From the sequence record NC_073055.1: a DNA stretch of 44,488 nt, one strand, 5' to 3'. This DNA comes from Escherichia phage vB_EcoD_Opt212. Under the pieces are notes generated by a model, which worked only from the letters and a program-made list of their open reading frames with translations, was not told where the DNA came from and ran no database searches. How positions within the stretch are numbered: the first letter of the stretch is position 1; every line of letters begins with the position of its first letter. The translations under genes were made by a program, and so were the position numbers. Of this stretch, positions 1 through 44,488 are shown piece by piece.

Positions 1-11
1 GGTCGGTTTCC

Positions 12-1397
12 TTAGTAGAAATCTACGGTAGGAACAACGGCGATTGGACGAATCACAGGGAACAGGTGCGCAATTGGATAACCCGCGGCATCGTTCATGT
101 GGTCCACACCGGCGGTTTTATCCGGCTCGCCTTTCTTCAGGTCGTAAACCTGCTGTTCCAGACATTTCGCTAGTGTAGGGCATTTATCCAGGTTGACAAA
201 ATACTGGCGCACGCCCTTCGAGTTGCACATCATCGTATTCATCGCGATCAATCGGTCTTTCACAGGCGGGTTAACGCTGTCGTATTCCACCTCGAAGCCC
301 GCATCTTCCAGTTGCGCGATATCGGACGACGAAGCGTTAACCGTTTTGCGGGATTTGCCGCTGCTATCCGGGTACACGACAACACGACCGGCAGCGCAAT
401 GATCGGGGTAGCGCTCCTCGATCGCTTCAATCATAGCCGGGGTATCAAACAGGTCCACGAATTCATCCACGGCGTGAATCTCGTCGCGGAACTCCTTGTT
501 CTCGGTGGTACGCTGCCGTCTTACATACACGACCGCCGCCATTTTCGTGACGTTAAAGTCCATACCGATAATCAGCGTGTCTTCCGGTTGTACTTCTTCG
601 GTGCTGGCGTTCTCCTCGCGATTAAACATCTTGTATACCGCGCCCGATGTAAGGTTGACAAACAGGCCGTTCAGGTACGCGTCAATAAGGTTAGCCGGGT
701 ACTGACTGCGCAGCGTGTCGATAAAGTCTGCCGGTAAATGGTGGTTGTCGGTGGTCTTCGCCCGGATCAGGCGCTTTTGGCTATCCTTCTCCACCTCGAA
801 AATCTGGTACATCGCCCGGTAGCCTTCCGGGGTGGACACTATGACGAACTGGCGTACAAAGCCTGCACGCAGACGACCGAGCAATTTGTGATACGCCGCC
901 AGCGCAACGTCTTGCTTCGTGGTATCGAATTCATCGGCAACAATCCACGCGGCGTTAACCCCGATAAGGCGGGTGTAGTTCTCCATCGACTCACAGATAA
1001 CGCGGGTCCATTTGCCTTTCACAAGCACGTTATAGATCTTGTCCTGCTTATTGAACTTCCACCGGAAGCCTGCCTCGTCGAATGCCTTCTCCAGTTCCGG
1101 ATACATGATCTTAACCAGGAGGGGAATAGTCGGTTCTGTAACGATGCCGTCATGACCGGGGTTCAGGGTTAAAAGCTGGATGACCTTACGCGCAGCGACC
1201 CACGACTTTCCACCGCCGAAGCCGGAACACAGGCCGAGGATTTTAGTCTTTGTGTCGCGCAGTAGTTCAACCTGGTGCGGCAAGCAATCAGGCTGATACA
1301 GGCGGACGGCCTGCGCAACGCGTGTCGGTCGCGGCGGTCGATTTCGCTTTGCGATCGCCCGTTCGAGGGCGCGGTGTTCTGCCGCATAGTTACGCAT
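12..1397 (-). CDS. terminase large subunit
   Basis: 461 aa; N-terminal P-loop (LGLCSGFGGGKSW) typical of TerL ATPase; overlaps the upstream TerS-like ORF by 1 nt. Confidence 0.85.
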   Translation of the reverse strand: MRNYAAEHRALERAIAKRNRPPRPTRVAQAVRLYQPDCLPHQVELLRDTKTKILGLCSGFGGGKSWVAARKVIQLLTLNPGHDGIVTEPTIPLLVKIMYPELEKAFDEAGFRWKFNKQDKIYNVLVKGKWTRVICESMENYTRLIGVNAAWIVADEFDTTKQDVALAAYHKLLGRLRAGFVRQFVIVSTPEGYRAMYQIFEVEKDSQKRLIRAKTTDNHHLPADFIDTLRSQYPANLIDAYLNGLFVNLTSGAVYKMFNREENASTEEVQPEDTLIIGMDFNVTKMAAVVYVRRQRTTENKEFRDEIHAVDEFVDLFDTPAMIEAIEERYPDHCAAGRVVVYPDSSGKSRKTVNASSSDIAQLEDAGFEVEYDSVNPPVKDRLIAMNTMMCNSKGVRQYFVNLDKCPTLAKCLEQQVYDLKKGEPDKTAGVDHMNDAAGYPIAHLFPVIRPIAVVPTVDFY

Positions 1398-1969
1398 TAT
1401 TCACCCTGGCCTTTGCCGGAAGGTTCGACAACTACGTCGCCGTTATCATCTTCGTCGTCATCCAGCGGTACATCGTCGCGGACGCCGTGGTTCGCTTTAA
1501 GCAGGAATGTAGCGAAGCCTGCCGCGATGGTCACACCACCGGCTTCCATCAGGAAAGTTTTCTGCAACTCCATAGCGTCCGCCATCGCCTCGGCGAACTC
1601 CTCATGCGCACGCGCCCAGCGATACAGGCAAGCTACGCCCACGCCGATTTCCGCGGCAAATCGACCGAAGGTTGGCATTTTGTTGCGAGGGATTACTTGC
1701 GCAGCGCCTTTATCGGAGTAGTTTACCTGCCAGGCGTCGGCGTCGGCAAAATAGCGGCGAAGCTGGTCACAGTAAACGGATCGGTAGTCCGTAGGGCGTC
1801 CGCATTTACCGCCTTTGCGGCGCTTTCCGTACTCGATTTCAGGTCCGAGATTGGTGTGCTCGGTTTGCTCTCCTGGTTTACGGCGCGGGGTAACTGCGAC
1901 TCGTCCGTCCAGTTTGGCGCGACGGCCCTTAACTTTAATTTCTGCCATGATATAAGCCCTTTTGTTCAT
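1397..1969 (-). CDS. putative terminase small subunit
   Basis: 190 aa, immediately upstream of and overlapping TerL; acidic C-terminal tail; start uncertain (alternative ATG 21 nt downstream). Confidence 0.55.
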   Translation of the reverse strand: MNKRAYIMAEIKVKGRRAKLDGRVAVTPRRKPGEQTEHTNLGPEIEYGKRRKGGKCGRPTDYRSVYCDQLRRYFADADAWQVNYSDKGAAQVIPRNKMPTFGRFAAEIGVGVACLYRWARAHEEFAEAMADAMELQKTFLMEAGGVTIAAGFATFLLKANHGVRDDVPLDDDEDDNGDVVVEPSGKGQGE

Positions 1970-2077
1970 ATGCGCCGACCATCGGCAACATAGGAGACGG
2001 CCCTGCCATCTAAGGGGATTATAACAGGCACAAAAAAGCCCACCAAATCGGCAGGCTGGGAGGCTTATGGGTTGCCG

Positions 2078-3220
2078 TTACTTCAACATTTCCGGGCTAA
2101 TGGTTAAGCGCGCTACTTCGCCGTAGTTGGCGCTATAGGTGATGACGTTTGCGCTGCGACCGGACATCCAACCGCCACGACTGGCGTAGGCGTCTTTCGC
2201 TGCGAGCGTCCGGTGCTGTTCAACAATCATGTTGCGGGATTCTACAATCTTCTGGTGGTGCAAGTGGCCTACGTGCGCGTAGCTGTACTCACTGGATCCG
2301 AAAGCCTGTCTGAATTTAGAAATCATAACCTGCTCGATAGCATCGAATCGCGCTTTGTGCCCGTGGTGGAAGAATAGCGTGGTCTTACCGTGCTGCACCA
2401 TTTTGTAGACGTCCGGGGACGTATCCACATCGACGCGCGGCTCGTTCTCGTACAGAGTATTGAACATCTCAGCCAGCCAAATCATACCCGACTCGTCATG
2501 ATTTCCCTGGACGATTAGCAGTTTGACTTTGTGGTGTTTTTGCAGCGCCAGTTCGACGACGTTGCGCACCATGCGAATCATGTATCGGACCAGTTTCTGG
2601 TATCGGGTGTCGGCGTCCAGTATGTGACCACTTGCCGGAGTGACAGCATCGAGGCTATCAAAGTGCGCCATATCACCGAGGATATTAATTACGGCAGTGC
2701 CTGCGTCCGGGGCGCGTGCGAAGGCTTCGACAAACCAGCGGTAGAACAGGTCTTCGGCGATCGCCATATCCCAGTCTTCGCCAGTCTCCTCGCCCCATGC
2801 CAACATGCCCAGGTGGAAGTCTGACACGGTGTACAGGTTGAGCAAGTCGAGCGCCTGGATCGGTACTGGCGGGGCTTTTACTGGCGCTGCCGGTGTGATT
2901 TCGCTGTTCATACCCTCGACAACAGCGCGCATGGCTTCGAGTTGGCGCTCTTTGTCCTGCTCAGTGATGACCCACGACATGACCTCTTCGCCATTGCCGC
3001 GCACCAGGGCCGATACGCGCTTAACCCCAAACCCATCGGCAACGCGCTTGCGTATTACGGCATCGTTGCCGTGTCCAATGCCTTTTTTCGACAGGCGGGC
3101 TTTCCGCATATAAACATTGCGTAGGGCAATCCCGTATTTCTTCGCAATATCTTTAACCGTAGTCCCTGCCTGAATTTCTGCGATCAATTGCTCATCGGTA
3201 ATTTTAGTTTGCGGGTGCAT
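2078..3220 (-). CDS. HTH domain fused to calcineurin-like metallophosphoesterase
   Basis: 380 aa; N-terminal HTH-like segment (TVKDIAKKYGIALRNV); phosphoesterase motifs SDFHLG, GDMAHFD, GNHDE, HHGH, GHLHH. Confidence 0.7.
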   Translation of the reverse strand: MHPQTKITDEQLIAEIQAGTTVKDIAKKYGIALRNVYMRKARLSKKGIGHGNDAVIRKRVADGFGVKRVSALVRGNGEEVMSWVITEQDKERQLEAMRAVVEGMNSEITPAAPVKAPPVPIQALDLLNLYTVSDFHLGMLAWGEETGEDWDMAIAEDLFYRWFVEAFARAPDAGTAVINILGDMAHFDSLDAVTPASGHILDADTRYQKLVRYMIRMVRNVVELALQKHHKVKLLIVQGNHDESGMIWLAEMFNTLYENEPRVDVDTSPDVYKMVQHGKTTLFFHHGHKARFDAIEQVMISKFRQAFGSSEYSYAHVGHLHHQKIVESRNMIVEQHRTLAAKDAYASRGGWMSGRSANVITYSANYGEVARLTISPEMLK

Positions 3221-3281
3221 ATTTAATTAATTCCTGATTAGTGGACCGTGGACAATATACCACGGCCCACACTGCGGTGCG

Positions 3282-3455
3282 CTATGAGTTGTCTTGCTGT
3301 TTAAATTCCGCCATCACGCGACGGAACTCACCCATAACTTTTCCTTGCTCTTTCTTTGTCAGGAACGAAAGACCCCGGAAGAATGACGCCTCCATTTGGG
3401 AGGCCCGCGGTCGTTCCGCCATAGGGCGGGAATCGCGTTGCGGTTTAAATGCCAT
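3282..3455 (-). CDS. small hypothetical protein (57 aa)
   Basis: ATG preceded by GAGGTGA; not in ORF track (below length cutoff); translated by hand. Confidence 0.3.
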   Translation of the reverse strand: MAFKPQRDSRPMAERPRASQMEASFFRGLSFLTKKEQGKVMGEFRRVMAEFKQQDNS

Positions 3456-3596
3456 AAGTCACCTCACAAATTACCATTCCAATAAATGCCGCGGCGGACC
3501 AGATTGCCAATACCCAAATATCATTACGTGCCATAGTGTAATACTCCTCTTGTTGATTGGTCGCAGTATGGCGCCTATGTTGGTTGCAAGTCAAGC

Positions 3597-3624
3597 AATA
3601 AAAAGCCCGGAATTAACCGGGCTT
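3597..3624 (-). terminator. rho-independent terminator after lysis cassette
   Basis: stem GCCCGG/CCGGGC followed by U-run on minus strand, directly after stop at 3631. Confidence 0.5.
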
Positions 3625-3630
3625 GGCAGT

Positions 3631-3792
3631 TTACACTTCTGGATCTTCCGGCGGTGGCGGACTCGGCAGCTTCGCGTCAAATACGCCAGCATGACTGATA
3701 GTGTCCGCGATAATGGCGCGAGCGCCTGGGTCTTCGGTTTTAGCCAGCGCGGCGAGCGCGTCCGCATTATGATCAAGAATACTTTTTAACAT
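3631..3792 (-). CDS. small hypothetical protein (53 aa)
   Basis: ATG with GGAGACAC RBS 17 nt after endolysin stop; Pro-rich C-terminus; same frame as track ORF 3631..4029. Confidence 0.35.
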   Translation of the reverse strand: MLKSILDHNADALAALAKTEDPGARAIIADTISHAGVFDAKLPSPPPPEDPEV

Positions 3793-3808
3793 ACTGTGTC
3801 TCCTCGTA

Positions 3809-4300
3809 TTATGCGGCGTTTCGCCCGATTTTCTCGGCAACGTCCCACTGCTTACCATCAAATAGTGCCTGCCTGCCGATTGCACGACGGACAAGCCCCT
3901 TGAGCACTGCCCCGCCTTGCTTGCGGAATTGTGGCAGCGTAGCACGGACCTTTGCCCAGTCACCCAGGCGGATCGCATCGTCGAAGTCTCCGGCGACGTC
4001 GTCCGGCATGATCGGACCAGGACCGGCATTGATAACCAGGTCCACCAGCGCGTCGAATTGCGCCTGGTTGATGCTCGGGTGTGCGTACTTGTTTACCCAG
4101 TTCTCGGCATACGCCACGTCGCGCTTGAGTAGCTCCAGTGCTTCCGCACGGGTAATGCTCCGCGGCGGATTAGTGCCGGTGTGACCATAGCCCCAGGTAT
4201 ACAGGCCGCGGGCCTGCTCTTTCTTAGTCGCGAAATACGGCACTGGGCTGAATTGCTCCCATGCTGCCGTAAATCTCAGACCGTTGTCACTGAATCGCAT
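3809..4300 (-). CDS. endolysin (GH24 lysozyme-like)
   Basis: 163 aa; GYGHTG and surrounding motifs typical of phage T4/lambda-type lysozyme; downstream of two membrane proteins. Confidence 0.8.
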   Translation of the reverse strand: MRFSDNGLRFTAAWEQFSPVPYFATKKEQARGLYTWGYGHTGTNPPRSITRAEALELLKRDVAYAENWVNKYAHPSINQAQFDALVDLVINAGPGPIMPDDVAGDFDDAIRLGDWAKVRATLPQFRKQGGAVLKGLVRRAIGRQALFDGKQWDVAEKIGRNAA

Positions 4301-4532
4301 GTTTTACCCCATTCAAAACAGCATTACGCAGTGTGCGCAATGCAAACAGCCAGATTAACGCGGTCCAGGTGGTGTCAGATACGTCTCCGGTTTGCAACAG
4401 TCCGATAATGCAGACCATCGCCGTAAGCAGATATAACACCCGACCGAAGAAGCCATCCTGGACGGACGGCGCATACACGTTAAACAGGGACGAAGCCCCT
4501 ATGATAACAAACAACAGGACGGAGATAATCAT
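4287..4532 (-). CDS. holin/antiholin-like membrane protein
   Basis: 81 aa, two hydrophobic segments, overlaps endolysin start. Confidence 0.5.
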   Translation of the reverse strand: MIISVLLFVIIGASSLFNVYAPSVQDGFFGRVLYLLTAMVCIIGLLQTGDVSDTTWTALIWLFALRTLRNAVLNGVKHAIQ

Positions 4533-4819
4533 TTTGCGCCACCCGGAAGTCGGAACGACTCAATAGTCTCCCTGATCCGGGCGGCTATTGGCATCCAGAA
4601 GATTGCAGTTACGAAGCCCAAACCGGCGACAGTGCGCTCGCCAGATAAGCCAGCCCACTCGGCGATAGCTGGCGCACCAAATATGGCACACAGGAAGCCA
4701 ACTACGACATATAAAACGAAGTTCAACGGCCCTTTCGTTGCCTCGCCATGAATGCGTGCGCCTACGAAGCCACCAGCAAGACACGCAAGGGCGAATAACC
4801 ACTCGTTTAGCTTATCCAT
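4529..4819 (-). CDS. holin-like membrane protein
   Basis: 96 aa, multiple predicted TM segments, ATGA overlap with next gene. Confidence 0.5.
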   Translation of the reverse strand: MDKLNEWLFALACLAGGFVGARIHGEATKGPLNFVLYVVVGFLCAIFGAPAIAEWAGLSGERTVAGLGFVTAIFWMPIAARIRETIESFRLPGGAK

Positions 4820-4871
4820 AAAAAAGTCCCAGTAAGTTTTAGCTCACTGGGACTATATCACGCTTGCATAA

Positions 4872-5159
4872 TTAATCGAAAATGGACCACTTGCCGACGC
4901 CTTTCCACTCCCACCCTTCCGATCGGACGGCCTCGAACATTCGCCTGCCGATCATATCGCGATACCATAGCCACCACATGCGCAACCGGGTAGGGTGCTC
5001 CGTGATGCCACGGCGCTTGTATATCTGAAACGTCATGCGGGTAATGCTGGCGGCTTCCACCGCGGGCCAAATCAGGAATACCCATACCAACAGCGCCAGC
5101 ACCGTAGCAAAGAGTGTCGCGCACCCAAAACCAAACCAATAAATCAAATCGTGTAGCAT
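4872..5159 (-). CDS. membrane protein (95 aa)
   Basis: hydrophobic TM segments; start moved to internal ATG with GGAAGGGG RBS; alternative-frame ORF 4858..5202 looks antisense-like. Confidence 0.4.
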   Translation of the reverse strand: MLHDLIYWFGFGCATLFATVLALLVWVFLIWPAVEAASITRMTFQIYKRRGITEHPTRLRMWWLWYRDMIGRRMFEAVRSEGWEWKGVGKWSIFD

Positions 5160-5264
5160 CGAATTGCCCCTTCCGGTTTGCCAATATGGCGCGCCCATGC
5201 ACGCGCCACGAAGTAATTGCGAAATACCCGACCGCCTATCTCAAAGAGGTTATGCATCAGCATA

Positions 5265-5435
5265 TCACGAATCACAGCCGACACGGGATACGACCTCCAG
5301 ATGTGGGTTATGGCGTGGCGCCCAGTGCGCTTGCTTAGTAGCCACATTACGTAGTTTAACCTGGTAATGGGTTACGGCGACCACCAAGTATAAATCGCGG
5401 GTTAATTTATCCCGCACTAAATCGAATTTATTCAT
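5265..5435 (-). CDS. small hypothetical protein (56 aa)
   Basis: ATG overlaps stop of upstream gene (ATGA coupling); not in ORF track; overlaps alternative track ORF 5144..5347 in another frame. Confidence 0.3.
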   Translation of the reverse strand: MNKFDLVRDKLTRDLYLVVAVTHYQVKLRNVATKQAHWAPRHNPHLEVVSRVGCDS

Positions 5436-5986
5436 TTCAGCACCACACGCAACGGGCTTACGGACTTCATGCTACCGTCGGGGTAGACCAGGAGCACGCC
5501 GATTCCGTGGCGTTTTGCGTCCAGATTAGCCATGCGCATTGCATCGCATTGCTGGGTAATGGCCTTCCGGGCGTTGTCGATATGCTCGCGCACCTTGCTC
5601 TCGTCGTATTTGGTATATGGGTGCTCCGTACGGGTGATCGCTTTCGCCACGACGCCAGGGCGCTTAGGTGTGTAGTTCCGGCCTACGCGGGTGTAATTCA
5701 CCAGGGTGGCGGGGTTAATAGTCGCGCCTGCCACCAGAGTGCTGTCGATAGTAATCCATTCCGTCCCGACTGACTTCACGACCCAGGTGTAGTCATTGCC
5801 ATCACAACGCAGCACATCACCTACTCGTACGTCGTGGTGCACTACCTGCAAATGCTCATGCAGGGTGGCTTTCTTGTACCAGAATACGCGGTCGCTGGCT
5901 TCATGGTACATGCGCACATAGTTCGGCAGCACTTCGATCGGGGTAAGGAATCGCCCATTATGCTTATTGCGGAATATCATTTTCAT
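5432..5986 (-). CDS. hypothetical protein
   Basis: 184 aa; strong AGGAGA RBS; coupled to flanking small genes. Confidence 0.6.
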   Translation of the reverse strand: MKMIFRNKHNGRFLTPIEVLPNYVRMYHEASDRVFWYKKATLHEHLQVVHHDVRVGDVLRCDGNDYTWVVKSVGTEWITIDSTLVAGATINPATLVNYTRVGRNYTPKRPGVVAKAITRTEHPYTKYDESKVREHIDNARKAITQQCDAMRMANLDAKRHGIGVLLVYPDGSMKSVSPLRVVLK

Positions 5987-6147
5987 TCTGTCAATCTCCT
6001 GTAGTTACGAACTAATGTGAGGCGCGAGATAGTGCGGCGAGTACCACACTTAGGGTGTGAAATAGTCACGTTGCCGTTTGCTTCTTCTGTCACGAAGTAA
6101 GTCAGTCGCGTGGCCTTACTCCGCCAGCGTTCAGGTTGCTTGTTCAT
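5983..6147 (-). CDS. small hypothetical protein (54 aa)
   Basis: ATGA overlaps at both ends; GGAG RBS; not in ORF track. Confidence 0.4.
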   Translation of the reverse strand: MNKQPERWRSKATRLTYFVTEEANGNVTISHPKCGTRRTISRLTLVRNYRRLTE

Positions 6148-6413
6148 TTCGCCAGTCTCCAGTGTTTGCCTACCCGCTCAACGGCAGGCTTTCGGCGTAA
6201 TGTAATACGAATCCCCATTGGTTGCAAGGAAGTCCGCACCCTGAAATCGTGTTGTGCTGCGAACTGGTGCAAGTAGCGAGTCTGCGTCAGTGGCTTTACG
6301 TCATCGCGATAGCACCAGTACACAGAATCCCCCACATTCGCATTCTTAGCCCATATTCGTATGCAATGCAGGGGAATATGCCACGAAAGCTGTTTTGCTC
6401 GCCTACGGCCCAT
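6144..6413 (-). CDS. hypothetical protein
   Basis: 89 aa, AAGGGG RBS, translationally coupled. Confidence 0.45.
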   Translation of the reverse strand: MGRRRAKQLSWHIPLHCIRIWAKNANVGDSVYWCYRDDVKPLTQTRYLHQFAAQHDFRVRTSLQPMGIRITLRRKPAVERVGKHWRLAK

Positions 6414-6422
6414 TTTGGCCCC

Positions 6423-6728
6423 TTATTTCGCAAGCTGGGTGAATAGCTCACGCTGGGCTTTAATCCGGGCGACGTTTGTCACTGCCTTATCGCCAATACC
6501 GAAGCGATATGCCAGGCGCTCGCGGGAGAATGCACGCGCGTATTCGTGGATTGCCTTCGCCAGCGTCTTCAGTTCGTCAAGGCTGGCATCCATGCCGTCG
6601 AGCGCATACATGATTGCCTGCTGGGCCAGTATTACTACATGCGCCGCGCGGTCTGCGTTGCCGTTCAGAGCCTTCGCTTCGTCCAGCTTCGCCAGGGCCA
6701 TTGCGTAATTCCAGATTAATGCTCTCAT
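6423..6728 (-). CDS. hypothetical protein
   Basis: 101 aa, GAGGAC RBS, first gene after long intergenic region. Confidence 0.55.
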   Translation of the reverse strand: MRALIWNYAMALAKLDEAKALNGNADRAAHVVILAQQAIMYALDGMDASLDELKTLAKAIHEYARAFSRERLAYRFGIGDKAVTNVARIKAQRELFTQLAK

Positions 6729-6909
6729 CGTTCAGTCCTCATGTTGGTGTGCAACCAATATTAATCACGCGCATGAAAAAGTTGATCGCTATCTGCTGCA
6801 ACGGCAAACTGCATTTCCCACTCTCCATTATCCAACCCGCATTGGTTGCCTAGTTCATCCGCGACCGCACTTCGCATCATGCTGCCGTGTATTTTGCAAT
6901 CCCCGGATT

Positions 6910-7083
6910 TTATTCAGTCTCAGACGAGGGGGGCCATTGACCCCCGTCTAGTCTGAAAGACTGGGGTGCTGTCCCGCTGTCCCGCTCCTCTGGAAGCCGC
7001 GCCATCCGGGGCGGGACGGGGGTGCTGTCCCGCTTTGTCCCGCCCGCTTTTTGTCCCGCTTTTTGTCCCGCTTACTTTATGCA
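6910..7083. repeat. GTCCCGC-iteron element, copy A
   Basis: 75-bp block identical to 34727..34801, then 6 direct and 1 inverted (T)GTCCCGC copies; overall similar to 34727..34899. Confidence 0.8.
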
Positions 7084-7157
7084 GTTTTATTGCATAACTA
7101 TTCATAATAATCACACTACACGGCAACCAATACGACCAGTTAAAAACACCCAAAATG

Positions 7158-7240
7158 GCAACCAATGCGCGCAAAATTTAATCTTTTAGCGATATGGGAA
7201 TTCCCATATCGGCAACCAATACGCGCAAAATTTAATCTTT
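7158..7240. promoter_or_regulatory. 22-bp perfect palindrome CGATATGGGAATTCCCATATCG (7190..7211) flanked by two ~29-bp direct repeats
   Basis: direct reading; repeats GGCAACCAAT(G/A)CGCGCAAAATTTAATCTTT; second copy overlaps primase stop. Confidence 0.7.
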
Positions 7241-9496
7241 CAGGTCGTCATCGGTCGCAGAAAGCGTGATGGGTATATTCGTTTTGATGACTATATTCGA
7301 CGACCCATAGATGGCCCCGGTGTGCGGATCGGTATAAAAACCTAACACTCCGCGCTCAACCATATCGTCTATTGCCTTCGTAGATGTGCCACCTTTTGCC
7401 AATCCCGCCTGGCGGACAATTGCCGATTTGCTGAATCCGGTATGGTCCGGGTTATCTTCCATCAGTTTTTCCAGTGCCGCATAAAGCACTTTCTCTTTTT
7501 CGTTGCGCGGTCCTGCGGCATTCTCGTCCTTAACCGCGGCCTTGCCAGCCGCCTTCGCCTGTTCTATAGCGAACGGTGCCAGGGCGACCGGTACGAGGTA
7601 GAGAGTCTCGTCGCGTGGCGTGGAGGCAATCGGCTTGACGTCCCATCCGGCAACCACGTCGCCGAAGTCTGGCCCGGTGCTGGTGGACTGGTGCGCCTCG
7701 AACGCTTCTGACTTGCGGAGATCCACCTTCACCTTGCACTTGAGCAGGACGAAGCCACGCGGCGCTTGCTTGATGCCGTTACGTGCCTTTTCGTGATACA
7801 GGTTCAATTGGCCTGGCTGGTTGTCGTCCGGCTGTTCCAGGAAGAACGCAGAATCGACAGCGCCATGCAGCGCGCCGGACCCGCGGGGGGTTCTGCTGCC
7901 GTTTGCACCCTTCGCCGGGTGGTGGATGACGCCCGCACTGCCACCTGTATTTTCCGCGATGGCCTTCAGCGCTTTGACCACTTCACCCATATCGCTGGCG
8001 TTGTTCTCGTCGAACGGTTTAGCATCCGCGGACCGCAACGCAACAGTCTGGTTGAGTGAGTCGAACGCCACCAGGCCAACCGGTTCGCCGTTAGCGGTGC
8101 GGTTGATGAAGCTGATAACTTCACGCAAGCCGGATTTGCTGGTGATATCCCAGCCGCGTGATTGCAGATCGATAATGTGCAGCTTGTCCAGGTCGTGCTC
8201 ATATTTAATCTGCAATGCTTCTTTGCGCTGGTTAGAGGCTTCGCCACCTTCCGCGTCGAAATAGAAGCAATGAGACTGGACGACCTTCGCACCGCCGAAC
8301 GGAATACCAGCGGCAACCGCGCCCATCTGCCCCAGCACGTAGAACGATTTACCGATGTTCGACTCACCCGCCATATACCAGGTTGATTTAAAGTTAATCA
8401 ACCCCTCGATAATCGGGTCGTGCTTACTGAACAGCGCAACCGGCTCGTTATCCAGATCCGCATCGGTGCACACGCCGTATTCTTCGCCGTCGCCAACCGC
8501 ATCCACAATATGTTCATATAAGGATTCGACTTCCTCGTCGTCCAGCCCTGGGAGGATGGCGGCGATTTGCTTACGGGACATGTTGTGCGGCTCGACGTTC
8601 AGGTGGTCCGGTATCCCGATGAGACGTAGCGCCAGGTGCTGGTGTCTGTTCAGTTCCGAGCAACACTCGTTGCCGGTGTGCATACACTTGAAACGGATCT
8701 CGCCATCCTTAACCATGATAGCGGTGGACCCTTCACCACTGTGCAGGTGTTCGTTCGGGCATGGCACTTCATAACCACGACCGGACGACAGCGGTTCGAA
8801 TCCTGCCTGGAAGCACCAGTCCAGAATGCCGTCTGCCACTGCGTCGTCGCCCTGGGTAAGCTCGCGGCGTACTTCCTCTTTTTCCACCCCCAGCTTATCA
8901 GCCAGGCGAAGCAGACGACGGACGCGGGCACGTTTGCCGTAGTGACACTTAACAACCGATTGCTGGTGAGGCAGGTACATAAGGCGGTTTGTGTCTTTCG
9001 TGCAATCGTCGAAGTCCACATCTGACAGGCCCAGTTGGTGTAATAGTGCATACTGGACGCGGCCCAGGTCTTCCGCCGGTACAGGCTTGTCAGTGAGCAC
9101 CAGGAAACGAGCGCAACGCGTGCCGCCTTTCAGCGGGTGGCGGTCGCCGGTAGTGGTGTGGAAGACGTGCTCCAGTCCCGCGTCGATGAACGCCTTACGG
9201 CAGCGGCGCAGGGTGCGGGTGTCGGTGCGGTCAATATCAAAGAACAGGATCGAGCGGTCCACGGCACTGGTCTTGCGGCGTAAGCCGTCACGGGTATAAG
9301 CCACAATACCATCAGCCTTACGCTTGCGGCGCGCATACTCCGCTTTATCTTCCGTCTTGTTGATATGCACCGAGGATATTTCTTTCGCATCATTAATAAA
9401 TTCGAAAAACTCATCGGTGGTCATCTGGAAGTTTTCCGCCCTGGCTTTTTCGCCTTTTTTAGCGGGTCGTGTTACAGCGAATTTAATTAAGCTCAT
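7232..9496 (-). CDS. DNA primase/helicase (primase-polymerase-like N-terminus, P-loop NTPase, C-terminal wHTH)
   Basis: 754 aa; Walker A-like GESNIGKSF; Cys/His cluster; acidic FFDIDRTD segment. Confidence 0.75.
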   Translation of the reverse strand: MSLIKFAVTRPAKKGEKARAENFQMTTDEFFEFINDAKEISSVHINKTEDKAEYARRKRKADGIVAYTRDGLRRKTSAVDRSILFFDIDRTDTRTLRRCRKAFIDAGLEHVFHTTTGDRHPLKGGTRCARFLVLTDKPVPAEDLGRVQYALLHQLGLSDVDFDDCTKDTNRLMYLPHQQSVVKCHYGKRARVRRLLRLADKLGVEKEEVRRELTQGDDAVADGILDWCFQAGFEPLSSGRGYEVPCPNEHLHSGEGSTAIMVKDGEIRFKCMHTGNECCSELNRHQHLALRLIGIPDHLNVEPHNMSRKQIAAILPGLDDEEVESLYEHIVDAVGDGEEYGVCTDADLDNEPVALFSKHDPIIEGLINFKSTWYMAGESNIGKSFYVLGQMGAVAAGIPFGGAKVVQSHCFYFDAEGGEASNQRKEALQIKYEHDLDKLHIIDLQSRGWDITSKSGLREVISFINRTANGEPVGLVAFDSLNQTVALRSADAKPFDENNASDMGEVVKALKAIAENTGGSAGVIHHPAKGANGSRTPRGSGALHGAVDSAFFLEQPDDNQPGQLNLYHEKARNGIKQAPRGFVLLKCKVKVDLRKSEAFEAHQSTSTGPDFGDVVAGWDVKPIASTPRDETLYLVPVALAPFAIEQAKAAGKAAVKDENAAGPRNEKEKVLYAALEKLMEDNPDHTGFSKSAIVRQAGLAKGGTSTKAIDDMVERGVLGFYTDPHTGAIYGSSNIVIKTNIPITLSATDDDLKD

Positions 9497-9506
9497 TGCC
9501 GTGGCC

Positions 9507-9836
9507 TTACTTAGAAGTTTTATTATTGCGTACCCAGGAGCGCACTGTGCTCTGATTAATTCCGGTTAGCTCTGCAATCATCGCCCATGATTTGCCCTCG
9601 GCGCGCAAACGGATAACCTGTTTTTTGTATTCTTCCATTTCTTCATTGTGTTTTTGCAGCTTGCTTGCTGCCGTGCCGTTGAGCAATTCCAGCTTCGCGG
9701 TAAGCTCCTTCTCAGCACGCGATAATCTGGACACTTCAAATAACAGAGTATCCACCGCATTTGTGTAATACCAGGATTTACCCGCTTCGCCGCGGATTGC
9801 ATTAGATAACACTTCAATTGCTTCTTTGATATTCAT
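9507..9836 (-). CDS. small HTH DNA-binding protein (putative regulator)
   Basis: 109 aa; C-terminal HTH (GKSWAMIAELTGINQSTVRSWV); first gene of leftward operon. Confidence 0.6.
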   Translation of the reverse strand: MNIKEAIEVLSNAIRGEAGKSWYYTNAVDTLLFEVSRLSRAEKELTAKLELLNGTAASKLQKHNEEMEEYKKQVIRLRAEGKSWAMIAELTGINQSTVRSWVRNNKTSK

Positions 9837-9971
9837 AATTCAGTCTCCTGTTGGTTAATGACCAATGAAACTACACCTAAAACCACAAGGTGTCAAATCC
9901 TTTGGATATTGAAACGGGCGCGCACGCGTGTAATAATAATTCCCGTCTCATTGTCTTGTCTCTTATTGGTT

Positions 9972-10006
9972 AGCGCCGGTGCATTTTGCCTCGGCGCTTT
10001 TTTTTT
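9972..10006 (+). terminator. terminator-like hairpin with T-run
   Basis: AGCGCCG...CGGCGCT stem then T9; lies upstream of rightward early promoter. Confidence 0.4.
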
Positions 10007-10016
10007 GAATTAGTTG

Positions 10017-10046
10017 TTGACACCCATCCTGCAACCAATCTATCAT
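10017..10046 (+). promoter_or_regulatory. sigma70-like promoter (TTGACA-N18-TATCAT)
   Basis: hexamers read directly; spacer contains TGCAACCAAT motif. Confidence 0.45.
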
Positions 10047-10242
10047 TCACTCCGTCGACAGGATGCAGGACGCAAACTGGAGAGGGGCAACGAAGGGGCC
10101 GGATCGAAGTGTCAGGATTCCCAACCGTGATTATATAACCAGGTCCACTACCCGAACGGGAGAACGCGTAACCTGGCAATATGTTAAGGCCACCGACGAA
10201 GTTAACTGCCGACACCTAAACTTAACCAATCGGAGATATACC

Positions 10243-10758
10243 ATGTTTGAGCAAATCGTAAACCTGATCACTCGCGGAGTAGTAGCACTGGAAACCATTG
10301 CAAAGCATTATGAAACCGTTGGCGCTGCCGTTGGTAAACAGGAAGATAAGAAGCCGTCTAAGGCCAAAAAAGAAGTTGTCGAAGATGACGACGATGAAGC
10401 TGAAGACGAAAAACCGGCTAAATCTAAAAAAACACCGGCGAAATGTAAGGCTAAAAAAGAAGTCGTAGAAGATGACGACGACGATGCCGAAGACGAAAAA
10501 CCGGCTAAGTCTAAAAAAGCACCGGCGAAAGGCAAAGGTAAGAAAGATGCCGATCCGCTGGCAGAGATGCGCGACGAAATCAAACAGTATGCCGCGATTA
10601 TTGCCGGTGGTGACGATGACGACGCGAACGACGAATTTGATGATCTGCTGGAAGCGTTCGAAATTAAATCCATCGCCAAGCTGGAAGACGACGACGTTGA
10701 AGACTTCCACAAAGATTTAAAAGAAATCGTCGAAACCTATTTCGAACTGGAAGATTAA
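10243..10758 (+). CDS. acidic/basic tandem-repeat protein
   Basis: 171 aa from ATG with GGAG RBS (track ORF extends upstream without RBS); two ~28-aa repeats KAKKEVVEDDDDEAEDEKPAKSKK; acidic C-terminal half. Confidence 0.6.
   Translation: MFEQIVNLITRGVVALETIAKHYETVGAAVGKQEDKKPSKAKKEVVEDDDDEAEDEKPAKSKKTPAKCKAKKEVVEDDDDDAEDEKPAKSKKAPAKGKGKKDADPLAEMRDEIKQYAAIIAGGDDDDANDEFDDLLEAFEIKSIAKLEDDDVEDFHKDLKEIVETYFELED
10357..10533 (+). repeat. tandem ~84-bp coding repeat (2 copies)
   Basis: near-identical DNA and protein repeats inside 10243..10758. Confidence 0.7.
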
Positions 10759-10806
10759 TGTATTCCGGCCCGCTAATCTGCGGGCCTATTTTTAGAGGAC
10801 GAGACA

Positions 10807-11058
10807 ATGGCACGCTTCACGCTAATCGAGGCGGTGGACTCCCGCGACCAGCGCCCGTACTATTGGCTATTCGAACGCATCGGCAGCTTTCAGTCACGCG
10901 TTGCCGTAATAGATAAACGCCGTAACACCCCCGCGCAAATTAAGCGCACCACCTTTACTAACCCCGACTTTTATATTTGGGCGGATTCCAATCTGGAATA
11001 TGTTCGCTTCGCAGTTGCATCCGAAGCAAAAACAATCGACCGCTGGGAGACAAAATAA
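10807..11058 (+). CDS. hypothetical protein
   Basis: 83 aa, AGAGGA RBS. Confidence 0.55.
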   Translation: MARFTLIEAVDSRDQRPYYWLFERIGSFQSRVAVIDKRRNTPAQIKRTTFTNPDFYIWADSNLEYVRFAVASEAKTIDRWETK

Positions 11059-11237
11059 TGAAATTCTTCGTCATGGCAACTTGCCACGAATTAAACGATC
11101 ACACTTCTTTTATTGTTGAAAACACCAACGCAAGCAATTGCTTTGTGGACGCGCAAAATGAAGTTAAGCGCCGAGTCGAAAAAGCGGGCCTGGCTAATGT
11201 GAAATATGTAATTGTCCAGTTTACACGGGTGGAATAA
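11058..11237 (+). CDS. small hypothetical protein (59 aa)
   Basis: start overlaps previous stop; internal ATG of track ORF 10977..11237. Confidence 0.4.
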   Translation: MKFFVMATCHELNDHTSFIVENTNASNCFVDAQNEVKRRVEKAGLANVKYVIVQFTRVE

Positions 11238-12667
11238 TGGCGATTAAACCAAAACGTAAAACGCAATCCGGTAGCAACACGGAACACTCATTACTCGGGC
11301 CGTCCGGTGCTAAAAAATGGATGGGTTGCCCTGCCGCCCTGGTGGTGGAAAAAGATATCCCGAACGAATCCGGGCAAGCGGCGATTAACGGTACGAGTAT
11401 GCACACCGTATCAGAGGTCGTGCTAAACCGCATTATCGCCGGTGAGAAGCTGATAACCGCGAAGACGTATAAAGGGTGCTACGTCGAGAACGAAGGCAAG
11501 GGGCCAGTAAAGGCCCACCCGAAAGCACCGAAAGGCGGCGTACTGGTCAACGACGACATGGTGAAACAGTGCGACGCGTACATCGACCACTGGCGACCGC
11601 TCCTCGAAGTGGCGGAGTTTGTTCAGCTTGAGATGCGCGCCGATCTGACCCGCGTCCTTCACTCAGGCTTCGAGATCGACGGCAACCTGGTTAAGACGTT
11701 CGGTACTGCCGATATGGTTATGGTCATGAAGAAGACCGACGGCACGTACATGCTGATTGTTGGCGACCTGAAGACGGGACGACATAAGGTCGAGGCGAAA
11801 GAAAACAAACAGCTTATGTTGTACGCGCTCGGCCTGCTGCGCAAGCTGAAAACTATGTACGACATTACGACCGTGCGCCTGGTTATCTTCCAGCCGTATT
11901 GCGGCGGGGCGTCGGAGTGGGATATTTCGGTAGAAGCCCTGGAGATATTCGCGAAGTTTGCGTCCAAGCGTGCTATCGCCGCCCTGGAAGCGTACGCCCG
12001 CGGCAAAAAGGGACTCACCCGTGCCGACTTCAGACCGAGCGTTGATGCGTGTCAGTGGTGCCGATTTGCGGATCAGTGTAGCGCCCGCGCTAAGGCCGCA
12101 ATCGACACGATGACCCCACCAACGGCAACAGACGAAGACCTGGGCGACGACGTGAGTATTGCGACAGAGGAAGAATGCGCCAATCACGATCGCAATATGA
12201 CCCGCGAAGCCCGCAAAGCGGCACGACGTGCGAAGCGTGGTAAGAAAGAAGCGGCCCCAGGCGCTATGACCGCCGCAGAACTGCGCAAGGCATATGAAGG
12301 TTTAGACGCAATGCGCCAGCACATCAAGGCTATAGAGTCCGCGGTATTCAAGGCGGTTATGGCTGGCGAAGGCGAATCGCTGGGCCTCAAAATGGTTGCC
12401 GGTAAGGAAGGGATCCGCAAGTGGGCGGACGAAAGCGAAGTGATTGAAATCTTCACGAAGGCCCGGATCAAGCGCGATGTTATGTACAAAGAAACATTAC
12501 TCAGCCCTACTGATGCCGAGAAGGTACTGAAGGACGAGAAGCCGAAAGTGTGGGCAAAGTTGTGTGATAAAATAACGCGCGCACCAGCTAAACCGGTATT
12601 AGCACCCATCGACGACCCGCGCCCTGCGTGGTCTGTAGCTACTGACGAGGACTTAAGCAATGAATAA
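11237..12667 (+). CDS. PD-(D/E)XK nuclease, DUF2800-like with Cas4-type Cys cluster
   Basis: 476 aa; N-terminal HSLLGPSGAKKWMGCP; GDLKTG and QLMLYALG motifs; CQWCRFADQC cysteines. Confidence 0.75.
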   Translation: MAIKPKRKTQSGSNTEHSLLGPSGAKKWMGCPAALVVEKDIPNESGQAAINGTSMHTVSEVVLNRIIAGEKLITAKTYKGCYVENEGKGPVKAHPKAPKGGVLVNDDMVKQCDAYIDHWRPLLEVAEFVQLEMRADLTRVLHSGFEIDGNLVKTFGTADMVMVMKKTDGTYMLIVGDLKTGRHKVEAKENKQLMLYALGLLRKLKTMYDITTVRLVIFQPYCGGASEWDISVEALEIFAKFASKRAIAALEAYARGKKGLTRADFRPSVDACQWCRFADQCSARAKAAIDTMTPPTATDEDLGDDVSIATEEECANHDRNMTREARKAARRAKRGKKEAAPGAMTAAELRKAYEGLDAMRQHIKAIESAVFKAVMAGEGESLGLKMVAGKEGIRKWADESEVIEIFTKARIKRDVMYKETLLSPTDAEKVLKDEKPKVWAKLCDKITRAPAKPVLAPIDDPRPAWSVATDEDLSNE

Positions 12668-12902
12668 AGTATTCGCAATATTATTGATGTTTGTTATCGG
12701 CGCGCTGGGCTTTATCCTGCATTGTGTGCATGGCGTGTTAATGGTGGCGTGGATGATTCGCCATCCGACCCGCTGGCTTGACGACGGATATAGTGACGCT
12801 GCCGTCGACTGGGTGGAGAAGAACATCGACCGACCGCCGTTAAGCTGGGTAGAGAACGCTACCGACTACGTTACCAGAAATCTTTTTAATAAAAGTGCTT
12901 GA
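12660..12902 (+). CDS. small membrane protein
   Basis: 80 aa, N-terminal TM segments. Confidence 0.5.
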   Translation: MNKVFAILLMFVIGALGFILHCVHGVLMVAWMIRHPTRWLDDGYSDAAVDWVEKNIDRPPLSWVENATDYVTRNLFNKSA

Positions 12903-12927
12903 CCGCTTAGGCGCAACCAAGTAGATT
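12899..12927 (+). promoter_or_regulatory. sigma70-like promoter (TTGACC-N17-TAGATT)
   Basis: spacer contains GCAACCAAG motif; upstream of 12993 gene. Confidence 0.4.
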
Positions 12928-12992
12928 AGCAACCAAGCCGAACGGGGTGGCTCATAATAACCCCGATACATGTGAAAATGAGGAATTGGAAA

Positions 12993-13775
12993 ATGGCTAA
13001 AGTCAACCTGAAAAATGTGCGCGTATGTTTCCTTAAAATTTGGGAACGTGATACCCCTAAACAGGATGGACAAAAACCGGCATACCGTGCAGTGATTCTC
13101 CTTGATAAAGAAGATCCGCAGGTGGACAAAGTGGAAGCGGCAGCGCGCGCAGTGCTCACCGACAAGCTGAAATCCGAGAAGAATGCTGATAAGTGGATGG
13201 ACCGCCACTACGCCCAGGATTCTAAGGAATGCGCAGTTCGCGACGGTGACGAGCGCGACGAAGTAACCGAAGAATTCGAAGGCATGTTGTACATCAACGC
13301 CAAATCGTTCAAACAGCCGATCATTCAAACGTCACTCGGCGAGAAGCAGACGGAACAAGGTCTGACCGTAGAAGGCGACGAGATCGAAGGCCAGGAGATC
13401 TACTCCGGTTGTTATTGCAATGTGTCCCTGGATATTTGGGCGTGGAACAATACCAACGGCAAGGGTCTCGGGGCTGGCTTGCTGGGTCTGCGATTCCGTG
13501 AAGACGGCGAAGCCTTCGGAGGTGGCGGGTCTTCTTGCTCCGATGAAGACCTGGACAACGACGACGAAGACGAAGCACCGCGCAAGTCCAAAAAGTCAAA
13601 ACGTCGTGATGACGATGATGAAGATGACAAGCCGCGCAAGTCCAAGAAATCCAAGCGCCGCGATGACGACGATGAGGAAGATGAAAAACCTCGCAAACGC
13701 CGCAAGTCCCGCGATGACGAAGATGAGGACGAAGACGACGAAGACGAAGCACCACGTAAACGTCGCCGCCGTTAA
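12993..13775 (+). CDS. DUF2815-like ssDNA-binding protein with charged repeat tail
   Basis: ATG with AGGAA RBS; N-terminus MAKVNLKNVRVCF; C-terminal repeats PRKSKKSKRRDDDDE. Confidence 0.65.
   Translation: MAKVNLKNVRVCFLKIWERDTPKQDGQKPAYRAVILLDKEDPQVDKVEAAARAVLTDKLKSEKNADKWMDRHYAQDSKECAVRDGDERDEVTEEFEGMLYINAKSFKQPIIQTSLGEKQTEQGLTVEGDEIEGQEIYSGCYCNVSLDIWAWNNTNGKGLGAGLLGLRFREDGEAFGGGGSSCSDEDLDNDDEDEAPRKSKKSKRRDDDDEDDKPRKSKKSKRRDDDDEEDEKPRKRRKSRDDEDEDEDDEDEAPRKRRRR
13562..13772 (+). repeat. tandem coding repeats (acidic/basic modules, 3 copies)
   Basis: repeated DDDDEDDKPRKSKKSKRR units at protein and DNA level. Confidence 0.6.
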
Positions 13776-13794
13776 GGGCAAAGCCCACTATTCA

Positions 13795-13818
13795 AGCCCG
13801 CTTAATGCGGGCTTTTTA
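13795..13818 (+). terminator. rho-independent terminator
   Basis: stem AGCCCGC/GCGGGCT followed by T5. Confidence 0.6.
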
Positions 13819-13833
13819 ACGGGACAACGAAAA

Positions 13834-14004
13834 ATGCATATTAAAGCCAGCGAAGTAAAAGTCGGAATGCAAGTATGGTCCAAGCTACTGGGGGAATATT
13901 TCACAGTTGCCGAGATTCGCAACAATGGAGAAGAGATCGCCCTGTCCGACGGCATCTTCTCCATGATCGGCAGCGCTGACGCCGTAGTGAGGATAAAGCA
14001 ATGA
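13834..14004 (+). CDS. small hypothetical protein (56 aa)
   Basis: ATG after terminator; ATGA overlap with DNA polymerase start. Confidence 0.4.
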   Translation: MHIKASEVKVGMQVWSKLLGEYFTVAEIRNNGEEIALSDGIFSMIGSADAVVRIKQ

Positions 14005-16292
14005 AAGACTTCGAACGTCTGTTTCTCGACACAGAGACATTTAGCGGGGTGGACCTGAAGAAAGTTGGGGCGTACGCCTACGCAGAGCACCCAACCACCG
14101 AGATTATGATTTGCACATACGCCATCGACGAGGGCCGCGTGCAGACATGGGATTGCACTGAATCCCCCACAATGCCGCGTGAACTGCGCAAGGCGCTCCG
14201 CCATGTTTCCCGCAAGAAAGCAAAAATAGTGATGGCTAACGGCCTCCTGTTTGACCGCCTGGTTATTCGCGAGAAGTGGGGTATTGACCTGCCGGTAAGC
14301 CAGATCGAAGACACCATGATTATGGCCTTTCGCCACGCGCTGCCCGGTAGTCTCGACATGCAATGCCAGGTGCTGGGCGTTGACGCAGAACACGCGAAGG
14401 ATAAGGCTGGCAAGGCGCTGATCAAACGCTTCTGTAAGCCAACCCCTAAGACTTACAAAATCCGCCGCTACACTCGCGAGACTCACCCTGAAGAATGGGC
14501 CAAATTTCTGCGATATGCCGCGCTGGATATTATCGCGATGCGTGAGGTCTACTGGCGCATACCGGACTGGGGTAATACTCCGAAGGAAGATGAAATCCTG
14601 CTTATCGACCAGTTGATCAACGACCGCGGCTTCTATGTGGACGTTGACCTGGCGAACGCCGCGATCAAAGCGGTGCAGGCGCATAAGGAAGAATTGAAGG
14701 AGGAAGCCTGGGAGCGATTTGGCGGTAAACTGACAGGCAATGACTTCCTGCCAATCCTGCGTGATATCGCCCCGGCGTTCACAATCCACAACGCGCAGAA
14801 ATCCACACTTAACGACCTGCTTGAAGACCCGGACTTCCCCGACGAAGGCAAAGCGCTTATCGAAATGCGCCTCGGTGCGTCATCAACGGCATCGACTAAG
14901 TACAATCCGCTAGTTAACGGCTTATCCGCAGATGGTCGCCGCCGTGGGTGTCTTCAGTATGGCGGCGCAAAGCGCACGCTGCGCTGGGCGGGTAAAGGCT
15001 TCCAGCCTCAAAACCTGGCACGCGGCGAGTATAGCGACGATCACGAAGGGAAGATTAAGCGCCGCGAAGGCGAGAGCGACGTTGCTTTTTGGGTCCGGTC
15101 GCACATGCTCACCAACGGCATCAATTCCCTGTTACGCGGGACCGCGCACTGGGCGTATGACATATCTAAGCTAACAGCCTCTACCGTTCGCGGGTGCATT
15201 ATCCCGGCTAAGGGCAAGAAGTTTGTCGTAGCGGACTACTCCAACGTGGAAGGGCGTGGACTTGCCTGGATCGCTGGCGAGAAAACCGCGCTAATGGTGT
15301 TTAAGGCCGGTCGTGATATCTATTGTGAGACTGCCGGTAAGATGTTCGGCCTGGACCCGGACTACATTAAAGCTAACCGCAAGGACTTACGCCAGATCGG
15401 TAAGGCGTGCGAATTGGGGCTGGGCTATGGTGGCGGCGTCGCGGCGTTCTTGCAGTTCGCTAAAAACCTGGGCCTCGACCTTTACGCGATGGCGGACGTC
15501 ATGAAGGGCACATTCCCCGATCACATTTGGGCAGCGGCTAAACGGGGTTATGAGTACGCCCGTATTAACGAAGCGAAACGCCCACCGAAGCCCGGCAAGA
15601 AAGACGAGCGCCCAACATACATACTGCCTAAAAACGTTTGGCTGACGTGCGACGCGATCAAACGTATGTGGCGTGAGGCTCACCCGAAGACGGTAGCCTT
15701 TTGGGCCGAGCTTGAGGACGCGGTGTTGTGTGCAATCCGCAATCCGGGCAAAGCATACTGGGCGGGCGCGAACGTTCGCCCGGACGGTAGAAAAGCGCTC
15801 AAGATTGTCCGTACGAAGGCGAAGCACGACCCAACCTTTGACGAGGAGCGCGACGACCCGAACGCCGCGGGGTGGTGGTTGAAAATTGAGTTGCCGTCGG
15901 GGCGCATCATGAGCTACCCAGGCATCGCGCTGTCTGTCACTACCGAGATTGACGAGGACACCGGCAAGAAACGCACCAGCACACGCATCAAATACCAGGG
16001 CGAGAATCAGACGACGCGCCAGTGGGGTTTCCAGTACACCTACGGCGGCAAATTGACGGAGAACATCGTACAGGCGTTGTGCCGCGATATTCTCGCATGG
16101 TCCATGCCAGGCGTTGAAGCTGCGGGGTATGAGATCGTCCTGTCAGTACACGACGAATTGATCACAGAAGTGCCGGACACCGACGACTACACGACCGAGG
16201 AGCTTTGCGCGCTGATGTGCGACCTGCCTATTTGGGCGAAAGGTTTCCCACTTGCCGCAGAGGGCGATTGCATGTACAGATACAGGAAGTAA
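14001..16292 (+). CDS. DNA polymerase, family A, with 3'-5' exonuclease domain
   Basis: 763 aa; exo motif FLDTETFS; pol motif B RQIGKACELGLGYGG; motif C LSVHDEL. Confidence 0.9.
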   Translation: MKDFERLFLDTETFSGVDLKKVGAYAYAEHPTTEIMICTYAIDEGRVQTWDCTESPTMPRELRKALRHVSRKKAKIVMANGLLFDRLVIREKWGIDLPVSQIEDTMIMAFRHALPGSLDMQCQVLGVDAEHAKDKAGKALIKRFCKPTPKTYKIRRYTRETHPEEWAKFLRYAALDIIAMREVYWRIPDWGNTPKEDEILLIDQLINDRGFYVDVDLANAAIKAVQAHKEELKEEAWERFGGKLTGNDFLPILRDIAPAFTIHNAQKSTLNDLLEDPDFPDEGKALIEMRLGASSTASTKYNPLVNGLSADGRRRGCLQYGGAKRTLRWAGKGFQPQNLARGEYSDDHEGKIKRREGESDVAFWVRSHMLTNGINSLLRGTAHWAYDISKLTASTVRGCIIPAKGKKFVVADYSNVEGRGLAWIAGEKTALMVFKAGRDIYCETAGKMFGLDPDYIKANRKDLRQIGKACELGLGYGGGVAAFLQFAKNLGLDLYAMADVMKGTFPDHIWAAAKRGYEYARINEAKRPPKPGKKDERPTYILPKNVWLTCDAIKRMWREAHPKTVAFWAELEDAVLCAIRNPGKAYWAGANVRPDGRKALKIVRTKAKHDPTFDEERDDPNAAGWWLKIELPSGRIMSYPGIALSVTTEIDEDTGKKRTSTRIKYQGENQTTRQWGFQYTYGGKLTENIVQALCRDILAWSMPGVEAAGYEIVLSVHDELITEVPDTDDYTTEELCALMCDLPIWAKGFPLAAEGDCMYRYRK

Positions 16293-16296
16293 GATT

Positions 16297-16488
16297 ATGA
16301 AAGCAGAAATGAGCATTATGCGCGCTGGCGCGACTGACAATGACGAGATTCGAATCGTCCTTAGACTGGAACGTGGCAAGACCATAACGGCGCTTGTCAC
16401 GCCTGAAAACCTGGCGCTGGCGCTAACCGGTCGATCGGATATACCGGTAGACCTTCGTCTGCGTAACGTGGAATTACAAACCAAATGA
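16297..16488 (+). CDS. small hypothetical protein (63 aa)
   Basis: internal ATG with AGGAAG RBS. Confidence 0.4.
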   Translation: MKAEMSIMRAGATDNDEIRIVLRLERGKTITALVTPENLALALTGRSDIPVDLRLRNVELQTK

Positions 16489-16763
16489 CACCAGAAGGCA
16501 AGATTCAAAGTCACCTTATGAAGCTGGTGAAAGCCGTCGGCGGATTCTGCCGTAAAGTGGCATGGGAGGGGCGCGCAGGTGCGCCTGACCTGATTATCAT
16601 CATCAACGGCAAAATAGTGTTCGTCGAAGTGAAGCAACCCGGCGGCAAACCGAAGCCGCACCAGGTACGTGAACATGAGCGAATGGCCCGCCGCGGTGCT
16701 GACGTTCGCGTTATCGACAACATATCCGACTGCGATTTATTGGTTGCTGAATTGGTCGCATAG
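16485..16763 (+). CDS. VRR-NUC domain nuclease
   Basis: 92 aa; GAPDLIIIINGKIVFVEVKQPGGKPKPHQ matches the VRR-NUC pattern. Confidence 0.65.
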   Translation: MTPEGKIQSHLMKLVKAVGGFCRKVAWEGRAGAPDLIIIINGKIVFVEVKQPGGKPKPHQVREHERMARRGADVRVIDNISDCDLLVAELVA

Positions 16764-16803
16764 CGGTATAGTGTGCCGGTTATCCATATCGAGGATTTTA
16801 GAG

Positions 16804-16977
16804 ATGATTGAAGAAAAACGTTGTAGTAATTGCGGCTGTGTAAAGCCGCTATCCCAGTTCCACAAATACACCGGTAAGACTGCGCGCAGTCCAGACGGGT
16901 ATCGGGCAGAGTGCAAATCGTGCCGCAATAAGAAAGAGCGCGAACGGCAGCGCCGCTACCGTGCAGAACAAAAATAA
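16804..16977 (+). CDS. small zinc-ribbon protein (57 aa)
   Basis: CSNCGC...CKSCRN cysteine pairs; GAGGA RBS. Confidence 0.45.
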   Translation: MIEEKRCSNCGCVKPLSQFHKYTGKTARSPDGYRAECKSCRNKKERERQRRYRAEQK

Positions 16978-16984
16978 TTAATAC

Positions 16985-17008
16985 GGCGGGCTTGTCCCGC
17001 CATTTTTG
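16985..17008 (+). terminator. rho-independent terminator
   Basis: GGCGGG/CCCGCC stem then T5. Confidence 0.6.
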
Positions 17009-17020
17009 GGAGACATGACG

Positions 17021-17239
17021 ATGAAAGAACACTACCGACTCACCAAGCTGGGCGAATGTAAACCGGGCGATCGCGTATGGTTTATCGCGGGCATGAATGA
17101 TCCGCTGCCGTTGACGGTGTGCTGGCAAAAATTTAAGAGCTTCCGGGCTACCGGTGTGCACATCGGACACGCCACCAACTACGACGCCACAAAAAGGAAC
17201 TGGAACAGTGAAACCGAAGTCTGGAAAAAGGCGGAATAA
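17021..17239 (+). CDS. hypothetical protein
   Basis: 72 aa; GGAG RBS; alternative ATG at 17015. Confidence 0.45.
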   Translation: MKEHYRLTKLGECKPGDRVWFIAGMNDPLPLTVCWQKFKSFRATGVHIGHATNYDATKRNWNSETEVWKKAE

Positions 17240-17243
17240 AGAT

Positions 17244-18668
17244 ATGGCACGTTTCCGACGTCGCGAATATCAGAAGTTGATAACCGCGTTCATCCTCAAG
17301 CATAAGCGCTGCAATATTTGGGCGACAATGGGGTCGGGTAAAACCGGCGCGACCATGTGGGCGCTGAATAAAATGTTCCAGACTGGCATCCTGTCCAACC
17401 AGGATGACCGCGTACTGGTGCTGGCCCCGCTGCGCGTTGCGTCCGGCACATGGCCCCCGGAACAGGAGAAATGGCGCTTCCCAGCCTTGCTGGTAGTAGA
17501 CGGCACTGGGCCAGAGAAGGACCGCATCGCTGCGCTTGAGAGCGACGCTAACGTGGTTTGTATTAACTATGATGTAGTTGAGTGGCTGGTCGACTATTAC
17601 GGCGATGCGTGGCCCTTTACGGTCGTTGTTGCCGATGAATCGACTAAGCTGAAAGGCTATCGTAGCAAGCAGGGGAGCAAGCGCGCCCGCGCACTGGCAG
17701 CGATTGCACATAAACACGTCAAGCGCTGGATTAACCTTACCGGCACACCCGCACCAAACGGACTGAAAGACCTATGGGGGCAAACGTGGTTCATCGACGG
17801 CGGCGAACGCCTCGGCAGTAGCTATAAGGCATTTACCGACCGCTGGTTCATTAGCAAGCCTGTTAAGCCTGGCAGCTTCACTATGCAGCACGCTCCGCTA
17901 AAGAACTCCGAGAAAGAGATACAACAACGTCTGTCAGATGTATCCCTCACCGTTGACGCGGCGGAATACTTCGGGTGCGACAAGCCAATCTATACGCCGG
18001 TTGTTGTGGACCTGCCGAAGAAAGCGCGTAAGATTTATGACCAGTTTGAAAGCGAGCTATTTGCAGAACTGGAAAGCGGAACAGTGGAAGCGGCGAACGC
18101 GGCGTCGAAGACAATTAAGTGCCTTCAGCTTGCTTCCGGCGCGGTGTATAAGGTGGACGAAGACGGCGAACGGACCGACGAGTGGGTGAAGATTCACGAC
18201 GCGAAGCTGGACGCGCTGGAAAGTATCGTGGAGGAGTTGAACGGTGCGCCGTTGCTCGTTGCGTATCAGTATAAGCATGACCTGGCACGTCTTAAGAAGA
18301 AATTTCCGCACGGCGTTGCGTTGGGTAAAGGAAAGCAGGGCAATAAGGATATGGAAGCATGGAACAGGGGCGAGATCCCCATCATGTTTGCACACCCGGC
18401 ATCGGCGGGCCACGGCCTTAACTTGCAGGACGGCGGTCATCACCTGGCAATCTTCTCCGACACCTGGAACTTTGAACACTTTTCGCAGATCGTTGAACGT
18501 ATCGGGCCGGTTCGCCAGATGCAAGCCGGACACCCTCGACCAGTATTCGTCTACATTATCCAGGCTCGCGGGACACTGGACGAATTGGTCGCCGAGCGTC
18601 GCGACAGTAAGCGAGACATTCAGGACGACTTGATGGAATACATGAAAGCTAAGAAGGCGCGCAAATGA
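17244..18668 (+). CDS. SNF2-family (DEAD-like) helicase
   Basis: 474 aa; Walker A GSGKTG; DExx box VVADEST; LTGTPAPN motif; start moved to ATG after upstream stop. Confidence 0.85.
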   Translation: MARFRRREYQKLITAFILKHKRCNIWATMGSGKTGATMWALNKMFQTGILSNQDDRVLVLAPLRVASGTWPPEQEKWRFPALLVVDGTGPEKDRIAALESDANVVCINYDVVEWLVDYYGDAWPFTVVVADESTKLKGYRSKQGSKRARALAAIAHKHVKRWINLTGTPAPNGLKDLWGQTWFIDGGERLGSSYKAFTDRWFISKPVKPGSFTMQHAPLKNSEKEIQQRLSDVSLTVDAAEYFGCDKPIYTPVVVDLPKKARKIYDQFESELFAELESGTVEAANAASKTIKCLQLASGAVYKVDEDGERTDEWVKIHDAKLDALESIVEELNGAPLLVAYQYKHDLARLKKKFPHGVALGKGKQGNKDMEAWNRGEIPIMFAHPASAGHGLNLQDGGHHLAIFSDTWNFEHFSQIVERIGPVRQMQAGHPRPVFVYIIQARGTLDELVAERRDSKRDIQDDLMEYMKAKKARK

Positions 18669-18865
18669 CTATTGCGAAAATGACAATCTGGTCACTGTTT
18701 GACGGCAGCGGCTTTCGTATGCCAGAGAAAAAGCCTGTATTCGTTGAAAAAGGGTACTCGAAGCAGTATAGTCGCCTCGGAGGCAAATCAGCCCGCACAA
18801 AATTAATCCGGTCGCTCACTCCGCGCGGCTTCGCGATAGCGGTTAACGAGGAAAATTTAAAATGA
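18665..18865 (+). CDS. hypothetical protein
   Basis: 66 aa, ATGA overlaps. Confidence 0.45.
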   Translation: MTIAKMTIWSLFDGSGFRMPEKKPVFVEKGYSKQYSRLGGKSARTKLIRSLTPRGFAIAVNEENLK

Positions 18866-19179
18866 CATTCGAAGCCATCGATTTTTCGGTTGCAATGACT
18901 AACCAGTTATTCTCCTACGACAGCAAAACCGGCGTCATTCGTCTGAAGTCCACCGGCTGCAAAATTGGCAACCTCAATACCGCCGATGGCGGAACACGTA
19001 TCGAATACAACGGCAAGACGCTGTCTGGCGCACGCGTGGCGTGGATTATTGAGACGGGCAATACAATCCCTCCAGGCTTCGCAGTTGTGTGCCGCCAGCG
19101 CACTCCAGGGCACTACGGCAACCGCATAAGCAACCTTTATCTGGTAGACGTCGCACGCGACCCGAACTTTTATGCGTAA
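18862..19179 (+). CDS. HNH/NUMOD4-like endonuclease homologue, catalytic His not evident
   Basis: 105 aa; YDSKTGVIRLK, EYNGKTLSGARVAW, GNRISNLYLV pattern resembles phage HNH_3 proteins but DH motif replaced by CRQR. Confidence 0.45.
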   Translation: MTFEAIDFSVAMTNQLFSYDSKTGVIRLKSTGCKIGNLNTADGGTRIEYNGKTLSGARVAWIIETGNTIPPGFAVVCRQRTPGHYGNRISNLYLVDVARDPNFYA

Positions 19180-19184
19180 ATTGG

Positions 19185-19213
19185 TTGCATAATCATATTG
19201 GTTGCATTATCTT
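19185..19213 (+). promoter_or_regulatory. candidate promoter (TTGCAT-N17-TATCTT) within tandem ATTGGTTGCAT motifs
   Basis: hexamers read directly; immediately precedes a terminator hairpin, so assignment is uncertain. Confidence 0.3.
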
Positions 19214-19246
19214 AAGGGTGTTCCGAAGGGAACGCCCTTTTTTTTA
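19214..19246 (+). terminator. rho-independent terminator
   Basis: GGGTGTTCC/GGAACGCCC stem followed by T8. Confidence 0.65.
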
Positions 19247-19262
19247 ATATGAGGATTTGACG

Positions 19263-19505
19263 ATGAAACGATTCTTTTTAGATTACGACGGTGATTTGCG
19301 GTTATGGGTGTGCATGGTGCTGTTCTTATTCTTTTGTCTCCTGCTGCCGATTTCCTGCACGTATAACCTCGATAAATATGAATGCCGTATTGTCTACGCA
19401 GAACTAACAGGTCGTAACACCCAGTGGCGCTATGGCACTTGCTGGGTTGAAATGGATGGCAAATTTATACCACGCAAAGAAATTCGCATGACGGAGATTA
19501 AATAA
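19263..19505 (+). CDS. small membrane protein
   Basis: 80 aa; hydrophobic segment WVCMVLFLFFCLLLPI; GAGGA RBS. Confidence 0.5.
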   Translation: MKRFFLDYDGDLRLWVCMVLFLFFCLLLPISCTYNLDKYECRIVYAELTGRNTQWRYGTCWVEMDGKFIPRKEIRMTEIK

Positions 19506-19963
19506 TGAAAATTTTACAAGAAGAGAAAGCGTATTGGGTAGCACAGTGTCTTGAAGCCCGCGAGAAAGCGGAAGGAGCTACCGCGCTGGCAAATACCTAC
19601 CTGGCTAGCTATGAAGAAGAAGAGAAGGTCCGAAAGGAATTAGAGGAACGCTTCGAACTGCTGGGCGAACTGATTACCATTATGCAGCGCACCGGATACA
19701 CAACATCCGTATCGCTCACCCGGCTAACTGCCGATGGTCTGCGTGAGCATTGCAAACGTGCAGAAGAATACGTCCGACCGAAAGGACGCACAACGAAGAT
19801 CGACCGTAAAGACTTGGTGCTTATCGCGTGGCGAGCAAACGGCAGCTACTATTCCGATAGCCGACCGCTCAGTAGGGCGGAGCTATCCCGAGTCCAACGC
19901 GTGCTATCCAGTGGCAAGAAAACCGCCCTGTATGCGATAGATCCCGACTATGACGGAGAATGA
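19505..19963 (+). CDS. hypothetical protein
   Basis: 152 aa, coupled to flanking genes. Confidence 0.55.
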   Translation: MKILQEEKAYWVAQCLEAREKAEGATALANTYLASYEEEEKVRKELEERFELLGELITIMQRTGYTTSVSLTRLTADGLREHCKRAEEYVRPKGRTTKIDRKDLVLIAWRANGSYYSDSRPLSRAELSRVQRVLSSGKKTALYAIDPDYDGE

Positions 19964-20435
19964 GCAAAAAGATAGCTGGCGCACGCCGCCAGCTTTATTT
20001 AAACCGCTTCGTCGGAAATACCGATTCCGTTACGATATGGCGGCAAGCGACGCCAATCATCTGCTACCGCGTTACTTCACGGCGGAACACAGCGCGCTTG
20101 ATGTGGACTGGTCCGAGTTGAAAGGGTGGAAGTGGTGCAATCCGCCGTATTCCGATCCGCTGCCGTGGGTAGAGTGCGCAGCGCACGGACGCCGGACGGT
20201 CATGCTACTGAATCAGGACACGTCGACGAAGTGGGCGAAGCTGGCCAGGAAGACTGCAAACCTGATAATTCTTCTGGACTGGCGGATTAGATTCATTCAC
20301 GCCGTCACCGGCGAGGTCGGGCCGAGCAATAACAAGTGCCAGCAATTGATAATCTTTGACGAAGCGCTACCGACCGGCAGCGCAAAAATTGAAATAATGA
20401 GCGAAGGAGAACTCCTTGAATATCTTAATCGTTGA
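19950..20435 (+). CDS. DNA N6-adenine methyltransferase (phage Dam-type)
   Basis: 161 aa; WCNPPYSD catalytic motif; pattern typical of small phage Dam-like MTases. Confidence 0.8.
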   Translation: MTENEQKDSWRTPPALFKPLRRKYRFRYDMAASDANHLLPRYFTAEHSALDVDWSELKGWKWCNPPYSDPLPWVECAAHGRRTVMLLNQDTSTKWAKLARKTANLIILLDWRIRFIHAVTGEVGPSNNKCQQLIIFDEALPTGSAKIEIMSEGELLEYLNR

Positions 20436-20640
20436 CCGCAGCCTCGCGGTCGTAGACCAAATGCAAAAAGACTTCTGCATCGATCCACGCCGCGATCGTG
20501 TGCATCGCGTGTTGCGGCCTGAACACCTCCTGGGCATGGACCTTACCGGCTGGCTTGTCATAACCCGACGTTGCCATTTCGTGTGTAACTCCTTCACCGC
20601 GCGCAGCGCCCGACAGACCCTTATTGAGAGCTTAAAATGA
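20416..20640 (+). CDS. hypothetical protein (TTG start)
   Basis: 74 aa; GAAGGAGA RBS 6 nt upstream of TTG; overlaps Dam end and next gene start. Confidence 0.35.
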   Translation: MNILIVDRSLAVVDQMQKDFCIDPRRDRVHRVLRPEHLLGMDLTGWLVITRRCHFVCNSFTARSARQTLIESLK

Positions 20641-21107
20641 AACTACTGATTTGTGATCTTGATGGCGTTATTAATGGTTCGAGTGATGCACGCGCCGACC
20701 TGGTTCCGGGTATAAAAACCAAATCAACATTTTGGGCGAAGTGGCACAAAGCGCACGTACGCGAAGACCTGAACATGGATATGCTGCCGCTGCTGCGCAT
20801 GTACAAAGAGCAAGGCTTCGAGATAGCGTATCTGACTAACCGGCAGCGCGAATGCTGGGAGACAACCGCCGAGCAACTGGAGGTCTTCCCCGCAGGGCGG
20901 TTGTTTATGCGCCACATGCTGGACGACACCCCTCCGCCTGAGTTTAAGGCGTGCGCCGTGTTCAAGATGGTCTGCTATGCAGACGTGTCGGAACTGGTCA
21001 TCATTGAAGATTGCGAGAAGAACATCGCGGCAATTCGTCGGGCGTGCAGCGATCTGGTGCCGAAAATTTACGCAATAAATGTTGCAAAATTTACTTGCAA
21101 CCAATAG
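20637..21107 (+). CDS. HAD-superfamily phosphatase/nucleotidase-like protein
   Basis: 156 aa; N-terminal LICDLDGVI (DxDG motif). Confidence 0.6.
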   Translation: MKLLICDLDGVINGSSDARADLVPGIKTKSTFWAKWHKAHVREDLNMDMLPLLRMYKEQGFEIAYLTNRQRECWETTAEQLEVFPAGRLFMRHMLDDTPPPEFKACAVFKMVCYADVSELVIIEDCEKNIAAIRRACSDLVPKIYAINVAKFTCNQ

Positions 21108-21124
21108 GTTGGTTGCACTATAGT
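21095..21124 (+). promoter_or_regulatory. candidate promoter TTGCAA-N18-TATAGT overlapping palindrome TTGCAACCAAT-AGG-TTGGTTGCA
   Basis: direct reading. Confidence 0.35.
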
Positions 21125-21169
21125 TAACGCGTCGGGGCAATATGGCCCCGCGCTAATAAGGACCACATA

Positions 21170-21691
21170 ATGAAAGCATTCGAATACTGCAAAAACGCCG
21201 CCACCACTATGGAGCAGCGCGGAAAAGAAAACGGCTATGACAACGCGAAAGCAGAACGCAGCGCTAAACAGGTCGCCGCCGTGTTTAACGCGCTTACCGG
21301 GCGCGACCTTACCGAGCAAGAAGCCTGGACCTTCCTGATCTGCCTGAAGCTGGTGCGCCAGCACCGTAAGCACCAGGAAGACAATATCGTCGACCTGGTA
21401 GCGTATGCGGCCTTGCTGGGTGAGTCTTACATGACCGTGCATGATGAGATTCAGGTCGATACAACGGCAGCGCAATACGACAGCCTTAAAGGTTGGTCCA
21501 TCGCCACCGCTGGGGCGTGGCATCCTTCGGCATCTGCTGGCAAGACTGTCAAAGCCGCTAATTTCGGCGTCGTATCCCAGGACGTCCAGCCTATGGTCGT
21601 GCTCACCGGCGAAGATGGGTCCAAAATCCTTATGACGCCGGAAGACTTCCGCAACATGGAAAAAACACTGGTACGTAGCGCACTGAAATAA
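21170..21691 (+). CDS. hypothetical protein
   Basis: 173 aa; AAGGA RBS; preceded by leader hairpin. Confidence 0.55.
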   Translation: MKAFEYCKNAATTMEQRGKENGYDNAKAERSAKQVAAVFNALTGRDLTEQEAWTFLICLKLVRQHRKHQEDNIVDLVAYAALLGESYMTVHDEIQVDTTAAQYDSLKGWSIATAGAWHPSASAGKTVKAANFGVVSQDVQPMVVLTGEDGSKILMTPEDFRNMEKTLVRSALK

Positions 21692-21733
21692 TTCTAATCG
21701 CGGGCTTCGGCCCGCATCAATGAGGACCACACG

Positions 21734-22309
21734 ATGTACGGCGAATATGAAATATCCGGTAAACAATTCCACCTGGCGGCAATGATAGCAAGCATCGAGT
21801 TTGACCAATGGCGCTTAAAGTCCGACGCGTGCAAGCAAAGCCGACTGGTCGGTGTGCTGGGCGAAATGTTTGCGGGCATGTACCTTGAAGGGCAAGCAGG
21901 CGGGCGCAGTTGTATCCCGCAAGGCTTGCTCATGCGTACCGGCTTGTTCAGCGCCAATACCATCGACCGCGGCGATATCATCATGGTCGGTAAGCGCAAG
22001 GTTAAATCCGGCACCGACTTCCGCGAGCATGTGATCGATGCCGTCTGGACCTACGAGGTTAAAGCCACCAGCGGCATTCGCCGCGGACTGGTTGAGGCAC
22101 GTTGCGCTCGCGAGTATCTTGCCCGTCGAGTTGCTGGTGTTATCCTGGTGAGCGTAGATTTCGGACAACATAACGCGCACGGCGTGATTGAAGATATCGC
22201 GGAACCATACGTCATCGTTAATGACTGGCCCTTAGTGGAAGTTGAGGGCAAGGAATATTACGAAAGCCCGCTAGTACGGCGCAAAATGGACTGGGAAAAC
22301 TCAAACTAG
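21734..22309 (+). CDS. hypothetical protein
   Basis: 191 aa; GAGGA RBS; preceded by GCGGGC-TTCG-GCCCGC hairpin. Confidence 0.55.
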   Translation: MYGEYEISGKQFHLAAMIASIEFDQWRLKSDACKQSRLVGVLGEMFAGMYLEGQAGGRSCIPQGLLMRTGLFSANTIDRGDIIMVGKRKVKSGTDFREHVIDAVWTYEVKATSGIRRGLVEARCAREYLARRVAGVILVSVDFGQHNAHGVIEDIAEPYVIVNDWPLVEVEGKEYYESPLVRRKMDWENSN

Positions 22310-22343
22310 AAAAAGGGGCCGCATGGCCCCTTCTATTTATTTC
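22310..22343. terminator. bidirectional terminator between convergent blocks
   Basis: AGGGGCC-GCAT-GGCCCCT hairpin flanked by A-run and T-rich tail. Confidence 0.55.
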
Positions 22344-24502
22344 TTCAACGCCGCGATCTCGGCCTTCAAATCCTCCACCTGCTTATTGAGATATTGAACA
22401 CACCCCATCAAGTCCATTACGATCGGGTTAACGTCGATGGATGGGCGGTCCGTCATCTTCTCCCCGATCTTGTTGCCGTCTTCGTCGAGAATATCCTCGA
22501 TCGGGAACTCGTGGTGCTTAACGTACTGCGGCGCAATTAACTCCGCTTCTTCGGCGATAATACCGAAGCGCTGGCGGGCCTGCTCATCATCCTTATACAC
22601 GAAGTTAACAAGGCGCTGGCTGTTAATGCGGTCCATAGCTTCGCTTGCGTCCGCATCGGCTATATCTTTCTTATACTCGCGGCCGGATGTGCCTTGCAGC
22701 GCGATAGTCCCCGATGCGGTAGTCGGGAAGTTAAGCATAATTTCGCCGGTACGGTTCCCATCCTTACGTCGCATAAACAGGCGAAAATATCGAGTGCCGC
22801 TCTTTTCTAGTGCCGGTTCGAAGAACGTCCTACCGCCTACGACGTCGTTCGGCACGGTTTCGCCTACGGTGTAGTACGGTTCGAATGCAAATTGCAGGTA
22901 AGACCCGCGGCTTACTGCCAGGCTACCAACGACATCTGACCCTGAACTGTTCACCGTAAACTTGCCCGGCAAGGTCATCTCGCCTTTGGTGTTAAAGTCG
23001 ATGCCTGAACTCTGCGCCGTCTCCAGGTTAGTGATCGCCAGGCGGGCGTAAGTCTCACCGTCGATATTCGCACGGACGCGCAGCTTTGCTTCCGAGTGTA
23101 AAGAAGTGCCAACACGATATTCAGACACAATGCTTCCGCCGTCTGCCGTAGTGCCCGCTGGCGGTTTAGTGGCGTCGCCGTTGATTACCGACCACGACGT
23201 ATTAGCGGCGGCGAATCCGCCTGACGCTCGAATAACCCACACGCCCATGAAGTTATTGGGGCGCAACTCCGATACGGTCCGGCCATAGATCGCGTTGACC
23301 TTCGAGGCGTCCATGTTAATGATGCCGTAGGAGACTGCGCCGTTACCAACAGGTAGGTTGCCTGGCGACCGATATTGCGAAGCCGCTCCACCAGCCCCGT
23401 GGAACGCGCCACTTTCATGGTTGATAATACTTGCGGCCCCGCCGCCGTGTAATTCGACGCGGCCTGTGATGTTAGGTGCTCCTGATTCGTAGATATACCC
23501 ATCGTTGCCACTTTGCCCGCCGTCGCCCCTGCCGAACAAGCCGAATATGGACCCAGGCTGAACGCCGTTACGGTCCGGCACTCGGAAGGTAGTTGTGCCG
23601 TCACCCGTAGAATACTTGCCGCGCTGATTTGGGTTAGCCAGCCAGGTATCGTCACTAATTGGCGACAGCATTTGCGCATACGCCCACAACTCAGGCCAAT
23701 CAGCGCGGTTAAGAAGTTGCCCGTCGGATACGACTTCATAAGGCTGGATATATGCGCGGCTGTCCCGTAAATGGAAATCACCTACGCCATAGTTCATGAC
23801 GCCGTTCATTGTAGGGCCAACCGTGCCCACGTTGATAAGGTTCTGCACCCAGCGCTTTGTCGCGGCGTCGTAGTCACCTACAGGGTCGCCCGCCAATGGC
23901 GTTGCCCCGTCTGGTCGAACGTTAAGCCAGGCTTGCGGTTTGTCGGTGAGTCCTGCCAGGTTGCCGGATTTGGTTAGCAGGTTATCCGCGTTAACGCTTT
24001 GCGCCCACTCCTCGGCCTGATCGCGGAATCCCTGCGCTGCGGATTTCGATGCTTCGGCTTGCGCTGCGAGGTCGCGCATCTCAACGGGGTCTACGTTCTT
24101 AAGCAATTCCGACAGATATCCCCATGACATGCCCTGCATAACCTGCCCGTTAGGTAACGTCACTGTGATTTCTTCAGCGTCGCCGAAGATTGCACGCCAG
24201 TTGTTTTCATCTGCAATCATCAAGCGCAATGCTTTTTGCGCCTGTACGGTAACGCCCATCGTTGCCAGTGACATGGTGTCGCGCTTAACACCATCCCAAG
24301 CAAGGCCGGTTGCCGTTGGGCCGTCGAACGGCAACACCAGCGTAAGCGCCGTGTTACTTTCGATTGATGCGATCGCCACTGTGTAAGGCACTTGTCCTAC
24401 CACCAGCGTTAAGAAGTCGCCAGCTTTAAACGCGGTAAACGTTGTGCCGACTCCTACTACCGCCGTGCTATTGTTCGTTACGGATAGCGTACCCGCTGCC
24501 AT
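22337..24502 (-). CDS. side tail fibre with C-terminal intramolecular chaperone (S74-like) domain
   Basis: 721 aa; Gly-rich central region; C-terminal GTSGREYKKDI...RFGIIAEEAELIAP pattern. Confidence 0.7.
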   Translation of the reverse strand: MAAGTLSVTNNSTAVVGVGTTFTAFKAGDFLTLVVGQVPYTVAIASIESNTALTLVLPFDGPTATGLAWDGVKRDTMSLATMGVTVQAQKALRLMIADENNWRAIFGDAEEITVTLPNGQVMQGMSWGYLSELLKNVDPVEMRDLAAQAEASKSAAQGFRDQAEEWAQSVNADNLLTKSGNLAGLTDKPQAWLNVRPDGATPLAGDPVGDYDAATKRWVQNLINVGTVGPTMNGVMNYGVGDFHLRDSRAYIQPYEVVSDGQLLNRADWPELWAYAQMLSPISDDTWLANPNQRGKYSTGDGTTTFRVPDRNGVQPGSIFGLFGRGDGGQSGNDGYIYESGAPNITGRVELHGGGAASIINHESGAFHGAGGAASQYRSPGNLPVGNGAVSYGIINMDASKVNAIYGRTVSELRPNNFMGVWVIRASGGFAAANTSWSVINGDATKPPAGTTADGGSIVSEYRVGTSLHSEAKLRVRANIDGETYARLAITNLETAQSSGIDFNTKGEMTLPGKFTVNSSGSDVVGSLAVSRGSYLQFAFEPYYTVGETVPNDVVGGRTFFEPALEKSGTRYFRLFMRRKDGNRTGEIMLNFPTTASGTIALQGTSGREYKKDIADADASEAMDRINSQRLVNFVYKDDEQARQRFGIIAEEAELIAPQYVKHHEFPIEDILDEDGNKIGEKMTDRPSIDVNPIVMDLMGCVQYLNKQVEDLKAEIAALKK

Positions 24503-24522
24503 AGCTAAATCCTCGTAATTGG

Positions 24523-24550
24523 TTGCAATCCTGGCTGAGCGGTGTAATAC
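24523..24550 (+). promoter_or_regulatory. candidate promoter (TTGCAA-N16-TAATAC) for lipoprotein gene
   Basis: overlaps ATTGGTTGCAA motif in divergent region. Confidence 0.3.
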
Positions 24551-24581
24551 TAAAACTCAACCAAATATAGGGGATGATACC

Positions 24582-24800
24582 ATGAAAACTTTAATTATGA
24601 TTTGTGCGGTTCTTTTGTCCGGTTGCGCCGACATGCCCGCTAAAGTCTGCGACGCCACATACCAGAATAGCGGCATGGATTATGTGGTCCCTGTGTATGG
24701 TGTTGCGGACTTCTCCGGGCATAAAATGCTAAGGGCGGGTTATCCGTTTAGCTTCCAGTACGTGTCGGTAGACCATTTCAAAAACACCACCTGCGAATAA
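24582..24800 (+). CDS. lipoprotein (candidate Cor/Llp-like superinfection exclusion protein)
   Basis: 72 aa; signal peptide with lipobox LLSGC; opposite strand, embedded between tail fibre and tail genes. Confidence 0.55.
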   Translation: MKTLIMICAVLLSGCADMPAKVCDATYQNSGMDYVVPVYGVADFSGHKMLRAGYPFSFQYVSVDHFKNTTCE

Positions 24801-24820
24801 TCCCCGAAAGGGGATTTTCT

Positions 24821-25495
24821 TCAATCATAATTGGCCGTGTTAATCGCCATAATCGCGTTGCCGTTGTTAGTATACCCCACCACACCCCCCGTGGCGTTCC
24901 CCGACGACGCTGCCGATATACGCGTTCGCGACCCATCAAATCTGGCCCCCGTGTACGCCGTTACCGATATTACTTGCGGCTGGCCCTGCACAAAAAACCG
25001 GATCAGCGTAGACCCCAATATGCCCGGAGCGACGGCGTAGCTGCCATTTAGCGTCTGGTCAATGTTAATCCCCCCGTTAGCGCCTGGCGATCCGACGGTA
25101 ACTAAATCGCTTAGTACGCGACTCTCATTAGTAAGCACTAGCTTCCCCGTCTTATCCCAAATAGCGAAGCCCCACCGCGGAAGGGTCTGTGGGAATATGG
25201 CAAAGATGTAAGCCGTCATCGTGAAGCCTTGCCCGAATGGATTGCTGGCGCTCACCTTCACCACATTACCAACGCGAGAAGACCCTACGACGGTCGGCCG
25301 GGCGGTGTGCGTAGTTTTCACAAACGCTATTGCAGGGTAGTCACCACCCAAATTAATATCGGCAGCCGCCGACTGCGCAGTGCCGTTAGCCGAAGACCCA
25401 ACAACCACACGGCGGAATAGACAAAACGGCGTCGATTCTGGTGTGATAAACGGGTTGCCGTTTGGTAAGTCAATCAACGCGCCGTAATTAGCCAT
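24821..25495 (-). CDS. hypothetical tail-associated protein
   Basis: 224 aa; Gly/Ser/Thr-rich; coupled downstream of gpJ-like gene. Confidence 0.5.
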   Translation of the reverse strand: MANYGALIDLPNGNPFITPESTPFCLFRRVVVGSSANGTAQSAAADINLGGDYPAIAFVKTTHTARPTVVGSSRVGNVVKVSASNPFGQGFTMTAYIFAIFPQTLPRWGFAIWDKTGKLVLTNESRVLSDLVTVGSPGANGGINIDQTLNGSYAVAPGILGSTLIRFFVQGQPQVISVTAYTGARFDGSRTRISAASSGNATGGVVGYTNNGNAIMAINTANYD

Positions 25496-25797
25496 TATGC
25501 TCGCTCCACAAAAACAATAACGTCACATTCAGATGCGGAGTAAACCCCGCCACCTACCGCACTTGCCGCGGAAACCGTGATAGTGTTCCCGCTGGCGGTT
25601 ATTCTGCGGCCTGGCCCGACCGCGCCTTTATCCAGTGCGACCACGTATCCGACCTTCATCCCCGCCGGTACAGGGAATGACCATGCGCCTGATTTTTGTC
25701 CTTCCGCAAGATGAATCCTTCCGATCACGCTTACCGGTTTAATGCCGTAGTTGTTTGGGCGTCCTTGCGCGTCCCACGTTGCGATACCGAATGCCAT
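25495..25797 (-). CDS. hypothetical tail-associated protein
   Basis: 100 aa; TAATG overlap with next gene. Confidence 0.5.
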   Translation of the reverse strand: MAFGIATWDAQGRPNNYGIKPVSVIGRIHLAEGQKSGAWSFPVPAGMKVGYVVALDKGAVGPGRRITASGNTITVSAASAVGGGVYSASECDVIVFVERA

Positions 25798-25808
25798 AAA
25801 TAACCTCG

Positions 25809-25830
25809 TTAAAAAGGGGCCGAAGCCCCT
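25809..25830 (-). terminator. terminator/attenuator-like hairpin after gpJ-like gene
   Basis: AGGGGC-UUCG-GCCCCU hairpin followed by U4 on minus strand. Confidence 0.35.
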
Positions 25831-25833
25831 ATA

Positions 25834-28800
25834 CTACCAGCTACCAGTAAGCTCACCAATCTGCACGCGGAGAACGCCGTTTCCGTCCTTCACGCTGATT
25901 CTTGTGTTCGTCTGTTTCATCCCGCCGCCGCTACCGGTGCCCAGGTTGATAAACGTTCCATCTTTCCCTAAGCGCCAGCCGCGCGTGCTGCCGTCGTAGT
26001 TATTCGATTGCAGCGTGTCTGTTATCTGCGCGAAGTTGATGGACGCGTTCTTGATGCGTGCCGTGTCGATATACACCGCGCCACCGTCCACAATAAACGC
26101 AGACGACAGCGTCCCATTGGACGGATGCATGATGTAGAACTGGTCCGCCTTGAACGCAATACGCGATTTAACCTCGTTGCCAGACGTCACAACGGAAAGC
26201 TGCATACCCGCATCATAATAAGTCCTGTTATATGTCACGCCAGCCTTAAGGCTATACGTGGCGCTACCACCAGAGTGGTTAAACGAGGACGTCATCTTCT
26301 GCTCGATAGCGGCGGACTGCTGACCGAACTGTGTAGCGACCTGGGTCTTATATTCCGCCAGCGCTCCCGCCACGTCTGCGGTTGCCGTTTGTACCTGCTG
26401 GATGGCGGCTTCCTGTTCCCCGAACTTAGCGGCAACAGTTTGCTGGTACTGGGCGAACGCTTGTTCCTGTGTGCTCTGCGCGGTCTGCAACGTGTGGATC
26501 GCAGCTTCCGCGTCATCAAGTCGCGTGCCGATCAACGTCTCCAGTTGAGCGACCGCCTTGTGGGCGTCCGCCGCCACGTTATACGCGACCGAGATTTCCG
26601 CATAAATACCCTTGTACTCGGCGCGGGCGTTGAACAATTGCTGCGCGTCGGTGAGCATCGCCTCGTAAATACCCTGCGGGATCGTGTTGATTGCTTCCTG
26701 GAAGCGTTTACCATCCTCGGAAGTCAAGAACTCGTCATCAAGCCCCTTCATGTACTCGTCAACTTTGTCACTCACCTGCCCTTCAAACGGGGCCGACCAG
26801 TCCGACAGGTTGCCGATTTTATCCGCTACACGGGCGCGCAACTGCTGGTAAATTCCGAACTCCAGCGATGTTTGCGCATACTCCGCCCCCGGATATGGGA
26901 CGTTGGTAAGGAATTTCCATTCAGTCTCACCGGTCTTGCGCACTTCAAGCTCGGTGTACGAGATATCAGTAGCGGCGTTGTTGTGGTTCCACTTCCACAA
27001 GATCTGGTGAAGGCCCGAAATAGCGTTGGTGATGATTGGTGCGTTAAGCCCACCGAGACGACCTTCCACCGGCGTGATGGCGGACGACACCCACGGAGAT
27101 GAAATCTCGCCCATACCGATCGCGCGGACGCGTGCCTGGTAGTTACCGGAGAACACGTTAGGGATGTGCGCCCCATTCGACGCCGTGCGTGGGATATTCA
27201 CCCAGTCGTTACCCCACTGGATTTCCATATTCTGAAGGCTGGTACGCCTCCACTGGATTTCATACACCACGGCATCCTTCACCGGAGGGAATACAATATC
27301 CACGTTGGTGATTAGCTGCCCTTGCGATGAAATCTGCGACGGGGTGATGGTCACGGATTCCGGCCCCTTCATTACCCCGTCAGGCACTTGCGTAAAGATA
27401 CCCGGATCAAGGCGCGCGCCATTATCAACGGCATCATACTTGCTATCGTTGTACTCAATCCCGCGCACCGAGAAAGTGCTCGTAGAGTCGTCATACTCCA
27501 GGTCGGTGATGCGGAATTTCTGCAACTGGATATCGTCGCCATCAACGCAAAACGGCTGGTCAGGAATAGGGTTGGCGTCCAGTGCGGTTTTTAGCGTTAC
27601 CTTGTTGCCGTTGACGCTGGCGATCTCGCGAGTCTCCACATTACCGCTATCGGTGCGTACCAGGAACTTATCGCCAGGGCGGAATGTGATTTCGCTGTCC
27701 GTGTTCAGCACGGTACGAGTTCCGGGGTCCGACAACAGTCGACCGCCGCGCGTCTCAAAACCGCCAGAAATGTTTGTATCCGCGATCGCGACTACGCTAC
27801 CGGGAATAAAGAATAACCCTTCCATGCCAACTTTAAAGCTAACTTGCTGGTCAAGCTGGTTGGAAATTAGCGCCCAGTGCCCGCGACGCTGCGCTTCAGA
27901 TTCACGCGTACAGCCGATCGCCGTAATATCGAGACGGTTAATCTTATGGCGGCGTACCAGTTCGACACGTTGCCCCGTTGCGATAGCATCTTCATAGTGG
28001 TTCTTCGGGTTGCCGTATGCTACTGCGAACGTGGAGTACCGAGTTTTCTGGCTACCGGACGCGTAGTCGAAGCGCCCATCAATAACCGAGGCGTTGGTGA
28101 TAGTGTGCGACACTGCTGCGACCGGTTGGTCACTGACGATATTCAACATCTGGTTGCCCCACCAGGTCATTCCGGCGAAGATGGCGGCTAAATCCTTAAG
28201 CACGGTCCAGGCATCCGTCTGTGACTGAATGTACATATCATTCTTAAAGCGGATTTCTCGGCCACCGTTGCCGTCGCTGACCAACTGATCGCAGCGCTGC
28301 GCAATCTGGTAGAGCGCGTATCGGTTTAGCATTTGCGGTTTGATACGCCGACCGAGGCCGAAGCGCTCAGTAATACAAATATCGTACCAGTGCCACGCAG
28401 GGTTATCCGTCCATGCGCGTTTAAACGTGCCGTCCCAGTCCCCGGAATAGGTATGATTGATCGGGTCGTAGTTGTTCGGTATTAGAACTTTGCGACCTTT
28501 GCACTTAATGGACACGCGAGGGATGTTCTGGAACGCTTTGGCGTCGAACTCCACAAACAACAGCGCGGTTAGCGGGTAACGCAGGCGGGCGTCAATAATC
28601 TCAGTGATGGACTGCACCCGGATATCATTAACCACTTTCGCCGATGTGGAGTCTGCCGTTATGCGGTGCACCTCCACGCGCCAGCCGGTGTTAACGTTCG
28701 GAGGTAATTCGATGCGGTGGTCGCGCTCATATAGCGACATTGTTTTACCAACGGCGGCGAATCTGAACTCACGCGGGTCGGCGTTATCCGTATACACAAC

Positions 28801-29253
28801 TATCTTATAGTCGATGCGCCCGCCCACCAGGTCGCCATTATCTTCGTTAGTGTACAAGGCTGGAATGCCGATTCGAATGCGCACGGCGTCAAGACTGGTG
28901 TCATTAATCTGGCGCACCCACGGCGTGCCGTTTTCCAGTTTTACGCCTACGGATTGCTCACTTTCCACCGCTGAAAATCCGTGGATCACGTCCTGGTGCT
29001 GTGTGCCTGGGCGGAACTCCACGCGCGCGCCGGGGAAGTTTTCCGACAGGTCGGCGTTCTGGATCGGAGTGCCGTCCAGATATACACGCTGCCGTAATTC
29101 GCTGTCGCTGGTAATACTTTCGAATTCCCCTTCCCCTAGCGCAAGCAAGATGCGGATTTTAGCCAGGGAATGCAGGCTATCCGGCGTTTCCTGCGGGGTG
29201 TGCTGTTTGCCGCCGCCGCCTTTATGCCCTGTGACGTCGTAGATAATCGTCAT
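25834..29253 (-). CDS. tail tip / host specificity protein (lambda gpJ-like)
   Basis: 1139 aa; size and position after gpI-like gene; N-terminus resembles gpJ family. Confidence 0.8.
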   Translation of the reverse strand: MTIIYDVTGHKGGGGKQHTPQETPDSLHSLAKIRILLALGEGEFESITSDSELRQRVYLDGTPIQNADLSENFPGARVEFRPGTQHQDVIHGFSAVESEQSVGVKLENGTPWVRQINDTSLDAVRIRIGIPALYTNEDNGDLVGGRIDYKIVVYTDNADPREFRFAAVGKTMSLYERDHRIELPPNVNTGWRVEVHRITADSTSAKVVNDIRVQSITEIIDARLRYPLTALLFVEFDAKAFQNIPRVSIKCKGRKVLIPNNYDPINHTYSGDWDGTFKRAWTDNPAWHWYDICITERFGLGRRIKPQMLNRYALYQIAQRCDQLVSDGNGGREIRFKNDMYIQSQTDAWTVLKDLAAIFAGMTWWGNQMLNIVSDQPVAAVSHTITNASVIDGRFDYASGSQKTRYSTFAVAYGNPKNHYEDAIATGQRVELVRRHKINRLDITAIGCTRESEAQRRGHWALISNQLDQQVSFKVGMEGLFFIPGSVVAIADTNISGGFETRGGRLLSDPGTRTVLNTDSEITFRPGDKFLVRTDSGNVETREIASVNGNKVTLKTALDANPIPDQPFCVDGDDIQLQKFRITDLEYDDSTSTFSVRGIEYNDSKYDAVDNGARLDPGIFTQVPDGVMKGPESVTITPSQISSQGQLITNVDIVFPPVKDAVVYEIQWRRTSLQNMEIQWGNDWVNIPRTASNGAHIPNVFSGNYQARVRAIGMGEISSPWVSSAITPVEGRLGGLNAPIITNAISGLHQILWKWNHNNAATDISYTELEVRKTGETEWKFLTNVPYPGAEYAQTSLEFGIYQQLRARVADKIGNLSDWSAPFEGQVSDKVDEYMKGLDDEFLTSEDGKRFQEAINTIPQGIYEAMLTDAQQLFNARAEYKGIYAEISVAYNVAADAHKAVAQLETLIGTRLDDAEAAIHTLQTAQSTQEQAFAQYQQTVAAKFGEQEAAIQQVQTATADVAGALAEYKTQVATQFGQQSAAIEQKMTSSFNHSGGSATYSLKAGVTYNRTYYDAGMQLSVVTSGNEVKSRIAFKADQFYIMHPSNGTLSSAFIVDGGAVYIDTARIKNASINFAQITDTLQSNNYDGSTRGWRLGKDGTFINLGTGSGGGMKQTNTRISVKDGNGVLRVQIGELTGSW

Positions 29254-29867
29254 TCGTTCAAGTCCTCGGTTACTATTCCGGCTGAAATAATAGCGCCGCC
29301 GATCTCACGCTCGCCCCATAATACACCAAGCGCCGTGCCTTGCGCTGTTGTATTCACTGGCCCGCCGAACGCGTACGACGCTTTGTTATCCACGTCCTGC
29401 CTTGTCTGCAATCCTTTCGGTTGTGGCGACAGCAATTGCATAACGCCACCCAGCGCCATCGACATCCCGAACGAAAACGTCGCCGTCCCGATAGCGGCAG
29501 CGGTTGCAGCCGAAGCCCCGAAAGCGGCAGTAGCAAGTCCGCCCGTATAGAACGACGCCACTACGATCGCGACACCCGCCAGCAATTGTCCCAACCCTCT
29601 TTTTGCGCCCGTCATAACCGGCGCGATGGTAACTACGCGGTTGCCGTGGAACTCGCCCAGCTCATCATAGCCGGTCATCGTGTGGTCGCCTTTGCGCACC
29701 TTGAACATCATATTGTCCAGGTGGGCCGACATTAGAAAGTCCTGTAAGCCGGGTAACTTCACGCACAGGCCGGTGATACCCTCGCCCGGAGTGAAGCAGT
29801 CCAGCTTATGCACTTTACCGAATCGACGTCCTAAAACGCCGTATAATTTAAATGTGGTCATTGCCAT
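29250..29867 (-). CDS. tail assembly protein (lambda gpI-like)
   Basis: 205 aa; Gly/Ala-rich hydrophobic C-terminal half; gene order. Confidence 0.65.
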   Translation of the reverse strand: MAMTTFKLYGVLGRRFGKVHKLDCFTPGEGITGLCVKLPGLQDFLMSAHLDNMMFKVRKGDHTMTGYDELGEFHGNRVVTIAPVMTGAKRGLGQLLAGVAIVVASFYTGGLATAAFGASAATAAAIGTATFSFGMSMALGGVMQLLSPQPKGLQTRQDVDNKASYAFGGPVNTTAQGTALGVLWGEREIGGAIISAGIVTEDLNE

Positions 29868-30598
29868 TCTGTTATATTCCCCGGTAGGTCTTTATGACGT
29901 ACCCATTTAACCACATTGTCCCGGAAAAATCCTGACCGGAAGGGTATCACGCTCGACAGACTGCCGTAGATATGGTGTAGGAGTTGGTTGCCTGGAAGGA
30001 ATATCCCGGCGTGGTTAGGCACTGGCGCGCTAATCTGCATGATGACCATCGCCCCCGGCGTATTCTCCTCGCATTCCCTGAATCCAGCGCCGTACCAGTT
30101 ATCCATATACAGATTTTCGCCTGTCTCCCACCAGTTATACGGCACGCGGAAGTCTGGCAAATTTACTCCCTGCTTTTTGTGCCAGTCCATGACGAGGCCG
30201 TAACAATCCGTAATTCCGAGAACAAATCGGCGGCCTACCAGCGGCGGGTCTTCCGGGTCAATCTCAATAAAGTCGCCATATTCGTTAGTGATGGTCCACA
30301 CTACGCCGCTGCCGTTGCATCCGTTAACGTCGCCCAGTGAGGGGGTTAACTCGCGCTGACCTGGGTGTGAGTGGACTACGCGCACGACGTCGCCCATATC
30401 CTCGGCATCCATCCAGGCCATATCACTAATCGTAAAAGCGTCTTTGCGGGAGCGCACGCCGGTCGGGTCTTCGAATACGTTCAGACATGGTACGAACACT
30501 TGCTTACGACCCACCATGACAACCAGGCCACAGGCTTCTTCCGGCAGACACGCCGCGACGTGTGCGGCGATATCGCTTTTAACCTTTTTCGTTAACAT
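29858..30598 (-). CDS. tail assembly protein gpK-like (MPN/JAB plus NlpC/P60 peptidase)
   Basis: 246 aa; HSHPGQ JAMM-like motif and Cys-containing peptidase region. Confidence 0.7.
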   Translation of the reverse strand: MLTKKVKSDIAAHVAACLPEEACGLVVMVGRKQVFVPCLNVFEDPTGVRSRKDAFTISDMAWMDAEDMGDVVRVVHSHPGQRELTPSLGDVNGCNGSGVVWTITNEYGDFIEIDPEDPPLVGRRFVLGITDCYGLVMDWHKKQGVNLPDFRVPYNWWETGENLYMDNWYGAGFRECEENTPGAMVIMQISAPVPNHAGIFLPGNQLLHHIYGSLSSVIPFRSGFFRDNVVKWVRHKDLPGNITEWQ

Positions 30599-30600
30599 AA

Positions 30601-31389
30601 CTACCCCTTAATTAATCTGGACCCCGGAAAGCCGCCGAAGTCCAGCACCGCCGCTTTAGGGTCCGCAAGCCCTTGCCCAAATCGAAGATAACAGTCCGAC
30701 AAGCATCCGCCGCAGCGGTCCATATTCATTGCGATGACTTCGTTTCCGCGCTCGTCGTAATATTTGATACCGGGCTTCGCAAGGTTCCACGTGCAGCCAT
30801 CCCCGCTGGCGTACTTCCCATTTAACGCCCATTCGCACATGTTCATGATCTGGCGGCGTGGAACTACTTGCCCCTCCATATCCGCGGGTGAGGATAATGC
30901 GAAGGTTATTTGCTTGCCAGGATTGCGCCCGACCTGTGAGTCGATGTAATACTCCTGGACACGTTTTTGCGTCGGGTCTGGATCTGTCCCGTTATCCAGG
31001 AACTTCGCGAACGTATCAATGATCTCAACCTTCGCGCCAAGTAGCTGGTCGTGGTTCAGCGACAGCCGGGTTATTATGCCGCCAATATCGACGATTGTTA
31101 GTTGCGGTTCTGCCGCCGTCGATGTGGAGAAGTTAAGGCCGGACAAATCGAAGGGCCAAAATTCGAACTCCTGCCCGCCGAAGAAGATTGATTTAGGTTT
31201 TAGCTTGTCCTCGTCACCGCCTGCGGCGGCAATATCCTCGGCAGTGTGCGGAATAAAGCAATAGTGAAAATAGTGATGACCCGCGCCGATCGCGCCGTCG
31301 CCTGGTTCCACGTCCTGCGCGTCAATGTGAATCAGGCGAACGCGGCCCGATGGGTCAAAGCGTGTCGCCTCACGGTATAATTTATTCAT
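30601..31389 (-). CDS. minor tail protein gpL-like
   Basis: 262 aa; C-terminal Cys cluster DRCGGCLSDC; gene order. Confidence 0.65.
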   Translation of the reverse strand: MNKLYREATRFDPSGRVRLIHIDAQDVEPGDGAIGAGHHYFHYCFIPHTAEDIAAAGGDEDKLKPKSIFFGGQEFEFWPFDLSGLNFSTSTAAEPQLTIVDIGGIITRLSLNHDQLLGAKVEIIDTFAKFLDNGTDPDPTQKRVQEYYIDSQVGRNPGKQITFALSSPADMEGQVVPRRQIMNMCEWALNGKYASGDGCTWNLAKPGIKYYDERGNEVIAMNMDRCGGCLSDCYLRFGQGLADPKAAVLDFGGFPGSRLIKG

Positions 31390-32024
31390 CTTACGAATCC
31401 AATAGCAGTCTTAAGGGTGGCGGACACCGTTGCCGTGTAGTGCCCGTTGTCTGTGTACGACAAGCTCGAACGCTCGACCACGAATAAACCTGTTTCGCCA
31501 TCCGGCGCGGTGACAACAAACGGTTTGACGAAGTGCCCGCGAAGGAAGTTGTAAACCAGTTTAGGGTTGCACCACTTGTCAGTAGTCAGTCCGATGAATT
31601 GCACGGGGAACTGTTTCGTTTCGGCGTTCGGGCCGTCCGCGATGTTCTGACCGTAACCGTTACCAAACTGCAATTCCTCGGACCGGAAAGCCAACTGCAC
31701 GTCTCCGCCACCTTGCAATTGCATGTGCCAGTAATAGGGCCATTCGTTTGATCGCGGGTCGTGCGCTTCGATTAGCTCATAAGCTGCACCGGCTTTTGTC
31801 GGTCCGGCCCAGTTATCCGCCAGGGTGATGACGGTGTTAGAGTTGAATGCCGCAATTTTTCCGGTGTAGTCGTTGCCGTCGATGCGGGTAAATACGCGGA
31901 CCTTCCCGATCTCGCTCAAGAACGCGGTTCCCACGCCTGTGATGGTCTTACTTCCCTTAGTTAGTGTGATTGTACCTTGCGCCATAAAAAAGCCCCCACG
32001 TTGTAGTGAGGGCCATTTTATCAT
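31386..32024 (-). CDS. minor tail protein gpM-like
   Basis: 212 aa; ATGA coupling to tape measure and gpL-like genes. Confidence 0.6.
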   Translation of the reverse strand: MIKWPSLQRGGFFMAQGTITLTKGSKTITGVGTAFLSEIGKVRVFTRIDGNDYTGKIAAFNSNTVITLADNWAGPTKAGAAYELIEAHDPRSNEWPYYWHMQLQGGGDVQLAFRSEELQFGNGYGQNIADGPNAETKQFPVQFIGLTTDKWCNPKLVYNFLRGHFVKPFVVTAPDGETGLFVVERSSLSYTDNGHYTATVSATLKTAIGFVR

Positions 32025-34663
32025 CGTTTGTAAAGTACACCACCCGGTTTCGTCGCCTTCACGATCTCGGCCTTGACCGACTCGGTGATTTGCTTTCCGA
32101 ACGCCTGCGCGGTGCGCGGGTCTGGACCGCTAACACTGGTATCCGTCTTACCGGTCCCCATGTTAACGTTGGTCGTTACAATCATTCCCCCGACACCGCC
32201 TGCCGCGGCAACGCCAAGTTTACCGTCTGGCCCGCGCTTAAGCGGCATGATGGCCTCGGGGCCAGCCTCCCCCATCAATCCTGCGCCCTTAGCGAACGCC
32301 TGGACGCCATAACTGAAAAAGGTGGGCTGGCTTACCACTTGCCCCGAATAGGCCGCGAGGTTGCCCCCTGCGTACGCTCCGCCGTCCGCATTCTTAGTGA
32401 GGCCGGAGAAAATAGCGCCGAACAATCCGTTTTTGCCGCCGTCACCGCCGAAAGCGCTAACGATGGACTTGAACGCCTGCGAGGTAGCCAGCTTTATTAA
32501 TTCGCTCAGAATGGACTTAACCATATCTTTTGCGTTCAGCTTGCCAGTCTCGAAAAACTCGTTCATCGTGTCCTGCATAGCGCCGAACGTGAATTTTGTG
32601 AGTGACGTCATCTGCGTATAGCCGTTACCCATTTCATCAACACTATCCTTAAGCCCGCGGCTGAAGCCATCCCATAGCGAGGCGTTAGCACCGGTCTGTG
32701 CTTCCTGCACTTCGCGCAGCTTAGACACCGCCAGATCAATATCGGTATCGTTAGCGCCCACCCGCTTCAGGCGATCAATTAGCTGCAATTCTTCGCGCAG
32801 GTTAGCCGCTTCGCGAGTGGAAAGCGCATATCCCGCCGCGGTGGCTTTTAGCTCGGCGTTCTGGTTCTTGATGAATGCATCGACCTGGGCGTGTGCTTTG
32901 ATCTGCTTCTCTTTCGCGTCCAGCAATTTGGCTTCTTCGACGATCTGCTCGCGTACCGATTTAACCGCCTCGAACGCCGCCGTTTGCTGCTTTTCTGCTG
33001 CCGTGAGTGCGCGCTCCTTGCTCGCGGTGATTAACTGCTCATTATCGGCAATCAGCTTGTTCAGGGACGCTTGCGCGCGTTGCGTGCGGGTCTGCGTCGA
33101 TGCGTTGGCTTCGATCTGCTTTCCAGACTCACGAAGCTGGGCTAATTCGCTTCGCGCGACTTCCAGCATTTTCAGCCCGGCATCGACTCGAACTGCCGCC
33201 GCTTTCTTCGGCGCGGGGTCTTTGTAACGCTCGTTGACCTGCTTCACCGCCTCGGCTAGTTCTTTCTCGTTAATAACACCGCGCTTATTCAGCAAATTTA
33301 GGCGGGCGATCTCGTCGGCTCGCCGCTTCGCGTTGGTTGCGTACTCCTTCTCAAACGCGGCGCGGTCGCGGGCGGCGCGGTTTGCCTCCTCGTTCGCCTT
33401 TGCTGCTTCATCCGCGGCGCTGGCGCTGTCTCGCTCGGCACGGTTGCGAAGGGTGAGCGACGCTACTACCTTTTCCTGGGCGACCAGTTCGCTGTAAAGC
33501 ATGTTAATACGCGCTTTCTGCGCTTCGGTCATCACCCCACCGGCAGCGTTTACCGCCCTCATCTCGGCATAGTACGCCGTGGTCATGCGCTGCAAGGACT
33601 CACGCGCTTTCATCTCGGACTCATTCGAGGACTGCGCGCGGCCCACATCCAGGATGGCATCCCACATAGATTTAGCTGCCGATGTAACTACGTTCATCGA
33701 CCGCTCAAGCGTACCCATGTTGGACTTTACCTCATCGGTCATGCTGGAGAACGACGCAGCGGCTGTTTTGTTAGCCAGAGCAACCGCGTCCGTTTCACGC
33801 CCCATATCTACAAGCGATTGCACCTGCTGGATCTGCGCCTCGGTAACGACATGATACTTATCCGCCAGCGCACGCAGTCCGCCCACTGGGTCGTTCGACA
33901 ATTTTGAGATGGATTCAACCACGTCAGAGATCGGCTGATTAGACGCCTTCGCGAAGTCATTCACAACCTTCGCCAGCGCGCCGAAGTCCGCCCCCGCTTT
34001 CACACCCGCCGCCGCCAGCGCCTGGATTGTGTCACGCGTCTTGCGGAACGACCCGCCCATGCGCTCGGCGTTCTCGGATAGCACCAGGATCTGGTTTGCC
34101 GTTAGGCCGGAAATGTTACCTGACAGCGCCAGCGTCTTGTTAAGCGCTGCGACCTGGTTCTCTGCGCGGGACGTAATTGCTACGCCCACGCCTAACGTTG
34201 CCGTTACCGCAGCAAGGCCGATCCCAACTGGACCGAGGAAGCCAGCAACATAACGCAGAGTGTTACCCAATCCACCGAACGCCCCAGTTAGCTGCGGTAA
34301 CTGCTGAAGCATAACGCGGTGTACCGGCATCCCCATCTCAAGCGTAACTGCGATATCCTGTAACTGGAATGCGGCGTTACGCGAGGCAAAGCCCAGGTTT
34401 TTAGTCGACATGCCTAACCTGTTGGCGAGTCGCTCCTGTTTCGTCATGCCATCGGCGGCGCGCTGCGATTCGTTTGCCAGCTTTTCCATTCCGCCCGCGG
34501 CGTCACTCGTCACCTTTTTGGATTTGCCGAGGGTGTCGTTTAATTTCTTAACCTTGTTTTCTGTGTTCTCGGATTTCTGTGCGAAGGAGTCCAGCACAGT
34601 ATTTGCCGTTCTGATTTGTGCAACATCAGCCTTTAGCGTGATGCCTGCTGCCTGATCTGCCAT
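32021..34663 (-). CDS. tail tape measure protein
   Basis: 880 aa; long Ala/Gln/Glu-rich helical middle; Gly-rich C-terminus; position. Confidence 0.85.
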   Translation of the reverse strand: MADQAAGITLKADVAQIRTANTVLDSFAQKSENTENKVKKLNDTLGKSKKVTSDAAGGMEKLANESQRAADGMTKQERLANRLGMSTKNLGFASRNAAFQLQDIAVTLEMGMPVHRVMLQQLPQLTGAFGGLGNTLRYVAGFLGPVGIGLAAVTATLGVGVAITSRAENQVAALNKTLALSGNISGLTANQILVLSENAERMGGSFRKTRDTIQALAAAGVKAGADFGALAKVVNDFAKASNQPISDVVESISKLSNDPVGGLRALADKYHVVTEAQIQQVQSLVDMGRETDAVALANKTAAASFSSMTDEVKSNMGTLERSMNVVTSAAKSMWDAILDVGRAQSSNESEMKARESLQRMTTAYYAEMRAVNAAGGVMTEAQKARINMLYSELVAQEKVVASLTLRNRAERDSASAADEAAKANEEANRAARDRAAFEKEYATNAKRRADEIARLNLLNKRGVINEKELAEAVKQVNERYKDPAPKKAAAVRVDAGLKMLEVARSELAQLRESGKQIEANASTQTRTQRAQASLNKLIADNEQLITASKERALTAAEKQQTAAFEAVKSVREQIVEEAKLLDAKEKQIKAHAQVDAFIKNQNAELKATAAGYALSTREAANLREELQLIDRLKRVGANDTDIDLAVSKLREVQEAQTGANASLWDGFSRGLKDSVDEMGNGYTQMTSLTKFTFGAMQDTMNEFFETGKLNAKDMVKSILSELIKLATSQAFKSIVSAFGGDGGKNGLFGAIFSGLTKNADGGAYAGGNLAAYSGQVVSQPTFFSYGVQAFAKGAGLMGEAGPEAIMPLKRGPDGKLGVAAAGGVGGMIVTTNVNMGTGKTDTSVSGPDPRTAQAFGKQITESVKAEIVKATKPGGVLYKR

Positions 34664-34726
34664 TATGCAGTCCCCTTTTTTATGCAGTTGCCGATGGATA
34701 TTGTATCAGCGATTTCAAAACAAACC

Positions 34727-34899
34727 TTATTCAGTCTCAGACGAGGGGGGCCATTGACCCCCGTCTAGTCTGAAAGACTGGGGTGCTGTCCCGCTGTCCC
34801 GATCGGCTGAAAACCGCGGCAGCACTGGCGGGGACGGGGTGCTGTCCCGTTTTGTCCCGCCCCTTGTTTGTCCCGCTTTCTGTCCCGCTTACTTTATGC
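34727..34899. repeat. GTCCCGC-iteron element, copy B
   Basis: first 75 bp identical to 6910..6984; similar iteron array. Confidence 0.8.
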
Positions 34900-34924
34900 A
34901 ATAAAACTGCATAGGTATGCACAT

Positions 34925-35043
34925 TTACAGGGCGTGACAAAACGGGACGTCCCGCCTGTCCCGCTTTGAGTTTATGCAATGAAAGTGATTAGATATGCGG
35001 TTTTACAGAGGCGGGACAAAACGGGACGTCCCGCCTGTCCCGC
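34925..35043. repeat. two tandem ~78-bp units each with 12-bp palindrome CGGGACGTCCCG
   Basis: palindromes at about 34943..34954 and 35022..35033 with flanking GTCCCGC/GCGGGAC. Confidence 0.75.
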
Positions 35044-35047
35044 TTCA

Positions 35048-35724
35048 TTATGCGGGGTTCTGCTGCGCCATCTCATCAAGCGCGATTCGTTCCATTAGCT
35101 TGATATCTTTAAACGCGCGCTGCTCGTTTTCGATACCGTGCATCTTAAATAGCCACTCCAGCACGCCGTAGTCGATGCCGTATGCGCCACCAAAACCGGT
35201 GCGCCATTGCGTGGAGCAATCTGTGAAGACTGCGACTATCTTCGCGTTGTCAGGCCATAGCGCAACAGGCGGACAAACATCTTCAGGGGCCGCACCCCAT
35301 AAACTCGCGGCTAAATCTTCGGAGGGTGGCGGCGGGCCATAAAAGCGTCGCGCCGCCTCAATTAGTTTTTTTCACGCAATCCCATCAGTTCAAGATAGTA
35401 CGACGTGTGGAACACCCCGAACGCGCGTGGGTAGTTGACCACCAGGCGGCGGACGTTCTCCGCGTTAAATTCGTCCGGCAGATTCCAGCCTTCTGCGACG
35501 TGCATGATGGCCTCGACCATAACGTTAAAGCCGTCCGGGTCATTGTCGTCATATTCCGACAGCTTTCGTTCGGTGTCCTGCATGGTTTGCGAAAATTCGT
35601 CGATCGGGCGGTGGCGGACGGTAAACGTCATCTTGCCCGGTTCGTTCTCACCTGGGCGCGGGATCTCAATCGGCAGCTTAAAGGTCGGCTTAGGGTCAAG
35701 TGTAAAGAGTGGTGCTTTAGCCAT
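35048..35724 (-). CDS. tail assembly chaperone GT (-1 frameshift product)
   Basis: A_AAA_AAC slippery heptamer at about 35365..35371, 2 codons before the G stop; -1 frame stays open about 105 codons to stop at 35048. Confidence 0.55.
35362..35724 (-). CDS. tail assembly chaperone G
   Basis: 120 aa from ATG with GGAG RBS (track ORF starts at upstream TTG); between major tail and tape measure genes. Confidence 0.65.
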   Translation of the reverse strand: MAKAPLFTLDPKPTFKLPIEIPRPGENEPGKMTFTVRHRPIDEFSQTMQDTERKLSEYDDNDPDGFNVMVEAIMHVAEGWNLPDEFNAENVRRLVVNYPRAFGVFHTSYYLELMGLREKN

Positions 35725-35740
35725 TGTAGTATTCTCCAAT

Positions 35741-35763
35741 AAAAAAGGGGCCGTGCTGGCCCC
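35741..35763 (-). terminator. rho-independent terminator after major tail gene
   Basis: GGGGCC/GGCCCC stem followed by U6. Confidence 0.6.
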
Positions 35764-35793
35764 ATATTAACACTCGCTATTTAAGCGACCAAA

Positions 35794-36519
35794 TCAAGAC
35801 AATGCCTCGACCAGATCCTTACGGTAGATAACCATATCAGACTGCATGGTCAGAGTGGATTGTACTGTTTCCACGTTGTTTACTTCAGCGGAAGGAATCT
35901 TCTGGAAAGATACCTTTGCCGGGTAAATACGGATCTCACCTTTGCCGCTTGCCGCTGCCGGGTTAGTGAACTTAATCACAGTGGTTTTCTGTGTGTCGTC
36001 CAGGTCTTCCAGGATTGGGCGGATCGGGTCTTCTTCGTCGTGGGTGAAGGTGTAAGTCTGTACCAACGGGTTTTTCGTGGTGTTAAGACTGATTGCGGTG
36101 TTCACCTGCAACGGCTGGAAGGTAGTAGTCTGCTGGTCGCCACCCGACACGGCAACGTTAGTAATGAAAGGGAAGTCGATAAAGCTCGACACCTTCACCA
36201 CTTCGCCCGGAGTGCCTACGCTGAAAGCGCCGGTAGGGTATTTTGTGACGTCAGAGGAGTCGAAGCGCGCCAGCGTCACGTCGTTCTCGGCTACTTTACC
36301 CACGATGAATGCACGGTTAAGCGCTCGGACCCACGGGGTTTTAGTGAACATAACAACGTCGCCAACAACCAGGCCATGCGATGCCGCGCAGGTAATTACG
36401 CAACCTTGCGTAAGGTCAGAGATTGATGCGGTGGCGTTGGTAGCTGCCGTAACAGCGATGCCGCTGCCTAATACGGACCCGATCTGGACGCTGGACCCGT
36501 TGGGGAGTTGATAACCCAT
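35794..36519 (-). CDS. major tail protein
   Basis: 241 aa; AGGAG RBS; followed by terminator and chaperone G/GT. Confidence 0.7.
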   Translation of the reverse strand: MGYQLPNGSSVQIGSVLGSGIAVTAATNATASISDLTQGCVITCAASHGLVVGDVVMFTKTPWVRALNRAFIVGKVAENDVTLARFDSSDVTKYPTGAFSVGTPGEVVKVSSFIDFPFITNVAVSGGDQQTTTFQPLQVNTAISLNTTKNPLVQTYTFTHDEEDPIRPILEDLDDTQKTTVIKFTNPAAASGKGEIRIYPAKVSFQKIPSAEVNNVETVQSTLTMQSDMVIYRKDLVEALS

Positions 36520-36579
36520 AATAAAGCTCCTGTTTAGATATACGGTTTAATGATACAGCACGCGCAGAATTGCGCCAAA

Positions 36580-37002
36580 TCAGGCACAACAGGAATAGGG
36601 CACTGTAACCACGATGCGGGCGCGATCAACATCCTCAATCACCGAACTGGTGTATGGCGCGTCCTGAAGCTGGAACGCAGCGCCGGTAAGCCTTACGGCC
36701 TGCCACTTGTCAGACGTCGCGATGGCGTCCGCCAGTTCGCTCGCATACTGTGTGCCAGTGCCTGCAGGAAACACCACGGCAACCTGATACACACCGGCAT
36801 AGATACGGCCCTTCTGCTGGAAGCCCACAAACTGGGTAGGGGCCGGAAGCAGGTACGGTTCCAGGTAGACACCGCTGCCGTTTGCGTGGTCGCCGCTCAC
36901 GTTCTCCCAGTTAACCTTTATCGGGCGCTGGTTAGTGCTCAGGCTTACCGATAATTCTTCTACTACGCTGTTAAGCGCCTTGCGGATTAGAGTATTGCTC
37001 AT
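36580..37002 (-). CDS. putative tail terminator / minor tail component
   Basis: 140 aa; position between neck and major tail genes. Confidence 0.4.
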   Translation of the reverse strand: MSNTLIRKALNSVVEELSVSLSTNQRPIKVNWENVSGDHANGSGVYLEPYLLPAPTQFVGFQQKGRIYAGVYQVAVVFPAGTGTQYASELADAIATSDKWQAVRLTGAAFQLQDAPYTSSVIEDVDRARIVVTVPYSCCA

Positions 37003-37595
37003 TATTTCACCTTCGAATTAATTTCTGCCGCTACGACGCGAACAATCCCCGCGGGCGCTTGTTTACTCCAGCCATACTCCAGCCGCTGCGCGTACGGCAC
37101 ATTGTTCGTAAACCAGATCGACCCGTATTCGCCAGAATCATAATGCGCCAGCACTTCACGCCCTGCGGCTAGTGTTGCCGTTCCGGCCTTGTCCACTCGG
37201 TCGATAGCGCCTACAGCCGGACGGTCGAACGTTACCTGCCAGTTACCCCGGAAGCGCCCACCGGTGTAATTCTTCGCCGCCCAGCCACGCTGGCGGAACG
37301 TGACGTTGCCGTTTTTAGTTTTAAATGAGATGAGCACACTGGCGTGCTTCTTCTGCCCGCGCTTCAGTTTGCCGCCATTCTTGCGGCGCTGTGCGGCGTT
37401 CACCTTGTTCGCGTGTTTGCGTGCAAGCGCGTAAGCCTTGTTGATCTTCCACCGGCGTGGGTCGCCCACCGGGGAGATCTCGATCAGGCGTCCGAGTATT
37501 TGCATACCGTACGCCCGCACCGCCTTATCGTTGTTCTCCTTCGTCTTATCCACCCACGTAGCAATAGTGGCGGCGAATGAGTAGACTTCAGCCAC
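37002..37595 (-). CDS. putative tail completion protein (HK97 gp10-like)
   Basis: 197 aa; GTG start coupled to upstream stop; basic middle region. Confidence 0.45.
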   Translation of the reverse strand: MAEVYSFAATIATWVDKTKENNDKAVRAYGMQILGRLIEISPVGDPRRWKINKAYALARKHANKVNAAQRRKNGGKLKRGQKKHASVLISFKTKNGNVTFRQRGWAAKNYTGGRFRGNWQVTFDRPAVGAIDRVDKAGTATLAAGREVLAHYDSGEYGSIWFTNNVPYAQRLEYGWSKQAPAGIVRVVAAEINSKVK

Positions 37596-37596
37596 G

Positions 37597-37950
37597 TTAG
37601 CCCCTTAGCTGTAGTTGAAACAGCATGGTAGTGCCCGCCGGTTGCAGTGGGTTAGGGTTGACGACCCGGTAGTCAGTGCCGTTCAGGTTAACCAGGTCGC
37701 CCACCCGCAATTGCTCAACCGCCCGACATAAAAACTTCACATCACCGGCAACGATACGCGTTCCGTCGATCTCGCTAGGCTTGTATTCCTCGCGAAGACC
37801 GATGACGTCAAACGACATCGGCGGGATTACCACTTCATCGCCGTCTACGCGGTCAACCGACCCCGGACGCGTAACCGTAACGGTCATGCCGAATTTTTTA
37901 ATCAGCGGATTCACTTTCCGCTTTAATCCTGCGTAATTAAAGCCCGCCAT
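37597..37950 (-). CDS. putative head-tail joining protein
   Basis: 117 aa from ATG with AGGAGA RBS (track ORF extends to a TTG at 38040). Confidence 0.4.
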   Translation of the reverse strand: MAGFNYAGLKRKVNPLIKKFGMTVTVTRPGSVDRVDGDEVVIPPMSFDVIGLREEYKPSEIDGTRIVAGDVKFLCRAVEQLRVGDLVNLNGTDYRVVNPNPLQPAGTTMLFQLQLRG

Positions 37951-38057
37951 CTTCTTCGCTCTCCTGTGCCGGTGGTACTGGTTCTGGCTCCGGTTCTTGT
38001 TCCGTCGGCTGTTTAGTATTTGCAGCGATAATCGCCGCAAGTAATGCAGGATTCATA

Positions 38058-38558
38058 TTACCCCCTGAATACGTCGAAATTGCCTGCGGCGTTGCCGCCA
38101 GAATCAACCCAGTGCCCTAACAAGCCATCCCACCACGGGAACGACACCCCGCTACCAATCGACGCCGGGTCATACTCCATCGTGATCGGGCCGACCGTTT
38201 CGCGGATAGTCTCTTTACCATCGCCGACCGGAGAAATATCGATCTCGTCCGCCACCAACATCGCCAACCGGTAAACAGCTTGCTCAACGGCAACGGGGGT
38301 TGATGCGAAGTCTACGATCTGCCCGGCGGGCACTACCGCCACAACTTCAGTGAGCGTGTCCCGCACCGGCTTACCGTCTGACGGGTAATTAATGCGGGGC
38401 CATGCGTCGATTCCGGTCTGGTCTGCTTGTTCGCCGATCCAGTTGATGCCGTTAAGGAAGTCGTTAACGATGGTAAGGTGTCGCGTTGCATCGCCTAGCG
38501 TAATTTCAACGCCTCGCGCAGCGGCATAATCGACAAAGGTTTGCGGGTCGCCATACAT
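38058..38558 (-). CDS. putative head-tail adaptor / head completion protein
   Basis: 166 aa; ATG with GGAG RBS just after capsid terminator. Confidence 0.45.
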   Translation of the reverse strand: MYGDPQTFVDYAAARGVEITLGDATRHLTIVNDFLNGINWIGEQADQTGIDAWPRINYPSDGKPVRDTLTEVVAVVPAGQIVDFASTPVAVEQAVYRLAMLVADEIDISPVGDGKETIRETVGPITMEYDPASIGSGVSFPWWDGLLGHWVDSGGNAAGNFDVFRG

Positions 38559-38573
38559 TGTATTCACTCCTAT

Positions 38574-38599
38574 AAAAAAAAGGCGGGCATAAGCCCGCC
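38574..38599 (-). terminator. rho-independent terminator after major capsid gene
   Basis: GGCGGGC-UUAU-GCCCGCC hairpin followed by U8. Confidence 0.7.
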
Positions 38600-38618
38600 C
38601 CTTTGGGATGTGCGCCCG

Positions 38619-39719
38619 TTAAGACGCGGTAGTCGCAGTCAGCGTAACCAGTACGCCAGCGGTTTCCTTGATGTGACGGGTAGGCACTGCCTGTGCGGCC
38701 TGGGTCTTACGACGACCTTTAGTATCGCCATCACCCACAGCGCCAACGTCCTGCACGGTTGCCGGTGCGTTGTCTACCTGGCCCTGGTCCAGTTCCCAGT
38801 TAGCGGAAGTGGTAATATCGTCCAGTTTGAACGAGCGCACACCTTCGATCGGGGTACGAGCGGACGCCTTCAGACGGTAGCCTTTAACGGCCACGTTGAA
38901 GTCGAACTCGCCCTGCCACCAGCGTTCGATGTTCTCGTTACCGCCTTTCTCCTGCGCCAGCATATCGAGGCCGTTGGTGGTAACTGCAACCGCGCCAGGG
39001 ACCAGACCCAGCATGTTACCAGCGCCCATAGCATCGGCAGCGGCATCGGAGATAATGAAGCGACGGCCCAGGCCATCGCCCATTACCTGGAGATCGCCAA
39101 TTGCGAATACCTGTTCAGCGGAAGGGAGCGCCTGGTACGCAATGAAGTTTGCCCAGGTAACGCCGTCCATAAACCAGGACTTAATCAAAGACGCCTGATC
39201 GCCGAACTTAGAAGCCGCCAGCGGGAAGTCTGCCAGGGTCGGAAAGGTACGACCACCAACGCCGTCTACGCGCGCCGGTTGGGTGTATTTTGCCGCTGCG
39301 TTGCTTTCGATCGCCGCTTTACCCGCACCGATACCCGCTTTTAGGTAGTGCAGCATAATCGCTTGAGTAGCCTGTGCCGCGATCTCAGCCGCAACGCTGT
39401 TAACGTTGGTTTCGATCTTAGCCATCATAGCCTTAGTGATTGCTACCGGACCCACTTTCGCGGATAGGTTAACGGAGTTGGTCAGCATACGCGCCAGCAC
39501 TTTAGCGGTTGCCGGAGTGCCGACAGGGGCGTAGGCGTTACGGTCGGTAACGAGGTTGGCGATCAATCCTACGGACATTTTCTCAATAACATCCTTCAGC
39601 ACTTCACCAGTACCGAGAACAACAGCGCCATTGGCGGCCGCGTTGAATACGTTCAGGTTGTCGGGGATCATTTGCGTAACCGCGGTAACGAGTTTACGCT
39701 GGAACACTGTTAAAGACAT
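38619..39719 (-). CDS. major capsid protein
   Basis: 366 aa; follows scaffold-like gene; strong terminator downstream. Confidence 0.75.
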   Translation of the reverse strand: MSLTVFQRKLVTAVTQMIPDNLNVFNAAANGAVVLGTGEVLKDVIEKMSVGLIANLVTDRNAYAPVGTPATAKVLARMLTNSVNLSAKVGPVAITKAMMAKIETNVNSVAAEIAAQATQAIMLHYLKAGIGAGKAAIESNAAAKYTQPARVDGVGGRTFPTLADFPLAASKFGDQASLIKSWFMDGVTWANFIAYQALPSAEQVFAIGDLQVMGDGLGRRFIISDAAADAMGAGNMLGLVPGAVAVTTNGLDMLAQEKGGNENIERWWQGEFDFNVAVKGYRLKASARTPIEGVRSFKLDDITTSANWELDQGQVDNAPATVQDVGAVGDGDTKGRRKTQAAQAVPTRHIKETAGVLVTLTATTAS

Positions 39720-39787
39720 ATCGAAATCCTTTGAGTTGTGAGCATTCGCCCAGTGACGTTAATGTTACCTTAGATTTACGCGCTAGC

Positions 39788-39810
39788 AAAATCGCCCGCT
39801 TTCGCGGGCG
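39788..39810 (-). terminator. hairpin (possible attenuator) after scaffold gene
   Basis: CGCCCGC-GAAA-GCGGGCG with weak U tract. Confidence 0.3.
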
Positions 39811-39816
39811 GTCTTC

Positions 39817-40518
39817 CTACTCGTCGCCCATCTTAGCGATGATTTCACCAGCCTGTTTCGTAAGGTCAGTGATACCGAAGCTGTGGCCCATCGTGATTTT
39901 CGACTTCACATCTTCGACAACCTGCGTCGGTTTGCTAGGCGCGCCGCCTGCTGGCGTGCCAGCCAGGACGGACGCAAAATCGGCGTTATTACGGAACTCT
40001 TTTTCAAGTTCTTCCATAGTCAGCGCGGACGGTTTGCCATCCTGCAAGACACGCACTTTCAAGCTGCCGTCTTCGCCGTCTTCCAGCGTCAGGCGGTCCA
40101 TTACGTGGCGTTGCATGATGCCCGCATTCTTACCGAACAGCTTCGACGCCAGGTCTTTGGCAGCGCTGCCGATGGTTAGATCGTGGATCTGCTTGCGGTA
40201 GGCTTCGATTTTTCCCGATGTGTCTGCTTCGTGTTTCGCAAACTTATCTTTCCAGGACTTGTCGATCGCTTCGAGGTCGCCATTTTTGCGCGCGGCGGCT
40301 TCCTCTTTCTCTTTCGCAAGGCGCTCAGCTTCGGCGCGGCGTTCAGCTTCTGCTTTCTTCTCGCTCACCAGCTTCGCGTTGTTGTCTTTCAGACCCTTGA
40401 TTTCCGCCTGTACTTCTTCTGCGGTCATGAACGTTGATTTATACCCGTCGCCATCGGCAACAAAAAGCGCCTTCATACCTTCCGGCAACGCGTCATATTC
40501 TGCTTTAGTAAGTTTCAT
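39817..40518 (-). CDS. scaffolding protein
   Basis: 233 aa from ATG with AGGGGGA RBS; charged coiled-coil-like sequence (AEAERRAEAERLAKEKEEAAARK); directly upstream of capsid gene. Confidence 0.65.
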   Translation of the reverse strand: MKLTKAEYDALPEGMKALFVADGDGYKSTFMTAEEVQAEIKGLKDNNAKLVSEKKAEAERRAEAERLAKEKEEAAARKNGDLEAIDKSWKDKFAKHEADTSGKIEAYRKQIHDLTIGSAAKDLASKLFGKNAGIMQRHVMDRLTLEDGEDGSLKVRVLQDGKPSALTMEELEKEFRNNADFASVLAGTPAGGAPSKPTQVVEDVKSKITMGHSFGITDLTKQAGEIIAKMGDE

Positions 40519-40608
40519 GCTATCCCCCTGGGATTGTGGCAGAGCAGGCCACCCGCTCGACTTCACGCTTCTAATATTATCAGCGATAAAAATAATCGCA
40601 AAATTCGC

Positions 40609-40638
40609 TTGCAATCCGCGTATTGGTTGCACTATATT
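40609..40638 (+). promoter_or_regulatory. candidate promoter TTGCAA-N18-TATATT with tandem ATTGGTTGCAC motifs
   Basis: direct reading; upstream of plus-strand island. Confidence 0.4.
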
Positions 40639-40667
40639 GGTTGCACACCAACAACGAGGACACAAAA

Positions 40668-41183
40668 ATGAGACTGACAAAAGACATTAAAAACCAGATT
40701 CTGGCTAACATCCTGCGCGACCACGAAATCGCGACCGAAGCCAAATCAATCATGATGGACTCTCGAAATCTGGCGTACGCCATTACGATGGACTGTATGC
40801 CGGAAGGCATTCATTCGTTCGCCGAGCTACGTGAGCGCATTGCAGCAATCGGCGGTGACCCGTCGCAGATGTACGGCGTCTGTGTGTACACCAACAAGGC
40901 GACGTATAGACATGACGCCGACAGCCCATATGGTGTAGGCAGCGTTTACGACGCCACTTTCGAAATCAACGCAGGCGGAAACGTCCGTACCGTGTCATTG
41001 AGCGGAGACGGACACCGAGTCCGAGTATATCGCGGATACGGGGAGTATAAATACATGAATAAACTGTCTCCCGATCTCGGCGATATTGTGCCTGGGTATG
41101 AGGAAATTTTGTTAGCGTCAGTGTGCGAAGTCGATGACGACGGGAAAGCGCTGCCGATATATATATGCCACGCGGTCGTATAG
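40668..41183 (+). CDS. hypothetical protein (opposite-strand island gene 1)
   Basis: 171 aa; GAGGAC RBS; no recognisable motifs. Confidence 0.55.
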   Translation: MRLTKDIKNQILANILRDHEIATEAKSIMMDSRNLAYAITMDCMPEGIHSFAELRERIAAIGGDPSQMYGVCVYTNKATYRHDADSPYGVGSVYDATFEINAGGNVRTVSLSGDGHRVRVYRGYGEYKYMNKLSPDLGDIVPGYEEILLASVCEVDDDGKALPIYICHAVV

Positions 41184-41434
41184 ACTACCCGGCGGACCAT
41201 GATTTCTGTAAGCGCCTGGACCGTAACGACAAGGCCCGCCGTGAGTTGCGTGCTAAGTATGACGCGTTCAAACTAACTGTTACCGGCGTGCTGGATATGC
41301 ACAATACCGATAAGAAGCTGATCAAGGCGTGGCCTGAAGTGGAACAGTTCATTCCTTACCCGGGCAAGCCGAAGTCCACGGCGGTGGCGCTGGACGTGAA
41401 GACGTTAAACGAGATTTGCGGTATTCCGCGCTAA
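41165..41434 (+). CDS. hypothetical protein (opposite-strand island gene 2)
   Basis: 89 aa; overlaps gene 1 by 19 nt; start uncertain. Confidence 0.4.
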   Translation: MPRGRIDYPADHDFCKRLDRNDKARRELRAKYDAFKLTVTGVLDMHNTDKKLIKAWPEVEQFIPYPGKPKSTAVALDVKTLNEICGIPR

Positions 41435-41435
41435 T

Positions 41436-41460
41436 AAAAGGGGCCATTACGGCCCCCGAA
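41436..41460. terminator. bidirectional hairpin between island and spanin genes
   Basis: GGGGCC-AUUAC-GGCCCC; o-spanin stop lies within it. Confidence 0.4.
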
Positions 41461-41686
41461 TTATTTGCTGCAACTCCAGGACCTGCGCCCTCAGCTTCGC
41501 CCCGCATTCCATATTTTTCACGTCAATCATCAAATCTTCGTCGGGGTCCGCGGACGGGTTATCGAACTTGCACGGCGGTCGCAGTGCCGACTCCGTTAGC
41601 GGCATCAACGGCGCTTTGCTTGATCCGCACGCGCTCAGCATCAAAACTGCAATCAGGACGGTTAGGACGCGTAACATATTTAACAA
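41447..41686 (-). CDS. o-spanin (outer membrane lipoprotein, Rz1-like)
   Basis: 79 aa; signal peptide with lipobox LSAC; Pro-rich; start embedded in i-spanin-like ORF. Confidence 0.6.
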   Translation of the reverse strand: MLNMLRVLTVLIAVLMLSACGSSKAPLMPLTESALRPPCKFDNPSADPDEDLMIDVKNMECGAKLRAQVLELQQIIRGP

Positions 41687-41918
41687 CCTCTTTCGTGATA
41701 GTCCGGTATTCTACGTCGCGGGCTTGTTCGGCCTGCACGGAGCGCTCAATAACTTTAGTTTGCTGCCGTTGGGCATCTGCTTGCGCTTCTTGCGCCGCCT
41801 CCGCCGCTACGCCAGCGCGATAGGAGTCACCTAGCCAGAATCCTACCACCAGACCGATAACCAGCCCAATCGCTGCATACTTAATCACGCCATAACCCCC
41901 GGTTTTTAAGCTGTGCAA
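41559..41918 (-). CDS. i-spanin (Rz-like)
   Basis: N-terminal TM (IKYAAIGLVIGLVVGFWLG) then charged helical region; track start is TTG, alternative GTG at 41888 with GGGGG RBS. Confidence 0.55.
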   Translation of the reverse strand: MHSLKTGGYGVIKYAAIGLVIGLVVGFWLGDSYRAGVAAEAAQEAQADAQRQQTKVIERSVQAEQARDVEYRTITKEVVKYVTRPNRPDCSFDAERVRIKQSAVDAANGVGTATAVQVR

Positions 41919-42984
41919 TAGTCATCAGTTCGCCAGAATCGGTAAACATCTTCGGCACTTTCACGCCGCGCATAATCTGGTCGGCGCGTTGCACTCCATA
42001 TAATTCTTCCAGGATATGGCGCGGCTGGCGCTGCACCCATGAGAAGAAATCAGTCTGCGCGTCTACCTGCTCACTCAGCAATCTGCCTGCGTCAGCCTTC
42101 AGTGCCGGACGCTTACCACTGGGCCAATCTTCCATACCTTTGACTTTCCACGTCTCCGTCGAACGGCAGCAATAATGCAGCTTGCCCGGACCAGCGCCAT
42201 ATTGTGACCCAGCCACCATTTTCCCGCCGCGTTTTCCTTTGGTGTCGGGAGTAACATCAACCGGATAAAACAGGCGATCGCGTAGCTGGCACATGGGAGA
42301 AGTATGCGTGTCCAATGTAGCCAACCATTGGCGACCTTCGAGAATATCGTCATTAGCTTTTACCATTAATTCGCGGGCGGTCGCCGCATAGTGGTTGACC
42401 GCGGACTTAACAACGCTTGAGATTGCTTGCGCACTACGACCGCCGAGCGCGCGCCTCACGTCCGCGATAATTTCCATCGTTGGCTTGCCCTGGATGAATC
42501 CGGCGCGCACCTGATTCCCGATCTGCGTCCTGGTCCACTCGGAAAGGGAATCAGGCCATTGCATCATAGTATTACCCTGGAACGGGTTTTTCATTGCCGT
42601 CGCTGCAATCTGCGCGCCGGTAACAACGCCAACTACTTCAACAGCGGGTACGGCGACAGCGGGCTGGATCGCTGCCGTTAGTGTGTCCGCGAGATAATCA
42701 GCCTCGGTGTCGGCGAACTCCTGAAGGCTCTCCGCCAGCACTTTAAACTCGGCGCGCAGTTCCGTTTTGACGGTCTTGTCGAGTTGCGTTAACAGTGTGG
42801 TAAGTGCCTTGTTGCTCATGGACTTTTTGCCATCAAGTAACTCGGTCAGCTTACCAAGTAAAGTGGGCCGGAACTTCTCCCACATAGCCAGCACCCTCCG
42901 CGCCTGATCATTGCTCAGGCGCTGGGTGAAGATGTGACGGCGAATCATTCGATCCGCCAAATATTGATTAACTGTCTTCGCCAT
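41881..42984 (-). CDS. head morphogenesis protein (Mu F / SPP1 gp7-like)
   Basis: 367 aa; directly downstream of portal, overlapping by 17 nt. Confidence 0.65.
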   Translation of the reverse strand: MAKTVNQYLADRMIRRHIFTQRLSNDQARRVLAMWEKFRPTLLGKLTELLDGKKSMSNKALTTLLTQLDKTVKTELRAEFKVLAESLQEFADTEADYLADTLTAAIQPAVAVPAVEVVGVVTGAQIAATAMKNPFQGNTMMQWPDSLSEWTRTQIGNQVRAGFIQGKPTMEIIADVRRALGGRSAQAISSVVKSAVNHYAATARELMVKANDDILEGRQWLATLDTHTSPMCQLRDRLFYPVDVTPDTKGKRGGKMVAGSQYGAGPGKLHYCCRSTETWKVKGMEDWPSGKRPALKADAGRLLSEQVDAQTDFFSWVQRQPRHILEELYGVQRADQIMRGVKVPKMFTDSGELMTIAQLKNRGLWRD

Positions 42985-44488
42985 TGTCCGCTACCTTGTC
43001 CGGGTCTTCTTCGGTAGATTCTACCGCATCAGGGGACATTTGAGGCAATGGATTCTGATTTCGCAATTCGTCTTCCACCTGCTCGACGGTTTGCGAGTCG
43101 TCTATGACGCCCTGCGCCATCATCCACTTGATGAAGTCAGCCAGGCGGACCGTACCAGTCTGCACCCCCGACATCATCGCGGTCATAAGCTGAGCATCAA
43201 CCGTGATTTCGGTGTAGAACTTATTCAGCGTCACACGCTGGTCGGCGGTGTCGCCCGTGAATAGCTGGACGATTTGCAGCGCACGGTTGAAAGCCTTCTC
43301 AACGTTACCGGCGATAAGCGACAGGATACTGTTATCAGTCTGCGCATCGTAGGCCGCCTCGGTTGCCGTCTTAGGTGCGGTCCCCTTCTCGACAAGGGCC
43401 GCGCCAAGTTTAGCCATTTGCAATTCGCGACGCTCACACAGCGCAACAGACAAGTTGCGCTCCTCGGCCTGAATCAGTTTAGCGTCCATGTTCTGGCCCA
43501 GGATAACGCCCTTAGTCGCACCGAGGGCAATGCCGCCCTTCAGGTTCTTGTCAGCCCATGATTGGGTCAATCCCGTCGCAACGAGGGTAGGTTGGCCCAC
43601 GATGTGCGCAATCTCGGCGACGTCCGCTTCGGCGTTGTAGTGCTTAATGTTGATGGACGCGATATCCGCCAGCGGAGCGGCGTCAGGCGTTGCGTTGTTG
43701 TCCACCGCACCACACCAGCAAAACGGAAGTTGTGTAAGCGCATTACCGGAGGCATCCACCAGCGGCACCAGGTCGGTGCGGGTGAATCCACGCGGCAAAT
43801 CCATTTGCACCTCGGACGTGTCCGCGTTGTAGTACCAGCGGCGGGCGTGTGCCGCACCATTAATCATGCGAAGCTCGGTCCAGATTGTTACTTCGTGGTT
43901 TGCGAAGTCGTCCGGGTCTTCGGTGCTGATTTCGTCCGTTTCCTTCAGCACAATTAGCGTATCGACGCCGTGGGTCTGCCGCCAGTTGATGATCTGTTCT
44001 GCCGTGTACAGGCGTATAAGCGGGCGGTGTGACGCCATCTCGGCGGCTGTCTGCGGAACTACGTTACCCAGCTCATCAAAGTTAGCCTGGCGGTCGTAGT
44101 CCACCATAAAGCCCGCACGTCCTGATTGCAGCACTTCCGACATAGCACCGCGCAGGAGTTGCGGCAGAGGCATACCGCTGCCGTCTACGTCGTCAATCAG
44201 GTCAGCCATCGCCCCGGAAAGGTCCAGACTTACCGGTTTAGCAAAGGCAACGCCTAACAGCGCGTTAAGTGTGCGGGCGGTGGCGTTCAGGAATACAGCG
44301 CGTTGCTTGTACGCCTTATACCGCGCCCGTGCTTTCGGGTCAGTATTGTCGCCACTGGCGGGATGAGGCAGGTACAATGGGCCGCACGCCTTCACGGCGC
44401 GCTCCCCTGCTACGCAGTCACGGATCATTTTCCACTCTGGCGCGATGCGCGCATAGAGCGGGTGCTGGTTGTCAACGTTAACGGTCAT
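42968..44488 (-). CDS. portal protein
   Basis: 506 aa; start codon at window edge; acidic C-terminus; follows TerL if genome is circularly permuted. Confidence 0.7.
   Translation of the reverse strand: MTVNVDNQHPLYARIAPEWKMIRDCVAGERAVKACGPLYLPHPASGDNTDPKARARYKAYKQRAVFLNATARTLNALLGVAFAKPVSLDLSGAMADLIDDVDGSGMPLPQLLRGAMSEVLQSGRAGFMVDYDRQANFDELGNVVPQTAAEMASHRPLIRLYTAEQIINWRQTHGVDTLIVLKETDEISTEDPDDFANHEVTIWTELRMINGAAHARRWYYNADTSEVQMDLPRGFTRTDLVPLVDASGNALTQLPFCWCGAVDNNATPDAAPLADIASINIKHYNAEADVAEIAHIVGQPTLVATGLTQSWADKNLKGGIALGATKGVILGQNMDAKLIQAEERNLSVALCERRELQMAKLGAALVEKGTAPKTATEAAYDAQTDNSILSLIAGNVEKAFNRALQIVQLFTGDTADQRVTLNKFYTEITVDAQLMTAMMSGVQTGTVRLADFIKWMMAQGVIDDSQTVEQVEDELRNQNPLPQMSPDAVESTEEDPDKVADNGEDS

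What the first reader, a model, noticed from the sequence alone, without database searches (positions are those of the whole stretch)
24503..24820. Opposite-strand lipoprotein gene between tail fibre and tail-tip genes (candidate receptor-blocking exclusion protein)
A 72-aa lipoprotein (signal peptide, lipobox LLSGC) is encoded on the plus strand with its own promoter-like element, inside the minus-strand tail operon and next to the receptor-binding genes. This placement matches known superinfection-exclusion lipoproteins that mask the phage's own outer-membrane receptor (T5 Llp, Cor of T1/phi80-like phages).
Basis: partly seen in the sequence, partly recalled or inferred. Interest (0 to 1): 0.55.

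Follow-up and report, generated by a model that had tools for sequence, protein, structure and literature searches.

The report
Cor receptor-blocking lipoprotein gene, already known

Summary
Window 24582..24800 (+) encodes a 72-aa prelipoprotein (MKTLIMICAVLLSG|C). It lies convergent to a 224-aa gene and divergent from the lateral tail fibre gene, inside the minus-strand tail module.

It is a Cor superinfection-exclusion lipoprotein:
- PHROG 1119, E=3e-26, full length.
- NCBIfam NF047972 'phage exclusion lipoprotein Cor', 56 bits against a cut-off of 31.
- 100% identical to gp19 of Escherichia phage JLBYU37.

The window is a Dhillonvirus genome, about 95% identical in DNA to JLBYU37. Its J, 100-aa and 224-aa tail-tip proteins are 99-100% identical to those of JLBYU37, which is experimentally FhuA-dependent. 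The same J / 100 aa / 224 aa / cor cassette occurs in N15, mEp043, ES18 and T1-like phages.

The most likely mechanism is an outer-membrane inner-leaflet lipoprotein that binds FhuA from the periplasm and shuts its phage-binding loops. This is inferred, not shown. Novelty: already known. Interest: low.

The parts
24523..24551 (+). Promoter-like element for cor: -35 TTGCAA (24523-24528), 17-nt spacer, extended -10 TG (24543-24544), -10 AATACT (24546-24551)
   Evidence: Read from the sequence. In 9 Dhillonviruses each hexamer varies in 1 of 6 columns and the spacer in 9 of 17; the TG is invariant. It falls below the generic scan's 9-of-12 threshold. No transcript data.
24569..24574 (+). Shine-Dalgarno-like AGGGGA, 7 nt before the ATG
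   Evidence: Sequence; conserved as AGGRGA in 8 of 9 relatives (AAGAGA in SECphi4).
24582..24800 (+). cor: a 72-aa prelipoprotein. Signal peptide is residues 1-14; the lipid-modified Cys15 codon is 24624-24626; the mature part is 58 aa with Cys23, Cys71 and an AGYPF motif
24799..24822 (+). Hairpin AATCCCC-GAAA-GGGGATT followed by a T-rich tail, between the convergent cor and 224-aa genes; a likely intrinsic terminator for cor
   Evidence: RNA fold -13.2 kcal/mol, z = -2.0. The pair flanking the CCCC/GGGG core changes compensatorily among relatives (T-A, G-C, A-T). The same hairpin follows cor in T1-like Sd1. The generic terminator scan of the window did not call it.
24821..25495 (-). 224-aa gene of the cor cassette (homologue of N15 gp23 / ES18 gp31); part of the presumed FhuA receptor-binding locus
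   Evidence: PHROG 425 E=8e-70. 99.1% identical to JLBYU37 gp20. Same position in N15, mEp043, ES18 and Sd1. No signal peptide or transmembrane segment.
25495..25797 (-). 100-aa gene of the cor cassette (homologue of N15 gp22 / ES18 gp30)
   Evidence: PHROG 557 E=1e-32. 100% identical to JLBYU37 gp21. No signal peptide or transmembrane segment.
25834..29253 (-). GpJ-type central tail fibre / tail tip protein, 1139 aa
   Evidence: Pfam PF24801, PF13550 and PF09327. 99.8% identical to JLBYU37 gp22, the predicted FhuA-binding protein of that phage (PMC10373560).
22337..24502 (-). Lateral tail fibre with a C-terminal intramolecular chaperone, 721 aa; divergent from cor
   Evidence: Pfam Peptidase_S74 E=1.7e-9. 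PHROG 6921. 87% identical to JLBYU37 gp18, with an internal indel.

Best explanation
The gene is cor, the superinfection-exclusion lipoprotein of the FhuA-specific host-recognition cassette (J, 100-aa gene, 224-aa gene, cor) of a Dhillonvirus coliphage.

Proposed course of events:
1. The gene is transcribed on its own, against the direction of the late tail genes, from a host sigma-70-type promoter and ends at its own hairpin. It can therefore be made independently of, and probably earlier than, the tail proteins.
2. The precursor is exported, lipidated on Cys15, and cleaved by signal peptidase II.
3. [quoted passage not shown]
4. The 58-aa beta-rich mature domain is clamped by a Cys23-Cys71 disulphide. 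It binds the periplasmic face or plug of FhuA, as T5 Llp does.
5. This locks FhuA in a state whose extracellular loops (EL7 and EL8 in the Llp complex) no longer accept the phage tip.
6. Infected cells and their debris then stop adsorbing this phage and other FhuA-dependent phages.

Shown here: gene, family membership, cassette, selection, and a predicted fold closest to Llp. Inferred: expression timing, lipidation, sorting, FhuA as the target, and the periplasmic allosteric mechanism.
For: Family membership:
- PHROG 1119 'Cor superinfection exclusion protein', E=3.1e-26, residues 1-72.
- NCBIfam NF047972 lamb_exclu_cor (equivalog), 56.3 bits against a cut-off of 31.
- tblastn finds 237 phage records, including N15 Cor, HK-series and mEp Cor, and ES18 gp32.
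- The profile search returns hundreds of proteins that their sources name 'phage exclusion lipoprotein Cor'.

Context:
- The same J / 100 aa / 224 aa / cor order occurs in N15, mEp043, ES18 and Sd1.
- The opposite-strand orientation is shared with ES18 and T1-like Sd1.

Receptor:
- Cor and the 100-aa protein are 100%, J 99.8% and the 224-aa protein 99.1% identical to JLBYU37.
- JLBYU37 infection requires FhuA and is abolished by deleting FhuA loop 8 (PMC10373560).
- The cassette is reported to track FhuA use in BASEL phages, Dhillonvirus included (PMC13164509; PMC8594841).

The gene is real: dN/dS 0.07-0.20, and variation concentrated at codon position 3.

Lipoprotein features: the lipobox pattern is met here and in 116 of 121 relatives, +2 is Ala or Ser in 108 of 116, and there are exactly two further Cys in 115 of 116.

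Fold:
- AF2 mean pLDDT 83.5, with 91-93 across residues 21-70.
- BFVD hits after the Dhillonvirus protein itself are T5-like 'receptor-blocking protein' and lipoprotein entries.
- The family profile's best PDB sequence hit is also Llp, E=0.026.

Mechanism of Llp: periplasmic binding and inward folding of EL7 and EL8 (PMC9586334). This fits the absolute loop-8 dependence of JLBYU37.

Expression signals: conserved promoter hexamers and a covarying hairpin.
Against: - No experiment on this allele is known to me. It is only 28-52% identical to the Cor proteins outside Dhillonvirus (52% at most to T1-like phages, about 40% to N15 and the HK/mEp lambdoid phages).
- The molecular mechanism of Cor itself has not been determined experimentally (stated in bioRxiv 10.64898/2026.03.26.714494).
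- Sequence similarity to Llp is marginal: phmmer finds nothing, the profile gives E=0.026, and the Foldseek E-value against the PDB is not significant, with Llp at rank 9.
- The promoter-like element is below the generic scan threshold, and the hairpin was not called as a terminator.
- Cor-like lipoproteins also occur in phages that use BtuB (PMC13164509), so family membership alone does not fix the receptor.
Confidence: 0.85

Rival explanations
1. It is a Cor-family lipoprotein that excludes phages by a route other than Llp-like periplasmic plugging of FhuA. For example, it could act through or together with other outer-membrane proteins, or from the cell surface.
For: The mechanism of Cor is stated to be unresolved (bioRxiv 10.64898/2026.03.26.714494). 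[quoted passage not shown] Sequence similarity to Llp is marginal.
Confidence: 0.12
2. It is a Cor-like lipoprotein that blocks a receptor other than FhuA (for example BtuB, or another TonB-dependent transporter).
For: Cor-like proteins are reported in BtuB-using phages (PMC13164509). This allele is only about 40% identical to the Cor proteins of N15 and the HK/mEp lambdoid phages.
Against: The whole tail-tip cassette is 99-100% identical to that of JLBYU37, which needs FhuA (PMC10373560). The full three-gene cassette is reported only with FhuA users (PMC13164509).
Confidence: 0.03
3. It is an outer-membrane spanin subunit or another lysis-associated lipoprotein, not an exclusion protein.
For: It is a small phage lipoprotein predicted to go to the outer membrane, as o-spanins do.
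Against: A separate overlapping spanin pair lies at 41447..41918 (-). Its lipoprotein reads MLRVLTVLIAVLMLSAC... and has 7 prolines in the 79-aa ORF. Holins and endolysin lie at 3812..4819. Cor has only 3 prolines in its 58 mature residues, no partner i-spanin, and matches the Cor models full-length.
Confidence: 0.01
4. It is a chance ORF or a decaying remnant with no function.
For: It is a short ORF in an intergenic gap, and there is no Pfam hit.
Against: dN/dS 0.07-0.20. Full-length family matches. Conserved in 237 phage records. RBS, promoter hexamers and hairpin are conserved.
Confidence: 0.01

Closest known systems
Cor superinfection-exclusion lipoprotein of phi80, N15, HK022, mEp167 and T1 (NCBIfam NF047972; PHROG 1119)
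   Same: Size, signal peptide plus lipobox, two conserved Cys, and the AGYPF motif. Position after J and the two small genes homologous to N15 gp22 and gp23. Association with FhuA-dependent phages. The opposite-strand orientation is as in ES18 and T1-like phages.
   Different: Only 28-52% identical to Cor proteins outside Dhillonvirus. Carried by a phage with no annotated integrase, so it acts during lytic growth rather than from a prophage. In N15 and mEp043 the gene is co-oriented with the tail genes.
Cor of Dhillonvirus phages (JLBYU37 gp19, Envy gp20, Sloth, bob, McMelon and others)
   Same: It is the same gene: 100% amino-acid identity to JLBYU37 gp19 and 79-96% to the other Dhillonvirus alleles, with identical context.
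   Different: Nothing of substance. The window differs from JLBYU37 elsewhere in the genome (about 95% DNA identity).
T5 Llp (lytic conversion lipoprotein; PDB 8A60 chain B, 7QJF)
   Different: No significant pairwise sequence similarity and only E=0.026 with the family profile. Llp lies next to the dedicated receptor-binding gene pb5 in a T5-type genome, not in a J / gp22 / gp23 cassette.
Rtp45 and the Oekolampad SE lipoprotein (LptD-blocking exclusion lipoproteins of small siphophages)
   Same: The same logic and the same locus: an exclusion lipoprotein encoded beside the receptor-binding module downstream of J, and exchanged together with it (PMC12685063; PMC8594841).
   Different: A different receptor (LptDE, not a TonB-dependent transporter). 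According to that paper the mechanism is also different: steric clashes rather than reverse allostery through a plug.

Membership tests
Cor (phage exclusion lipoprotein Cor) | Full-length sequence match to the curated family model above its cut-off | tested here: met
   NCBIfam NF047972 (equivalog), 56.3 bits against a cut-off of 31, residues 2-72. PHROG 1119, E=3.1e-26, residues 1-72.
Cor (phage exclusion lipoprotein Cor) | Small prelipoprotein: N-terminal signal peptide with a lipobox and a Cys at about position 15-20 | tested here: met
   MKTLIMICAVLLSG-C15. It fits the PS51257-type pattern, applied as a regular expression, as do 116 of 121 relatives. No LipoP or SignalP was available, and lipidation itself is not testable here.
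Cor (phage exclusion lipoprotein Cor) | Two further conserved cysteines and the conserved AGYPF core | tested here: met
   C23 is invariant; C71, A52, Y54, P55 and F56 are present in at least 90% of members; G53 is invariant across the 121 sequences. Exactly two mature-part Cys in 115 of 116.
Cor (phage exclusion lipoprotein Cor) | Genomic position directly after the tail-tip gene J and the two small conserved genes (N15 gp22 and gp23 homologues) | tested here: met
   Window order is J (25834..29253), 100 aa, 224 aa, cor. The same order is found in N15, mEp043, ES18 and Sd1.
Cor (phage exclusion lipoprotein Cor) | The carrier phage uses FhuA as its terminal receptor | tested here: inconclusive
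   Not measured for this phage. J, the 100-aa and 224-aa proteins and Cor are 99-100% identical to JLBYU37, which is experimentally FhuA-dependent (PMC10373560).
Cor (phage exclusion lipoprotein Cor) | Expression excludes FhuA-dependent phages and inactivates FhuA transport functions | not testable with these tools
   Needs plating and uptake assays. No published test of a Dhillonvirus allele was found in the papers read.
T5 Llp | Llp fold (four-stranded beta structure with a terminal disulphide) | tested here: met
T5 Llp | Recognisable sequence homology to Llp | tested here: inconclusive
   phmmer finds no hit at E<=10. The family profile gives 8a60_B as best PDB hit, but at E=0.026 and mostly over the signal peptide and first strand. 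Foldseek E=0.14.
T5 Llp | Binds the periplasmic face and plug of FhuA and folds EL7 and EL8 inward | not testable with these tools
   No complex prediction tool was available. The published AF3 model is for a T1-like Cor only (PMC13164509).
o-spanin (Rz1-like) | Encoded in or overlapping an i-spanin gene, within or near the lysis genes | tested here: not met
   cor lies between tail genes with no overlapping partner. A separate overlapping spanin pair is at 41447..41918 (-), and holins and endolysin are at 3812..4819.

The most novel reading that the evidence does not exclude
The Dhillonvirus/T1-type arrangement has cor on the opposite strand, with its own conserved host-type promoter and a hairpin shared with T1-like phages. 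It could mark a self-contained, early-expressed immunity gene that travels with the FhuA-binding module. This roughly 40-50% diverged allele might also have a different exclusion spectrum, for example only phages that depend on FhuA loop 8, or a different contact surface on FhuA from those of phi80/N15 Cor and T5 Llp.
Probability: 0.12. Interest if true: 0.3.

Novelty: already known. Interest (0 to 1): 0.1.

Why it matters
It matters little as a discovery. The gene is annotated as a superinfection-exclusion or Cor protein in near-identical published genomes, and the cor cassette of FhuA-dependent small siphophages, Dhillonvirus included, has been described. Its practical value is as a marker. 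Together with the two upstream genes and J, it predicts that this phage uses FhuA. It also predicts that cells infected by it, and their debris, become refractory to other FhuA-dependent phages, which is relevant when combining phages in cocktails. The one open scientific point is general to the family: no experimental structure or mechanism exists for any Cor protein.

Tried and rejected
- Pfam gave no hit for Cor or for the 100-aa and 224-aa proteins.
- phmmer of Cor against PDB sequences found nothing even at E<=10.
- The generic promoter and terminator scan did not report the proposed promoter or the hairpin. Its three promoter-like hits (one over the start codon, two on the minus strand) do not fit the gene. 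The same scan found no promoter upstream of cor in Sd1 or ES18, so support for the promoter rests only on conservation within Dhillonvirus.
- The first word-indexed protein search found only 6 close relatives. A profile built with N15, ES18, mEp043, Sd1, PMBT35 and Stx2-86 sequences was needed to reach the family.
- The longer 93-aa reading from TTG 24519 was rejected. It would bury the signal peptide, and no homologue outside one annotation (SECphi4) uses it.
- The spanin hypothesis was rejected.
- A published attempt found no structural matches for their T1-like homologues (PMC13164509).

Full report
**What is at the coordinates.** The interval 24503-24820 is the whole gap between two minus-strand genes. 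One is a 721-aa tail fibre (22337..24502; Pfam Peptidase_S74 intramolecular chaperone at its C-terminus). The other is a 224-aa gene (24821..25495). Beyond that lie a 100-aa gene (25495..25797) and a 1139-aa GpJ-type tail-tip gene (25834..29253; PF24801, PF13550, PF09327). On the plus strand an ORF runs from ATG 24582 to TAA 24798-24800, with AGGGGA 7 nt upstream. It encodes MKTLIMICAVLLSGCADMPAKVCDATYQNSGMDYVVPVYGVADFSGHKMLRAGYPFSFQYVSVDHFKNTTCE (72 aa). The N-terminus has a Lys at position 2, a hydrophobic core, and the lipobox L-S-G-C with Cys15 and Ala at +2. It satisfies the PROSITE-type prokaryotic lipoprotein pattern that I applied as a regular expression.

**Is it a real gene?** Three lines of evidence say yes.
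- Against six other Dhillonvirus alleles, dN/dS is 0.07-0.20, with dS up to 0.86.
- Across nine aligned phages the variable columns are 13, 9 and 40 of 73 at codon positions 1, 2 and 3.
- The antisense ORFs over it are 43 aa or shorter.

**What it is.**
- PHROGs matches it end to end to phrog_1119 'Cor superinfection exclusion protein' (E=3.1e-26).
- NCBIfam matches NF047972 'phage exclusion lipoprotein Cor', an equivalog model, at 56.3 bits against a curated cut-off of 31. Pfam has no model for it.
- tblastn against 50,697 phage records finds 237 records, all covering at least 80% of the protein. It is 100% identical to gp19 of Escherichia phage JLBYU37 ('putative super-infection exclusion protein'), 79-96% to other Dhillonvirus phages, about 45-52% to T1-like phages, and about 40% to Cor of N15 and the HK/mEp lambdoid phages and to ES18 gp32.
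- A profile search returned 334 proteins, many of them named 'phage exclusion lipoprotein Cor' by NCBI or UniRef in enterobacterial genomes.
- In 121 aligned members Cys15, Cys23 and Gly53 are invariant. Cys71 and the A-G-Y-P-F core are conserved in at least 90%.

**What the window is.** The first 25 kb match JLBYU37 at 94.6% identity over 97% of their length. The genus is Dhillonvirus. Against JLBYU37, Cor and the 100-aa protein are 100% identical, J is 99.8% and the 224-aa protein is 99.1%. The lateral fibre differs by an internal indel. JLBYU37 was isolated as a FhuA-dependent phage. It is completely blocked by deletion of FhuA loop 8 (PMC10373560). No integrase is annotated in JLBYU37.

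**Context in other phages.** The order J, about 100 aa, about 224 aa, cor recurs in N15 (genes 21-24), mEp043, ES18 (genes 29-32) and the T1-like phage Sd1. In N15 and mEp043, cor is co-oriented with the tail genes. In ES18, Sd1 and all Dhillonviruses examined it is on the opposite strand. The literature describes this:
- The locus downstream of gpJ carries the receptor-binding module with its cognate exclusion protein, and it is exchanged horizontally among Drexlerviridae, Dhillonvirus, Nonagvirus and Seuratvirus (PMC8594841).
- The three-gene 'cor cassette' tracks FhuA use in BASEL phages, Dhillonvirus included (PMC13164509).
- LptD-targeting relatives carry a different exclusion lipoprotein at the equivalent place (PMC12685063).

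**Expression signals.**
- The generic sigma-70 scan did not report a promoter for cor.
- Even so, TTGCAA (24523-24528), a 17-nt spacer, TG (24543-24544) and AATACT (24546-24551) form an extended -10 type element.
- In nine Dhillonviruses each hexamer varies in 1 of 6 columns and the TG is invariant. The spacer varies in 9 of 17 columns, about the rate of third codon positions.
- After the stop codon comes the hairpin AATCCCC-GAAA-GGGGATT followed by TTCTTC. It folds at -13.2 kcal/mol (z -2.0).
- The base pair flanking the CCCC/GGGG core changes compensatorily among relatives (T-A, G-C, A-T). The same GCCCC-GAAA-GGGGC hairpin follows cor in Sd1.
- Independent, probably host-polymerase-driven transcription is thus plausible but not demonstrated.

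**Fold.** AlphaFold2 with the 121-sequence alignment gives mean pLDDT 83.5, with 91-93 for residues 21-70, and four beta strands.
- Foldseek against the PDB was not significant, with Llp at rank 9 (E 0.14).
- Foldseek against BFVD finds the Dhillonvirus protein first. T5-like entries follow, including one named 'Receptor-blocking protein'.
- By sequence, the family profile's best PDB hit is again Llp, but only at E=0.026. Pairwise phmmer finds nothing.
- This agrees with published statements that Cor and Llp share about 20% identity, including the disulphide (PMC9586334), and belong to one structural family (bioRxiv 10.64898/2026.03.26.714494).
- In mature numbering the Cor cysteines are 9 and 57. 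Llp's disulphide is Cys11-Cys58.

**Most likely mechanism.** The following steps are inferred.
1. The precursor is exported, lipidated at Cys15 and processed.
2. With Ala at +2 it escapes inner-membrane retention (the E. coli Lol +2 rule, general knowledge) and is anchored in the inner leaflet of the outer membrane.
3. There it binds the periplasmic face of FhuA, as Llp does. Llp binds a non-native plug conformation and causes loops EL7 and EL8 to fold inward over the phage-binding site (PMC9586334).
4. Phages with this tail tip depend absolutely on loop 8, so such a closure would block the phage's own adsorption as well as that of other FhuA users.
5. In a phage without an integrase, the benefit is expected during lytic growth: protection of the infected cell, and of progeny from adsorbing to debris. 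The cited papers discuss this role for T5 Llp and T1 Cor.

**Rivals.**
- A different mechanism, through other outer-membrane proteins or from the surface, cannot be excluded, because no Cor structure or complex exists.
- A different receptor is unlikely, given 99-100% identity of the whole recognition cassette to a FhuA-dependent phage.
- A spanin is excluded. A separate overlapping spanin pair lies at 41447..41918 (-), and holins and endolysin lie at 3812..4819. Cor also lacks the proline-rich character of o-spanins.
- A chance ORF is excluded by the selection and homology evidence.

**Verdict.** This is an already known and already annotated gene, so interest is low. The open points are experimental: lipidation, exclusion spectrum, transcript timing and the Cor:FhuA structure. 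Apart from the structure, they are not conceptually new.

Noticed in passing
window 40623..41434 (+): Two consecutive ORFs (40623..41183, 186 aa; 41165..41434, 89 aa) together match the single 254-aa gp38 of JLBYU37, in two different frames. This suggests a frameshift, or a sequencing or assembly error, near 41160-41183.
   Followed up: partly
window 22337..24502 (-): The lateral tail fibre is 721 aa against 805 aa in JLBYU37. Identity is 94-100% everywhere except aligned residues about 150-250, where it collapses. This points to an indel or cassette exchange in the fibre shaft, with the rest kept.
   Followed up: partly
window 24821..25797 (-): [quoted passage not shown] They have no signal peptide, no transmembrane-like stretch (maximum 19-residue hydropathy 1.2) and no Pfam or NCBIfam hit. 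The names look unfounded, and the literature treats the locus as the FhuA receptor-binding module (PMC8594841).
   Followed up: partly
L008 3001-3231 (Salmonella phage PMBT35, PP554580.1): The cor homologue on the plus strand of the locus is not annotated. Instead a 71-aa 'hypothetical protein' is annotated on the opposite strand over the same bases, which is probably a strand mis-call. In GeorgBuechner (L017 2421-2639) cor is annotated only as 'hypothetical protein'.
   Followed up: no
window 24799-24822; L004 3731-3748: The hairpin after cor (xCCCC-GAAA-GGGGx) is shared between Dhillonviruses and the T1-like phage Sd1. It sits at the point where the downstream 224-aa gene switches between two alleles among Dhillonviruses. 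It may therefore mark a recombination boundary of the exchangeable cassette.
   Followed up: partly
window 41447..41918 (-) and 3812..4819 (-): The lysis functions are split. An overlapping spanin pair sits among the head-morphogenesis genes, about 7 kb (across the window ends) from the holin/holin/endolysin cluster.
   Followed up: no

Follow-up and report, generated by a model that had tools for sequence, protein, structure and literature searches.

A putative iteron-type origin or initiator-binding array between the tail assembly chaperone and tape measure genes of Escherichia phage vB_EcoD_Opt212

The non-coding insert between the tail assembly chaperone and tape measure genes of Escherichia phage vB_EcoD_Opt212 is a dense and conserved array of 13 GCGGGAC-type sites in both orientations; AT-rich TGCATAAA blocks lie among the sites, and a GC-rich hairpin forms the end of the array. 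On its sequence, it is paralogous to an array lying just 3′ of the helicase-primase gene, and we consider, with a little more confidence than doubt, that the insert is a putative iteron-type origin or initiator-binding array that was duplicated and expanded into the tail operon. Most likely the element belongs to a known kind and is unusual in its location. The home copy following the helicase-primase gene and a repeat word that changes with the C-terminus of that protein point to replication rather than to tail-gene regulation.

The window analysed here is the complete 44,488-bp genome (NC_073055.1) of a Dhillonvirus (HK578/SO-1-like), in which the tail genes lie on the minus strand. Dhillonvirus is a genus of virulent phages that are among the most often isolated coliphages, and they are used in the BASEL collection, in phage therapy and in engineering.

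The insert and its flanking genes

The insert is bounded by the tape measure protein (TMP) gene (32021..34663, minus strand; from the ORF list) and by the G/GT tail assembly chaperone gene with its -1 frameshift (35048..35739, minus strand; profile match and frame check). The G chaperone ORF (35362-35739) matches Phage_TAC_4 in a profile search (E 1.7e-23), and the GT -1 frame is open from the slippery GAAAAAAAC (~35372) down to a stop at 35048-35050. Because the TMP ORF, read on the minus strand, reaches up to 34663 and the GT stop lies at 35048-35050, the gap is exactly 34664-35047 (no strand assigned), and the ~380-bp non-coding insert described in an earlier note on this DNA proves to be exactly 384 bp from the GT stop to the TMP ATG. 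The note also held that GT and TMP are normally adjacent, and a comparison of junctions bears this out for the relatives L153 and VSiA, where one gene directly follows the other. In related phages the GT–TMP junction is a hotspot of insertion, with morons located there, and L149 and L152 carry a terminator and reverse-strand genes at this position.

Two predicted ORFs (6920-7174 and 34737-34979) had been said to share a C-terminus only because the DNA is repeated. They exist and overlap the repeat, and they are not genes, because relatives carry 1-nt and 11-nt indels inside them. These frameshifting indels, together with inconsistent ORF calls by annotators, rule out a coding sequence.

Organisation of the repeats

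The GT-proximal part of the gap consists of two tandem units. Unit 2 (34969..35047, minus strand) reads GCGGGAC-ag-GCGGGAC/GTCCCG-tttt-GTCCCGC, followed by ~45 bp of AT-rich DNA ending in TGCATAAA. Unit 1 (34890..34968, minus strand) has the same layout with one degenerate half-site (GTCACGC), and varies more among relatives than any other block, with a mean identity of 80% to the window. Tandem units of ~78 bp beside copy B had been noted earlier; both are present, but the period is 79 bp (2.1 copies at 34880-35045, Tandem Repeats Finder). The perfect palindrome CGGGACGTCCCG, found in the genome only at 34943 and 35022 against an expected 0.19, is flanked by GCGGGAC and GTCCCGC as had been claimed, except that a half-site of the TMP-proximal unit 1 is the degenerate one.

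Copy B of a 195-bp core element (34727..34921, minus strand) is 87% identical to copy A (6910-7104). Its core iteron block (34788..34889, minus strand) has four direct GCGGGAC sites with start-to-start distances of 12, 16 and 10, and one inverted degenerate site, and continues with a 28-bp conserved spacer and two direct sites 8 bp apart; in aligned relatives the CGGGAC cores are near-invariant and the spacers variable. The iterons are adjoined by an AT-rich palindrome, TATGCA-N8-TGCATA (34894..34913, no strand assigned), which is the exact reverse complement of its copy A counterpart. By our own reading of the sequence, copy B has two ~45-bp stretches of about one-third G+C each, lying between inverted and direct sites. 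Its AT tracts are only moderately AT-rich, and it is weaker in this respect than copy A; the lowest-GC 40-bp window in the gap (30% G+C, 0.28 percentile) is near the putative TMP promoter.

A GC-rich compound hairpin, CAGTCTTTCAGACTAGACGGGGG-loop-CCCCCCTCGTCTGAGACTG (34732..34780, no strand assigned; -28.4 kcal/mol), is contained in the most conserved block of the gap (34725-34779; 55 bp, 97%), and its stem is kept while its loop varies. The coding sequence on either side is less well conserved than this block (91%), and equivalents of the hairpin with different sequence are present in VSiA and L156. Outside the duplicated core, an extended -10 promoter-like TGATACAAT (34700..34708, minus strand) precedes the TMP ATG by ~37 bp; we identified it by eye, and a consensus scan made no call there. 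The sequence GCTGATACAAT is invariant in 16 of 16 aligned relatives.

Clustering of the sites is far above chance, and in two places only, the gap and copy A. The hexamer CGGGAC/GTCCCG occurs 13 times in the 384 bp of the gap, in direct and inverted orientation, seven times in copy A and 15 times in the remaining 43.9 kb, giving a density of ~34 per kb in the gap relative to 0.34 per kb in the background; the maximum count in any 400-bp window of 200 Markov simulations was four. Similarly, GTCCCGC was observed 23 times with 8.5 expected, and none of 100 shuffles reached 23. The insert is thus non-coding, built of repeats and unusually placed, as the earlier note had described it, and it is probably a protein-binding site, one of the roles that the note had considered.

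Conservation among relatives

Among 157 Dhillonvirus records, 150 cover at least 80% of the gap, and there are two copies of the element per genome across the genus. Orthologous copies are 86–87% identical and paralogous copies (A versus B) 75–77%. Both copies appear from these comparisons to be under selection. Concerted evolution of copies A and B was considered and set aside in favour of mostly independent evolution, with only a slight within-genome excess of identity (77% versus 75%).

In the GenBank record of Sodalis phage SO-1 (NC_013600), 11214-11597 (the GT–TMP gap) and 40178-40657 (after the helicase-primase gene) are already marked as related repeat regions, under the names region A and region B, with direct, inverted and palindromic repeats. 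These are the same element as here, and the record gives a descriptive note only; we found no literature on Dhillonvirus repeats, origins or termini, including SO-1 regions A and B. Cumulative GC skew tracks gene orientation without any feature at copy A or B, and is uninformative as an indicator of an origin.

The helicase-primase and the repeat word

Copy A (6910..7104, minus strand) lies ~130 bp downstream of the stop codon of a gene (7232..9496, minus strand) for a 754-aa replicative helicase-primase (AAA_25, E 2e-19; PHROG 3228 'replicative helicase-primase'), the proposed cognate binder. Its iterons are flanked by an AT-rich block (7072..7111, no strand assigned; GC 0.20) that ranks first as the lowest-GC 40-bp window of the 44.5-kb genome and is a candidate DNA-unwinding element. 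An AT-rich segment thus adjoins the iterons of both copies, that of copy B being weaker. Copy A lies immediately 3′ of the presumed initiator gene, as do the single arrays in L048, VSiA and L156, but the gap does not, being 27.8 kb away in the tail operon; the position of copy A is, judging from these single arrays at the same place, the ancestral one.

In the relatives with a single array (L048, Cornellvirus VSiA, FSL SP-038 and L156) it directly follows the helicase-primase gene. The common order is an AT-rich GAATAGTTATGCA box, phased direct repeats, one inverted repeat, a ~28-bp spacer, two to three repeats, a small hairpin and a large GC hairpin. The repeat word itself differs, being GCGGGAC in Dhillonvirus and L048, CGGACA in L156, GGGGGAG in VSiA and CGCCCCG in L155. 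The helicase-primases of L156 and VSiA, which have different iterons, are 82% identical over residues 1-657 and 37% identical in the C-terminal 90 residues, whereas those of Dhillonvirus and L048, which share a word, are 70% identical in the body and 52% in the C-terminal 90 residues. The iteron word therefore co-varies with the presumed DNA-binding segment of the initiator, a relationship of four words across four to five lineages. The earlier note had passed over both the position of the home copy directly after the helicase-primase gene and the change of repeat word with the C-terminus of that protein.

The C-terminal segment is predicted to form a winged helix (~7292-7519, minus strand; H-H-H-beta-beta). 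An AlphaFold model of residues 640-754 has winged-helix topology at a mean pLDDT of 57, and is a shallow, low-confidence model built from an alignment of only two sequences, since a word-indexed homologue search for the domain gave one protein only. The best Foldseek matches of this model are winged helices (MarR, Rio2, histone H1 and Cdc6/ORC) with E-values of 0.04–0.4, none at or below 0.001, and Pfam and NCBIfam profile searches of the N- and C-terminal segments of the helicase-primase gave no match.

Other proteins have diverged too. The small HTH gene upstream belongs to another family in VSiA, L155, L156 and L157, with no detectable similarity to the Dhillonvirus HTH; because the array layout is kept despite this change, the small regulator is not a conserved partner. 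The small regulators of L156 and VSiA are, however, only 37% identical and so diverged alongside the iteron switch as well, and co-variation alone therefore leaves them as possible binders. The terminase small subunits of Dhillonvirus and VSiA have likewise diverged (33% identity). No comparable array is present downstream of the helicase-primase homologues in L154, L157, Jerseyvirus, Bas76 and Kagunavirus-like relatives, and in Jerseyvirus and Kagunavirus-like phages a reverse-strand regulator follows the gene; the association of array and helicase-primase is thus not universal in the protein family.

A model for the two arrays

We propose that the predicted C-terminal winged helix of the helicase-primase binds the repeats, and that the protein would oligomerise on the phased sites and melt the adjacent AT-rich block. 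It would then load itself and prime, with the phage DNA polymerase I extending. The main origin would be copy A, whose AT-rich block has the lowest GC of the genome. Copy B, with more sites but a weaker AT tract, could be a second origin, an auxiliary cis-site like P4 crr or a fork barrier that binds the initiator strongly, like SPP1 oriR. The last 60 bp of the insert (34664-34724) may be a separate module, in which the promoter-like TGATACAAT and a ribosome-binding site would restart TMP expression after the interruption.

A more elaborate version strikes us as rather doubtful. It holds that the protein would be an all-in-one initiator that joins a primase at its N-terminus, a helicase of the RepA/DnaB type (SF4-like) and a winged helix at its C-terminus that reads 6–7-bp iterons, and that the second, stronger array in the tail operon would be a programmed fork barrier or late origin, coupling late transcription to the concatemer switch and splitting the operon at the GT–TMP junction. 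Such an initiator would amount to RSF1010 RepB′, RepA and RepC fused in one protein, a kind that is undescribed, and the suggested role of the tail-operon array resembles that proposed for SPP1 oriR.

Similarity to known replication origins

The nearest parallels are of several kinds. In P4 two separate iteron regions are required in cis, the iteron is TGTTCACC, and crr consists of two direct repeat units carrying iterons, which the two 79-bp units here resemble. The P4 alpha protein differs in having a Toprim primase and an SF3 helicase, and the two systems have no sequence similarity. Its winged helix binds the origin repeats, and a single polypeptide comprises primase, helicase and C-terminal winged helix (PMC4234260).

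The origins of Staphylococcus aureus pathogenicity islands (SaPIs) and other PICIs, which are served by the self-loading helicases Rep or PriRep, are similar in their short (5–7 bp) GC-rich iterons, numbering 6–12 or more in both orientations, in the AT-rich segment, and in the location of the home copy directly downstream of a primase/helicase gene. SaPI Rep/PriRep binds 6–12 short iterons that lie immediately downstream of rep and flank an AT-rich region, by means of a winged helix at its C-terminus that is matched in sequence to its own iterons (PMC9371898). In contrast, the helicase core here is RepA/DnaB-like (AAA_25) and unlike that of SaPI Rep, the array is carried by a virulent coliphage rather than by a satellite, there is a second, expanded copy in the tail operon together with a conserved GC hairpin, and binding is putative.

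The placement of the two copies – one region at the initiator gene and one among late structural genes – is that of Bacillus phage SPP1, a ~44-kb lytic siphovirus whose oriL and oriR are likewise two origin-type regions of direct repeats with an AT-rich element. SPP1 oriR, like the gap, is a non-coding segment that breaks the late structural gene order and is bracketed by transcription signals. The protein gp38 binds both SPP1 origins, which are alike in build and lie within the initiator gene and at an interruption of the late structural genes, respectively; the second has been proposed to be an initiator-bound fork barrier (PMC6316719). SPP1 differs in using a separate gp38 origin-binding protein, a loader and a DnaB-type helicase, in having oriL inside the initiator gene rather than after it, and in the sequences, which are unrelated.

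RSF1010 oriV shares a RepA-type helicase core and an arrangement in which iterons are followed by GC- and AT-rich segments and then by priming hairpins (ssiA/ssiB), with the origin downstream of a replication operon that starts with a small repressor gene; RSF1010 thus combines iterons with ssi hairpins, and in pRN1 the origin is a stem-loop located 3′ of the primase-helicase gene (PMC4234260). The RepC iteron-binding protein, RepA helicase and RepB′ primase are separate proteins in RSF1010. Purely as conjecture from these analogies, the hairpin here might be a priming signal.

Alternative roles

An unlikely though credible alternative is that the insert is a transcription-unit boundary or regulatory array, with palindromes that terminate or attenuate transcription after GT, and GCGGGAC sites that bind a phage factor, such as the 109-aa HTH protein, controlling a promoter that restarts TMP and the distal tail genes; the array would then determine either the GT:TMP ratio or when the genes are expressed. 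One small HTH protein of the phage does have a fold like that of sigma70 region 4, TGATACAAT is invariant upstream of TMP, and copy A is also at a boundary, between the early genes (HTH and helicase-primase) and a downstream cluster of small genes and lysis genes. HK578 and other GenBank records carry the annotation of a rho-independent terminator in the gap, and CGGGACGUCCCGUUUU is a small hairpin with a U-run behind it. In L149 and L152, T is immediately followed by a canonical intrinsic terminator, after which L149 has a promoter/operator before TMP, and the terminators and reverse-strand genes of these two phages suggest that the site may mainly be a transcription-unit boundary that tolerates insertions.

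Several features of the array argue otherwise. A scan found no terminator on the coding (minus) strand, where there is only a 4–5-bp CGGG/CCCG stem with UUUU, and placed all four terminator-like sites (4/4) on the plus strand. No U-run follows the large hairpins, and beyond the hairpin copies A and B have different sequences. An arrangement of 13 and 7 sites spread over 150–330 bp, 40–200 bp upstream of separate promoters, is atypical of a sigma70 activator or repressor, the motif found inside promoters genome-wide is a different one (ATTGGTTGC), and the layout is kept in VSiA and L156 although their small HTH protein is of another family. Terminator and promoter modules may also coexist with an origin, as at SPP1 oriR. 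The switch for late tail genes suggested earlier is a minority possibility; the promoter-like TGATACAAT is separate from the array and downstream of it, and the scan showed no canonical coding-strand terminator.

That the insert is a selfish or neutral repeat, a MITE-like duplication tolerated at a permissive junction without a function of its own, seems quite improbable. It duplicates sequence found elsewhere in the genome, and the junction is the insertion hotspot at which related phages carry morons. However, it has been kept in ~150 genomes with site cores and hairpin better conserved than the neighbouring coding sequence, it lacks terminal inverted repeats and target-site duplications, and there are only two copies per genome. 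Searches of 5,426 E. coli genomes and 72,556 plasmids gave no match to the element, which rules out a host- or plasmid-derived repeat.

We regard it as very unlikely that the insert is a pac or cos-like site at which the terminase small subunit recognises the DNA for packaging by way of the repeats. Lambda cosB, SPP1 pacL/pacR and P1 pac are all repeated boxes bound by terminase small subunits, several GenBank records start or end in or near the gap, and the divergence of the small subunit between Dhillonvirus and VSiA could allow co-variation with the repeat word. Where pac and cos sites are known, they are within terS or beside it, whereas both copies here are kilobases away from that gene (1397-1969), and it would be odd for a genome of 44.5 kb to have two pac sites in the same orientation, separated by 27.8 kb. 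One record, CHD5UKE2, opens in the gap, and its ends overlap by ~130 bp, as is typical when an assembly breaks at a repeat and not of a mapped terminus. Single-copy relatives have the array by the helicase-primase gene rather than by packaging genes.

Equally improbable in our view is that the insert specifies a structured RNA without coding function, either an sRNA or a cis-acting element of an mRNA; a structured RNA had also been suggested earlier. The insert does fold very strongly (z -7.5), and its hairpins are conserved with variable loops, but the opposite strand folds nearly as well (z -6.3), and strong folding of both strands is expected of inverted repeats at the DNA level. What is conserved is 6–7-bp words in either orientation, and not paired columns; the sites are arranged differently from one relative to another, and no promoter or terminator brackets a discrete RNA in the scan. 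A search of Rfam 15 gave no match, the only hit being mir-4433 at 22 bits relative to a gathering score of 77, on both strands. A known RNA family and a strand-specific RNA structure are ruled out on these grounds.

A partition-like site, a further suggestion, does not fit a virulent phage whose 95%-identical relative has no partition genes in its curated annotation and whose element has no plasmid match.

Implications

If the insert is an iteron-type origin or initiator-binding array, there would be two candidate origins in Dhillonvirus, a candidate code by which initiators and iterons are matched (GCGGGAC, CGGACA and GGGGGAG), and a Gram-negative counterpart to the SPP1 dual-origin puzzle. 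It would also serve as a warning to genome engineers that the 'empty' GT–TMP gap is not a neutral insertion site. The same reading would explain why short-read assemblies break at the gap, and why annotators place inconsistent small ORFs and terminators there.

Organization of the gap between the GT chaperone and tape-measure genes

vB_EcoD_Opt212, with a complete genome of 44,488 bp, belongs to the virulent HK578/SO-1-like coliphages that make up Dhillonvirus. A minus-strand block of ~32 kb encodes, in this order, a 109-aa HTH protein, a 754-aa helicase-primase, small genes, lysis, terminase, head and tail functions; replication genes are annotated on the plus strand at 10-22 kb. The minus-strand tape-measure (TMP) gene occupies 32021-34663 in the ORF map, and the G chaperone gene, identified by a Phage_TAC_4 match, lies at 35362-35739 on the same strand. 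The -1 frame of GT is open from the slippery GAAAAAAAC up to a stop at 35048-35050. Bounded by this stop and by the TMP start at 34663, the non-coding gap spans 34664-35047 (384 bp), as the earlier note had placed it. Phage JLBYU37 is 99.7% identical to the region around the gap, and 157 phage records match.

Followed along the minus strand, as the tail genes are transcribed, the gap divides into four parts. The first consists of two tandem 79-bp units, for which Tandem Repeats Finder reports 2.1 copies; the two units noted earlier stand, with a period of 79 and not 78 bp. Each begins with GCGGGAC-ag-GCGGGAC directly followed by GTCCCG-tttt-GTCCCGC, continues with ~45 bp of AT-rich DNA, and ends in TGCATAAA. 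The second is a 195-bp core (copy B, at 34727-34921) with 87% identity to copy A at 6910-7104; it contains the palindrome TATGCA-N8-TGCATA, followed by four direct GCGGGAC sites spaced by 12, 16 and 10 bp and a single degenerate site in inverted orientation; a spacer of 28 bp then leads to two further direct sites 8 bp apart. The third is a GC-rich compound hairpin, and the fourth, ~60 bp unique to this locus, holds TGATACAAT and the TMP ribosome-binding site. The surroundings of this ribosome-binding site at 34664-34690 (CTGCATAAAAAAGGGGACTGCATAATG) resemble the repeated module TGCATAAA-N5-GCGGGAC, suggesting that the tandem duplication may have extended as far as the TMP gene start.

The sites are clustered far beyond chance. 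Of the CGGGAC/GTCCCG hexamers in the genome, 13 lie in the gap and seven in copy A, against 15 in all of the other 43.9 kb; simulated sequences never contained more than four sites per 400 bp. CGGGACGTCCCG is present in the genome only at the two tandem-unit positions, and all four occurrences of TTTATGCA are within the gap and copy A regions.

Conservation and age of the duplication

The full gap is carried by 150 of the 157 Dhillonvirus records, and the hairpin signature is found twice per genome in IMG/VR contigs; a search of 5,426 complete E. coli genomes and 72,556 plasmids gave no match to the gap element. In aligned relatives, indels of 1 and 11 nt and altered arrangements of the sites are incompatible with the predicted 80-aa and 84-aa ORFs, so these are not genes. 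Identity to the vB_EcoD_Opt212 sequence is 93% in site cores versus 87% in non-site columns, and the hairpin block (97%) is more conserved than flanking coding sequence (91%). The element is non-coding and under selection at the DNA level. A structured RNA, one of the earlier proposals, finds no support: the gap matches no Rfam family, and its two strands have similar folding strength, which inverted repeats at the DNA level would be expected to give. Orthologous copies share 86-87% identity and paralogous copies (A versus B) 75-77%, a divergence indicating that the duplication is old and that each copy has been maintained separately.

Copy A and the arrays of related phages

Copy A lies ~130 bp 3′ of the stop codon of the 754-aa protein gene, whose product matches AAA_25 (a RepA-like core) and PHROG 3228 ('replicative helicase-primase'). 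The lowest-GC 40-bp window of the genome is the AT-rich block adjoining its repeats. Relatives with a single array have it at this same place, downstream of the helicase-primase gene, and several homologous helicase-primases are without a downstream array. Metagenomic sequence L048 (65% identity to our helicase-primase by tblastn over the C-terminal 300 residues) uses the same word, GCGGGAC, and the same hairpin stem with a different loop. The Cornellvirus phages VSiA and FSL SP-038 (43-44% identity) have GGGGGAG, and VSiA has no second repeat cluster. Two further metagenomic sequences, compared over the C-terminal region, have CGGACA (L156, P0004; 49%) and CGCCCCG flanking a long AT-rich segment (L155, P0006; 54%). 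The arrays of L048, VSiA and L156 share one order. The AT-rich box GAATAGTTATGCA, which is conserved, comes first; 3-5 direct and then 1-2 inverted repeats follow, and after a ~28-bp spacer come 2-3 further repeats and two hairpins, the first small and the second large and GC-rich. This AT-rich box is present in L155 too (GAATAACTATGCA).

The centre of the AT-rich palindrome TATGCA[ATAAAACT]GCATA (7078-7097 and 34894-34913) is found in both orientations: that of copy B is the exact reverse complement of that of copy A, and copy A of other phages has either. These orientations point to repeated inversion of the loop flanked by the short inverted arms, via cruciform formation or template switching. 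Preceding copy A at 7149-7243 are 54-bp tandem units, variable in number among relatives, each with a ATTGGTTGCC site and one holding the 20-bp perfect palindrome GATATGGGAATTCCCATATC.

The repeat word co-varies with the helicase-primase C-terminal segment across a small number of lineages. L156 and VSiA, with different words, share 82% identity over residues 1-657 and 37% over the next 90; Dhillonvirus and L048, with the same word, share 70% and 52% over these two parts. The variable segment reads as a winged-helix pattern, with the putative recognition helix starting TSTK in Dhillonvirus, TNTT in L048, SRRR in L156 and DRYK in VSiA. A shallow AlphaFold model has H-H-H-beta-beta topology with a mean pLDDT of only 57, and its nearest folds are the MarR, Rio2, histone H1 and Cdc6/ORC winged helices (E 0.04-0.4); this weak model is only suggestive of a winged helix. 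All full-length homologues share a conserved acidic C-terminal tail (DDDLKD-like). In VSiA, L155, L156 and L157 (another relative) the small upstream HTH gene is of another, XRE-type family with no detectable similarity to the Dhillonvirus 109-aa protein, though VSiA and L156 keep the array layout, which argues that the layout travels with the helicase-primase and not with the small regulator. The C-terminal 230 residues (7235-7924) match only 16 clusters among 1.84 billion representative proteins (E 0.001 or better), and the putative initiator family appears rare.

A candidate second origin region

We interpret the gap as most likely a second copy of the putative Dhillonvirus origin region, grown by two extra modules, each of AT-rich DNA plus four sites, because its features match the iteron origins of self-loading initiator helicases and phage SPP1 oriR provides a precedent. 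SaPIs have 6-12 short iterons directly 3′ of rep around an AT-rich segment, recognized by the C-terminal winged helix of Rep, and SaPI5 fuses primase and Rep (PMC9371898). Copy A is similarly placed 3′ of a replication gene beside AT-rich DNA. Further parallels are P4 alpha, RSF1010, which combines iterons with ssi hairpins, and pRN1, whose stem-loop origin lies downstream of an operon for a repressor and a primase-helicase (PMC4234260). SPP1 oriR breaks the late gene order with transcription signals on both sides, shares one initiator with oriL, and has been proposed as a site where stalled forks trigger the change to concatemer synthesis (PMC6316719), a direct precedent for a second origin-like copy within late structural genes. 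By analogy, the helicase-primase would bind the repeats, and the array would be the site of DNA melting, helicase loading and priming; copy B could fire, assist or block replication. If so, Dhillonvirus would have a dual-origin arrangement of the iteron type, served by a cognate winged-helix initiator, the putative initiator uniting a RepA-type helicase core, a primase and a putative origin-binding domain. The SO-1 GenBank record already marks both repeat regions, descriptively, as 'region A' and 'region B'; our literature search found no published analysis of them.

The GT-TMP junction and transcription

In two relatives the GT-TMP junction matches the earlier expectation of adjacent genes: GT and TMP abut without a gap in VSiA and in L153, a related sequence. 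In the more distant relatives L149 (4460-4960) and L152 (4430-5214) the junction holds a canonical intrinsic terminator and, behind it, between one and three morons on the reverse strand, after which L149 has a promoter/operator sequence. These arrangements indicate that in this lineage the junction is permissive, a hotspot for insertions, and also marks a transcription-unit boundary. The main alternative, compatible with a second origin copy, is that part of the insert has a transcriptional role. The invariance of TGATACAAT ahead of TMP in aligned Dhillonvirus relatives and the terminator annotated at the gap palindrome in some GenBank records speak for such a role, but a terminator scan detected no canonical terminator on the coding strand, and we consider it rather improbable. 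Readings of the gap as a packaging site, an sRNA, a centromere or a neutral repeat are each unlikely.

The record of phage CHD5UKE2 (NC_073059) opens inside the gap, and its two ends share an overlap of ~130 bp, more like the result of an assembly broken at the A/B repeat than a true terminus. Several other GenBank records start or end in or near the gap.

Other motifs and repeats

ATTGGTTGC occurs 14 times (0.5 expected), always intergenically, at 6217, 6751, 6841, 7123, 7158, 7212, 10031, 16739, 19180, 19197, 21097, 24518, 40622 and 40636. At 40598-40653 a good sigma70-type promoter (TTGCAA-17-CTATAT) has the motif both within its 17-bp spacer and at its start site, and the motif resembles an operator for a phage regulator. 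L048 and L155 retain it, and TTGGCTG takes its place in VSiA and L156. At ~6729-6765, vB_EcoD_Opt212 is missing 38 bp that every aligned relative has; in these relatives, upstream of the first gene after copy A, the segment makes up a sigma70-type promoter (TTGCAT-17-TATATT) together with two ATTGGTTGCA sites. Tandem 87-bp and 54-bp repeats at 10359-10532 and 13542-13759 encode acidic, lysine-rich stretches (e.g. DDDDEAEDEKPAK) within a 231-aa protein of unknown function and an Enc34-type ssDNA-binding protein.

Follow-up and report, generated by a model that had tools for sequence, protein, structure and literature searches.

The G/GT pair of phage lambda, reported by Levin et al. (1993) and by Xu, Hendrix and Duda (2004), is the founding example of a tail assembly chaperone gene that is extended by a programmed −1 frameshift. 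In lambda, G and GT bind the tape measure protein and the T portion recruits the tube protein, and neither G nor GT is found in the finished virion. The lambda genome (NC_001416) carries two overlapping open reading frames between V and H, the second of which lies in the −1 frame and has no start codon of its own, and an in-phase heptamer of the X_XXY_YYZ type stands near the end of G. Here we describe a locus with the same layout in a 44,488 nt stretch of DNA from Escherichia phage vB_EcoD_Opt212 (NC_073055.1), which we refer to as the window and to which all coordinates refer unless another locus is named. The two systems differ in their details. The lambda heptamer, G_GGA_AAG, stands 15 nt ahead of the G stop codon, whereas the A_AAA_AAC of the window abuts the stop; the lambda T extends for 144 codons and overlaps the start of H, whereas T of the window has 105 codons. 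BLASTP comparison of the window proteins with those of lambda gave no detectable similarity (E 9 for G against G and E 0.46 for T against T), and a Pfam search of the window proteins returned no match to the lambda G or T families, finding Phage_TAC_4 and DUF1799 instead. As judged from the sequence, the locus of the window is like that of lambda in position and in predicted mechanism, but belongs to different sequence families.

The dnaX gene of Escherichia coli, which encodes gamma and tau, provides a second point of comparison. Its frameshift takes place at an A_AAA_AAG heptamer and makes use of a downstream stem-loop and an upstream Shine-Dalgarno-like element. The window has a heptamer of the same class (A_AAA_AAC) and likewise has a stem-loop a few nucleotides downstream as a candidate stimulator. 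It differs from dnaX in that no upstream Shine-Dalgarno-like element is supported, and in the consequence of the shift: the shifted frame of dnaX stops almost at once and gives the shorter product, whereas the shift in the window would give the longer one.

Among the T1-like phages (Drexlerviridae), the published description of Citrobacter phage Stevie presents it as having a conserved tape measure chaperone frameshift (PMC4319613). Stevie, IME-JL8 and tiwna share with the window both the Pfam families and the gene order (tube, G, T, tape measure), and their T domains are 35-38% identical to that of the window. Many T1-like phages also resemble the window in that A_AAA_AAC runs straight into TAA and T is read in the −1 frame; T has ∼106 codons in these phages, and a GC-rich hairpin lies 4-7 nt downstream. 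The run of A is six long in the T1-like phages and seven long in the window, and some T1-like subgroups, unlike the window, have noncanonical junction motifs. Furthermore, T of the T1-like phages stops within ∼40 nt of the tape measure start, whereas in the Dhillonviruses a repeat-bearing gap of 357-406 nt separates the two.

Megablast of positions 34600..35900 identifies the window as a Dhillonvirus, that is, an HK578-like coliphage and a siphophage. The best match is JLBYU37, at 99.7% identity, and almost all of the 157 phage records matched are Escherichia phages of the genus Dhillonvirus. Over the GT region, records MG065648.1, OQ221563.1 and GQ502199.1 (Campylobacter phage A144, Acinetobacter phage NJ01 and Sodalis phage SO-1) are 92-97% identical; the genus is otherwise found on E. 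coli and Shigella, and the host labels of these records look doubtful. Reading along the minus strand, the major tail protein gene is followed by an ORF of 120 aa (G), a stretch without convincing annotation, and the tape measure gene (Table 1). Both G and T therefore sit between the tube gene and the tape measure gene, where a G/GT pair is expected. The tape measure protein is of the lambda type (TMP_2 and Tape_meas_lam_C) and is the presumed client of G/GT. The terminator-like hairpin between the major tail protein gene and G was found in 16 Dhillonvirus loci (L006-L020 and L001), in which the stems vary in sequence but keep their pairing (for example, GGGCCGTACTGGCCC and GGGGCGTAAGCCCC). 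This hairpin probably attenuates transcription, such that G, GT and the tape measure protein would be made at lower levels than the tube protein.

Table 1. Features of the G/GT locus and its surroundings, with the junctions of three relatives for comparison.
Feature	Position	Strand	Basis or remark
Major tail (tube) protein gene, 241 aa	35794..36519	-	Pfam Phage_tail_3, E 5.2e-32; phrog_584 major tail protein, E 1.1e-73; upstream neighbour
Terminator-like hairpin GGGGCC-AGCAC-GGCCCC with T6 run, between major tail protein gene and G	35741..35763	-	Pattern scan
Shine-Dalgarno sequence GGAG, 9 nt 5' of the G start codon	35734..35737	-	Direct reading of the sequence
G, tail assembly chaperone, 120 aa, 14.0 kDa, zero-frame product	35362..35724	-	Translation; Pfam PF08748
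−1-frame TGA directly 5' of the slip site, upstream limit of the shift window	35372..35374	-	
Slippery heptamer A_AAA_AAC, in phase with G	35365..35371	-	Invariant in 17 Dhillonvirus sequences
G stop codon TAA, abutting the heptamer	35362..35364	-	Direct reading
Predicted hairpin GGCGGCG-(16 nt)-CGCCGCC, 7 nt 3' of the heptamer	35328..35357	-	Candidate frameshift stimulator
T extension, 105 sense codons (35365..35051) in the −1 frame, then TAA (35050..35048)	35048..35365	-	Translation
DUF1799 domain (PF08809), extension residues 23-99	35069..35299	-	E 6e-21, 74.9 bits (cutoff 26), profile 1-80 of 80
Non-coding gap, 384 nt, with CGGGACA repeats and hairpins, from GT to the tape measure ATG	34664..35047	-	Context, not part of the frameshift
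Tape measure protein gene, 880 aa	32021..34663	-	Pfam TMP_2, E 3.1e-44; Tape_meas_lam_C, E 7.6e-14; downstream neighbour
Noncanonical junctions (Koroua, Sadiya, Trimon)	L060 1183-1192, L062 1174-1183, L005 1357-1366		

A preliminary description of this DNA placed the feature at 35048-35739. The codon at 35739 is a TTG that overlaps the Shine-Dalgarno sequence, and G more likely starts with the ATG at 35724, as annotated in JLBYU37. The resulting protein matches the Phage_TAC_4 profile (PF08748) with E 1.4e-23 and 83.9 bits against a gathering threshold of 21.1, its residues 1-120 aligning to positions 1-124 of the 124 in the profile. With regard to the second frame, the same description had it open for about 105 codons, up to a stop at 35048 just before an insert of iterons. 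Translation of both frames agrees with this: no early stop follows the slip site in the −1 frame, which remains open for 105 sense codons until the TAA, itself directly followed by a TGA, and the CGGGACA repeat region begins at 35042. When the 315 nt extension was shuffled 20,000 times by single nucleotides, only 1.3% of the shuffled sequences were free of stop codons, and the Pfam match to DUF1799 (E 6e-21), taken together with the codon-position periodicity described below, rules out a frame that is open by chance.

The conceptual fusion, complement(join(35048..35365,35365..35724)), is a protein of 225 aa and 25.6 kDa. Its alignment to phrog_17368 (residues 1-223 on profile positions 1-212 of 213, E 1.7e-32) extends from one end to the other, and proteins that span both the G and the T parts therefore already exist in this family. 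Searching a database of 5.8 billion proteins with the fused GT found no fused GT; there were only two matches, both of G alone and at 58% identity. Near-identical Dhillonvirus G proteins were also missing from those matches, so close relatives of the window are seemingly absent from that collection. Searches of PDB sequences, NCBIfam and Rfam returned nothing useful.

The junction reads ...ATG GGA TTG CGT GAA AAA AAC TAA TTG AGG... on the minus strand in the frame of G, and TGA AAA AAA CTA ATT GAG... in the −1 frame. The run of seven A occupies 35372..35366. Given that the −1 frame is closed by the TGA on the upstream side and the zero frame by the TAA on the downstream side, any shift is confined to ∼9 nt, which run from the start of the heptamer through the second base of the G stop TAA. 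The +1 frame reaches a stop after two codons. A_AAA_AAC, a heptamer of the X_XXY_YYZ type in phase with G, is the only sequence in this overlap. The stop codon of G had been placed two codons beyond the run of A; this needs correction, as the TAA abuts the heptamer directly. We compared this region in 17 distinct Dhillonvirus sequences, comprising the window, JLBYU37 and 15 IMG/VR contigs.

To look beyond the genus we ran tblastn with the T extension alone, beginning just after the slip site so that the query carried no slip-site information. This search matched 1,149 phage records, which beyond Dhillonvirus include T1-like phages (Drexlerviridae), Cronobacter phage phiES15, and phages of Ralstonia, Vibrio, Pectobacterium and Pseudomonas, at ∼30-45% identity in T. 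Ten distant relatives from this search were analysed at the junction. T lies in the −1 frame in all ten, with 103-107 codons counted from the stop of the upstream chaperone ORF, and in every one the junction motif either abuts the G stop or sits one codon before it. A canonical heptamer and stop are present in seven of the ten: A_AAA_AAC in phiES15, IME-JL8, tiwna (the last two being T1-like), PsgS01F and Phagiculus, and G_GGA_AAC in Ralstonia phage Dina and Vibrio phage Marilyn. If the slip site is functional, canonical heptamers should replace one another at this place, as they do here. The junctions of the remaining three are noncanonical, reading CGT CAA AAG TAA (T_CAA_AAG) in Pectobacterium phage Koroua, GCA AAG GTC TAA in Sadiya and GCA AAA GTT TAA in the Webervirus Trimon. 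The family thus admits exceptions to the heptamer rule; these three phages may use a slip of a single tRNA on A_AAG or A_AAA.

A further 36 metagenomic loci all have AAAAAAC followed by a stop. It is important to note that, given that these loci were partly selected with the junction peptide EKKLIEAA as a scan pattern, they are consistent with the heptamer rather than independent support for it. On inspection, L044 and L055 are ordinary −1 cases, and L057 has a later frame break. Across the 17 Dhillonvirus sequences and the ten distant relatives, the arrangement is retained despite the divergence of the sequences. The likening of this locus to the conserved G/GT frameshift of long-tailed phages, made in the preliminary description, is borne out, in that the arrangement persists where T is only 30-45% identical, and with G_GGA_AAC as the heptamer in some cases.

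The hairpin predicted downstream of the slip site has a folding energy of −17.1 kcal/mol (z −2.23, for the isolated 41 nt fold against shuffles), and is the most stable of 174 overlapping 42 nt windows within 300 nt on either side. It is also the top local window in four relatives with different stem sequences, and hairpins of similar strength and spacing, built from other arm sequences, are seen in T1-like IME-JL8, Vibrio phage Marilyn and several metagenomic relatives. The local-window comparison found no unusually stable structure in the Rogunavirinae-type loci L061-L063, in phiES15 or in L021. RNAalifold applied to 14 divergent junctions from across the clades found no common structure, given that the hairpin arms lie at different offsets in different clades; we therefore used the comparison of each genome with its own local control windows in place of a cross-clade consensus. 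A longer fold of 86 nt after the slip site is no better than shuffles (z 0.22).

The same stretch is also where synonymous change is most strongly suppressed in the G/T pair. Over the 12 codons from the slip site onward, only one of the 12 third positions is variable, against a background of 63%; nowhere else in the gene pair do synonymous sites vary so little, and 235 of 20,000 permutations gave a value as low. The longest invariant run, of 26 nt (35376..35351), takes in the slip site, the stop codon, the spacer and the 5' arm of the hairpin. The coincidence of the hairpin with suppressed synonymous variation suggests a stimulatory RNA element, and we regard the hairpin as a probable frameshift stimulator. 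A stop codon next to a slip site also enhances −1 shifting in E. coli, and a zero-frame stop is found directly 3' of the slippery motif or one codon later in all relatives examined. We rejected an upstream Shine-Dalgarno-like stimulator as a further candidate, given that the GGGN in question is a glycine codon whose wobble base varies (GGA, GGC, GGG).

Our reading of these features is that GT is, with high probability, made by −1 ribosomal frameshifting at 35371..35365. Most ribosomes would translate G and terminate at the TAA, releasing the product of 120 aa, while a minority would slip while decoding AAA-AAC (35370..35365). The tRNAs in the P and A sites (Lys and Asn) would re-pair one base upstream on A_AAA_AAC, and reading would resume at CTA (35365) for 105 more codons, yielding a GT protein of 225 aa with DUF1799 in its C-terminal half. 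Tandem slippage would leave Asn as residue 120, whereas a slip before the A-site codon is decoded, or one during transcription, would place Lys there. Pausing of the ribosome, and with it more frequent slipping, is probably promoted by the abutting zero-frame stop and by the GC-rich hairpin that begins 7 nt after the heptamer. If the pair works as in lambda, the tape measure protein would be coated by G and GT, with the major tail protein recruited through T, leading to tails of the correct length. In this scheme we infer that the slip occurs, how often it does so, what the hairpin contributes and how the chaperones act.

The two frames could also be joined before translation, by RNA polymerase adding an A within the run of seven so that G and T are in frame in a subset of the mRNA. 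The run is invariant in the 17 Dhillonvirus sequences and is eight long in L055, and one inserted A would give exactly the frame of T, with residue 120 then being Lys rather than Asn. However, what the family as a whole retains is the X_XXY_YYZ pattern and not a homopolymer: T1-like phages have only A6, while in the G_GGA_AAC of Dina and Marilyn the same base is never repeated more than three times in a row. For E. coli RNA polymerase to slip efficiently, a stretch of ∼9 or more A or T is generally required. Furthermore, the conserved hairpin, at the 7 nt spacing that is typical of ribosomal stimulators, and the abutting stop codon both fit a translational event. Transcriptional slippage could contribute to GT, but we think it very unlikely to be the main route.

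Variation among the 17 Dhillonvirus sequences bears on whether the −1 frame is coding. The variable sites at codon positions 1, 2 and 3 number 10, 6 and 74 in G, and 22, 9 and 68 in T when it is read in the −1 frame; reading T in the other two frames moves the peak to position 2 or position 1. Between the window and L020, the most divergent member, T differs at 52 of 315 nt but at only 12 of 105 residues, which implies purifying selection along the whole of the −1 frame. T is a second ORF in the −1 frame that overlaps the end of G, and it lacks an initiation signal of its own. The first ATG, GTG or TTG in its frame lies 67 codons into the 105-codon extension (69 counted from the TGA), inside DUF1799; this is a GTG, and an ATG follows at codon 75.

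GenBank records nonetheless treat T as a small gene that is separate from G and begins at an internal start of its own; several of them annotate short ORFs here, and the GTG and the ATG would be available to begin them. However, such a product would miss more than half of DUF1799 (residues 23-99), and the codons that precede these starts keep both their coding periodicity and 90-100% conservation of amino acids. The first start also lies at codon 31, 44, 69 or 76 (counted from the TGA) in different Dhillonviruses, while in each Dhillonvirus examined the slip site is exactly where the T frame becomes open. Given that the first start codon is deep inside DUF1799 and unconserved in position, independent initiation cannot yield the domain, and we give a separate T gene still less credence than slippage in transcription. 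Least credible of all is that the two frames reflect an error in an error-prone homopolymer run (a true A8 would join them into one gene of 225 aa) or an unexpressed, decaying pseudogene, given that the same A7 and frame offset occur in 17 separately deposited or assembled Dhillonvirus sequences, that the −1 offset recurs in distant relatives with different junction sequences, and that third-position periodicity is strong.

We therefore return to ribosomal frameshifting as the preferred account. The frame geometry, the identities of the domains, the purifying selection on the −1 frame and the conservation of the arrangement are established at the level of the sequence, and with them we are confident in assigning this locus as the G/GT tail assembly chaperone pair of Dhillonvirus, expression of the fusion being predicted from the same features. 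The original proposal of a programmed −1 frameshift at A_AAA_AAC leading to GT stands in every respect that sequence can address, namely the position of the genes, the Phage_TAC_4 match, DUF1799 in the −1 frame and the in-phase heptamer.

The frameshift had also been thought to account for an unannotated gap of 300 bp. T does fill 318 nt, but the stretch without annotation is ∼700 nt long, and a non-coding gap of 384 nt remains between T and the tape measure gene. This gap is rich in the motif CGGGACA, which occurs 23 times in the window against ∼6 expected, a count reached in none of 100 shuffles. Part of the gap, a module of ∼190 nt, is duplicated 27.8 kb away at ∼6910-7100, just 3' of an AAA_25 helicase-like ORF of 754 aa (replicative helicase-like). 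Six CGGGACA motifs are spaced identically in the two copies of the module, and after them come ∼85 nt that are perfectly conserved and contain hairpins (∼34803..34719). A gap of 357-406 nt with 6-8 motifs is present in 17 of the 18 Dhillonvirus loci checked, the remaining one being truncated; in the T1-like phages, lambda and the other relatives analysed, T ends within ∼45 nt of the tape measure start or overlaps it.

The 3' part of the gap, of 101 nt, folds at −38.5 kcal/mol (z −2.07), and Rfam contains no match for the gap element. An alignment of the 384 nt gap across the 17 Dhillonvirus sequences gave 338 of 384 positions as variable, a figure that we set aside as probably due to misalignment around indels. 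The gap may serve as a set of clustered sites for protein binding (iterons or operators), combined with an RNA element. More speculatively, the frameshift cassette might be a conserved three-part signal, made up of the A_AAA_AAC heptamer, the zero-frame stop that abuts it and, at a spacing of 6-8 nt, a GC-rich hairpin whose arms vary in sequence but keep their pairing. This signal would be common to the DUF1799-type chaperones of very different phages and would show in the window as the synonymous-site constraint that is the strongest in the gene pair, and to it the Dhillonviruses would add their module of ∼380 nt as a regulatory break or a cluster of DNA-binding sites in the tail operon; we put this forward tentatively, as an idea that is more doubtful than probable.

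A joined GT coding sequence was not found among ∼60 of the 157 matching Dhillonvirus GenBank records. In these records the region is labelled 'hypothetical protein', carries truncated ORFs of 38-90 aa, or is called 'tail length tape measure protein'. JLBYU37, for example, has a 'DUF1799 domain-containing protein' of 38 aa annotated inside T, while Pandora71 names G as a tail assembly chaperone and leaves T uncalled. The short GenBank ORFs in the T region are annotation artefacts. The tape measure label can be traced to PHROGs 569, 680 and 17368, which are chaperone G/T families labelled 'tail length tape measure protein', and as a result many records annotated with pharokka have duplicated labels, with two or three 'tape measure' genes. 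A full-text literature search for Dhillonvirus or HK578 together with frameshift returned no title or abstract on the G/GT site.

The G/GT frameshift itself is well known and is an expected trait of long-tailed phages; what is new here is an unannotated instance of it in Dhillonvirus. Its main value lies in correct annotation, and it does not change what is known of phage biology. Coliphage collections often contain Dhillonviruses, the BASEL phages Oekolampad and TheodorHerzl among them, and a correct model of GT therefore matters for proteomics, for studies of tail assembly and for engineering. Furthermore, given that the cassette is compact, consisting of a 9 nt shift window and a hairpin, it would make a convenient test of how stop codon and hairpin tune −1 frameshifting in E. 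coli.

Follow-up and report, generated by a model that had tools for sequence, protein, structure and literature searches.

The segment from 40609 to 40667 lies directly ahead of the gene for Nmad5 (ATG 40668) in a window of 44,488 nt, which is the whole stretch of DNA that was analysed. It contains a predicted sigma-70-like promoter and two copies of the word ATTGGTTGCA, which form a direct pair spaced 14 bp start to start (Table 1). The second copy sits within a palindrome, TTGGT-N5-ACCAA, just 5' of the RBS of the Nmad5 gene. Five Dhillonvirus genomes retain the promoter together with both copies, in HK578, CHD5UKE2, and SO-1 ahead of a different downstream gene. The window itself was assigned to Dhillonvirus (HK578-like coliphages) by megablast and shares 94-97% identity with phages JLBYU37, SM_W22, and bob, with a gene order collinear with that of JLBYU37. 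It runs from inside terL to the portal gene and represents one complete, circularly permuted genome. More than 150 records of the phage collection matched it. The genome does not encode a phage RNA polymerase, as the ORFs of at least 700 aa are the helicase-primase, DNA polymerase I, and tail proteins. Thus, all transcription must use the host RNA polymerase.

The word at this locus recurs. As the 10-base form A/G-TTGGTTGC-A, it is present in about 20 copies in the phage genome. A preliminary description had listed a number of intergenic sites, and all of these were found within 1-4 nt of the positions that it gave. The list was incomplete, however. It lacked the copies at 3556, 7122, and 16739/16751, as well as copies deep in genes at 6217, 29984, and 33333 and a TTGGTCGC variant at 18585. 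The excess over shuffled sequence that the description called for is large. Exact ATTGGTTGCA was counted 9 times on the two strands of the window, where 0.07 would be expected, and 9 copies were never attained in 100 dinucleotide-preserving shuffles. With up to one mismatch, 18 were seen against 3.05 expected, and the 8-mer core TTGGTTGC was seen 20 times against 1.60 expected. The motif is the commonest 10-mer in the window, and also in JLBYU37 and in Sodalis phage SO-1. A lack of intergenic excess, which would have counted against the description, was not observed. In a gene map that combines the ORF list with synteny, non-coding DNA makes up 7% of the genome, yet it holds 15 of the 20 exact cores (binomial p = 5e-14). 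Two further exact cores lie in the final 25 nt of a gene, directly ahead of the next gene. The motif is a genuine, strongly non-random, and conserved regulatory word.

Table 1. Coordinates of motif copies, predicted promoters, and associated features in the window
Feature	Position	Strand	Context
ATTGGTTGCA copy	40622..40631	+	spacer positions 8-17 of promoter TTGCAA-18-TATATT
ATTGGTTGCA copy	40636..40645	+	overlaps 3' end of -10 and predicted start site
Sigma-70-like promoter TTGCAA-18-TATATT	40609..40638	+	consensus scan
Motif copy	10030..10039	-	spacer positions 8-17 of promoter 10017-10046, reverse to promoter
Promoter TTGACA-18-TATCAT	10017-10046	+	strongest predicted; 11/12 consensus matches
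Two variant copies CTTGGTTGC (12912/12928)	12912..12937	-	inside promoter 12899-12927
Promoter TTGACC-17-TAGATT	12899-12927	+	upstream of DUF2815 ssDNA-binding protein gene
Direct pair ATTGGTTGCT / ATTGGTCGCA (16739/16751)	16739..16760	+	3' end of VRR-NUC gene
Direct pair (19180/19197), 17 bp start to start	19180..19206	+	directly after HNH gene stop codon
Strong terminator hairpin	19214-19239		3' of TATCTT of the 19180 pair
Inverted pair TGCAACCAAT-ag-GTTGGTTGCA (21096/21108)	21096..21117	.	inside promoter 21095-21124
Promoter TTGCAA-18-TATAGT	21095-21124	+	upstream of gp27
Motif copy	24518..24527	+	between divergent tail-fibre (-) and cor (+) genes
Pair ATTGGTCGCA / GTTGGTTGCA (3556, 3579)	3556..3588	+	both inside promoter 3594-3565
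Promoter TTGACT-18-CATACT	3594-3565	-	consensus scan
Motif copy	6750..6759	-	leader or promoter of gene starting at 6728
ATTGGTTGCC copy	6841..6850	+	flanks putative origin region
Three ATTGGTTGCC copies (7122, 7157, 7211)	7122..7220	-	directly after helicase-primase stop codon
Motif copy	6217..6226	+	inside 6144-6413 gene
Degenerate inverted pair GTTGGTTAATGACCAAT (TTGGT-N5-ACCAA)	9848..9868	.	immediately upstream of HTH-gene RBS
109-aa HTH protein, candidate reader	9507..9836	-	encoded directly upstream of helicase-primase

In a position-frequency table, the sites show the invariant 8-mer core and two semi-conserved flanking bases, with A at position -1 in 14 of 20 window sites and A at position +8 in 11 of 20. 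The information in this table ends at 10 bp, and the word is asymmetric. Copies occur singly, as direct pairs, or as the inverted pair at 21096/21108, and the start-to-start spacings of the pairs are 12, 14, 16, 17, 23, 35, and 54 bp. Both orientations are used, as the preliminary description had noted; relative to the flanking genes, about 12 of the listed copies are forward and about 8 reverse.

Promoters were taken from consensus predictions of sigma-70-type scans, and our own scan added those at 16744 and 24523. The description had placed the copies next to or within -35/-10 elements, and independent scans agree, with copies inside the predicted promoters at 10017, 12899, 21095, 40609, and 3594 (- strand). 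The promoter at 10017 is directed into the + strand early/replication block (gp46, ATG 10243), and the HK578 GenBank record labels its orthologue as a promoter. Of the two variants at 12912..12937, one adjoins the -10, while the start site is covered by the second. Similarly, the spacer holds one copy of the 3556..3588 pair, the other copy lying at the -10/start site, and this pair is found just downstream of the lysis-cassette terminator (3624-3603, - strand). At 16739, the first copy forms the -35 (TTGCTG) and the second lies in the spacer of TTGCTG-17-TATAGT (16744). At 19180, the first copy provides the -35 (TTGCAT/GTTGCA) of a promoter, GTTGCA-18-TATCTT, read from the sequence at 19184, and the 19197 copy lies in the spacer and ends 1 nt ahead of TATCTT (19208-19213). 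The 24518 copy is the -35 of TTGCAA-16/17-TAATACT, which our scan returned as TTGCAA-17-AATACT at 24523, and lies 16 nt upstream of the tail-fibre ATG. No recognisable promoter was found at the 6841 and 7122-7211 copies.

The positions within these promoters are stereotyped. When the -10 hexamer is numbered -12 to -7, the core is found at -39 to -32 (forward, with TTGCxx serving as the -35), at -27 to -20 (forward), at -22 to -15 (forward or reverse, ending one base ahead of the -10), or at about -8 to +2, across the start site (forward or reverse). Offsets of TANNNT hexamers, pooled over four non-redundant lineages, cluster in the same manner, with 7 cases at forward +19, 5 at forward +2, and 13 at reverse 0/1/2; the peaks hold 5-7 per cell, where the mean is 0.95. 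Because TTGCA within the motif is itself -35-like, part of the association of the -35 class is built in.

The motif does not behave as a sigma-70 core element, as only the forward +19 class acts as a -35. It does not match an extended -10 either, since a reading of the sequence puts the TG of the motif at -17/-16 rather than -15/-14. Position and orientation relative to the -10 vary among the classes; therefore, the motif is not one fixed RNA-polymerase contact, and the suggestion in the preliminary description of a conserved promoter element in that sense is not supported. Several known site types were also compared and rejected. A MerR-type spacer operator does not fit, as the spacers are 17-18 bp rather than 19-20 and the site is asymmetric. 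Sigma-54 promoters (GG-N10-GC) do not fit, as the GG/GC offsets are 4 and 14-21 nt and the required spacing was never seen. Likenesses to lambda CII (TTGC-N6-TTGC), CytR, and IHF sites failed on spacing or sequence.

The motif is conserved in every Dhillonvirus examined, and HK578, CHD5UKE2, SO-1, and JLBYU37 have 9-10 exact 10-mers each at orthologous places. In alignments of ten site-bearing non-coding regions from five genomes, motif columns are invariant in 81% of cases, compared with 55% for the remaining non-coding columns (Fisher p = 3e-12). Judged from these alignments, the copies are under purifying selection. A second tandem copy is present at the 6750 locus in other Dhillonviruses and has been lost from the window by a 31-bp deletion. 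The repeat_region annotated in phage bob is unrelated, as it sits inside a structural gene.

The motif also extends beyond the genus. In Edwardsiella phage eiAU (genus Eiauvirus), 23 cores were counted, with 1.8 expected. The helicase-primase of this phage is 48% identical to that of the window and the intergenic DNA is unalignable. The architecture is the same, as in TTGCAT-17-TATAGT, where one copy is the -35 and a second lies in the spacer or on the -10. In three metagenomic Dhillonvirus-like contigs (L238-L240), with helicase-primase identities of 66-69% and DNA identity of about 72%, the layout recurs at a density of 0.64-0.93 cores per kb. By contrast, three Guernseyvirinae-type relatives that have the replication module in common with the window, namely Hafnia phage TS33, Jerseyvirus Ent3, and Salmonella phage SaI_NFG_5579, show no more cores than expected by chance. 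Thus, the motif is specific to certain lineages and not a general property of enterobacterial promoters. A one-base variant, TTGGCTGC, was considered in SaI_NFG_5579 and is not enriched (4 against 1.8 expected, with word counts in this record inflated by a terminal duplication). A collection of viral contigs was also scanned for tandem pairs. No new lineage was found among the loci inspected from the matches listed, which were mostly coding repeats with a 27-bp period, Dhillonvirus contigs, and unrelated coding occurrences on one strand.

A word that is short, asymmetric, selected, used in either orientation, and placed in several helical phases within the footprint of RNA polymerase is best explained as an operator for a protein that competes with RNA polymerase. 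It is proposed, with moderate confidence, that the copies form a dispersed operator, at which a DNA-binding protein encoded by the phage would act chiefly by obstructing RNA polymerase. Observed are the enrichment, the non-coding location, the selection, the conservation across genera, and the stereotyped places in promoters; binding by a protein, repression, and the identity of the reader are inferred, and of these proposals the operator nature of the site is more secure than the assignment of a reader. In the proposed mechanism, RTTGGTTGC(A) would be an asymmetric operator written into the core of most sigma-70-type phage promoters. One or two copies per promoter would overlap the -35, fill the spacer by the -10, or cover the -10/start site, and a reader at any of these positions would clash with the host RNA polymerase. 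The outcome would most likely be that promoters in the replication/early-middle block (+ strand, 10-22 kb) are repressed or turned down. Several opposite-strand insert genes (cor and Nmad5) and the - strand promoters at 3594 and 6750 would be turned down as well. Steric occlusion fits better than face-specific activation, as both orientations and several helical phases are used and the -35/-10 hexamers are already reasonable; with host-type hexamers of this kind, an activator is not required. The preliminary description had proposed operator half-sites. The operator part of that proposal remains the best fit, and the half-site part does not, since the copies are single or in pairs of varied spacing. 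Two copies also lie in the putative promoter of the late/packaging operon (3594), and a repressor that simply shuts off early genes would not readily account for these.

The motif could instead be a positive element of promoter identity, by which a phage factor or a modified RNA polymerase directs or boosts transcription, as with a MotA box, sigma appropriation, or a Mor/C-type activator. It is found at nearly all of the predicted phage promoters, including that ahead of the packaging/late genes, it replaces the -35 in the forward +19 class, and many of the spacers are 18 nt, which is suboptimal. The match of the HTH protein at 9507-9836 to Sigma70_r4_2 would also suit such a factor, as would the 40622-40645 copies, which on a reading of the sequence lie about 50-75 bp upstream of a possible divergent - strand promoter of the scaffold gene. 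However, activators and RNA-polymerase contacts normally require a fixed position, helical face, and orientation, and the copies are spread from about -39 to +2, with spacer and start-site classes in both orientations. In addition, the host-type -35/-10 is already good at promoters such as 10017, and copies that span the start site are typical of repression. An activating role is therefore considered unlikely.

A second alternative, somewhat less probable again, is that a host protein, either a transcription factor or a nucleoid protein of the Enterobacterales, binds the motif and is exploited or evaded by the phage. The same core is found in phages of Escherichia coli, Sodalis, and Edwardsiella, and no single phage-encoded DNA-binding protein tracks the motif in both genera. 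Its ATTGGT part presumably resembles GntR/FadR-type half-sites. No known E. coli factor with such a consensus could be identified. In related Hafnia and Salmonella phages with the same replication module, the motif is no more frequent than expected by chance, and this absence from related phages of other Enterobacterales makes the host regulator allowed for in the preliminary description appear disfavoured. The base at position -1 has also drifted, with A the commonest in the window and G in 15 of 22 eiAU sites, which favours a phage-encoded reader that co-evolves with its site. Finally, a virulent phage would pay a price for having about 20 strong sites for a host repressor in its own promoters.

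If the reader of the proposed operator is encoded by the phage, the leading candidate in Dhillonvirus is, tentatively, the protein encoded at 9507-9836. It has a C-terminal HTH (residues 84-107) with matches to Pfam HTH_23 and Sigma70_r4_2. Its first 45 or so residues are hypervariable, and its last 60, including GINxSTVRSW, are near-invariant. The near-invariant HTH half of the protein parallels the invariant DNA word. In the AlphaFold2 model (pLDDT 87), a 59-residue helix (21-79) leads into the HTH. Foldseek searches with the HTH returned DNA-binding domains of the resolvase/Sin/Tn3, IS21 IstA, and LuxR types, all weak (E of about 1), and the Sin match spans the long helix as well. On the model, the protein looks like the 'E-helix plus HTH' module of a serine recombinase without the catalytic domain, and it probably dimerises through the long helix. 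A single HTH of the Hin/resolvase type fits a motif that is asymmetric and has no information beyond 10 bp. The family forms 34 clusters in a database of 5.8 billion proteins, and all of the contexts examined are Dhillonvirus-like. Protein and motif are found together in every Dhillonvirus-like lineage. On the three metagenomic contigs, a perfect core lies immediately 5' of the start codon of the HTH gene, where the window has the degenerate pair GTTGGTTAATGACCAAT. An operator directly 5' of its own gene is an arrangement typical of autoregulation.

The situation in eiAU is different. No homologue of the 9507-9836 protein was detectable in eiAU, though the motif is present, and tblastx did not reveal a hidden conserved ORF. 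The only analogue is P858_54, a protein of 117 aa with a GRPR arm and a Hin-type HTH, whose own promoter has two motif copies. Its relationship to the 9507-9836 family is marginal (hhalign E = 0.033; no BLASTP match), and a relative at 37% identity is present in phage MSW-3, which does not have the motif. With no homologue in eiAU and a relative of P858_54 in a motif-free phage, either the reader differs between the genera or another factor reads the motif. Other candidates were considered and rejected on their distributions. The HTH domain of 2078-3220, an HTH-phosphoesterase that the preliminary description had put forward as a possible reader, appears unlikely, as the family is present in 2,061 phage records including the motif-free Jerseyvirus. 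The C-terminus of the helicase-primase aligns end to end with that of motif-free TS33 and not with that of eiAU. Nmad5, encoded 3' of the 40636 site, is absent from SO-1 and HK578, which retain the motif. In a presence/absence matrix, only a small HNH endonuclease and a Dam methylase were also present in eiAU and absent from TS33 and Ent3.

Some copies are clustered in a region that resembles a replication origin. In the window, 3-5 copies at 6750-7220 follow the helicase-primase gene. There are 9 copies after the same gene in eiAU (26868-27640) and 4-5 on each of the three contigs. The 7122-7220 cluster adjoins an AT-rich stretch and separate TGTCCCGC iterons, and two of its copies are embedded in a longer repeat, AAAGATTAAATTTTGCGCGY-ATTGGTTGCC. 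The cluster region is marked as a repeat region in the SO-1 record. This raises the possibility that the copies are chiefly origin iterons for an initiator, either the helicase-primase or a partner, with the promoter copies being secondary. The tandem arrangement beside an initiator gene and an AT-rich stretch in all of these genomes is what would be expected, it is the layout seen in the ori regions of SaPIs and P4, and the repeat-region flag in SO-1 points the same way. However, the copies are not confined to the cluster. The 15 of 20 exact cores outside it are spread from 3.5 to 40.6 kb across the genome, mostly in promoters. The region also has its own, different iterons in TGTCCCGC, which are duplicated at a second locus without the motif, and the helicase-primase, including its C-terminus, is equally similar in motif-free TS33 and in eiAU. 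A mainly replicative function is thus very unlikely, although origin iterons and the operator model can coexist.

Since the cluster adjoins the helicase-primase gene, an AT-rich stretch, and iterons of another family, the protein proposed to read the operators may also mark or insulate the replication origin, where it would bind the 3-9 copies after the helicase-primase gene. A further proposal, speculative and quite unlikely to hold in full, is that the resolvase-like HTH protein without a catalytic domain is both an origin organiser and a global governor of transcription through about 20 sites that tag essentially all promoters and the origin. Replication would then titrate the protein and release the promoters. 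If this were true, it would be a replication-coupled timing device without a phage RNA polymerase or sigma factor, and the hypervariable N-terminus of the protein would be its interface with the helicase-primase or the host RNA polymerase.

An RNA-level element (a leader hairpin or riboregulator) or a recombination boundary flanking mobile gene cassettes is highly improbable: two copies, those at 6750 and 40636, do have a common leader context of about 30 nt (ATTGGTTGCACACCAACA..GAGGA) with a TTGGU-N5-ACCAA hairpin ahead of the RBS, and several copies coincide with mosaic junctions, the genes downstream of which vary among phages, but Rfam gave 0 matches, the leader hairpins are no stabler than shuffled sequence (z of +0.14, +0.53, and -0.35), the orientation relative to transcription is mixed with many copies upstream of the predicted start site, and conservation over 8-10 bp is below the length needed for homologous recombination.

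The proposed operator network can be compared with several known systems. The C1 operators of phage P1 are the closest in pattern to those multiple, asymmetric, intergenic, and promoter-overlapping copies that were found here, as they are also dispersed and occur singly or in direct or inverted pairs, and in both cases one small phage protein would control many operons. However, P1 is temperate and C1 maintains lysogeny through a 17-bp site, whereas the window phage is virulent and its word is 8-10 bp. The candidate reader is unrelated to C1, and the operators here are predicted from their sequence. No integrase or immunity module was found in the gene map of the window or in annotated relatives, and the surveyed genome papers treat Dhillonviruses as lytic phages. 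The stoperators read by gp71 of L5 and the cluster A phages (13 bp, about 25-30 per genome) are alike in copy number, in being intergenic, asymmetric, and readable by a single HTH, and in having one copy in the main early promoter with many others dispersed. They differ in that they lie in one orientation to transcription and block elongation, while the window motif is of mixed orientation and lies within core promoters. The sequences and proteins are also unrelated, and the window phage is virulent.

Lambda Cro at OR and OL during lytic growth resembles the proposed reader in its role. It is a small HTH protein made early, lowers the activity of early promoters through operators that overlap the -35/-10, and regulates its own gene. 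Its sites are 17-bp pseudo-palindromes in two control regions, unlike the short, asymmetric sites at no fewer than nine promoters and the origin region described here. DnaA boxes and the ori iterons of P4 and SaPIs are also short (8-10 bp), asymmetric, used in either orientation, and clustered by a replication gene and an AT-rich stretch, with further copies in promoters. DnaA boxes have no sequence similarity to the motif, most of its copies are outside the putative origin, and the origin-like blocks are filled by TGTCCCGC. The serine recombinases Hin, Sin, and Tn3/gamma-delta resolvase have a long E-like helix followed by a three-helix HTH, as does the candidate reader, and their domains read asymmetric half-sites of about 12 bp. 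The window protein differs in having neither a catalytic domain nor a GRPR minor-groove arm, and recombination sites are not evident.

No published description of the motif was found. A string search of the literature returned only primers among the records listed, and the Dhillonvirus genome, promoter, and transcriptome literature surveyed does not mention the motif, promoters, or repeats. Nothing published on gene regulation in Dhillonvirus was found either. It is most likely that the motif system is a previously undescribed phage operator network with a candidate reader. Dhillonviruses are common coliphages and are used in the BASEL collection and in work on defence systems and phage therapy. 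One word at nine or more promoters provides an immediate map of transcription units, and one protein together with one 10-mer could provide an entry to the temporal control circuit of a virulent siphovirus that depends on the host RNA polymerase. The motif promoters could serve as defined promoter/operator parts for engineering Dhillonviruses. A word conserved across two genera whose intergenic DNA is unalignable is also a useful signature for annotation.

Among the copies within genes, that at 6217 gives TTGCAA-17-TACATT on the - strand. Read in this manner, it may be an internal promoter, or it may be a chance or neutral copy.

The octamer ACGGCARC (reverse complement GYTGCCGT) has 54 copies in the whole window, where 4.6 are expected. 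The copies are spread evenly, and most are intragenic: 38 are sense, 12 are antisense, and 4 are intergenic. The minus strand carries 41 and the plus strand 13, and within genes all three reading frames are used. ACGGCARC words are also the top 8-mers of JLBYU37, SO-1, and TS33, and 24-29 copies were found in eiAU, Ent3, and SaI_NFG_5579. The myovirus MSW-3 has only 3 copies. ACGGCARC looks like a DNA signal that is frame-independent, strand-biased, and common to all of this siphovirus group. It may serve as a Chi-like, packaging, priming, or modification site.

Coordinates of the features discussed here
Feature	Position	Strand	Location or remark
ACGGCARC copies	e.g., 512, 2071, 3065 ... 44177	both	
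TTGGT-N5-ACCAA	6744		before the gene starting at 6728
TTGGT-N5-ACCAA	9851		before the HTH gene
TTGGT-N5-ACCAA	40637		before Nmad5
Repeat block	6905-7075		after the helicase-primase
Repeat block	34727-35050		upstream of the tape-measure gene
Perfect 20-bp palindrome GATATGGGAATTCCCATATC	7191-7210		flanked by motif copies at 7157 and 7211
HTH protein gene	9507-9836	-	
Predicted promoter TTGAAA-17-AATAAT	within 9909-10006	+	good; upstream TG, 10/12 match
Near-motif ATTGGTTAGC	9964-9973		inside the 9909-10006 unit
GC-rich hairpin and T9 run	9973-10006	+	~35 nt past the predicted promoter
Putative -10 (TATCTT) and terminator hairpin	19208-19239		hairpin z = -3.6 (strong)
Nmad5-family gene (Pfam PF18757)	40668-41434		parts 40668-41183 and 41165-41434

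The HTH protein, the candidate reader of the operator-like motif, was compared with its relatives (P0001-P0034). The N-terminal ~45 residues are hypervariable, whereas the C-terminal 60 are nearly invariant, and in HK578-type phages the N-terminal ~45 residues are replaced outright. This pattern suggests that the N-terminus is under diversifying selection or has undergone partner switching. A unit made up of a predicted promoter, a hairpin with a T run, and a near-motif lies in the divergent control region that separates the HTH gene from gp46. Its transcript would be ~60 nt long and is possibly a small RNA.

The window has exactly three copies of the palindrome TTGGT-N5-ACCAA. Its spacer is always 5 nt, and each copy sits just 5' of a gene's ribosome-binding site. 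It may represent a dimeric binding mode of the motif's reader, or of a second reader. Compared with four other Dhillonviruses (L002-L005), the window lacks 31 bp at ~6750, and this deletion has removed one of two tandem TGCAACCAATAT copies. The 20-bp palindrome nearby is also found in JLBYU37. It is absent from HK578, CHD5UKE2, and SO-1, in which the duplicated segment of ~50 bp is missing.

The Nmad5-family gene appears to be split into two overlapping parts, and its counterpart in phage bob is a single 765-nt gene. A frameshift, a pseudogene, or a sequencing error could account for the split. SO-1, HK578, and CHD5UKE2 have different genes in this slot behind the same promoter; the slot is a mosaic hotspot.

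The terminator hairpin is abutted by TATCTT, the putative -10 of the 19184 promoter. RNAs from this promoter would start within the 5' arm of the hairpin and escape termination, and transcripts arriving from upstream would terminate. The arrangement may act as a terminator/promoter "reset" module.

There is also a second repeat family, represented by two near-duplicate blocks. In each, a long GC-rich hairpin, cagtctcagacgaggggggccattgacccccgtctagtctg, precedes numerous TGTCCCGC(T) iterons and a "tatgca" stretch that is AT-rich. In the SO-1 record, the counterparts of blocks 6905-7075 and 34727-35050 are the repeat_regions named "region B" and "region A", and the blocks are candidate origin or cis-replication regions. 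Only 6 GTCCCGC heptamers were found genome-wide in eiAU. MSW-3 (L130), an unrelated Edwardsiella myovirus, has its own genome-wide repeat, the palindromic word CCGGAGCAGCCGG / GCAGCCGGAGCAGC, in 14-17 copies.

Follow-up and report, generated by a model that had tools for sequence, protein, structure and literature searches.

The plus-strand island and its neighbours

Positions 40609-41460 of the Escherichia phage vB_EcoD_Opt212 genome (NC_073055.1; the whole stretch analysed, 44,488 nt, is referred to here as the window) hold two open reading frames on the strand opposite to their neighbours. The question that this locus raises is whether these are two small orphan genes transcribed independently as a moron, as the original prediction proposed. 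The source phage is a Dhillonvirus, an HK578-like E. coli siphophage, and its nearest relative is phage bob. The island was found to be wedged, as described, into a minus-strand operon between the scaffold gene (start at 40521) and the o-/i-spanin genes (41447..41918), which are named head scaffolding protein and i-/o-spanin in the annotation of the relatives. The open reading frames, the promoter-like element, the tandem ATTGGTTGCAC motifs and the bidirectional hairpin of the original prediction were each present where it had placed them.

The number and nature of the genes were another matter. Our analysis indicates that 40609-41460 is very probably a single plus-strand unit, comprising a sigma-70-type promoter, one frame-broken gene, nmad5, and a bidirectional terminator, with Nmad5 read as an interaction protein and not as an enzyme. 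The locus is a genuine accessory, moron-like unit that is already known, and the nmad5 copy carried here is either a disrupted allele or the product of a sequencing error.

The two open reading frames are fragments of nmad5

ORF1 (40668..41183, plus strand, 171 aa) consists of native Nmad5 residues 1-165 followed by six out-of-frame residues (ICHAVV) and a stop codon, and is collinear with bob_33 and with BF9 QXL91292. ORF2 (41165..41434, plus strand, 89 aa) starts at the native Met166 codon and supplies residues 166-254. The expected masses are 19 kDa for the ORF1 product and 10 kDa for the ORF2 product, against 28 kDa for the full-length protein. Membership of the Pfam Nmad5 family (PF18757) was judged by the curated gathering cut-off of 27 bits, which both products exceeded: ORF1 matched profile positions 1-98 (E = 3.6e-19, 70.1 bits) and ORF2 positions 122-206 (E = 1.7e-30, 107.1 bits). 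The intact bob orthologue matched all of the profile (positions 1-206 of 206, 180.8 bits), whereas neither window product contains the complete domain. Since ORF1 and ORF2 match complementary parts of Nmad5, the statement that neither protein has a recognisable motif was wrong; the window gene is a disrupted member of PF18757, with its domain split over two reading frames because of a +2 insertion.

That insertion lies in an (AT)5 run at 41157..41166 on the plus strand, where alignment to four relatives gave GATATATATATG in the window and GATATATATG in bob. Comparison of 19 relatives showed (AT)4 in bob and SM_W22 and (AT)3 or interrupted runs in the others. Apart from the +2 frameshift, the window gene differs from that of bob by one substitution, which alters one residue of the protein. 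Each of the 19 relatives that were fetched has one intact ORF of 254 codons (765 nt), and the annotations of bob, BF9, UDS3lw, GeorgBuechner, SM_S22, SM_A8, SM_W22, PTXU06 and Bas84 likewise give one 765-nt CDS at the locus, named 'Nmad5 domain-containing protein' in BF9. About 144 GenBank records covered at least 80% of the Nmad5 protein.

The claim of two genes therefore fell to one 765-nt gene split by a 2-bp AT insertion. Two separately evolved small genes would accord with the existence of two reading frames that overlap by 19 nt, the second of which opens with ATG. However, the two frames share out one Pfam domain between them, its N-terminal half in ORF1 and its C-terminal half in ORF2, their junction is the 2-bp insertion relative to bob, and ORF2 has no Shine-Dalgarno sequence 5-10 nt ahead of its ATG. 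The alignment, the complementary Pfam halves and the single ORF of the relatives rule out separate genes, and the probability of a two-gene moron is virtually nil. For annotation, 40668-41434 is best treated as one disrupted nmad5 gene.

Origin and consequences of the AT insertion

The break at codon 165/166 of nmad5 would come from a single AT unit added to an (AT)4 run, most simply by replication slippage. Alternatively, the gene of the true phage may be intact, with (AT)4 and a 254-aa product, and the additional AT may be an indel error made in this short dinucleotide repeat. Such an error is possible because the exact ORF1 product had no match in the protein collection, the exact (AT)5 context was absent from IMG/VR, and beyond the insertion the gene is one base from that of bob and shows no further decay. 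However, a 10-nt dinucleotide run is atypical as an error context in a short-read consensus. Moreover, independent disruptive nmad5 alleles are common in the genus and the gene is dispensable, so that a real lesion would be unsurprising. An artefact was therefore regarded as rather unlikely, though well worth bearing in mind.

If the lesion is real, full-length Nmad5 would not be made by this phage; at best, ORF2, which encodes the C-terminal module, might be weakly translated by re-initiation after ORF1. The split could in principle be compensated by a -1 ribosomal frameshift, by slippage during transcription of the AT run or by termination-reinitiation at the overlapping ATG, giving either full-length Nmad5 or a working two-piece protein, and the C-terminal module might suffice. 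Relative to ORF1, the frame of ORF2 is indeed -1, and its first codon is exactly that of native Met166, 16 nt ahead of the ORF1 stop codon. Short family members also exist that are built largely from the N-terminal helices and the C-terminal module, or consist of the latter alone (P0103, P0082, P0138 and P0159), but these may themselves be fragments or deletion products. Programmed ribosomal frameshifting was rejected, since no X XXY YYZ slippery heptamer was found in 41150-41183 and the relatives, which have one uninterrupted frame, need no recoding. Slippage by RNA polymerase occurs on long homopolymers but is not known on (AT)5, which further counts against compensation, and we consider any such rescue highly improbable.

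Predicted promoter, repeat motif and terminator

A consensus scan placed a sigma-70-like promoter upstream of nmad5 at 40609..40638 on the plus strand, with the -35 hexamer TTGCAA at 40609-40614, an 18-nt spacer and the -10 hexamer TATATT at 40633-40638, giving 9 of 12 consensus matches. Both hexamers were kept in every relative that retains the region, with a spacer of 17 or 18 nt. Exact copies of the ATTGGTTGCAC repeat were located at 40622-40632 and 40636-40646 (tandem repeat 40622..40646, plus strand, period 14), the first in the promoter spacer and the second over the predicted transcription start. A candidate Shine-Dalgarno sequence, GAGGA (40656..40660, plus strand), was read 7 nt 5' of the nmad5 ATG and is conserved in the relatives. 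A stem-loop in the leader (TTGGT-TGCAC-ACCAA) was discarded, as its stability was no greater than that of shuffled sequences (z = 0.06).

The unit would be closed on the plus strand by a GC-rich hairpin, GGGGCC-ATTAC-GGCCCC (41440..41456), that resembled an intrinsic terminator in the scan of each strand (free energy -18.6 and -19.2 kcal/mol, z = -2.7); its minus-strand loop contains the o-spanin stop codon. This hairpin was kept in 19 relatives, and the promoter and the motif pair are likewise conserved. It appears, from these sequence features, that nmad5 is flanked by a promoter and a terminator of its own, both of them predicted, as are the use and the timing of the promoter. The plus-strand transcript would be expected to start near 40645 and to end near 41456, early in infection.

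The motif in this promoter also occurs at further transcription units of the phage. With up to one mismatch allowed, ATTGGTTGCAC occurred at 10 sites in the window where 1.09 would be expected by chance, and none of 100 shuffles reached 10; the sites outside the nmad5 unit include 6750, 19198, 21109 and 24519. In Bas84 and SM_S22 the motif was kept at orthologous intergenic sites. It may represent the operator of a regulator or a shared promoter core; a small HTH protein encoded by the phage (9507-9836) is a candidate for binding it. A sigma-54 reading (TGG...TTGCA) was rejected by inspection, as the spacing is incompatible with the -24/-12 geometry. By virtue of the shared ATTGGTTGCA promoter motif, the nmad5 unit, several early units and the exclusion gene Cor would appear to form one regulon, of which no description was found in the literature searched; a literature search on the motif sequence, PF18757 and phrog_1965 returned nothing relevant.

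Nmad5 family and predicted structure

Examination of the two proteins, as the original prediction had recommended, yielded a family (PF18757 and, for the intact protein, PHROG 1965) and no solved fold homologue. No homology to virion structural proteins, the finding that was to have overturned the prediction, was detected. The name Nmad5 is said to originate with Iyer et al. in 2013.

Conserved columns were drawn from alignments of 27 and 83 sequences. The most conserved motif of the family, TxxKLxxxWPE...LNxxCG[IL]P, lies in ORF2 (...TDKKLIKAWPEVEQF...TLNEICGIPR), where K216-L217, W221-P222-E223, L246-N247 and C250-G251-x-P253 are all present. In the alignment of 83 diverse members, invariance was confined to L217, W221 and N247; P222, E223 and L246 came close to it, and no conserved set of catalytic-type residues was found among these sequences.

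An AF2 model of Nmad5 reached a pLDDT of 91.6 and a pTM of 0.84; an earlier model from a shallow alignment had a pLDDT of 64, and a fold search with it gave noise only. The pLDDT 91.6 model found no fold homologue in the PDB and only Nmad5-family proteins in BFVD. A search of PDB sequences with the Nmad5 profile returned nothing below E = 1, the only matches, to Cas8f-HNH, being at E of about 1, and NCBIfam and PADLOC searches gave no matches. The predicted structure, together with the lack of a fold or sequence match, suggests that Nmad5 is an interaction protein and not an enzyme. It would be a helical protein with a hairpin of helices at the N-terminus, a beta insert that varies, a long helix in the C-terminal part and the strictly conserved C-terminal motif, in which K216 may sit in a conserved contact surface. 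Expressed from the motif-class promoters of the phage, Nmad5 might target components of the host, or of its defences, that are connected with DNA metabolism.

Relationship to the nmad5 genes studied in Tmn defence

The nmad5 gene has been studied in the Dhillonviruses SM_S22 (CDS6) and SM_A8 (CDS7) (Yamashita et al. 2025, Commun Biol 8:290; PMC11846954). A K216E change in Nmad5 of SM_A8 and SM_S22 allowed escape from the Tmn (KAP-NTPase) defence, deletion of nmad5 left the phage viable with Tmn sensitivity unaltered, and the gene was toxic when cloned in E. coli (PMC11846954). Gene loss is therefore not itself a route of Tmn escape. The anti-Tmn gene of the same paper is ORF35 (PMC11846954), in a numbering that does not match the GenBank CDS numbers cleanly.

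The window gene is the orthologue of SM_A8 CDS7 and SM_S22 CDS6 at the same locus. It shares with them the spanin/scaffold position, the opposite strand, the predicted promoter, the predicted terminator and K216, whose codon, that of ORF2 residue K51, lies at 41315..41317 on the plus strand and is the site of the K-to-E escape change (PMC11846954). The K216 numbering was reconciled by way of the over-extended SM_S22 CDS, and the residue was invariant in seven Dhillonvirus-type and Hungariovirus-type homologues. SM_A8 Nmad5 is 94.5% identical to the bob protein, which is itself one residue from the repaired window product. In contrast to the window gene, broken at codon 165/166, the published SM_S22 and SM_A8 genes are intact and were studied as wild type, K216E and full deletion; SM_A8 also has an extra 104-aa gene upstream of nmad5 that the window lacks. 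The link between nmad5 and Tmn defence has thus already been established by experiment, and the locus is not new. Ksap1, the Dhillonvirus trigger of KpAvs2, was considered as the identity of the locus and dismissed, being a different, 74-aa gene between the methyltransferase and phosphatase genes.

Enzymatic reading and gene neighbourhoods

It is also conceivable that Nmad5 does act, as its name implies, as an enzyme that modifies DNA or nucleotides, and that the unit confers a protective base modification abolished here by the frameshift. The label 'DNA modification enzyme' was applied to Nmad5 in the Tmn study, with citation of Iyer et al. 2013 (PMC11846954), and a homologue lies inside the thymidine hypermodification cassette of YuA, M6 and SN1 (PMC9476957). 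The Yuavirus proteins (YuA gp15, M6, SN1_019) belong to the same Pfam family, PF18757, and are 38-42% identical to the Dhillonvirus protein over the C-terminal ~80 residues. They are about 186-210 aa in length, whereas Dhillonvirus Nmad5 has 254 aa and a larger central beta insert. In PTXU04, a homologue adjoins a DNA methyltransferase. Because of these Yuavirus/M6-like and PTXU04 neighbours, a role in DNA modification retains some plausibility.

The neighbourhoods sampled, however, were mostly early recombination or takeover operons: the mEp235 homologue lies between Nun and cIII/Kil, and contig homologues adjoin RdgC and Kil, or PDDEXK, an Enc34-type ssDNA-binding protein and Dam. The Yuavirus cassette includes aGPT-Pplase, a kinase, radical SAM and PLP enzymes and a dU hydroxymethylase, whereas the Dhillonviruses have none of these and their nmad5 stands alone in the head module; its neighbours in the window are the scaffold and spanin genes. 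The whole-genome annotations of Bas84 and SM_S22 contained no aGPT-Pplase, 5-hmdU DNA kinase or pyrimidine hydroxymethylase, and their only DNA methyltransferases are small and about 20 kb from nmad5. Further points against an enzyme are the want of conserved catalytic residues and of a catalytic fold in a confident model, and the alteration of the Tmn outcome by a missense change and not by deletion. With no solved fold homologous to that model (pLDDT 91.6), the description 'DNA modification enzyme' lacks support; the family label has neither structural nor contextual support in Dhillonviruses, and an enzymatic Nmad5 was judged doubtful at best.

Selection and natural variation at the locus

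The gene is near-universal in the genus Dhillonvirus. The median dN/dS of intact copies was 0.13 overall, with 0.175 for the N-terminal and 0.055 for the C-terminal part, a substitution pattern indicating that intact nmad5 is under purifying selection. Its GC content (52.7%) was not atypical of the genome (mean 54.4%, SD 2.7%, in 767-nt windows).

Presence and absence in related phages, which the original prediction had singled out as worth checking, did vary. One of four unrelated extra genes lay between the promoter and nmad5 in 10 of the 19 relatives, and nmad5 itself was lost or truncated in several genomes. UAE_MI-01 has a 20-bp duplication in the gene, Teewinot a 637-bp deletion at nmad5 and JL1 a 74-aa fragment. 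Metagenomic contigs carried deletions of 41135-41400 and 40631-41244, and in one case the extra gene upstream was fused to nmad5 at codon 213.

Nmad5 would be useful on most hosts, because intact copies are under purifying selection, and costly or sensed on some, which may be why disrupted alleles keep arising. A bolder proposal, which we put forward as unlikely, is that Nmad5 is a fold-novel, early-expressed interaction protein both sensed by and inhibiting bacterial immune systems. The lesions (the AT-slippage frameshift, four deletions, the duplication and the chimeric fusion keeping only the C-terminal motif) would then be natural escape alleles, and the ORF2 module with K216 would still be active alone.

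The result as such is of small weight: what had been over-called as two orphan genes proved to be one gene with a frameshift, already known, annotated and studied by experiment. Purifying selection, recurrent loss and a slot in which accessory genes are swapped nonetheless make nmad5 a good natural system for studying the function of Nmad5 and the defences that recognise it.

Comparison with phage morons

Morons are independently transcribed accessory genes inside late operons; they were defined for HK97/lambda-like phages, and the superinfection-exclusion gene Cor is an example. The suggestion that the island is such a moron held in so far as it is an opposite-strand accessory unit, dispensable, variable in content and with a role in phage-host conflict; it failed in respect of two genes, of orphan status and of a foreign appearance. 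The nmad5 unit is moron-like in lying on the opposite strand within a structural operon, between a promoter-like site and a predicted terminator, in being dispensable and linked to host defence, and in a content that varies between relatives. A second such island is the Cor gene of the window (24582-24800), which has the same promoter motif. No integrase was found in the annotations of the relatives and the source phage is probably virulent; prophage expression of nmad5 is therefore not expected. Unlike morons, nmad5 is not compositionally foreign, and it is near-universal in its genus and under purifying selection.

Two open reading frames from one nmad5 gene

Megablast searches with positions 40300-41800 matched 153 phage records, nearly all of them Escherichia Dhillonvirus genomes (HK578-like siphophages), with phage bob as the top match (98.8%). 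Relatives annotate the surrounding minus-strand genes as portal, head morphogenesis protein, i-spanin, o-spanin, head scaffolding protein and major capsid protein; the original prediction was therefore correct in placing the island between spanin and scaffold genes of a minus-strand head module. Both plus-strand reading frames, ORF1 (40668..41183, 171 aa) and ORF2 (41165..41434, 89 aa), were found exactly where it had located them. However, they did not prove to be two genes. All annotated relatives carry just one CDS here, of 765 nt, which phages BF9 and UDS3lw annotate as Nmad5 or nucleotide-modification-associated domain protein; the 254-codon nmad5 frame was intact in all 19 fetched relatives, and 144 GenBank records covered at least 80% of Nmad5. 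In the alignment with bob, GATATATATATG in the window corresponds to GATATATATG at the break, and the (AT)5 run at 41157-41166 is one AT unit longer than in bob. This insertion shifts codons 166-254 to the +2 frame: ORF1 consists of residues 1-165 of Nmad5 followed by six junk residues, and the first codon of ORF2 is exactly the native Met166.

The two products, which had been thought to lack a recognisable motif, match complementary parts of the Pfam Nmad5 profile (PF18757), ORF1 at positions 1-98 (70.1 bits) and ORF2 at 122-206 (107.1 bits), compared with positions 1-206 (180.8 bits) for the intact bob protein, which is phrog_1965, of unknown function, in PHROGs. The feature is nmad5 with two extra bases, either inserted by slippage or introduced as a sequencing error. 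Once one AT was removed, the window gene was one base apart from bob nmad5, and neither the exact ORF1 product nor the exact (AT)5 context occurred elsewhere in the searched collections, which makes the lesion either very recent or an error of sequencing. The original prediction holds in part, both in what it observed and in how it was read. The island is a conserved, predicted accessory transcription unit around a gene that is already known, Dhillonvirus nmad5, and the leads that it offers are modest: recurrent loss alleles, an accessory slot, the absence of an enzyme-like fold and a phage-wide promoter motif.

As the sequence stands, the phage would make no full-length Nmad5 except by recoding. 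There was no slippery heptamer around the frameshift, and the single frame of the relatives needs no recoding. ORF2 starts with an ATG 16 nt before the stop of ORF1 and has no well-spaced Shine-Dalgarno sequence, and it is conceivable that ORF2 is made by weak re-initiation. Natural short members of the Nmad5 family, which chiefly retain the terminal helices, do occur and may be deletion products.

Predicted transcription signals of the nmad5 unit

Consensus scans located a predicted plus-strand promoter, a sigma-70-like site with TTGCAA (40609-40614) and TATATT (40633-40638) separated by 18 nt, and a GC hairpin at 41440-41456 (-18.6 / -19.2 kcal/mol, z = -2.7 vs shuffles) that is terminator-like on both strands. 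Exact copies of ATTGGTTGCAC, one form of a promoter-associated repeat motif, are present at 40622 and 40636. Relatives keep the site, the motif pair and the hairpin alike. Since the reading frames and all of these elements were located in the window, and the elements are conserved, the earlier physical description, a promoter-like element with a tandem motif and a bidirectional hairpin, stands. The o-spanin gene (41447-41686, minus strand) has its stop codon TAA (41447-41449) within the loop of this hairpin, the stem of which is built from the final o-spanin codons (R-G-P). For the scaffold and capsid genes to be expressed, minus-strand late transcripts must read through the hairpin and run antisense across nmad5.

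Selection on nmad5 and its recurrent loss

Judged by codon comparison, intact nmad5 copies evolve under purifying selection, with a median pairwise dN/dS of 0.13 and a value of 0.055 in the C-terminal third. Even so, other Dhillonvirus genomes and contigs carry at least six disruptive alleles of independent origin. In phage UAE_MI-01, 20 bp are duplicated in tandem at approximately codon 45, Teewinot has lost the equivalent of window positions 40773-41409, and JL1 has only a 74-aa fragment. In Dhillonvirus contigs from public sequencing runs the equivalent of 41135-41400 (four contigs) or 40631-41244 is deleted, or an upstream extra gene is fused in frame to nmad5 codon 213, which keeps the last 42 Nmad5 residues. 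The window frameshift fits with these recurrent lesions. Purifying selection combined with repeated destruction suggests that nmad5 is beneficial on most hosts and costly or sensed on some.

Published toxicity and a link to Tmn, a bacterial KAP-NTPase defence, are compatible with the costly-or-sensed reading. Yamashita et al. 2025 (PMC11846954) investigated nmad5 in the Dhillonviruses SM_S22 and SM_A8, and phages escaping Tmn-expressing E. coli bore the Nmad5 change K216E, named K296E in SM_S22; reversion of the change made the phage Tmn-sensitive again and its introduction gave resistance. Cloning of nmad5 failed owing to toxicity. As a caveat, the nmad5 deletion phage was viable and kept its Tmn sensitivity, so that loss alone gives no escape (PMC11846954). 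The 80-residue offset between K296 in SM_S22 and K216 in SM_A8 arises because the SM_S22 GenBank CDS (CDS0006, record 5005-6009) is over-extended to 334 aa, overlapping the opposite-strand scaffold gene; the N-terminus MRLT, conserved family-wide, supports the start giving 254 aa. In the window the K216 codon is at 41315-41317 (plus strand) and corresponds to K51 of ORF2.

An accessory slot upstream of nmad5

In 10 of the 19 relatives, the promoter and nmad5 are separated by an extra gene, of which there are four unrelated kinds, at the equivalent of approximately 40650. The products are a 104-aa protein (phrog_24635), a 135-172-aa protein, a 53-aa protein and, in EP23, a 170-aa protein weakly similar to the beta-clamp central domain. 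Where there is an extra gene, a GGGGCGAAAGCCCC hairpin (GNRA loop) usually comes after it. These variable genes support the predicted moron-like character of the locus; nmad5 itself, however, has an ordinary GC content (52.7% vs 54.4 ± 2.7% across the genome) and is near-universal in the genus.

Structure and gene contexts of Nmad5

Modelling of Nmad5 from a shallow alignment was poor (pLDDT 64); the structure prediction that had been proposed for the island became confident when 83 diverse family sequences were used (pLDDT 91.6, pTM 0.84). The predicted protein combines a helical hairpin at the N-terminus with a beta-rich insert and a helix of 30 residues (178-209); the conserved motif is borne by three short helices at the C-terminus. 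A BFVD search with this model returned Nmad5-family phage proteins only, a profile search of PDB sequences gave no significant match, and NCBIfam and PADLOC gave zero matches. Only L217, W221 and N247 are invariant in the 83-sequence alignment, with P222, E223 and L246 nearly so, and K216 adjoins this C-terminal motif. This pattern suggests a motif with a structural or contact role, not a catalytic constellation.

Nmad5 has been termed a DNA modification enzyme, with Iyer et al. 2013 cited as the authority (PMC11846954). Consistent with such a role, the YuA homologue is encoded within a thymidine-hypermodification cassette, a context also given in the SN1 paper (PMC9476957), and that of PTXU04 adjoins a DNA methyltransferase gene; however, going by the annotations of the relatives, Dhillonviruses encode no hypermodification enzymes. 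The mEp235 gene is in the pL operon, with Nun on one side and cIII/Kil on the other, and the metagenomic homologues sampled adjoin either RdgC and Kil or a PDDEXK nuclease, an Enc34-type ssDNA-binding protein and Dam. Outside Dhillonvirus, homologues are mostly in early takeover or recombination operons and the hypermodification cassette is confined to Yuavirus; the family thus owes its name to a minority context. Because there was no fold or sequence match and no catalytic constellation, and the gene contexts are mixed, we infer from this negative evidence that Nmad5 is probably a non-catalytic interaction protein in the early takeover or DNA-metabolism sphere and that an enzymatic Nmad5 is improbable.

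A phage-wide promoter-associated motif and the Cor island

The repeat motif was not limited to the nmad5 unit: in its ATTGGTTGCA form, 10 sites (≤1 mismatch) were found in the window vs 1.09 expected. Sites of the TTGGTTGCA (ATTGGTTGCA) motif are at 3580, 6218, 6750 (minus), 10030 (minus), 19181, 19198, 21096 (minus), 21109, 24519, 40623 and 40637. Three Dhillonvirus genomes have 11-12 exact TTGGTTGCA sites each at orthologous intergenic positions; Bas84 and SM_S22 have 12 each, orthologous to those of the window. Almost all sites lie between genes, frequently paired in tandem or inverted orientation and usually with TAnA just before, and several early-region genes have them upstream. Since the motif provides a -35-like TTGCAN at some sites and overlaps the -10 and predicted start at others, it is possible either that it is the operator of a phage regulator or that it is a shared promoter core. 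Folding compared with shuffles did not support the motif as a 5' hairpin, and a literature search found no description of it. At 19181-19260 a tandem motif pair is followed directly by a terminator-like hairpin, GGGTGTTCCGAAGGGAACGCCC plus T8, before the gene starting at 19257; this hairpin may act as a leader or attenuator, or it may terminate the upstream gene from within the promoter region.

A second opposite-strand island is located within the tail module, between a tail-fibre gene (22337-24502, minus strand) and the gene at 24821-25495 (minus strand). It comprises the gene for the superinfection-exclusion lipoprotein Cor (24582-24800, plus strand; phrog_1119, 3.1e-26), the product of which is a 72-aa lipoprotein with the signal peptide MKTLIMICAVLLSGC. 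The motif is present upstream, at 24518-24528, and the Cor island and the nmad5 unit share a predicted promoter of the same motif type.

Follow-up and report, generated by a model that had tools for sequence, protein, structure and literature searches.

A probable spanin gene pair in the head-gene module of the Dhillonvirus vB_EcoD_Opt212, apart from its holin and endolysin genes

Two small overlapping genes that follow the portal and head-morphogenesis genes of Escherichia phage vB_EcoD_Opt212 look like the inner-membrane subunit (i-spanin) and the outer-membrane subunit (o-spanin) of a spanin, and the two holin genes and the endolysin gene lie elsewhere on the genome. The locus raises two questions: whether this pair is a spanin pair, as a first-pass annotation of the DNA had proposed, and whether its separation from the other lysis genes implies, as was also proposed, a separate regulation of outer-membrane disruption.

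The window, that is, the whole stretch of 44,488 nucleotides that was analysed (NC_073055.1), is the complete genome of a Dhillonvirus, an HK578-like E. coli siphophage. Because the stop of the large terminase subunit gene (TerL) at position 12 and the start of the portal gene at 44488 leave a junction gap of only 11 nt (10 nt in phage Bas84), the window is complete and circularly permuted. The circular map on which the holin-holin-endolysin genes (3809..4819) had been placed about 7 kb from the pair is therefore legitimate, and on it 6408 nt separate the i-spanin start from the endolysin stop. The 801 bases around the spanin locus matched 152 phage records at 80-97% identity, and nearly all of these are Dhillonvirus phages of Escherichia. 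At the whole-genome level JLBYU37 is closest, with 96.9% identity along the full length of the window's 3' half. Among the matching records, OQ221563.1 “Acinetobacter phage NJ01” (44,487 bp, host listed as A. baumannii) is 95.5% identical to the spanin-locus region, and its host assignment looks doubtful, since the genus is found elsewhere on Escherichia and Shigella. Other matching records carry Campylobacter, Salmonella or Sodalis labels. The genes around the locus are the following.

1397..1969, minus strand: small terminase subunit gene (TerS), by relatives' annotation, upstream of the portal gene over the circular junction.
12..1397, minus strand: TerL gene, by relatives' annotation, likewise upstream of the portal gene over the junction.
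42968..44488, minus strand: portal protein gene, by relatives' annotation and tblastn synteny.
41881..42984, minus strand: head-morphogenesis (minor head) protein gene (phrog_241, 3e-117; relatives' annotation), adjoining the spanin genes upstream.
41559..41888, minus strand: candidate i-spanin gene, 109 aa, GTG start, N-terminal transmembrane segment at about residues 4-20 (phrog_2536, 4.3e-35).
41447..41677, minus strand: candidate o-spanin gene, 76 aa, lipobox LSAC with Cys17 (phrog_5672, 1e-26; phrog_1267, 5.8e-13).
41559..41677, minus strand: overlap of the two frames, 119 nt, with the o-spanin in the +1 frame (“overlapped” architecture).
40668..41434, plus strand: Nmad5 gene (PF18757 on both halves), between the spanin and scaffold genes and convergent with the spanin genes.
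39817..40521, minus strand: head scaffolding protein gene (phrog_206, 4e-51), the next minus-strand gene past the spanins.

A 2-nt AT insertion (41157-41158) in an (AT)n run breaks the Nmad5 gene into two ORFs, 40668..41183 and 41165..41434; the run reads CCGATATATATATGCC in the window and CCGATATATAAGCC or CCGATATATCTCCC in relatives with a single 765-nt ORF. Either a sequencing error or a natural knockout could account for this frameshift. The Dhillonvirus Nmad5 is reported to be non-essential, and a K-to-E mutation in it is reported to give escape from the Tmn defence (PMC11846954).

The mechanical ORF of the i-spanin, 41559..41918 on the minus strand, comprises 119 aa from a TTG at 41918, at which the first-pass annotation had ended the locus. 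This start was rejected: it is replaced by TCG in one related locus (L017), and a stop codon follows the TTG in another (L020). The GTG at 41888 is kept in all 16 related loci, and relatives annotate a 330-nt gene. It lies within the final codons of the head-morphogenesis gene (CGTGATTAA) and overlaps its stop, which places the pair at the end of the portal/head-morphogenesis unit as had been described, and a GGGGG run is found 7 nt 5' of it. The membrane and lipoprotein signals of both proteins were sought with simple rules, namely hydropathy and a regular expression. The hydrophobic maximum of the i-spanin falls on residues 1-19 (KD19 = 2.03) with Lys3 on its N side, and the remainder is charged. 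The AlphaFold2 model from a single sequence has low confidence (pLDDT 59.5) and was used for secondary structure only; it gives helices at 3-72 and 84-97 joined by a linker which carries the sole cysteine, Cys80. By hydropathy and this low-confidence model the product is a small protein with a single N-terminal transmembrane segment and a largely helical periplasmic part, in agreement with its earlier description as a membrane segment plus a charged helix. Cys80 and the core ITKEVVKYV..C are invariant, also against phages K1H, SE2 and VLCpiS11a, and Cys80 is so across five genera-level sequences; the invariant core of the alignment is E-V-x-K-Y ... R-x-x-C-x-F ... R-V.

The o-spanin frame (mechanical ORF 41447..41686, minus strand) begins with the signal MLRVLTVLIAVLMLSAC, and its N-terminus, MLRVLTVLIAVLM-LSAC-GSS, contains the signal peptidase II lipobox with Cys17. 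Since the +2 residue is Gly rather than Asp, sorting to the outer membrane is expected from this rule-based check. The lipobox is L[ST]AC in 15 of the 16 relatives and the less usual MSAC in one (L018), and every cysteine is kept. The lipobox and the overlapping frame of the first-pass annotation are confirmed; the mature protein of 60 aa contains 7 Pro (11.7%), so “Pro-rich” applies only in a modest sense. It also contains two further cysteines (Cys36 and Cys59 of the precursor) and a C-terminal amphipathic stretch, and it has in common with K1H, SE2 and VLCpiS11a the motif P-P-C-K ... D-E-D-L-x-x-D-V-x-N-x-x-C. Thus, periplasmic cysteines suited to intermolecular disulfides are present on both sides, Cys80 in the i-spanin and two conserved ones in the mature o-spanin. 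A six-frame scan of the 44.5 kb genome for a lipobox after an uncharged hydrophobic segment gave two sites only, the o-spanin and a Cor lipoprotein gene, and therefore the o-spanin signal is not a chance feature. The latter gene (24519..24800, plus strand; lipobox LSGC; phrog_1119, 6.9e-26) encodes a Cor-type superinfection-exclusion lipoprotein and is flanked by a tail-fibre gene (22337..24502, minus strand) and a membrane-associated protein gene (24821..25495, minus strand). In the o-spanin only the signal peptide forms a hydrophobic maximum, and the C-terminus is AKLRAQVLELQQIIRGP; because there are two separate subunits and the o-spanin has no C-terminal transmembrane segment, a unimolecular spanin of the T1 gp11 type is rejected.

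The family matches point in the same direction. All three PHROG families matched, phrog_2536 by the i-spanin and phrog_5672 and phrog_1267 by the o-spanin, are annotated as “Rz-like spanin”. Kongari et al. 2018 (PMC6139136) placed phages EK99P-1, EP23, HK578, JL1, SSL-2009a and SO-1 in the “Jersey” overlapped i-/o-spanin families, and the window is 92-96% nucleotide-identical to the loci of four of these members (EK99P-1, HK578, EP23 and SSL-2009a), so that both subunits match the Jersey family. In that work the i-spanins of the “EP23 to SO-1” subfamily are described as shorter and as having two alpha helices, and two of the o-spanin cysteines as constant; the predicted helix-linker-helix of the window agrees with this description. 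The BASEL collection annotated spanins using the SpaninDB of Kongari 2018, and Bas84, KarlBarth and GeorgBuechner carry “i-spanin” and “o-spanin” labels at the same position; EK99P-1 and others are also labelled as spanins (i-/o-spanin or Rz-like; RefSeq, BASEL), and in many GenBank records of Dhillonvirus both genes are still “hypothetical protein”. The more general databases gave little: Pfam returned zero families at E <= 0.1 for either protein, including those of lambda Rz (Phage_lysis) and Rz1; in NCBIfam the o-spanin reached 12.9 bits (E = 0.091) against P2 LysC (NF038368, P2_Rz1), under the 27-bit cut-off; and a PDB sequence search with both proteins gave nothing meaningful. A link to the lambda or P2 families is therefore undetectable at the sequence level.

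Taken together, the transmembrane segment, the lipobox, the 119-nt overlap of adjacent genes and the PHROG spanin matches of both products bear out the first-pass reading as an Rz/Rz1-like two-component pair, and the two proteins are very probably the subunits of a Jersey-family overlapped spanin which works by the standard spanin mechanism. For the family as a whole the function is deduced from architecture and from analogy with the spanins of lambda, P2, T4 and T7. In the expected mechanism the N-terminal transmembrane segment would hold the i-spanin in the inner membrane, with the helical domain extending into the periplasm, and signal peptidase II would cleave the o-spanin, which would carry its lipid on Cys17 and be delivered to the outer membrane. 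The C-terminal regions of the two would bind each other, giving a complex that spans the periplasm, and disulfides at the conserved cysteines would stabilise the complex, the homodimers being disulfide-linked. Such complexes would accumulate in late infection, with the peptidoglycan mesh restraining them. Once the holins have triggered and the endolysin (3809..4300) has broken down the wall, they would fuse the inner and outer membranes, and the virions would be released.

The second question concerns regulation, for which the lysis cassette and the hairpins along the minus strand have to be considered.

4825..4854, minus strand: hairpin of 12 bp with a T-run (-24.1 kcal/mol, z = -6.5), identical in Bas84.
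4529..4819 and 4287..4532, minus strand: holin genes (phrog_2359, 6.2e-32; phrog_2508, 4e-27).
3809..4300, minus strand: endolysin gene, phage lysozyme (PF00959, 2.5e-20; phrog_7, 1.3e-36), without an N-terminal hydrophobic SAR segment.
3565..3624, minus strand: predicted hairpin with a T-run (3624..3603; -16.5 kcal/mol, z = -2.8), then TTGACT-18-CATACT (3594..3565).
2018..2057, minus strand: predicted hairpin with a T-run (2057..2037; z = -0.7), then the extended -10-like TGTTATAAT (2026..2018).
41439..41457, between genes on both strands: terminator-like hairpin GGGGCC-GTAAT-GGCCCC with a minus-strand T-run (-21.4 kcal/mol, z = -2.6).

Read along the minus strand, the order is hairpin 4854..4825, holin, holin, endolysin, a small ORF, hairpin 3624..3603, a small ORF, an exonuclease-like gene, hairpin 2057..2037, TerS, TerL, portal, head morphogenesis, i-spanin, o-spanin and hairpin 41457..41439. 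The pair thus comes directly 3' of the head-morphogenesis gene and, on this strand, 6.4 kb past the lysis cassette. The T-run of hairpin 4854..4825 ends 5 nt before the first holin ATG, which leaves a promoter no room, and so holin expression would need read-through. The 3' arm of this hairpin covers the only purine-rich, SD-like GGGA, and the hairpin may limit translation of the first holin. Hairpin 3624..3603 stands downstream of the lysis cassette, and its core is kept in Bas84. TGTTATAAT is found 49 nt before the TerS start, and the element 2018..2057, 96% conserved in Bas84, is the putative start of the unit which ends with the spanins; its hairpin folds no better than shuffled sequences. 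The elements 2018..2057 and 3565..3624 resemble terminator-promoter junctions delimiting late units. The hairpin at 41439..41457, between the convergent spanin and Nmad5 genes, is kept in all 16 Dhillonvirus loci and has an analogue in VLCpiS11a. The o-spanin stop (TAA or TGA in relatives) lies in its loop and the last codons, R-G-P, in its 5' arm, so that both the protein code and the RNA fold put constraints on this arm. In addition, the spanin genes come last in the terminase-portal-head unit and the i-spanin start shares nucleotides with the stop codon before it, so they are most likely co-transcribed with that unit and translationally coupled to it.

This arrangement suggests, from sequence elements, that the lysis cassette and the spanins belong to two separate late transcription units. 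A literature search for Dhillonvirus transcriptomics gave nothing usable, and the units therefore stay predictions. From here it would be a further step to regard the spanins as a separately regulated lysis arm by which outer-membrane disruption is controlled independently of holin and endolysin, and this step is improbable. It is favoured by the three hairpins 4854..4825, 3624..3603 and 2057..2037, which bracket the cassette and part it from TerS, the last two being followed by promoter-like sequences, by the conserved terminator closing the unit directly 3' of the o-spanin, and by a gap of 280-510 nt 5' of the i-spanin in the Guernseyvirinae which could hold a promoter of its own. These elements, however, are all consensus matches, terminator and promoter motif counts over the whole genome are within shuffle expectation, and the z-score of hairpin 2057..2037 is poor; moreover, both units are among the late genes on one strand. 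The spanin model holds that the complexes build up inactive in the peptidoglycan mesh and become active only once the endolysin has cleared it (Kongari 2018, PMC6139136), which ties timing to peptidoglycan removal and not to spanin expression. Spanins gated in this way need no timing of their own, and outer-membrane disruption would be timed by holin and endolysin wherever the spanin genes lie. The split location therefore implies no independent control point, and phage T4 has its spanin genes likewise far from t and e (Kongari 2018, PMC6139136, Fig. 8 legend). Thus, of the earlier statement that the split implies separate regulation, the hint of separate transcription units survives as a prediction and the implication itself is not established. 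A more elaborate proposal is a two-channel control of lysis as a functional design, in which spanin dosage would be tied to capsid-assembly expression and the holin controlled separately. The spanins could then be the last, translationally coupled genes of a low-copy terminase-portal-head unit closed by the conserved terminator, and the holin could be controlled by read-through or antitermination or by an occluded ribosome-binding site, with the cassette insulated between hairpins. This design is also unlikely.

The preferred reading, a spanin pair of the ordinary mechanism, has next to be set against a role outside lysis, in which the small membrane proteins would serve head assembly or packaging, for example by membrane anchoring, or superinfection exclusion. 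The position of the pair speaks for such a role to some extent. A tblastn search with the i-spanin gave 616 phage records, of which 346 were Salmonella phages, plus Kagunavirus and Klebsiella phages. K1H (Kagunavirus), SE2 (Jerseyvirus) and Klebsiella phage VLCpiS11a carry the homologous pair in the interval from the head-morphogenesis gene to the scaffold gene, as Dhillonvirus does, and hence the position is kept in four genera; the order TerL, portal, head morphogenesis, spanins, scaffold and major capsid protein is collinear with these three Guernseyvirinae at 25-41% protein identity. Furthermore, the curated Rz/Rz1 models are unmatched, and a published experimental test of Jersey-family spanins was not found in the literature. 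On the other side, what defines spanins is the combination seen here: a type II protein of the inner membrane, a lipoprotein of the outer membrane encoded in an overlapping frame, and conserved cysteines in the periplasmic parts. The host is Gram-negative and the genome has holins and a soluble endolysin, yet other spanin candidates are absent from it: the small ORFs near the endolysin (3591..3776 and 3445..3594), in which a second spanin or a u-spanin was sought, have neither a lipobox nor a PHROG match, and so the pair at 41447..41888 is the only spanin candidate of the genome. In addition, distant i-spanin homologues with the ITKEVVKY..C core occur in ordinary lysis contexts, in one locus (L024) after an endolysin and a small membrane protein, with the o-spanin embedded, and in another (L025) after a holin-like gene. 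A role outside lysis is therefore very unlikely. The head-module position is accordingly not a property of the protein family but a trait of the Dhillonvirus and Guernseyvirinae lineages, inherited and common to both. In L024 the holin-like gene and the i-spanin are parted by an HNH-endonuclease-like ORF (3348..3890, minus) in opposite orientation, which recalls the homing-endonuclease insertions at T5-like spanin loci discussed by Kongari et al.

Both frames of the pair are under purifying selection, as shown by their intactness and by the pattern of variation over codon positions. The window was compared with 16 related loci of 79-96% nucleotide identity, and both spanin frames are intact in the 17 genomes with zero indels over 442 coding positions. 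In the part coding for the i-spanin only, 46 of 70 third codon positions vary and 12 of 70 second positions; in the part coding for the o-spanin only, the counts in the o-frame are 22/37 for third positions and 5/36 for second positions. Within the overlap, variation is lowest (5/39) at the sites that are second position for the i-spanin and first position for the o-spanin. The antisense ORFs 41416..41823 and 41568..41834 (plus strand) were rejected as genes because the variation over codon positions fits the minus-strand frames instead. The notion that the lipoprotein frame in the overlap arose by chance and that the i-spanin-like gene alone is genuine, to which several antisense or alternative-frame ORFs of similar size in the same stretch lend some colour, has practically no standing against a 76-aa frame whose lipobox and three cysteines persist in all 16 relatives down to 79% nucleotide identity, which varies past the overlap as a coding frame does, which has an HMM match, and of which SE2, K1H and VLCpiS11a have homologous lipoprotein ORFs.

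The spanin pair and its head-module position are already known, and the window is another isolate-level variant. Synteny with related phages gives the same pair position across Dhillonvirus, K1H, SE2 and VLCpiS11a; the arrangement is thus not peculiar to this genome but lineage-wide, and the genetic separation of the spanins from the holin/antiholin and endolysin genes was stated explicitly in the genome announcement of phage Schulenberg. Beyond correct annotation it matters little: automated callers should seek spanins outside the lysis cassette in Dhillonvirus and Guernseyvirinae, and in phage engineering the moving or deleting of a “lysis module” must allow for spanin genes 6.4 kb off which overlap the head-morphogenesis stop codon. 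The insulated cassette, if true, would be a modest example of lysis genes spread over late transcription units.

Among known systems, the short Jersey subfamily (EP23, HK578, EK99P-1, JL1, SSL-2009a and SO-1) has the same overlap, helix-linker-helix, o-spanin cysteine pair and genomic position, and the window differs from it in nothing of substance. The Guernseyvirinae (SE2, K1H, Schulenberg and VLCpiS11a) have a homologous pair (i-spanin identity 33-40%) at the same location with holin and endolysin elsewhere, but their i-spanins are longer (127-128 aa against 109 aa), and instead of a start-stop overlap they have an intergenic gap 5' of the i-spanin, plus a Hoc-like decoration gene in K1H and SE2. 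Unannotated gaps of about 280-510 nt are found there in K1H (L004, 4330..4838), SE2 (L005, 5458..5776) and VLCpiS11a (L006, 3857..4141). Also unlike the window, K1H and SE2 have no annotated Nmad5 gene between the spanins and the scaffold; in VLCpiS11a this interval comprises about 550 nt without annotation. In SE2 an opposite-strand “amidase” gene (L005, 3127..3777) lies between the portal and head-morphogenesis genes.

The Rz/Rz1 pair of lambda is alike in consisting of a type II inner-membrane helical protein and an outer-membrane lipoprotein, with the o-gene in the +1 frame of the i-gene; it forms intermolecular disulfides, and the pair of the window is expected to work alike. However, a Pfam-level sequence match is undetectable, the lambda genes are embedded and those of the window overlapped, and the window pair has no penta-proline stretch. 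Whereas the lambda spanin genes end the S-R-Rz cassette, those of the window come 6.4 kb further downstream, past terminase, portal and head morphogenesis. T7 sets a precedent for spanin genes apart from holin and endolysin: its genes 18.5/18.7 sit in the packaging module, flanked by the two terminase genes. Their products belong to a sequence family unrelated to that of the window, and the pair is embedded. Finally, PseT.3/PseT.2 of T4 are of an unrelated sequence family and of “separated” architecture, and they too are a precedent for spanin genes situated away from the holin and endolysin genes.
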